Positions 1 through 22,535 of a stretch of 22,535 nucleotides of DNA are shown piece after piece (positions within the stretch are counted from its first letter, which is position 1; each line of letters starts with the position of its first letter). The notes beneath the pieces are model-generated. The model ran no database searches, had not been told where the DNA came from, and saw only the letters and a list, made by a program, of their open reading frames with translations. Location of the stretch: NCBI GenBank assembly GCA_964388035.1, contig CAYLZE010000084.1:1-22535 (forward strand), given 5' to 3'. A program made the translations under genes and the position numbers. This stretch comes from an uncultured archaeon. GTDB taxonomy: Archaea; Asgardarchaeota; Lokiarchaeia; Sigyniarchaeales; SOKP01.

Positions 1-208
1 TATCATTTTAAAAAATACCAATATTTAAAATGATAATTTAAAAAAAGTGTTATTTTCATCTCATCCGCATATTTTTAAATTATCTGATTTTTGCAAATTT
101 ATTTTTGAATAAAGACTGAACCATATTACAAAAATACAAAAATGTATTAATTGTTTAGATCCGATTATCGTAAAAGTAACATTCCTTATTTTTCATAAGA
201 AATAATAT

Positions 209-2395
209 TCATCTTTTTTGATGAGGTAGTGAAAAATAAAAGGTTGATCCTTGATACCTACCTTTAGAGGAAACCCAAATTTTTCCGCCATGAAGTTCTA
301 TAATTTCCTTGGAATAAAATAATCCTAGTCCGGAACCATCAGATAGAACATCATACCCTTGCCCAAAACGTTCAATTTTTCCAAACCGATGAAAAATTTG
401 CGCCTTTTCTTCATCGGTTAATCCAATTCCAGTATCTTGAATTGAGATAATGATCTCACTCTCAGTTTTTTTCGCTGTAATAGTTATTGTTCCATCGGGA
501 GGTGTATATTTTATCGCATTGGTTAGAAGATTGCTAATTACGTCATGAATTTGTTCTTTATCAAAAATGCTAATTATATTATCATCAAGAAAGAGATCAA
601 CGTGTTGGTTTCTTGATTTTATGAATCCATTTAATTCGCTCACACAAGCAAGAATTAAAATACCAAGGTCTTGTTTTAACTTATTCGAGTTTACCTCTCC
701 AGATTCTAATTCTGCTGTTTTTAAAATAGTTTTGACTAAAGTTTCTAATCTATTACAACCATTATTAATTTCTTCTATGATTGAAAGTATATCTTCATTA
801 AAAGAATGACCATATTGGATAAGCAACAATTCTGTAAAGCCTTTTATGGATAGGAGAGGGGTCTTTAATTCATGAGAAGTTCTCGTTAGTAATTCAGACT
901 TTAATAGATTGAGCTTTAATAATTCTTCTTCTGCTTTCTTACGCTCAGAAATATTGCGATTAATCGCGACTACACCTATGGGTCTTCCCATAATATCTTT
1001 TATATATGTAACTGAAGAAAGTATATTTAATTTGACACCGTCTATTCGAGTTTGAACCACTTCTCCTTGCCAAATTCCATTTTTAAGGAATAGTTGTAAG
1101 ACTTCCTCTTCTGTTTCGTTATTTAAATAACTTGTTGGAATAATGGCAGAAATACTCTTGCCGATGGCATCGTGGGATGTCCATCCATAAAGATTTTCTG
1201 CTGCCTTATTCCATGAAATGATCTTGAAACTGAGGTCCGTAGATATAATCGCATCCGAAACATTTTTAACCAATTCTGCTTGATATTTCAATAGTTCTTC
1301 TGCTTTCTTTTTTTCAGTAATATCTTGTACTAAAATTTGAATGAATTTTTGTTCATCAATTTCTACTAAAGAAGGGGTAGATCTTATCCAAATAAATTTA
1401 CCATCATTTCTGGATAATTCCATCTCAATTGACATTATTGGGTTCCCATTTAAGACGTACTTTGTCCTTTCCCTTAGAATTGGAAATTTATCATTTTTTA
1501 GTAAAGGAAAGTCCATTATATTTTTCCCAATTAATTATTCTTTTGAATATCTAAGTATTATTTTTATGCTTGAATTACAATCGATAATGTTCCAATCTTT
1601 ATCAAGTAGAAGTATATAAAATGGAGAAGATTCAAATAAATGGCGATATTTCTCTTCAGATATTTTTAAAGCTCGTTCTGCATTTTTTCTATCCGTAATA
1701 TCCAATACCGTGAAAGCAGTTCCAAGTGACGAATCATCTTTATCTATACGAGAAGCGCTCATTAAAACATCGATGATCTTTCCATCCTTTCGTTTAAGCT
1801 GGGATTCATTAGTTTCAAAACTAGATTTGTTTAGCCTATTCTTTTTTTCCATCCCTACGCGTTCATATTCCTCTAATGAAGGATAAAGAAATTTAGCATC
1901 TTGATTCAATAATTCTTCTCGGGAATAACCGGTTAGCTCACAAAATAGTTCGTTTACATCAATAATAATGCGATCAACTTCTACCCCTATCCCGATAGGA
2001 GCAGCTCTTAAAGTACCCTCTAATTTAGCTTTATCTTGTTTTAAGGCGATTTCAACTTTTTTTTTTGCTGAGATATCTTGAAATATTCCTAGAAGATAAT
2101 GAATGTTTTTTACTTTTATGATTGAGTTAGTAAAGCCTACCCAAATAGGAGTATTATTTTCATTATTAATGCAAAACTCAATAGGTTCTAAAAATTCTCT
2201 GTTTTCAACTTTTTGAAACCTTTGTTCAAAAAATTTTGGAGATATTGAGGCTTTAAGAAATTCTAAAAGGGAGGTAAAGTTTTTACCTATTAATTTTTCT
2301 TTGCCGAACCCAAATATTTTTTCTATTAGCTTATTACATGCAATAATAGTTCCTAATCTATTCATTAATAAAAGACCAAGCGGTGCTTCGTCCAA
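209..2395 (-). pseudogene. 4xPAS sensor histidine kinase (PAS4-HisKA-HATPase_c) interrupted by one in-frame TAA at 1535-1537; either a pseudogene or a sequence error
   Basis: ORFs 1535..2395 and 209..1516 are in the same frame (2395-1516=879=293 codons). Reading across the gap gives YSKE*LIGKNIMDF, the PAS motif Y-S-K-E-E-L-I-G with GAA>TAA. The C-terminal part has the H-box TSHELKTPL, N-box NLLTNAIKY, G1 DTGIG and G2 GSGLGL. The start is uncertain (TTG at 2395; no in-frame ATG between it and the upstream stop at 2459-2461). Confidence 0.85.
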
Positions 2396-2845
2396 TATTT
2401 GCCAAATTTGTCCCTTTAGATTATTTATATTTAGTTCAGGTTCTATGAAAACGCCATTTTACATGTTCTTAAAATATTTTCTAACAATCATCGCATCTTA
2501 ATAATCATGAGCCCTAATTTTTCTTTATAACTACTTTCCAAATCCTACTAACTATGCAACATGTAAAGGTAACTTTATTAATATTAAAAATGTTATAAGA
2601 AAAAGTTACCACTTTTATAGAGAAATTGATACTTAAATTAGAAGGAAAAAACATTATTTAAATTTAATGTAAAGTGAATGTCCATTGCAATAAATTATTA
2701 TTGTTAAAATCTTGAAGTAAAATAAGTATTTATCATAGTAGGATGATTCAATAGATAAGGAAAATGCTTTAAATGGCATGCTCGTTATTCATAGATAATT
2801 GGTGAATTCTCCTATTTTTTTAAACTATAGAGTATTTTTATTGGT

Positions 2846-4822
2846 ATGAGTGGGAAAGAAAATTATATCACTACTTTTGCTTATTTAAAAATTCCTGTAA
2901 GGAGTACTATTCCCCCTTTATTAAATCGAATTATCAGAAGATTAATGGCTCATGGCGTGGTCCCATTAATCCGTATATTGGGAGGTTTTCTGGGTTTAGG
3001 GTTTTCTTTAAAAGGGGTGAAGAGATTTCCGGAATACATGTTAGAATTAAGTGATGGAACGAGATTAGCCACGGATATATACTTACCCAAAAATGCCTAT
3101 AAGAGAAAAATGAAATGCCCCACAATTCTCATTCGATTACCCTATTGGAAAGATACCTTCAATTATTTAGCATATGCATATGCAATGCATGGATATGCGG
3201 TAGTCTTACAAGATATTCGTGGTTGTGCTCATTCCGAGGGATTTAATCTGTATCTACTAGCAGACAGGAGGGATGGATTAGAAGTTCTTCGATGGATAAG
3301 CCAGCGATTTTGGTATAACGGTAAATTAGCAATGAATGGAGGAAGTTACTTCGGATTAACCCAACTATGCGTGGCTTTCGACAATGAAAATCTCTTGACT
3401 TGCATATCCCCTGCAGTATGCTCTTCTCTGAATTTATGGATGTATAATAACGGATTGGAAATCCATTCCCTGACTACTGCTATTTATCGCATTTTGATAA
3501 ACATCACGGTAAATAGTGAGGCACCAGAAGTAGATATTCTCACCAAAGAAATGCAAGAACGGTGGCTAAATCCTAAAAAAGCGTTATTTAATGACAAAAT
3601 GGAGAAAAATGAGATAATAATGAAATTCTCTGATTTTGACCATCTTGATTTGGAGCATAAAAAAGCTAAAATCATCGAAAATTATACTTCAAAATCCATA
3701 GATTTTAAGAAGCGTAATTACACTATATATTTACGATATTTAAATGACTTTTTAATTAACCGGAAGATTGATAAAGATACTCATCGCATGTTAGGGTTAC
3801 TGGAGTACGGACCAGAGAAAATATCCCAACCAATCTTCATGATAGCGGGCTGGCAAGATATGTTTTTCGAACATCAATTAAAAGACTTTTTGGAGATAAA
3901 AGAAAAAACTTCGGGAACGATCAATACACATTCTAAGATGATAATCGGTCCCTGGGCTCATGCCGAGATCGGACATCCCGAGAGCACGCTATTCAATGCA
4001 GGAATTATAATGTTCTATAGACAGTTCGTTAATAAATCCTGGTTTGATTATTGGTTAAAAGAAGATAAAACAGCTTTACCAGATATTGAGAAGCCTTCTA
4101 TTAAATATTGGGTGATGGGAAGAAATGTGTGGAGATATGATGATTTTTGGCCACCAAAAGAAGTACGGAGTAAAGAACTTTATCTTCATTCAGAGGGAAG
4201 CGCTAACAGCGTGAAGGGAGATGGAAAATTAAATTATTACTCGCCAAAAGAAGAGCTCCCTGACACCTATATCTTCAATCCAATGAATCCTGTTATAACA
4301 CGAGGAGGAAGGAATTTAGGCATTCTTAAGGGGGCTCATGATCAAAAAGATGCCGAAAAGAGGGAAGATGTTTTGGTATATTCCTCAGAACCTTTAACAA
4401 AAGGAATCGAAATAACGGGAACAATACGAATGATTTTGTATGCATCCTCATCAACAAGAGATACGGATTACATGGTTAAATTAGTGGATGTCTTTCCCAA
4501 TGGAAAAGCAATTAACATTTTAGATTCCGGAATAAGAGCTCGTTTTAGAAATGGCATGGAAAAGCCCTCTCTCCTCAATTCCGATGAAATTTATCAATAT
4601 AGCTTTGAATTAGGAAATACTTCGAACTTTTTCAGGAAAGGGCATAGAATTAGGATTGAAATCACGTCAAGCAATTTTCCCCGCTTCGATATTAATTCCA
4701 ATCTTGGAGGAAAAGGAAGGCATGGCGATTATTTAAAAGCAACACAGAAAATTTACCATGACAATAATCATCCGAGCCATTTAATAGTTCCCATCTATAG
4801 CAAAAGTTATAATTCGACATGA
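2846..4822 (+). CDS. CocE/NonD family serine hydrolase (peptidase S15 / cocaine esterase-like)
   Basis: DGTRLATDIYLP, R-x-PY, QDIRG-x-x-x-SEG, nucleophile GGSYFG, GWQD, GPWAH, and a C-terminal PepX_C-like domain (FRKGHRIRIEITSSNFPRFDIN). Confidence 0.92.
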   Translation: MSGKENYITTFAYLKIPVRSTIPPLLNRIIRRLMAHGVVPLIRILGGFLGLGFSLKGVKRFPEYMLELSDGTRLATDIYLPKNAYKRKMKCPTILIRLPYWKDTFNYLAYAYAMHGYAVVLQDIRGCAHSEGFNLYLLADRRDGLEVLRWISQRFWYNGKLAMNGGSYFGLTQLCVAFDNENLLTCISPAVCSSLNLWMYNNGLEIHSLTTAIYRILINITVNSEAPEVDILTKEMQERWLNPKKALFNDKMEKNEIIMKFSDFDHLDLEHKKAKIIENYTSKSIDFKKRNYTIYLRYLNDFLINRKIDKDTHRMLGLLEYGPEKISQPIFMIAGWQDMFFEHQLKDFLEIKEKTSGTINTHSKMIIGPWAHAEIGHPESTLFNAGIIMFYRQFVNKSWFDYWLKEDKTALPDIEKPSIKYWVMGRNVWRYDDFWPPKEVRSKELYLHSEGSANSVKGDGKLNYYSPKEELPDTYIFNPMNPVITRGGRNLGILKGAHDQKDAEKREDVLVYSSEPLTKGIEITGTIRMILYASSSTRDTDYMVKLVDVFPNGKAINILDSGIRARFRNGMEKPSLLNSDEIYQYSFELGNTSNFFRKGHRIRIEITSSNFPRFDINSNLGGKGRHGDYLKATQKIYHDNNHPSHLIVPIYSKSYNST

Positions 4823-5255
4823 TATATTTAATTGAATCGCTCAGAGAGGGCATTTTAACTGCGTTTAAATCGATCAGTCAATTTATCTATTTCAAAAAAG
4901 AGAGAGAGTCAATTTAACTCATCCACTAAAACCATTAAGGATGAATAAAAATACTTCTTTATGGTTGAATTAAGTTTAAACCAGGCAACTAAGAAATTAT
5001 GAATTTTTATCCTTAATGAATTAGGTATAATCTTAAGAGTAATCACTTTAATTCATAAATAAGGATTCTAAATAATATTTAAGTTCAAATAGAAATTAAT
5101 GAATCAGCTTTTTTAATGACTTAACTCATGTTAAGATCGATTTCTCAGATTAAAATCCCAAGAAAGTTCATCTCCTATTTTCTTTCCGTTATATAATCAA
5201 ATACATAACGTGTATTTAAATATTTCTCTATTACTATTAATAGTAAACAGAAAAT

Positions 5256-7004
5256 TTGGTGATAAAAATTTCAAGAAAAATATTAAGAGTTAACATGAAT
5301 GATCTCTCAGTGAAGTATGAAGATTTACCTGAAGAATACTACGCATTAGGCGGCAGGGGATTAACCTCTACGATTATTGCCAAGGAAGTACCTCCCACGT
5401 GCCATCCATTGGGGCCTTCCAATAAGATTGTATTTGCTCCTGGGTTAGTAACTGGCACGTTTGCCCCGAGTTCGGGAAGAATCTCGGTGGGAAGCAAGTC
5501 ACCTTTAACAGGGGGCATTAAAGAAGCCAATGCCGGAACAAGCTTTTCACAAATGATTGCTCGCCTGCGAATAGCTGCTATTATTATAGAAGGTCGAGCA
5601 AAAGGAGAAGATAAATATTTACTAAAAATAGATAAAGATGGTGCCACATTAAGTAAAGCTAACAAATGGTTGGGAAAAGGCTTGTATGAGGTGTATAAAG
5701 ATCTTTTTAAGGAGTTTGGGGAGAAAGTCGGTATTTGTAGTGTTGGAATTGCAGCAGAACTATTAGGAGCAAATACTGGCGTCTGCTTTAATGATACTGA
5801 AGGGCTTCCTAGCCGATATGCCGGAAGAGGAGGTCTTGGAGCCGTGATGTATTCAAGAGGAATTAAAGTTATCATTGCAGATGATGCAGGTGCACCCGGT
5901 GTTGAAATTAAAAATGAAGAGTTATTCAAACAAGGAACGCGAAAACTGGTACAAGCTTTAGCTGCTCATGACGTGACGAAACCCGGTGGAGGTTTATCAT
6001 CCTATGGAACAGCCGTTTTAGTAAATATTATTAATGAAGCAGGAGGATTACCCCAAAAGAATTTCTCGTCAGGGCAATCAGATTTAGCCTCCTTGGTATC
6101 GGGAGAAAAGAAAGCGGAAGAGATTCAAAAAAGAGGAGGAAAGCGTCCTCATGTGTGCAATCCAGGCTGTGTAATTCAGTGTTCAGAAGTTTGGACGGAA
6201 CCAGGCGGTAAAAAACCTTTAGGAGTGCTTGAATATGAATCCGTTTGGTCGTTAGGACCAAATTGCGGAATTTATGACTTGGATCAGGTCGCAGCATTAA
6301 ATCGACAGTGTAACGACTTGGGCATGGATACTATAGAAACCGGAGATGCGATAGCTGTTGCTATGGAAGGAGGAGAATTGAGCTTTGGGGATGGAAAAGC
6401 TGCATTTAAGCTTTTAGAGGAAGTAAGAAAGAAAATGCCCCTCGGAAGAATTATTGCTAATGGTACGGATTTTACGGCTCAAGCTTATGGTGTGTGGAGA
6501 TCTCCCACGGTTAAAGGGCAAAGCATGCCAGCATATGACCCGAGAGCAATAAAAGGAATAGGAGTAACATATGCTACCACACCGATGGGCGCAGATCATA
6601 CTGCAGGATACGCAATTGCAACTGAAATAATGGGTGTCGGTGGAACTGCAAATCCGTTGGATGTCAAGAAATCAGATCTTTCTCGTAATTTGCAGCTAGC
6701 TACTGCTGCGATTGATGCTTCGGGCTATTGCCTATTCATTGCTTTCGCGGTTCTTGATATCCCTGAAGGCTTAGTAGGGGTAGTAGAGTCTTTAAATGGG
6801 GTGCTCGGAACTAACCTCACGGTGGAAGATGTCCCAAAAATCGGGCAACAAATCATAGATACGGAATTAAACTTTAATAAAGCAGCGGGATTCACTAAAA
6901 TAGATGATAGGCTTCCGGAATTCATGAAATTAGAACCTCTAGCACCAAAAAATGAAGTCTTCAACGTTTCTGATGAAGAACTTGATAAAGTATTTGGAAA
7001 TTAG
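5256..7004 (+). CDS. aor: Tungsten-dependent aldehyde:ferredoxin oxidoreductase (AOR family)
   Basis: ILRVNM, LGGRGL, KSPLTGGIKEANAG, AGRGGLGAVM, 4Fe-4S ligands C-x3-C-x3-C (CNPGCVIQC) plus distal GYCLF, EYES, CNDLGMDTI, PAYDPR, GADH. The start could be TTG 5256 or GTG 5259. Confidence 0.93.
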   Translation: MVIKISRKILRVNMNDLSVKYEDLPEEYYALGGRGLTSTIIAKEVPPTCHPLGPSNKIVFAPGLVTGTFAPSSGRISVGSKSPLTGGIKEANAGTSFSQMIARLRIAAIIIEGRAKGEDKYLLKIDKDGATLSKANKWLGKGLYEVYKDLFKEFGEKVGICSVGIAAELLGANTGVCFNDTEGLPSRYAGRGGLGAVMYSRGIKVIIADDAGAPGVEIKNEELFKQGTRKLVQALAAHDVTKPGGGLSSYGTAVLVNIINEAGGLPQKNFSSGQSDLASLVSGEKKAEEIQKRGGKRPHVCNPGCVIQCSEVWTEPGGKKPLGVLEYESVWSLGPNCGIYDLDQVAALNRQCNDLGMDTIETGDAIAVAMEGGELSFGDGKAAFKLLEEVRKKMPLGRIIANGTDFTAQAYGVWRSPTVKGQSMPAYDPRAIKGIGVTYATTPMGADHTAGYAIATEIMGVGGTANPLDVKKSDLSRNLQLATAAIDASGYCLFIAFAVLDIPEGLVGVVESLNGVLGTNLTVEDVPKIGQQIIDTELNFNKAAGFTKIDDRLPEFMKLEPLAPKNEVFNVSDEELDKVFGN

Positions 7005-7015
7005 GGATTGCAGAG

Positions 7016-7300
7016 ATGGGTATTAAAGTTAAACTCTTTGGAGATTTAAAGAAGAAAATTAAAAATCACGATACTCCTACAGGATCTCCATATATCACGA
7101 ATATAGATGCAAGAACTGTGAAAACTGTCATGGATGTATTAAAAATGTTTTCAATAGAGCCATCTGAAGTATATCACATCTTTGTCAATACTAATTATGC
7201 CGGATTCAGTAAAAAAATCAACGACGGAGATATAGTCAGTTTATTTCCCCGCAACATGTCCGTTTTGTATAAATGGTATTTTAATCGAGAAGAAGATTAA
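7016..7300 (+). CDS. MoaD/ThiS-like beta-grasp (ubiquitin-like) protein lacking the C-terminal Gly-Gly
   Basis: N-terminal IKVKLFGDLK, TVMDVL, IFVN and INDGDIVSLFP are typical MoaD/ThiS/SAMP motifs. It lies 11 bp after the aor stop and ends ...LFPRNMSVLYKWYFNREED. Confidence 0.85.
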   Translation: MGIKVKLFGDLKKKIKNHDTPTGSPYITNIDARTVKTVMDVLKMFSIEPSEVYHIFVNTNYAGFSKKINDGDIVSLFPRNMSVLYKWYFNREED

Positions 7301-7439
7301 AAGAAATTTTTTAAATTTGAAGATTCAATAAAAATTGCCTCCAAATCTACGGAAACGATAAATCTTAATTAATTTTTTTATTATCTTTTTTTTTGCTAAA
7401 AAATTAGGAGAAAAAATAAAAAGATACTTGATAGAGAGC

Positions 7440-8237
7440 TTATTCAGCTTGATCTACTAATTGTTTTGGTTTCTTTTCGTGAAAGAATGTCATTACTTGT
7501 ATTTGGCTTGATAATATAAAAAGAGAACCCATGATCCAGATAAAACGTCCAAGAGTGAACCAGATAACAGTATTTGTAACAATTCCTATTCCTAAAATTA
7601 GTGCAAAATAAATGAGACCTATGGGAAGTAATGATATTCCAATTATAAGCCGATTCATGCGCTTTTTCAAAGCTATATCATCCGTTCGTTTTTTCACTCG
7701 ATTTAGAGAGATTATTGATAGAACATATAAGATAGTGGGGAATAGCATCAAGGCACCAAAGAAAAGATTTAAATCAGTGGCTACAATGACCATTGAAGCA
7801 GATTCCCATTCCGAGGGGGCTAATACATTTCCTTGTACATCCCGTATATAAATTGATTCATTTAAGATCATCAATACACTTAAAGCATAAAAAACGATTC
7901 CTATTCCAAGAATTTTTTTCTTATTTACCGCTTTTAAGGAATATTCTATCACTTGACTAGCAAAATAAATTAAAAAAGCAAAAGTCATTGCCGCCAATAT
8001 TTGGATATCTCTTACAACATTAACCACGTTAAACATTAAAACGCTGTCAGCGCCATGAGTCCATATTATTAAATCGGAAATAGTATAAATATTCCAAGAC
8101 CACATGGCAAATCCGAACAACTTATTTACGATATAATCCTTTTTCCTATATATTATTACTCCAGTGAGGAAAAAACAGAAAATCTCAACAAACTTTGGTA
8201 TATAAAGCCAATATTCTACAGGGTCGTATATGGGCAT
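7440..8237 (-). CDS. Stand-alone integral membrane protein with about 7 TM helices (HisKA_7TM-like pattern)
   Basis: Seven hydrophobic stretches of about 20 aa separated by basic loops (YRKK, NKKK, RVKKR, KKRMNR), with a long loop between TM4 and TM5. No soluble output domain. Confidence 0.8.
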   Translation of the reverse strand: MPIYDPVEYWLYIPKFVEIFCFFLTGVIIYRKKDYIVNKLFGFAMWSWNIYTISDLIIWTHGADSVLMFNVVNVVRDIQILAAMTFAFLIYFASQVIEYSLKAVNKKKILGIGIVFYALSVLMILNESIYIRDVQGNVLAPSEWESASMVIVATDLNLFFGALMLFPTILYVLSIISLNRVKKRTDDIALKKRMNRLIIGISLLPIGLIYFALILGIGIVTNTVIWFTLGRFIWIMGSLFILSSQIQVMTFFHEKKPKQLVDQAE

Positions 8238-8302
8238 GATTTTGATCTAAAGATTGTTTCTAAAATTAAAAATCTTTTTATATTTTCATATAATAACCCC
8301 AA

Positions 8303-8310
8303 TTTATAAA
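8303..8310 (-). promoter_or_regulatory. Candidate TATA box (TTTATAAA) for the 7TM gene
   Basis: TTTATAAA about 65 nt upstream of the ATG at 8237, preceded on the minus strand by purine-rich AAAGAGTAAG (BRE-like). The AT-rich background lowers specificity. Confidence 0.4.
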
Positions 8311-8576
8311 CTTACTCTTTAACCATAATAAGCTCATTTGTTAAGCTCTCATTCATTCGAAATTCAAGTGATTTTTTAAGAAAAATAAAAGGAATGTCCT
8401 TTTTAAAAGATCGAAAAACTTTCGAGTTAATAAGCAGGAATACTTAAATATAAAAATAAGTTTCTTTCGATATAACCTTCTCAAATCAGGTTTTAAATAA
8501 CTCATGCTCTTTTCTTAGCTTCTTGATTAACTTCTCATCAAAATGCTCTTTTGCATTTAAAAAATAAGATTTTTAT

Positions 8577-8587
8577 AAAAAAAAAAA
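8577..8587 (-). terminator. Oligo-T (T11) archaeal terminator candidate downstream of the histone gene
   Basis: A11 on the + strand is T11 on the - strand, about 55 nt after the histone stop codon. Confidence 0.5.
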
Positions 8588-8641
8588 TTAAATGATAAAT
8601 TATTAGTGATTTTTCACGCTCGGTAAAAATCGGGCAACTTC

Positions 8642-8854
8642 CTACATCACTTTCATCGCAAGGTTCATATCTTCTAAGGTGAGCTTCTTTCGGCCTGCGT
8701 GTCTTGTCATCTCAAGTGCTTTATTGGTTATGTTTTTAGCAAGGCCTTCTAAATAATCAATCAAGGCATCCACTGCATCTCTTGCCACCATTTCAGCTCC
8801 ATTGTCCTTCATAAGCTTCCGAATTGGGGACCAAGCGAATATTTTTTTTGCCAT
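8642..8854 (-). CDS. Archaeal histone (HMf-type histone fold, no tail)
   Basis: 70 aa. P-I-R-K-L-M-K-x-x-G-A-E in alpha1/L1 and HAGRK-x-L-x-x-E-D in L2/alpha3. Strong SD sequence upstream. Confidence 0.95.
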   Translation of the reverse strand: MAKKIFAWSPIRKLMKDNGAEMVARDAVDALIDYLEGLAKNITNKALEMTRHAGRKKLTLEDMNLAMKVM

Positions 8855-8862
8855 TTTTTATT

Positions 8863-8867
8863 CCTCC
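8863..8867 (-). promoter_or_regulatory. Shine-Dalgarno GGAGG of the histone gene
   Basis: The minus strand reads GTGGAGGAATAAAAAATG, with GGAGG 8 nt before the ATG. Confidence 0.75.
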
Positions 8868-8943
8868 ACTTTATAATTATTAATAATTTAATATGGAATA
8901 GTATTTACAAAAAACTTCCTTAAGTAATAATATTCATTTCGAA

Positions 8944-8951
8944 TATATAAA
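8944..8951 (-). promoter_or_regulatory. Candidate TATA box (TTTATATA) for the histone gene
   Basis: Consensus archaeal TATA about 90 nt upstream of the ATG, consistent with a leadered, SD-containing mRNA. Confidence 0.5.
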
Positions 8952-9033
8952 TGTTATGTTAGATTAACCATAATATGGGATCGGGTTAATAATTTGACCA
9001 GATCGACAAAATGCGAAGTCAGAGAATAACGCC

Positions 9034-9059
9034 GGTAGATGGGGTTCTGAACCCTTACC
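9034..9059. repeat. GC-rich inverted repeat/hairpin in the histone-kinase divergent intergenic region
   Basis: GGGTTC-T-GAACCC is a perfect palindrome (9042-9054), flanked by complementary GGTA (9034-9037) and TACC (9056-9059). Confidence 0.6.
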
Positions 9060-9501
9060 TCAGAGATTTTTTTTAATTTTGAATTTAATGCTTGATACAG
9101 AGGATTATTCCAAAATTCTTTACCATTCTACTAGATCCTTCTTTTTAATTCCTCTCCATTTTAGATTCGGCAAATTAAAGCAGATTTATTGCATGATAGA
9201 TGGACTTTTTAACTCAAGAGGTTATAATCTCCATCATTTTCTTAAACAATTATAGGTGGAAAGATCAATTTGACAATTTCAGGAGAATATAAACAATTAT
9301 GAAATGCCGATAGTTTTAAAAAATACAAAAATTATTAATGGACAAAATTTCTCGTATTATTTATTGTGGATATTATTAGATTCTGGATTTTTATTAGGCT
9401 TATTAATATCATATTCTCCTAAAAATGGTATTTAGATTTGAAATTTAAAGATATGTAAATTAGACAAATAATTTTTAATACTAAATGATAAAAAAAGGTT
9501 T

Positions 9502-9509
9502 TTTATAAA
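9502..9509 (+). promoter_or_regulatory. Candidate TATA box (TTTATAAA) for the PAS histidine kinase
   Basis: TTTATAAA starts 41 nt upstream of ATG 9543, with an A-rich stretch further upstream. Confidence 0.45.
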
Positions 9510-9542
9510 GAAAGCAGACGATTAATAAATGATGTCTTTAAG

Positions 9543-11804
9543 ATGAATGGAAAAAAGGAAAGTGCTAGCCAAAGAGAAGATTTAGTAAATGATAAGGATT
9601 TTTTTAGGTCCATTTCACAGCAAGTAAAAGATTCCATAATAGTCACTAATACAGAATTTAAGATTATTTATGTAAATAAATCCACAGAAGATTTATTTGG
9701 TTATACAGCAAAAGAATTAATCGGTAAACGTCCAGATATCTTAAATTCAGAGCCTACTGCCAATGAAATTCAAGCACAAATTTATCAATCAGTATTATCT
9801 AATAAAGTCTGGACAGGTATTCATCTAAATAAGAAGAAAGATGGCATGAAATTCTTCTGTGAAATGAAAGTGTCACCTATTGAAAATTTTGAAGGTGAGA
9901 TAATTGCTTTTATAGGTATTAAACGAGACATAACAGAACAAATGAGGTATCAACAAGAATTAAAAGAATCAGAAGGGCGATTAAGAAATTTAGTTAATAA
10001 TATTACCGATATCATCATTGAGAATGATCTCGACGGTACCTTTTTATATATTAGTCCTCAAATTAGTGAGATATTAGGATATACTCCTGAAGAGGTGATT
10101 GGAACCAATGCATTTAGCTATGTTCATCCGGATGATCTAAGCATGCTTCAAGATATAATGAGACGTGCTATTAGATCCAAAGAGCAAATAAATGCAGAGT
10201 ATAGGGCAATACATAAAAATAAGTATTATATTTGGATATCTGCCATTGGAAATGTAATAAATTATGGAGATAAAAGTCGTATTATAGCAATTTTAAGGGA
10301 TATCACTGATCAAAAACGGAAGGAGCAAGAAATAAAGAATTCAGAAGAGAAATTAAAAAATCTAATCAATAACATTACAGACATTATCATTGAATTAGAT
10401 CTTCAGGGAAATTTTTTATTTGTGAGTTCTCAAGTCAATGAAATCTTAGGCTTTTCACCAGAAGAAGTAATTGGTACCAATGGTTTTAAATATATTCATC
10501 CTGAGGATTTAAAAAAAGCATTTGAAGCATTACAAAATGGAATTAGCCAGAAAAAAAGAATATATTTGGAACTTAAAATTCTACATAAGCAAGGCCATTA
10601 TATTTCTGTGTCTGCTACTGGCAATGTAGTTAATTCGAAGGGAAAAGGATGTATTATTGCTGCAATAAGAGATATCACAAAACAGAAACAAATAGAGCGG
10701 GAAGTAAGGGAATCAGAAGATAAATTCAGAACCATTGCGGAGCAATCCTTCATGGGTATTTTAATCATCCAAGAAGATAAAATGGAATATGTAAATAAAG
10801 CTTTATTAGAGATGTTTGAATTTTCTAAAGAAGAAATGGAAGGGTGGACAAAAGACGACCTTGTCAAATTAATTCATCCTGATGACCTGCAATACCTCAG
10901 GGAGTATCGTCAGAAGTTAAGGGAGGGCATCTCGGGTTTAAAGATTTATTATTCCTATAGGGTTTTTACTAAAAGAGGGAAAATGAAATGGATAGATCAA
11001 TTTACCAGAGTAATTTCATATAAATCTAAACCTGCAGAATTTGTTACTATAATGGATATCACGGAAAAAAAGGAAGCAGAACAGGAATTAATGAGATTAA
11101 ATAACTTAAAAAATGAATTATTGCGGAGAACATCGCATGAATTAAAGACCCCGCTCGTTGCAATCAAGGGATTTTCGAATCTTATTTTGGAACTCCATCA
11201 AAAGGATTTGAGTGATGATGTAAAGCAATATATTGAAGAAATTAAGGGAGGATGTACTCGACTCGAAGGTTTAATTCAAGATATCTTGGACACTTCTAAA
11301 TTGCAATCTGGAATGATAAAATTGGAAAAAGTTCAAGGAGATTTAACTATACATATTAAAGAATGGATAAATGAATTAAGAGGATTATTAGAGATGCAAG
11401 GGCACACTCTCCATGTTGATCTCCATTCCCACATTATCATTTATTATGAGGAAGAACAGATACACAAGGTTTTCACGAATCTATTAAGCAATGCAATCAA
11501 ATATACACAACGAGGTGGAGAATTATATATAAAGTCTGAGATTAAAGACGAGTCTTGTATCATATCTATTAAAGATAATGGAATTGGAATCTCAGAAGAA
11601 GAAAAATCGATAATCTTCCAACAATTTGGTAAAATAGAAAGATATGGCAAAGGATTGAACATCATATCTGAGGGAACTGGTCTGGGCCTTTACATCTCCA
11701 AAAAGATTATAGAATTACATGAAGGTGAGATTTGGTTTACCTCCGAAGGAAGGGAAAAAGGGGCAACTTTTTATTTTTCACTTCCCCTACAAAAGAATGC
11801 CTAA
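9543..11804 (+). CDS. Cytoplasmic 4xPAS sensor histidine kinase (PAS4-HisKA-HATPase_c)
   Basis: Four PAS/PAC units ending RDITE, RDITD, RDITK and MDITE. H-box TSHELKTPL, N-box NLLSNAIKY, DNGIG, GTGLGL. No TM segment. Confidence 0.95.
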   Translation: MNGKKESASQREDLVNDKDFFRSISQQVKDSIIVTNTEFKIIYVNKSTEDLFGYTAKELIGKRPDILNSEPTANEIQAQIYQSVLSNKVWTGIHLNKKKDGMKFFCEMKVSPIENFEGEIIAFIGIKRDITEQMRYQQELKESEGRLRNLVNNITDIIIENDLDGTFLYISPQISEILGYTPEEVIGTNAFSYVHPDDLSMLQDIMRRAIRSKEQINAEYRAIHKNKYYIWISAIGNVINYGDKSRIIAILRDITDQKRKEQEIKNSEEKLKNLINNITDIIIELDLQGNFLFVSSQVNEILGFSPEEVIGTNGFKYIHPEDLKKAFEALQNGISQKKRIYLELKILHKQGHYISVSATGNVVNSKGKGCIIAAIRDITKQKQIEREVRESEDKFRTIAEQSFMGILIIQEDKMEYVNKALLEMFEFSKEEMEGWTKDDLVKLIHPDDLQYLREYRQKLREGISGLKIYYSYRVFTKRGKMKWIDQFTRVISYKSKPAEFVTIMDITEKKEAEQELMRLNNLKNELLRRTSHELKTPLVAIKGFSNLILELHQKDLSDDVKQYIEEIKGGCTRLEGLIQDILDTSKLQSGMIKLEKVQGDLTIHIKEWINELRGLLEMQGHTLHVDLHSHIIIYYEEEQIHKVFTNLLSNAIKYTQRGGELYIKSEIKDESCIISIKDNGIGISEEEKSIIFQQFGKIERYGKGLNIISEGTGLGLYISKKIIELHEGEIWFTSEGREKGATFYFSLPLQKNA

Positions 11805-11917
11805 CCAAAAAAAAAGGTTTTTGCTCTTATAAGTCGAAATATTTCTCATTATACCATCATTATGATCCTTAATTGCTAAATAGCAAAAGAATATTAAATT
11901 TAAGCGTGGATAGTATC

Positions 11918-12982
11918 ATGAAAATTATTGCAATTACTAAAGGCGATGGCGTAGGTCCAGAAGTGGTTCAAGAGGGAATAAAGATCCTACAAGTAATTAA
12001 AGAATATACCAATTTTGAATTTGAATTAAGGGAAGCGCCCGCGGGTGGAGCAGTTTGGAAACAACAAGGAATTAGTCTTCCTGAGAAATCTTTTAATACT
12101 ATAAAAAATTCCGATGCGCTCTTGTTTGGGGCAATTGGGCTTCCGGGCTTGCCGTTAGGCGTGGCAGAGATAGCAATCCTAACCATAAGGCAGGAATTAG
12201 ATTTATACGTTAACATGCGTCCTATTAAGCTCTATGAGGCTTTACGAGATCGATGTCCGCTTAAAGACGAATTTATTGGAGAGGGCATCGACATCACATT
12301 TATTCGAGAGAATACAGAAGGGTTATATGTGAATATTGGAGGGATTTTAAAAAATGAAGTAGCACAAAACCTCATGATCTATACCCGAAAAGGTTGTGAA
12401 CGGATCATGAGGTATGCATATGATTTCGCCACGAGAGTCCACCATCCCAAAATAACTTCCGTGGATAAAGCAAATATTTTAAAGACAAGTCTTCTATGGC
12501 GCCAGATCTTTCATGAAATCGGAGAAAATTATCCTAATTTGGAGAAAGAAGATATCTATATTGACTCTTTTTGTCAATGGTTAATACGTGCCCCCCATTC
12601 CTTTCGGACAGTGGTGATTGGAAACATGTTTGGCGATATTGCCAGCGATGAAGCTGCTTTTTTAATAGGGAGTTTGGGCATGGCATCTAGCGGCAATATA
12701 AATCCCGGAGGAGTCTCGATGTATGAACCAATTCATGGTTCAGCACCCGATATTGCGGGGAAAAATATTGCAAATCCTATTGGAACAATCCTAAGTGTTA
12801 AATTAATGATGGAAGAATCTTTTCAGCAACCAAAAATTGGAAGCACTATTGAGAAGGCGGTTGAAGAGGCACTCACAGAGGGAAGAACCGTGGATATTAA
12901 AAATCCCACATTAAAAACCTTGAGTACTAGAGAAATGGGTGACTTGGTAGCAACCCATTTGAAAAAGCTCTTAAAAAAATAA
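11918..12982 (+). CDS. leuB: 3-isopropylmalate dehydrogenase (isocitrate/isopropylmalate dehydrogenase family)
   Basis: GDGVGPEV, LLFGAIG, IRQELDLYVNMRP, RENTEGLY, SVDKANIL, NMFGDIASD, YEPIHGSAPDIAGKNIANP. ATG 11918 is preferred over TTG 11873. Substrate specificity within the family cannot be proven by eye. Confidence 0.82.
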   Translation: MKIIAITKGDGVGPEVVQEGIKILQVIKEYTNFEFELREAPAGGAVWKQQGISLPEKSFNTIKNSDALLFGAIGLPGLPLGVAEIAILTIRQELDLYVNMRPIKLYEALRDRCPLKDEFIGEGIDITFIRENTEGLYVNIGGILKNEVAQNLMIYTRKGCERIMRYAYDFATRVHHPKITSVDKANILKTSLLWRQIFHEIGENYPNLEKEDIYIDSFCQWLIRAPHSFRTVVIGNMFGDIASDEAAFLIGSLGMASSGNINPGGVSMYEPIHGSAPDIAGKNIANPIGTILSVKLMMEESFQQPKIGSTIEKAVEEALTEGRTVDIKNPTLKTLSTREMGDLVATHLKKLLKK

Positions 12983-13014
12983 AAATCTAATATCTAAAAA
13001 CTATGGGAAAAAAC

Positions 13015-13022
13015 TTTATAAA
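13015..13022 (+). promoter_or_regulatory. Candidate BRE/TATA (GGGAAAAAAC-TTTATAAA) for the SCP2 gene
   Basis: Purine-rich BRE-like run followed by TTTATAAA about 115 nt upstream of ATG 13134. SD-like GAGGG near 13118. Confidence 0.5.
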
Positions 13023-13079
13023 TTAATAAAAAGAATAAATAATTACCCATAAATCAAATTTAATTTAAAATAGAACAAG

Positions 13080-13103
13080 AATAGTATAAAAAATAGTATA
13101 AAA
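13080..13103 (+). repeat. 12-bp tandem duplication AATAGTATAAAA x2 in the putative 5' UTR of the SCP2 gene
   Basis: 13080-13091 and 13092-13103 are identical. Confidence 0.7.
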
Positions 13104-13133
13104 AGTAATAATTTAAAGAGGGTTGTATTTAGA

Positions 13134-13559
13134 ATGGTAAGTGAAGAAACGTTAAAAAAATTAAAAGAATTGCAAGAAAAAGGGGCTACTGAGCCTCGAG
13201 ATGCCTTGGTATTATTTAATGCGTATAAAGAAATTGCTCAAGAAGATGAAGATATTAAAGAAGAATTAGAAGATTTGGACATTATTGTGGTGCAAAATGT
13301 CTATACTGACGCTGATTTTAAATATTGGGTGAAGTTAGGAGAGGGCAAGTATGATGTTGGAGAAGGGGTTGCCGATGATGCTACCGTGACCATGAGTGCG
13401 AATACTGCTACATGGAGCGGATTAGGATCAGGAGAAATGGATGCTACGAGCGCTTACATGTCAGGGGATTTAGCAATAGAAGGAAATTTACAAGATGCTA
13501 TCGCTTATGGTGAGATCTTAGAAATGTTTAGAGATTTTCTCGAGGATTTACAAGGTTAA
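13134..13559 (+). CDS. SCP2 sterol/lipid-binding domain protein
   Basis: Acidic 141 aa protein with GEG-x-x-DDATVTMS, W-x-x-L-x-SGEMD-x-x-x-AYMSGDL-x-IEGNL-x-x-A (SCP2 signature). Confidence 0.9.
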   Translation: MVSEETLKKLKELQEKGATEPRDALVLFNAYKEIAQEDEDIKEELEDLDIIVVQNVYTDADFKYWVKLGEGKYDVGEGVADDATVTMSANTATWSGLGSGEMDATSAYMSGDLAIEGNLQDAIAYGEILEMFRDFLEDLQG

Positions 13560-13688
13560 TTATCGAATTCCCCTTAGATTAATTCTCATCTTTCATCTCT
13601 TATTTATAACTAATTTATTTTTTTCTGCTTTTATGAAATTACTTTTAGAGTGAGAATCTAAACATAACGTGTTAGAATTGCGATATTT

Positions 13689-14609
13689 CTAAACGGACAA
13701 GATTTTATTTTGATGATATTGAGAAATGGAATGCAGGTAAAAAAATTCGTTATTTTCAATCACTTTGAGTTGCTTTAATACGGTATAAAGAAGGTGAAGT
13801 CCGTATTTTGTTTCAAATTTTGACATTAAAACAAAGATGAGTTTTTCAAATTCATTTAATCCCATATCATTTATTTCATGATCAGGTAGAACAAGTTGAT
13901 ATTCTTCTAAAAATCTTTTCACATCTTTAATACATACTGTTTTAACATTCTCATCCATGAAGCGAGCGAGTTTCAGCTTGTTGTGAGTAAAAGGAAGCAA
14001 AGTTAGTGAGGGCATTTCTCCAGGAATGAGGGAGCGCTTATTTTTAGAGTAGCGATAATATTCAAACCCTGATCGATATCTTTTTCTTTCTTGATATTGA
14101 GCAAAATACAAGGGATATATAGAAGTAGCAATTCCCTCTTTTAGAGCATTAATATAGTAAACCCGCCCGTAATAAAGTTGATTCAAAATTTTTTCTAACG
14201 AACTAATTTGTCCTCCATGATAAATATAAGGATATCTTGAAAAAGAACTCCCATTAAAAATCCATAAAACGTGAAGATTCTGCTTGGTGTAATCCGAAGT
14301 ACGATCGAGTAATTCACTAGAGCTCATGGGCGAGTGCTGAATTTCTATCACAATTCTTTTTTTGTTTTCTAATTCCAGATAAATATCTGCTCGTCGATTA
14401 TTAAATACCTTTTCTTCAACGATTTTTTTCACGTTATTATCCAAGGGTAAGTTATCCATGAGATATTTTTTTATACGCACGTGTTCAAATGATTCGGATT
14501 TGGAGTTCTGGTCGATTAGGTATTTATTTCCTAAATCTTGAGCGGCATTAGGATGAATCTTTTTTTGATCTTTTTTATTATGGGTGAATTTCTTAATCAT
14601 GAAATGCAT
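13689..14609 (-). CDS. CoiA-like PD-(D/E)XK-fold nuclease domain protein
   Basis: SES-x-x-H-x-x-IK, E, RRADI, IVIEIQHS-x-MS-x-x-EL-x-x-RT-x-x-Y, VLWIF match the CoiA nuclease pattern. The start may be the second Met (MIKK). Confidence 0.8.
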   Translation of the reverse strand: MHFMIKKFTHNKKDQKKIHPNAAQDLGNKYLIDQNSKSESFEHVRIKKYLMDNLPLDNNVKKIVEEKVFNNRRADIYLELENKKRIVIEIQHSPMSSSELLDRTSDYTKQNLHVLWIFNGSSFSRYPYIYHGGQISSLEKILNQLYYGRVYYINALKEGIATSIYPLYFAQYQERKRYRSGFEYYRYSKNKRSLIPGEMPSLTLLPFTHNKLKLARFMDENVKTVCIKDVKRFLEEYQLVLPDHEINDMGLNEFEKLIFVLMSKFETKYGLHLLYTVLKQLKVIENNEFFYLHSISQYHQNKILSV

Positions 14610-14865
14610 GTGAAAAGTTTGTTTCTATTCTTGTTATTTTTTAGAGGAATAACCTTAAATACCCCATTTTTTTTCTTAAATTGTTATTTTCAATCCTTAG
14701 TACGATTGGATTTTTACCGGACAAATCATCTAGAGATCTGTCGAAGGAATTAATGGAGGGAATAGTAATTATATTAAAAAAATAGAATAATATTCATCAA
14801 TTGCATGTGTTTCCGGTAGTTGCACTCCATTATTAACTATATTTGCAAAAAGGTATGATTTACAC

Positions 14866-16416
14866 TTAGGGAAGCATTGAATTAATCGTGCTTAACATTA
14901 TCTTTAATTGATCATAGATTTCCAAGGTATATTCTAATCCTAATTTAAAAAAGAGAACAGAAACCATTTTCTTTTCAAGATATTCACTCACATCTAACCA
15001 TTCTAACAACTTTGACCAGTCAAGTACACCACTAATGCGAATACCTACCAGAATTACCTTGTTTTCTTCAATTTCATCTATGATCTTAATGAGAGTTTCT
15101 TTCCACTGAGGGTTAAATCGGTCTTCTTTCCTTCCATCAAAAATTATCAAGACACCATCCGCATTAGAAACATCAAAATTTGAGGGCAAATAACTCTTTA
15201 TTATTAATCCCTTATTAAATTGATAAATTTTCTCTTCTTTTTTATCTTCGGAGAAAGAACAATTATTAATATTTTCCGTCTCGCATAAAATTTGAAGACC
15301 CGGATTCCAAAACGCAGTCTCTGTAATAAAGATCAACTTGAGAGGTCTTTTCTTTGCAAGAATTTGATCTATTTCTTTAGATAAATCTTTTTGTAATCTA
15401 TTTTCTTCTTCATCTTTTATTTTCTGGATATAATTGAACGCAATTAGACTGAAAGCATCTTCCACGTTCTCTCCACTTAGGGCACTCGTTTCTATGTAAG
15501 AAATTCTCTTATTGGGGAGATTACCAGCTAATTGAACCCCTTCCTGGTAGGTAATAACACGTTGATCTTCCAAATCCATTTTGTTTCCAACAATGATGAT
15601 AGGAATATCAATTTGGGGAATGAAGGCATTTAGTTCCTCAAACCACGACTTAACATTTTCGTAGGACTTTTTATCTGTCAGACTAAACACAATAAAAGCG
15701 GCTTTACTTCCCTTATAATACGTGCGACGGAAGCGTTTAAAATATTCTTGAGCACCTATATCCCAAAGGGAAAATGTGATTTCATTTCCAATTAAATCTA
15801 TAGAATGGGTAGTAATATTAATGCCAATTGTGGCACGATAATCCCGTGAAAACTTTTTCTCAACAAAGCGGCGAATAATTGAAGTTTTGCCTACTTCATG
15901 ATCTCCGATAATAATGAATTTAAACCTATAACGACCACCACGGTTTAAATGTAATTGATAAATTTGATTCTTGATTCGCGCGATGTCTTCAGCTTCATAC
16001 TCAAAATTGGGAACAGCAACTTGGATCATATCGTAATCCCCGGCTTCTAATATTTGCGCGGATTTTTCAGCCAGAAAATAGCCATAAGGGGAAATCTTAT
16101 CAATCGAAGCTAAATTGTCTAAGACAATAGATATAATATTTTTTTCATCAATAGAAATGAATAATAAACGGTATTGATCAGTATCAAAGGTTGCCGAACC
16201 GAACCGTTTGAAAGCGAATTCATTGCGGATCCGCTGTAAAATGGGATTAATGATGCTTGTTAATACAGATACGATTTCCATGTCAATTTCTTTTCTTTTT
16301 TCACCCGCAATCATTAACCCATGTTCATCAGAAACGACGATTCCTACGACCTCTTGTTTTTCACTAAGAAAATTATGGAATAGCGTGGAAAAAATTTGAT
16401 TTCTATCTAGGACCAT
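14866..16416 (-). CDS. Roadblock/LC7 domain + Rab-like small GTPase + C-terminal degenerate G-domain fusion protein
   Basis: N-terminal helix plus GIVVSDEHGLMIA (Roadblock signature). G1 GDHEVGKTS, G2 YRATIG, G3 WDIGAQ, YYKGS, G4 GNKMD, G5 ETSAL. The C-terminal ~160 aa contain LKLIFIT / ADGVLIIFD / VILVG strands. Confidence 0.9.
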   Translation of the reverse strand: MVLDRNQIFSTLFHNFLSEKQEVVGIVVSDEHGLMIAGEKRKEIDMEIVSVLTSIINPILQRIRNEFAFKRFGSATFDTDQYRLLFISIDEKNIISIVLDNLASIDKISPYGYFLAEKSAQILEAGDYDMIQVAVPNFEYEAEDIARIKNQIYQLHLNRGGRYRFKFIIIGDHEVGKTSIIRRFVEKKFSRDYRATIGINITTHSIDLIGNEITFSLWDIGAQEYFKRFRRTYYKGSKAAFIVFSLTDKKSYENVKSWFEELNAFIPQIDIPIIIVGNKMDLEDQRVITYQEGVQLAGNLPNKRISYIETSALSGENVEDAFSLIAFNYIQKIKDEEENRLQKDLSKEIDQILAKKRPLKLIFITETAFWNPGLQILCETENINNCSFSEDKKEEKIYQFNKGLIIKSYLPSNFDVSNADGVLIIFDGRKEDRFNPQWKETLIKIIDEIEENKVILVGIRISGVLDWSKLLEWLDVSEYLEKKMVSVLFFKLGLEYTLEIYDQLKIMLSTINSMLP

Positions 16417-16641
16417 GGGTAAACCTCATCATAAGAAAATAAAAAACAAAATCTTTAAGATATTACAATTACAATTTATTAAAAAAACTTTAATGTATTA
16501 AAATTAAGCCAAAGAATTTCTTCAATTAAAAAGGAACATGATTCTTGTTAAAAATAATAAAACTCCCTCGTTATCTGAAGGCAAATTCTTAAAAATAAGT
16601 ATTTTCATTATTATTTTAATTTTTGGTATTGAATTAGAATA

Positions 16642-16648
16642 TTTATAA
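16642..16648 (+). promoter_or_regulatory. Candidate TATA box (TTTATAA) of a probably leaderless RING-TPR transcript
   Basis: TTTATAA starts 27 nt upstream of ATG 16669, and there is no SD sequence. Confidence 0.45.
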
Positions 16649-16668
16649 TTATCATCTAATATTAACAA

Positions 16669-17244
16669 ATGCCTACTTGCATTATATGCCACTTGGATAT
16701 GAGTTCTACACCTAATGGAATTGTGGTATGTCCTAATGGGCATGCTGCACACGAGAATTGTTTTAAAGAATGGTTCTTACATTCTAAAAATTGTCCCTTA
16801 TGTCATGAGCCTTATGGTTCAGAAGTTCTGAGGAAATATGAATTGTTTATCAGACAAAAGGAAAAGGAAATCCAAGAAGAAGAAAATAAAATCATTCATC
16901 AAAAGAAGATAAAGAAAATTGAAGTGATCACCGATAGAATTCGATTTCTAAAATTTGTCGAAGCAATAGATTTCATGATCGAGAAAAAGCAATATTCTAG
17001 TGCTATAGCAATGCTCAACAGCTATAAAGAAGAACTTTTAACTTCTCAGCAAAAGCAGATGTTACTTTTTTTACGAGGGAAATTAAATTATTTAAGACAG
17101 AAATATGACCTAGCAATTGGCACGCTATTCAAGCTAGTAAAAGAAAAGTTCGATTATCCCGAAGCATTTTTATATTTAGGCAAAGCATATAAAGCCATTG
17201 GATTAAATGACAAAGCAAAATGGGCTTTTGAACGAGCAAAATGA
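16669..17244 (+). CDS. RING-H2 finger + coiled-coil + TPR protein (putative E3 ubiquitin ligase)
   Basis: C4,C7,C21,H25,H28,C31,C42,C45 give C3H2C3 spacing, with the conserved W (KEW) and CPLC. A charged helix ([13 protein letters not shown]) follows, then TPR motifs ([15 protein letters not shown]; [26 protein letters not shown]). Confidence 0.88.
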
Positions 17245-17295
17245 GGGCGTGATAAGTTAAATAAGTTTTTTTTGATCTCCTTCTCTTTTTTATAT

Positions 17296-18711
17296 ATGAA
17301 ACCTTCTTGTCTCACCATTGCCGGATTTGATCCCTCCTCAGGTGCAGGAATCAGTGCAGATCTAAGAACTTTTGATCGAATTGGGGTTTTTCCATTTTCT
17401 GTAATAACAGCTATCACGTACCAGTCCATGAGGGAGTTATATGGATATCATCCTTTATCGAAAGAGCAAATAATAAGGCAAATAGATGCTGTTTTAAAAA
17501 ATTACCCTGTAAAGCATGTAAAAATCGGCATGATTCCTAATGCAGATAGTTTGAAGGTCATTGTTGAGAAACTAAAGGAATATAATCTCACGGCAGTCTT
17601 GGATCCCGTAACCATTTCTAGTGCGGGAAAACGATTATCAGAGATAAATCTGGAGGATCAAATAAGAGAAGAACTGCTTCCTCTTATAACGGTAATCACC
17701 CCAAATTTGAATGAAGCACGTCTGTATTCGAAAATGGACATTCCTTCAAAACAATTAAATAAAGATAATGTTAAGAAGATGGGACTCAAAATTCTTGAAA
17801 AAATGTTTGATGAGAGAAACGAAACAGAACCATTGGACACTATAAAAGCAGTAGTCATAAAGAGCGCTTTAGAAACAGAACATACCATGATAGATCAAGC
17901 TTTTATTGGAACAATGGTAAATCAAACTATCGAGAGAGAGGTCGTAACTCATGAAAAGAATAAGGTAAAGTTTGAAGGCAACATCCACGGGACGGGATGT
18001 GTTTTTTCATCCGCAATAGCGGCTTATTTAGCCCAGGAAAATTCAGTAAAAGCCGCAATCACCTTTGCAGAAGAATTTTTTAATCTACACTTTCAAAATT
18101 ACATAACTTTTCCTGATATGGGCAAAACACTGGATTTATCTTTTCCGGAAGAAAAAGTTGCGATAATAAACCAAATAAAAGAAATCTATAATTTTATATC
18201 GAAAATTAAGAACTTCAGTAAATTAATCCCCGAAGTGAGAATGAATATTTCGGGGGCATTGCCCGATGCTAAATCAAAATTTGATGTCGCGGGTATTGAA
18301 GGCCGAATCACGATTATAAATGGATATCCTCAAGCTTGCGGTGAAATTAAATATGGGGTTTCAGATCACACTGCAAGGCTGCTATTAAATGCTCAACAAT
18401 TTGATGCATCCATAAAATTCGTGATGAATTTAAAGTATGATCCTAAATTGGTTGAACTATTACTTGAAAACACCGATTTAAATTTGCAAGAAATTTTACG
18501 GGAAAGACAACCAGAGGATATAAAAAGTAAAGAATATTCGACCATGCAATGGTTAATAAAAGAGAGTGTCGAAAAAATGGGAAAGATTCCCGATATTATT
18601 TGGGACAAGGGTTCTCCGGGTAAAGAACCCATGATTCGATTGTTTGCCAAAAGTGGTCCAGATATTATTTTAAAATTAAAGAAAATTCTGGGATTTGTGG
18701 ATTCAATCTAA
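17296..18711 (+). CDS. thiDN: Bifunctional HMP/HMP-P kinase (ThiD) - thiamine-phosphate synthase (ThiN) fusion
   Basis: [37 protein letters not shown] and HGTGC (ThiD). [18 protein letters not shown]-x-S-x-H-x-AR and [19 protein letters not shown] (ThiN). ATG 17296 is preferred over TTG 17272. Convergent with thiC. Confidence 0.9.
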
Positions 18712-18731
18712 CTCTAAATTTGCACGATACT

Positions 18732-20039
18732 TCAACATCTTTTTTTTTCTAGAGCTTCTTTTAGTAATTTAATAGCACAAAACTCTCCACACATGCTACA
18801 AACTTCGTTTTTATCAGTACTCCCATCTCTGGTGTGCACCTTTCTTGCCAAATCAGGATCGATGGCTAATTGTATCATTTTCTCCCAATTTAAATCCTTT
18901 CGAGCAAGATCCATGTCCTGGTCCCATTTGGAAGCAGCGTTTCCATATCGGGAGATATTCACTGCGTGAGCGGCTATTTTTGAGGCAATGACCCCTCTTT
19001 TAACTTCTTCTAAATTAGGTAATCCCAAGTGTTCGGATGGTGTAACATAACATAAATAATCGGCTCCCGCCAATCCTGCTAAAACACCCCCAATCGCACT
19101 AACGATTTCATCATAACCAGGTGCGATATCAGTGACTAAAGGTCCCAAAACATAAAAAGGGGCTCCATCACACAAAGATTTCTGTATTTTTATATTTCTT
19201 TCCACCTCATTGGCAGGGATGTGCCCGGGACCTTCAACCATGACCTGAATATCCTTCTCCCATGCCCTTTTTACTAACTTGGAAATTTCCAACAATTCTT
19301 GTATTTGCGCATAATCCGTGGAATCCATGATACCTCCGGGTCTCATGCCATCTCCAAGAGAAAGAGTAAAATCATATTCTCTTGCCATTTCAAGTAAATA
19401 ATCGTATCGTCTATTGTAGGGATTTTCTATTTCATTTTCCAAGATCCAAGCGGAGAGAAACGTTCCTCCTCGGGATACAACACCCATTGTGCGAGGATGG
19501 TCTATTAGATAATTAACAATCTCTTTAGTAACTCCCACGTGGATGGTAAAAAAATCTACTCCCTCCTTGGCTTGCTCTTCCACCACATTAAACATGTCAT
19601 CTTCGTCCATGTGGATGATAGCGCCTTTCTTTTCCAAGGATCTTAATGCTGTTTGATAAATAGGCACAGTACCCAAGGGTACCTTTATTTCTCTTAAAAT
19701 ATTTTTCCGAATATCTTTTATATCTTTTTCGGTAACTCCCGTGCTCAGATCCATCACGGTATCTGCCCCATATTTTACAGCAATCCGTGCTTTTTCAAGT
19801 TCATTTTCTATATTGCATACCCTCTTGCTTGAACCTACATTTGCGTTGATCTTCACCAGCAACCCTTCACCTATGCCTATTGGAGGATTTAATTCCCTCT
19901 CATTTGATTTTGGAACGATTATTCTTCCCCTTGCAATGCCTCTACGAATGAATTCAGGATCTTTATCTTCGTTTTTAGCGACTACTTCCATTTCTCGGGT
20001 AATTTTTCCTTCTCTAGCACTTTTCATCAATGTAGCCAT
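18732..20039 (-). CDS. thiC: Phosphomethylpyrimidine synthase ThiC
   Basis: KINANVGSS, GADTVMDLST, GTVPIYQ, GVDFFTIH, VSRGG, SLGDGMRPG, MVEGPGH, PFYVLGPLVTDIAPGYD, LCYVTPSEHL, and C-terminal CSMCGEFC. It is adjacent to thiDN. Confidence 0.95.
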   Translation of the reverse strand: MATLMKSAREGKITREMEVVAKNEDKDPEFIRRGIARGRIIVPKSNERELNPPIGIGEGLLVKINANVGSSKRVCNIENELEKARIAVKYGADTVMDLSTGVTEKDIKDIRKNILREIKVPLGTVPIYQTALRSLEKKGAIIHMDEDDMFNVVEEQAKEGVDFFTIHVGVTKEIVNYLIDHPRTMGVVSRGGTFLSAWILENEIENPYNRRYDYLLEMAREYDFTLSLGDGMRPGGIMDSTDYAQIQELLEISKLVKRAWEKDIQVMVEGPGHIPANEVERNIKIQKSLCDGAPFYVLGPLVTDIAPGYDEIVSAIGGVLAGLAGADYLCYVTPSEHLGLPNLEEVKRGVIASKIAAHAVNISRYGNAASKWDQDMDLARKDLNWEKMIQLAIDPDLARKVHTRDGSTDKNEVCSMCGEFCAIKLLKEALEKKRC

Positions 20040-20252
20040 ATTATTTCGATACCTTTCAAAAATCTATCATTTATTAAGTTTAAATCAATACCTACTACTC
20101 AATAATTATAAGTAATATAATAATAATATTTGGTATAATAAAAAATAAGACGGAACACCATTTAGATTTATTTTTATATCTTAATTTCTAACTTTTAATC
20201 CGTTTCATTCGAGAAAAAGAAACTTATATTCTATTGTAAGAATTAACCCCTA

Positions 20253-20954
20253 TTACGGATCTTTCCACCACTTTGGATAGTCTTTCTCTTCTTTACCATC
20301 TCTATAATAGAAAATCAATTTATCCCTTGTTAATTGAAGGATAAATCCCTCGAGATATTGTATCCAATCCTTACATTTTGCAATCCCTGCCCAATAGAAA
20401 AGGTAAGTGAGAATGTGTAAATCATGAGACACCAAAATATTAACTTCTTTTGGCTTTACCGATTTGGAAATTCTCATTATTTCTGAAAAAGTTCTTTGAG
20501 CAACTTGAACAGCAGGTTCAATATGCTCCGAGGGGTATTGACTCCCGGTCCAGAATTGCATGAATTCTCTATTATCACGTCCTATATATTCAACTATTTT
20601 TTCAGAATCACCATTAATTTTCAACAAGGTTTCCATTTCACCACCATAAATTGTCTTCCCATTTTTAGCTTGGATGCCTTTTTGAATGCATTGACTAGTC
20701 TCCCTACATCGCTCCACAGAGCTGTGATATAAGTGATAAGTTAAATCTTCTGGCAAACTATTCCCAAATTCAAATGCAGCTTTTTTTCCTTGTATAGTTA
20801 AGGGAGCATTTAATACATCCATGATATCTGGTGGTTCTTCCCGTTCCGAATGACGGATTATAATGAAGGTCGGTAATTTATAATCCAATTCCCTAAGAAA
20901 GACAACGATATTTCGAGCTGGTTCTCCCCATGGCACTTCAGATAGAATACTCAT
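20253..20954 (-). CDS. Histidine phosphatase superfamily protein (phosphoglycerate mutase-like)
   Basis: IIIRHS (RHG variant), PLT-x-x-G, HSS-x-x-RC-x-ET, LVSHD. Confidence 0.88.
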   Translation of the reverse strand: MSILSEVPWGEPARNIVVFLRELDYKLPTFIIIRHSEREEPPDIMDVLNAPLTIQGKKAAFEFGNSLPEDLTYHLYHSSVERCRETSQCIQKGIQAKNGKTIYGGEMETLLKINGDSEKIVEYIGRDNREFMQFWTGSQYPSEHIEPAVQVAQRTFSEIMRISKSVKPKEVNILVSHDLHILTYLFYWAGIAKCKDWIQYLEGFILQLTRDKLIFYYRDGKEEKDYPKWWKDP

Positions 20955-21091
20955 TGTTTTTTTCCTATTGATAATTTAATTCTTTTTAGAAAATATGAGA
21001 CACGAATTTTAATGGAAGAAGTAATAAGTAATTTACAATAATAATTTAAATAAACATTAAATAAAATTTGATTTTTTAATAGGTGGCATTA

Positions 21092-21991
21092 ATGGTCAGT
21101 AAAGGAATGCAATTTGTTTTAAATATATTAACTGAGCAAAACAAAAAAGCAATTGAAAAAAGAGTTCAGGAATCAAGAAAGGGGCTAGAAGATCTAGCAA
21201 AAATGGTAAAAGTGGCAAAAGATATAAAGGTTGAACCTATTGACGCGGAAGGCGTACCCGGAGAATGGATAATCCCCCCAGAATGCGAGGAAGATAGAGT
21301 GATATTATATTTACATGGCGGATCTTACATGAGTGGTTCATTAAATAGTCATCGAGAATTGGCATCTCGAATAGCAAGAGCTTCAAAAACTAAAGTTTTG
21401 ACAATTGATTATAGATTGGCTCCAGAACATCCTTTTCCTGAAGGTTTGGATGACGCCACTAAGGTATATAAGTGGTTAATCCAAAAACAGAACTTCAATC
21501 CCAAGAATATAGTGATCACGGGAGATTCTGCGGGAGGGGGTCTAACACTGGCAACTTTATTGAATCTCAAGGAGAAAAAAATCCCATTACCCGCTGCTGG
21601 AGCATGTTTATCTCCTTGGACGGATTTAGGACTCACGGGAGAATCCTATAGGACTAAAGAAAAAGTAGATCCAATGGTCACTCCTGAAGGATTAAGGTTT
21701 GAGGCAAAATTATATTTAGGAGCCAATGACTTTAAGGAACCATTAATATCCCCGCTTTATGGCAATCTAGAGGGCCTACCGCCCTTATACTTACAAGTAG
21801 GGACTAATGAAATTTTATTGGATGATTCAGTTCAATTTGCAGAAAAAGCAAAAAGGGAGGGAGTAGAGGTGACTTTAGACATCTGGGAAGATATGATCCA
21901 TGTATTTCCAGCTTTTGCGGCATTCGCATCCGAAGGACAAGAAGGGGTCGAAAAAATAGGAGAATTCATTCGAAATATCTTCAAATTATGA
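21092..21991 (+). CDS. Alpha/beta hydrolase, HSL family esterase/lipase
   Basis: YLHGGS oxyanion motif, DYRLAPEHPFP, nucleophile GDSAGG, LSPW, E-x-L-x-DD, MIHVF. ATG 21092 follows the SD-like AGGTGG at 21081-21086. Confidence 0.93.
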   Translation: MVSKGMQFVLNILTEQNKKAIEKRVQESRKGLEDLAKMVKVAKDIKVEPIDAEGVPGEWIIPPECEEDRVILYLHGGSYMSGSLNSHRELASRIARASKTKVLTIDYRLAPEHPFPEGLDDATKVYKWLIQKQNFNPKNIVITGDSAGGGLTLATLLNLKEKKIPLPAAGACLSPWTDLGLTGESYRTKEKVDPMVTPEGLRFEAKLYLGANDFKEPLISPLYGNLEGLPPLYLQVGTNEILLDDSVQFAEKAKREGVEVTLDIWEDMIHVFPAFAAFASEGQEGVEKIGEFIRNIFKL

Positions 21992-22000
21992 TTTTTTTTT
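21992..22000 (+). terminator. Oligo-T (T9) terminator candidate after the esterase gene
   Basis: T9 immediately follows the TGA stop, in a convergent intergenic gap. Confidence 0.5.
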
Positions 22001-22061
22001 CTTATTCTTATTCTGCGTTGTAAATGTTAAATTAAAAGCAATGAAATTTAACGAAACTTAA

Positions 22062-22532
22062 TTACTCGAAGCCAATTTTCAATTCTCTCAATAGTTCAAT
22101 CAGCGAATCCGTCAAATTATAATTCTTTAAATCCTCAAAAGCCACGAATCTCGCTTCTAAGGCGTCATCATCCGCTTTAGGAGGTTGATCTGGCATTCCT
22201 TCAATTTGTTCGACAAAGTAATTTAATAAAACATAATGATATTCAACTAATCCCGCCTCATCTTTCATAATTTTATTGATGATTCCCGCTAATTTTTTGA
22301 CCTTCATTTTAATACCCGTTTCTTCATATCCTTCTCGCTCTGCTGCTTTTTCAACCCTCTCTCCTAGTTCCACATGTCCACCTGGGATGCTCCAATAGCC
22401 CGCATCAGGATTGAATTTTCTTTTAATTAAGAGTAAATTGCTGTTTCTTATCAAAAGGATACCAACGCCCACCTGAGGCCTTACAGGGTAGTGCCTCGTA
22501 TCATATATCGTTAATTCTTCTCGATCTTTCAT
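22062..22532 (-). CDS. Nudix hydrolase
   Basis: Nudix box GGHVELGERVEKAAEREGYEETG, P-x-VGVG, WSIPGG, HYVL. The start is at the window edge and could extend further upstream. Confidence 0.92.
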   Translation of the reverse strand: MKDREELTIYDTRHYPVRPQVGVGILLIRNSNLLLIKRKFNPDAGYWSIPGGHVELGERVEKAAEREGYEETGIKMKVKKLAGIINKIMKDEAGLVEYHYVLLNYFVEQIEGMPDQPPKADDDALEARFVAFEDLKNYNLTDSLIELLRELKIGFE

Positions 22533-22535
22533 GAT

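Follow-up and report, generated by a model that had tools for sequence, protein, structure and literature searches.

Head-to-head order of a three-domain GTPase gene and a RING-H2/TPR gene in one family of Lokiarchaeia

Introduction

Among the characteristic features of membrane and nutrient signalling in eukaryotes is the control of small GTPases by ubiquitin. In a stretch of 22,535 nucleotides from an uncultured Lokiarchaeon (contig CAYLZE010000084.1, the whole of which is called the window hereafter), a gene for a Roadblock-GTPase protein and a gene for a RING-H2/TPR protein stand head-to-head, and an original prediction, made from the letters alone, had read them as a candidate regulatory module. 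If it were true that the RING-TPR protein acts on the GTPase, such control would be older than the eukaryotes, and the locus would provide an instance of ubiquitin-type regulation of a small GTPase in a prokaryote. The question raised by this locus is whether the two genes make up such a module or are neighbours by inherited gene order. This report discusses the two proteins, the conservation of their genes within and outside one family, and the explanations which may account for the arrangement.

The locus

The gene pair is real: two ORFs lie head-to-head in the ORF listing of the window, and the start codons of both genes are consistent with the orthologue alignments. The earlier description of two eukaryote-signature genes diverging around a 252-bp AT-rich gap agrees with these ORFs and with the GC content of the gap. 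The genes and the gap are as follows.

14866..16416, minus strand: three-domain GTPase gene, 516 aa (ORF list, 25-sequence orthologue alignment, AF2 model)
16417..16668, no strand: divergent intergenic region, 252 bp, 19% GC
16669..17244, plus strand: gene for RING-H2 finger, helical linker and TPR, 191 aa (ORF list, full-length orthologues)
17272..18711, plus strand: thiDN, HMP-P kinase fused to ThiN thiamine-phosphate synthase, a context gene (Pfam Phos_pyr_kin E 7e-57, ThiN E 7e-50)

The thiDN gene is co-directional with the RING gene and lies 27 bp downstream of its end, and on the other side CoiA-like and SCP2 genes are placed between the GTPase gene and an Iso_dh gene. The genome (5.47 Mb) has 75 Ras-family matches and 4 RING matches, for which the chance of at least one Ras-family/RING neighbour pair is about 10%. 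Adjacency is thus not improbable in one genome, and the significance of the pair comes only from conservation across genomes. The pair was not found described in the literature searched.

The three-domain GTPase protein

The orthologues of the GTPase gene have a mean column identity of 64% in the 25-sequence alignment, and the AF2 model of the 516-aa protein has a mean pLDDT of 77.5. Three domains were assigned.

16042..16416, minus strand, about aa 1-125: divergent N-terminal Roadblock/LC7 domain (hhalign, weak orthologue matches, topology)
15412..15939, minus strand, about aa 160-335: Rab-like small GTPase domain (Pfam Ras, Foldseek, motifs)
14869..15351, minus strand, about aa 356-516: C-terminal domain of Arf-like fold, a predicted pseudo-GTPase (domain model, Foldseek, motif absence)

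The N-terminal domain is a Roadblock/LC7 (MglB-like) domain by both profile match and fold. Profile-profile comparison by hhalign with the genome's own Roadblock proteins, which are MglB-like, gave a probability of 95% (E 3.3e-8), and the AF2 topology is alpha-beta-beta-alpha-beta-beta-beta-alpha (H-E-E-H-E-E-E-H). The window sequence alone scores 13.8 bits, under the Pfam cut-off of 23; weak Robl_LC7 matches occur in 16/25 orthologues, and the sole PDB sequence match of the domain is 7YH1, a Roadblock/LC7 protein.

The central domain has the motifs of a Ras-superfamily small GTPase. Pfam Ras matches residues 166-326 with 162.6 bits (E 7.7e-48), and the best Foldseek matches are Ypt1, Rab8, Rab1, Rab4 and a Thorarchaeota Rab (TMt 0.74-0.89, 31-40% identity). 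The motifs G1 GDHEVGKT, G3 WDIGAQ, G4 NKMD and G5 ETSAL are invariant in the 25-sequence alignment. The G3 motif, in switch II, is an unusual DIGAQ as against DxxGQ: the Asp and the Gln are kept, the canonical Gly is replaced by Ala and a Gly stands one position earlier. Among the 38 strongest Ras-family matches scanned in the genome, DIGAQ is restricted to the two three-domain paralogues.

The C-terminal domain was modelled with a pLDDT of 92.9 and a pTM of 0.90, and its best Foldseek matches are GDP-form Arf-family GTPases, including the Asgard HodArfR1 (E 2e-6, TM about 0.65, 10-15% identity). Neither a GxxxxGK[ST] P-loop nor NKxD was found in this domain in the orthologue alignment, and we infer that it is an Arf-shaped pseudo-GTPase which would be unable to bind nucleotide.

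Two closer identities were considered and rejected. The domain is not a Rag/Gtr protein, since Gtr1_RagA scores 21.7 bits, under its cut-off of 22 and far under the 162.6 of Ras, the Roadblock precedes the G domain and the domain at the C-terminus has the shape of a GTPase. It is not a true Rab either, since the G domain is internal and there is no C-terminal Cys motif; the likeness is one of fold. Both the Roadblock and the GTPase domain of the fusion first proposed were confirmed, but the analogy to Rag GTPases was wrong in detail, the protein being Rab-like by fold and Pfam with the Roadblock at its N-terminus.

Asgard fusions of Roadblock or longin domains with GTPases have been listed as R-G architectures, some with extra "?" domains (Tran et al. 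2024, PMC10933270). The present protein resembles them in its N-terminal Roadblock on a small GTPase in a Lokiarchaeon, its Rab-like fold and its lack of a prenylation cysteine. It differs in that the "?" would here be resolved, by the model, as an Arf-shaped pseudo-GTPase, in that G3 is DIGAQ and not DxxGQ, and in having a RING-TPR neighbour conserved in one family. According to the same paper, GTPase genes of MK-D1 do not as a rule share operons with their regulators. Like MglA/MglB, the bacterial Ras-like GTPase and its Roadblock GAP, it pairs a Roadblock with a Ras-superfamily GTPase, and its Roadblock domain matches the MglB-like proteins of the genome; unlike MglA/MglB, it is one fused chain with a Rab-like G domain and an added pseudo-GTPase.

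The RING-TPR protein

The second gene codes for a small protein with two recognizable parts.

16675..16812, plus strand, aa 3-48: RING-H2 finger (zf-RING_2, invariant ligands)
16963..17241, plus strand, about aa 99-191: TPR module, 2-3 repeats (family profile)

The finger has the C3H2C3 ligands in canonical RING-H2 spacing (C4-x2-C7-x13-C21-x3-H25-x2-H28-x2-C31-x10-C42-x2-C45) and scores 32.2 bits with Pfam zf-RING_2, above the cut-off of 27.3. None of the eight ligands, W35 or P43 varies among 27 orthologues, and the family profile matches the RING-H2 E3s ARK2C/RNF165, HRD1, RNF24, EL5, AMFR and RLIM. Hydrophobic, Trp and Pro positions that contact the E2 are established in RING biochemistry, and they correspond here to the conserved hydrophobic I6 (C-x-I-C), W35 after ligand 6 and P43 after ligand 7. 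In many E3s E2~Ub is activated by a linchpin, an Arg or Lys that follows the final cysteine of the RING; this position is variable, being H46 in the window and H, R, N, D, S, T, A or F in relatives.

The TPR signal of the single sequence is under the Pfam cut-offs (TPR_11, 15 bits vs 26.8). The family profile, on the other hand, clearly matches solved TPR proteins, which are built of 34-residue helix-turn-helix repeats: over positions 104-191, E is 1.6e-31 for consensus TPR proteins, with the repeats taken together, 4e-11 for MamA and 3.6e-10 for Cdc27. The RING-H2/TPR designation was thus borne out on both counts. Full-length orthologues occur in 122 of the 134 family genomes as well as in two other families belonging to the same order. 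In genus g18 of the sister family f3 there are forms of 570-700 aa with the RING-TPR at the C-terminus and no Pfam match in the remainder; fused (Rosetta-stone) forms were not found among the longer proteins, which is weak evidence.

The protein is most likely a ubiquitin-E3-type adaptor, and it is a cleanly defined, order-wide candidate for a RING-H2/TPR ligase. CHIP/STUB1 is likewise a small single chain in which a TPR client-binding module is joined to an E2-docking module by a long helix. However, the order is reversed here with the RING first, the docking module is a zinc RING-H2 and not a U-box, and the neighbouring GTPase has no EEVD-type tail.

Conservation of the pair within the family

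The GTPase and RING genes are adjacent and divergent in 102/102 genomes (median gap 185 bp), this set consisting of the genomes of one Lokiarchaeial family for which the two orthologues are listed on the same contig, and the same pairing was seen in four further genomes on inspection of their loci. In the family loci compared, the GTPase-RING adjacency was found in 19/19, RING-ThiDN in 16/17, Iso_dh-GTPase in 11/15, ThiDN-ThiC in 9/18 and ThiC-NUDIX in 8/19, and insertions fall at convergent junctions. The GTPase-RING junction is the most stable of the neighbourhood, unbroken in more than 100 species-level genomes of at least 12 genera, and it has stayed intact although identity between the RING proteins is down to 38-50%. 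His_Phos_1 and Abhydrolase_3 (20253-21991), a divergent pair of the window taken as a control, were adjacent in only 2 of 7 sampled loci with the hydrolase orthologue, so divergent junctions are not stable by default. Furthermore, both genes are, where assessable, jointly present or jointly absent: the genomes G059 (98% complete) and G071 (94%) are without both, and ThiN survives elsewhere in them. The unbroken junction, the unstable control pair and the joint loss fit selection for keeping the pair together and count against a neutral gene order.

The gap itself holds one conserved element.

16583..16597, plus strand: TATA-like element with CTTAAAAAT at 16588-16596, conserved, 73 bp ahead of the RING start codon

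Homologous gaps in relatives are 102-260 bp long, and this element is the only block which aligns across 20 intergenic regions; it may serve as the TATA box of the RING gene. The 252-bp gap presumably holds the promoters of both genes, in which case breaks there would not be tolerated, and co-expression of the pair is possible. An Rfam scan found no family in the window and hence no riboswitch or ncRNA in the gap.

The genes outside the family

The original prediction proposed a synteny check across Lokiarchaeia and Asgard genomes. The pair is always divergent and adjacent across the one family, but the arrangement stops at the family boundary. In f2 and f4 both gene families are present on different contigs or in different contexts, and the three-domain homologues there adjoin FMN_dh and GluRS, not a RING gene. 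In the sister family f3, the C-terminal pseudo-GTPase domain is present in 0/14 genomes, and the two genomes examined have two-domain Roadblock-GTPases only. The RING-TPR orthologue of f3 (230-250 aa) adjoins an ABC transporter, as in half of the genera, or sits near ThiDN/ThiC, being next to them or within two genes in the genera G010, G011, G012 and G022. The RING-TPR gene is older and more widespread than the three-domain GTPase. Neither adjacency beyond general synteny nor independent recurrence, by which a functional pair would be recognized, was found, the pairing being absent in f2, f3 and f4. In addition, the paralogous three-domain GTPases, on contig C126 of the same genome and in G080, have no RING neighbour.

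An older linkage group of the GTPase via FMN_dh was also considered and rejected, since the window gene at 11873-12982 is Iso_dh by Pfam, unlike the FMN_dh neighbour in f4.

In G011 and G016, small Ras GTPases are found two genes upstream of the RING gene; this proximity was judged compatible with chance, GTPase genes being many.

Ubiquitin machinery and interaction

The expectation that the organism would have ubiquitin, E1 and E2 held: the genome codes for 7 ThiF/E1-like proteins, 3 E2s (UQ_con) and 2 ubiquitin-like proteins, with an E2-E1-Ub cluster at C42:13764-15861. There are three E2/E1 clusters, on contigs C42, C38 and C13, and the RING gene is outside all of them.

Distance-matrix (mirror-tree) comparison over 19 loci, a weak method which paralogy may blur, gave a RING-GTPase correlation of r 0.46 (partial r 0.24). 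Co-evolution specific to the pair was not seen, as the two proteins have r 0.52 and 0.53 with ThiC. Complex prediction with the full GTPase protein and the RING-TPR protein, both as alignments, gave a score of 0.00 and a mark of 0.32 and weighs neither way.

Explanations of the arrangement

The explanation which we favour, by somewhat more than an even chance, is that two real, conserved Lokiarchaeial (Promethearchaeota) genes are joined by family-level gene order and not by dedicated GTPase regulation. The first gene would code for a GTP switch in a single chain, its Rab-like G domain standing between a Roadblock and an Arf-shaped pseudo-GTPase; by analogy with MglB or Ragulator, the Roadblock may act as a built-in regulator or dimerisation platform. 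In the second protein, an E2 of the genome would bind to the RING, and a client to the TPR. As the RING-TPR gene has the longer history and the broader distribution, is about equally tied to thiDN and occurs without the three-domain GTPase in f3, a general-purpose ligase or adaptor is most likely. The head-to-head order would date from the ancestor of one family and have passed to essentially every member of it, probably with promoters back to back in the short gap. The locus thus serves as a warning that even a head-to-head pair without a break in one family may owe its persistence to inherited gene order.

A module within the family is a doubtful but serious alternative: the RING-TPR protein would serve as E3 or adaptor, with the GTPase protein bound to its TPR as substrate or partner, and a bidirectional promoter would co-regulate the two. 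The divergent adjacency kept perfectly family-wide while a nearby control pair is not, the joint loss in G059 and G071, the complete E1/E2/Ub set and the retained E2-contact positions (the C-x-I-C hydrophobic, W35 and P43) all argue for it. However, adjacency is the sole link and is confined to one family though f2 and f4 hold both gene families. Moreover, the RING-ThiDN junction is nearly as stable and has the wider phylogenetic range, the RING-TPR gene is older than the GTPase and persists without it in f3, no specific co-evolution was detected, the paralogues are without a RING neighbour, the linchpin position is not conserved, and the orthologue alignment has no conserved TPR-type (EEVD-type) tail at the GTPase C-terminus. 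The module first proposed is partly supported: of the conditions named as refuting it, a pairing not conserved in related genomes and a lack of E1/E2/ubiquitin do not hold as stated, although conservation ends with the family. A fuller form, in which a working RING-H2/TPR E3 captures the GTPase protein by its TPR, perhaps in a nucleotide-state-dependent manner and from one bidirectional promoter, and in which this arose after the ligase had served other clients, is unlikely. As with RagA/RNF152, a RING-type ligase-like protein, a Roadblock-containing GTPase and Ub/E1/E2 are encoded in one organism; unlike that case, the GTPase is Rab-like with an N-terminal Roadblock. RNF152 is a membrane-anchored RING without TPR.

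With inherited gene order as the preferred reading, the more modest value of the locus now lies in the ligase candidate and in the predicted Roadblock, Rab-like DIGAQ GTPase and Arf-shaped pseudo-GTPase architecture.

It is improbable that the RING gene is the first gene of a RING-thiDN transcript whose product acts on, or is regulated with, proteins of thiamine synthesis or salvage, the GTPase being a bystander. The co-directional thiDN at 27 bp, the RING-ThiDN adjacency in the family and the four f3 genera with ThiDN/ThiC nearby are in its favour, but half of the f3 genera have the RING beside an ABC transporter, G152 has a 632-aa gene inserted between RING and ThiN, and ThiN persists without the RING gene in G059 and G071. 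In addition, we know of no biochemical link between RING/TPR proteins and thiamine synthesis.

It is also improbable that the RING-H2, stabilised by zinc, is a module of a TPR scaffold for binding protein or nucleic acid, which would make the ubiquitin reading void. The variable linchpin residue and the place of the gene outside the three E2/E1 clusters are in favour of this, but active RING-H2 E3s have the same ligand spacing and the same I/W/P positions for E2 contact, and archaeal cascades of E1, E2 and small RING proteins have been reconstituted (PMC5654768). As in the Caldiarchaeum and Asgard ubiquitin operons with a small RING finger protein (PMC5654768), an archaeal RING shares its genome with ubiquitin and its E1 and E2; unlike in those operons, the RING gene lies away from the Ub/E1/E2 clusters, carries a TPR and neighbours thiDN and, in one family, the GTPase gene.

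Gene Pair and Genomic Setting

The original prediction described two eukaryotic-signature genes arranged divergently around an AT-rich gap, and this arrangement is confirmed: the open reading frames (ORFs) stand head-to-head, separated by 252 bp with a GC content of 19%, and both start codons match the orthologue alignments.

14866-16416, minus strand: ORF of the GTPase gene, 516 aa
16588-16596: TATA-like CTTAAAAAT element, placed by intergenic alignment
16669-17244, plus strand: ORF of the RING-TPR gene, 191 aa

The single alignable block in the GTPase-RING intergenic regions compared is this TATA-like element, followed by an AT-rich stretch, a layout consistent with promoters placed back to back; the aligned regions show no evident shared operator. 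The window is contig C84 in an assembly of 5.47 Mb and 211 contigs (completeness 96.7%, contamination 7.3%), and the proteins closest to the RING protein carry Promethearchaeota or Candidatus Lokiarchaeota MAG annotations, so the Asgard assignment of the window holds. As anticipated, ubiquitin, E1 and E2 occur in the genome (7 ThiF/E1-like, 3 E2 and 2 ubiquitin-like genes), including an E2-E1-Ub cluster on contig C42, and the RING-TPR gene lies outside every E2/E1 cluster. The genome has 4 RING hits in total and 75 Ras-family hits; the chance of such a GTPase neighbour for one of the four RING genes is about 10%, and the adjacency is unremarkable within one genome.

The GTPase Protein

Residues 166-326 of the 516-aa protein are a Ras-family domain (Pfam, E 7.7e-48), for which the Arf score is far below that of Ras and Gtr1_RagA falls marginally under the cut-off. 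The closest PDB structures to the AF2 model of the whole protein (mean pLDDT 77.5) are Ypt1, Rab8, Rab1, Rab4 and a Thorarchaeota Rab (target TM 0.74-0.89, identity 31-40%). Therefore, the G domain is Rab-like, not Rag-like, and the proposed analogy to Rag GTPases is not borne out. The nucleotide-binding motifs G1 (GDHEVGKT), G4 (NKMD) and G5 (ETSAL) follow the consensus and do not vary across the orthologue alignment. G3, in switch II, reads WDIGAQ (window 15748-15765), not DxxGQ, with Ala in place of the DxxG glycine and Gly one position earlier, and its Asp, Gly and Gln are invariant in 25 orthologues. When the 38 top-scoring Ras-family hits of this genome were scanned, the motif proved confined to the window GTPase and a three-domain paralogue with DIGAQ (contig C126, 10209-11831), the remaining hits having DxGGQ, DxAGQ or similar.

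A divergent Roadblock domain occupies residues 1-125. By itself it scores under the Pfam Roadblock cut-off; compared profile to profile, it matches Roadblock proteins of the same genome at 95% probability (E 3.3e-8), Robl_LC7 is matched weakly in 16/25 orthologues, the sole PDB sequence match is a Roadblock/LC7 protein and the AF2 order is alpha-beta-beta-alpha-beta-beta-beta-alpha. With the Ras domain beside it, the gene was correctly read as a Roadblock-GTPase fusion. Residues 356-516, modelled alone (pLDDT 92.9, pTM 0.90), resemble GDP-form Arf-family GTPases, one Asgard Arf among them (TM about 0.65, identity 10-15%), and inspection of the alignment shows that both P-loop and NKxD are missing; they consequently form a pseudo-GTPase domain. 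It further occurs as part of longer frames (837-962 aa; G047:C3:254784-263168 and G090:C144:2019-4883, from two other genomes), in which two three-domain units may have fused in tandem. Lokiarchaeial Roadblock-GTPase fusions bearing additional unknown domains are already known (PMC10933270). The GTPase and RING-TPR proteins are new representatives of known kinds.

Conservation of the Pair within the Family

Among 161 genomes of the class surveyed, the window's family (f1) has full-length RING-TPR orthologues in 122/134 genomes, and family f2 and the sister family f3 have them at 30-39% identity. Full-length orthologues of the 516-aa protein are found in nearly all f1 genomes. A GTPase orthologue is listed on the same contig for 102 of 118 RING orthologues, divergent in every case (102/102; median gap 185 bp, range 102-1261 bp). 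Four of the other 16 were fetched and all are adjacent and divergent; some of the remainder stop at contig edges, for example in G092. About 38 genomes have a second, tandem paralogue besides the first. Twenty f1 loci fetched from 11 genera broadly retain the block Iso_dh-GTPase-RING-ThiDN-ThiC-NUDIX, ThiDN being an HMP-P kinase/ThiN fusion gene, and the GTPase-RING pair is its most stable junction.

Junctions of the block: loci with the two genes adjacent / loci with both present
GTPase-RING: 19/19
RING-ThiDN: 16/17
Iso_dh-GTPase: 11/15
ThiDN-ThiC: 9/18
ThiC-NUDIX: 8/19

Divergent junctions are not stable by default, since a control divergent pair (window 20253-21991) is still adjacent in only 2/7 sampled loci holding the hydrolase orthologue. 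Insertions in the block occur at convergent junctions, and the additional genes at the Iso_dh-GTPase junction, present in the window's genus only (G000, G040), look like one such insertion at the level of the genus; in the rest of f1, Iso_dh is usually the direct GTPase neighbour.

13134-14609: SCP2 sterol-transfer-like gene and CoiA-nuclease-like gene, between GTPase and Iso_dh

Elsewhere in the window, upstream of Iso_dh, there is a gene (9543-11804) for a histidine kinase of 753 aa with multiple PAS domains (PAS x3-4, HisKA, HATPase_c). At 5256-7300, an aldehyde:ferredoxin oxidoreductase gene is directly followed by one for a 94-aa beta-grasp protein that matches Ub-Mut7C (E 2.9e-5).

The reading somewhat favoured is that these are two real genes whose head-to-head order is an inherited family-level gene order, possibly co-expressed. 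A true E3-GTPase module, limited to f1, is rather unlikely. Where assessable, the two genes are both present or both absent, which supports coupling weakly because one deletion suffices for adjacent genes; no RING-GTPase-specific signal was seen in distance-matrix correlation, and a literature search found no paper describing the pair. As a reconstitution target, the pair is reasonable but unproven.

Gene Order outside the Family

The synteny expected of the pair stands within one large family and fails in f2, f3 and f4. The pseudo-GTPase domain was detected in 124 of the 134 f1 genomes, also in f2, with weak matches in 2/4 f4 genomes, and in none of the 14 f3 genomes; the Roadblock-GTPases of two f3 genomes inspected are two-domain only, and the RING-TPR orthologue is retained in f3 despite the missing domain. 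Three-domain homologues in f2 and f4 (33-38% identity; loci L087-L089) lie in a different conserved context, beside FMN_dh (FMN-dependent dehydrogenase) and GluRS genes, on contigs separate from the RING gene, and no RING neighbour stands beside paralogous three-domain GTPases. In several genera the f3 RING-TPR gene converges on an ABC-transporter operon, and in four genera (G010, G011, G012, G022) it adjoins or lies within two genes of ThiDN/ThiC. Hence linkage of the RING gene to thiamine genes predates its linkage to the GTPase gene and extends more widely, and the GTPase linkage arose as a novelty of f1.

That the RING-TPR gene is functionally tied to thiDN is improbable. Their junction is co-directional with a 27-bp gap and nearly as stable as GTPase-RING. 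Two near-complete genomes of genus g11 (G059, 98% complete; G071, 94%) lack both the RING-TPR and the three-domain GTPase orthologue, and in them ThiN is present as a stand-alone gene with other neighbours (G059:C35, L083; G071:C41, L082). In two f3 genera the RING-TPR orthologue has a single-domain Ras-family GTPase two genes upstream (L070:8396-9073, L075:7901-8479); these genomes have many GTPase genes, and chance could account for the placement.

The RING-TPR Protein

The RING-H2/TPR reading proved right. Pfam zf-RING_2 exceeds its cut-off, the ligand pattern is C-x2-C-x13-C-x3-H-x2-H-x2-C-x10-C-x2-C, and the eight ligands, W35 and P43 are invariant in 27 orthologues; the family profile matches TPR proteins at positions 104-191. 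That the RING is not an E3 is improbable. Directly behind the final cysteine, the position that serves as linchpin in many active E3s varies among the orthologues; the C-x-I-C hydrophobic position is conserved, and the profile matches the RING-H2 E3s ARK2C/RNF165, HRD1, RNF24, EL5, AMFR and RLIM. In the f3 genus g18, the orthologue forms the C-terminal portion of 570-700-aa proteins (L072:9304-11400, L073:7987-9696, L074:4212-6236), whose N-terminal ~480 residues match nothing in Pfam and contain a second RING-like stretch.
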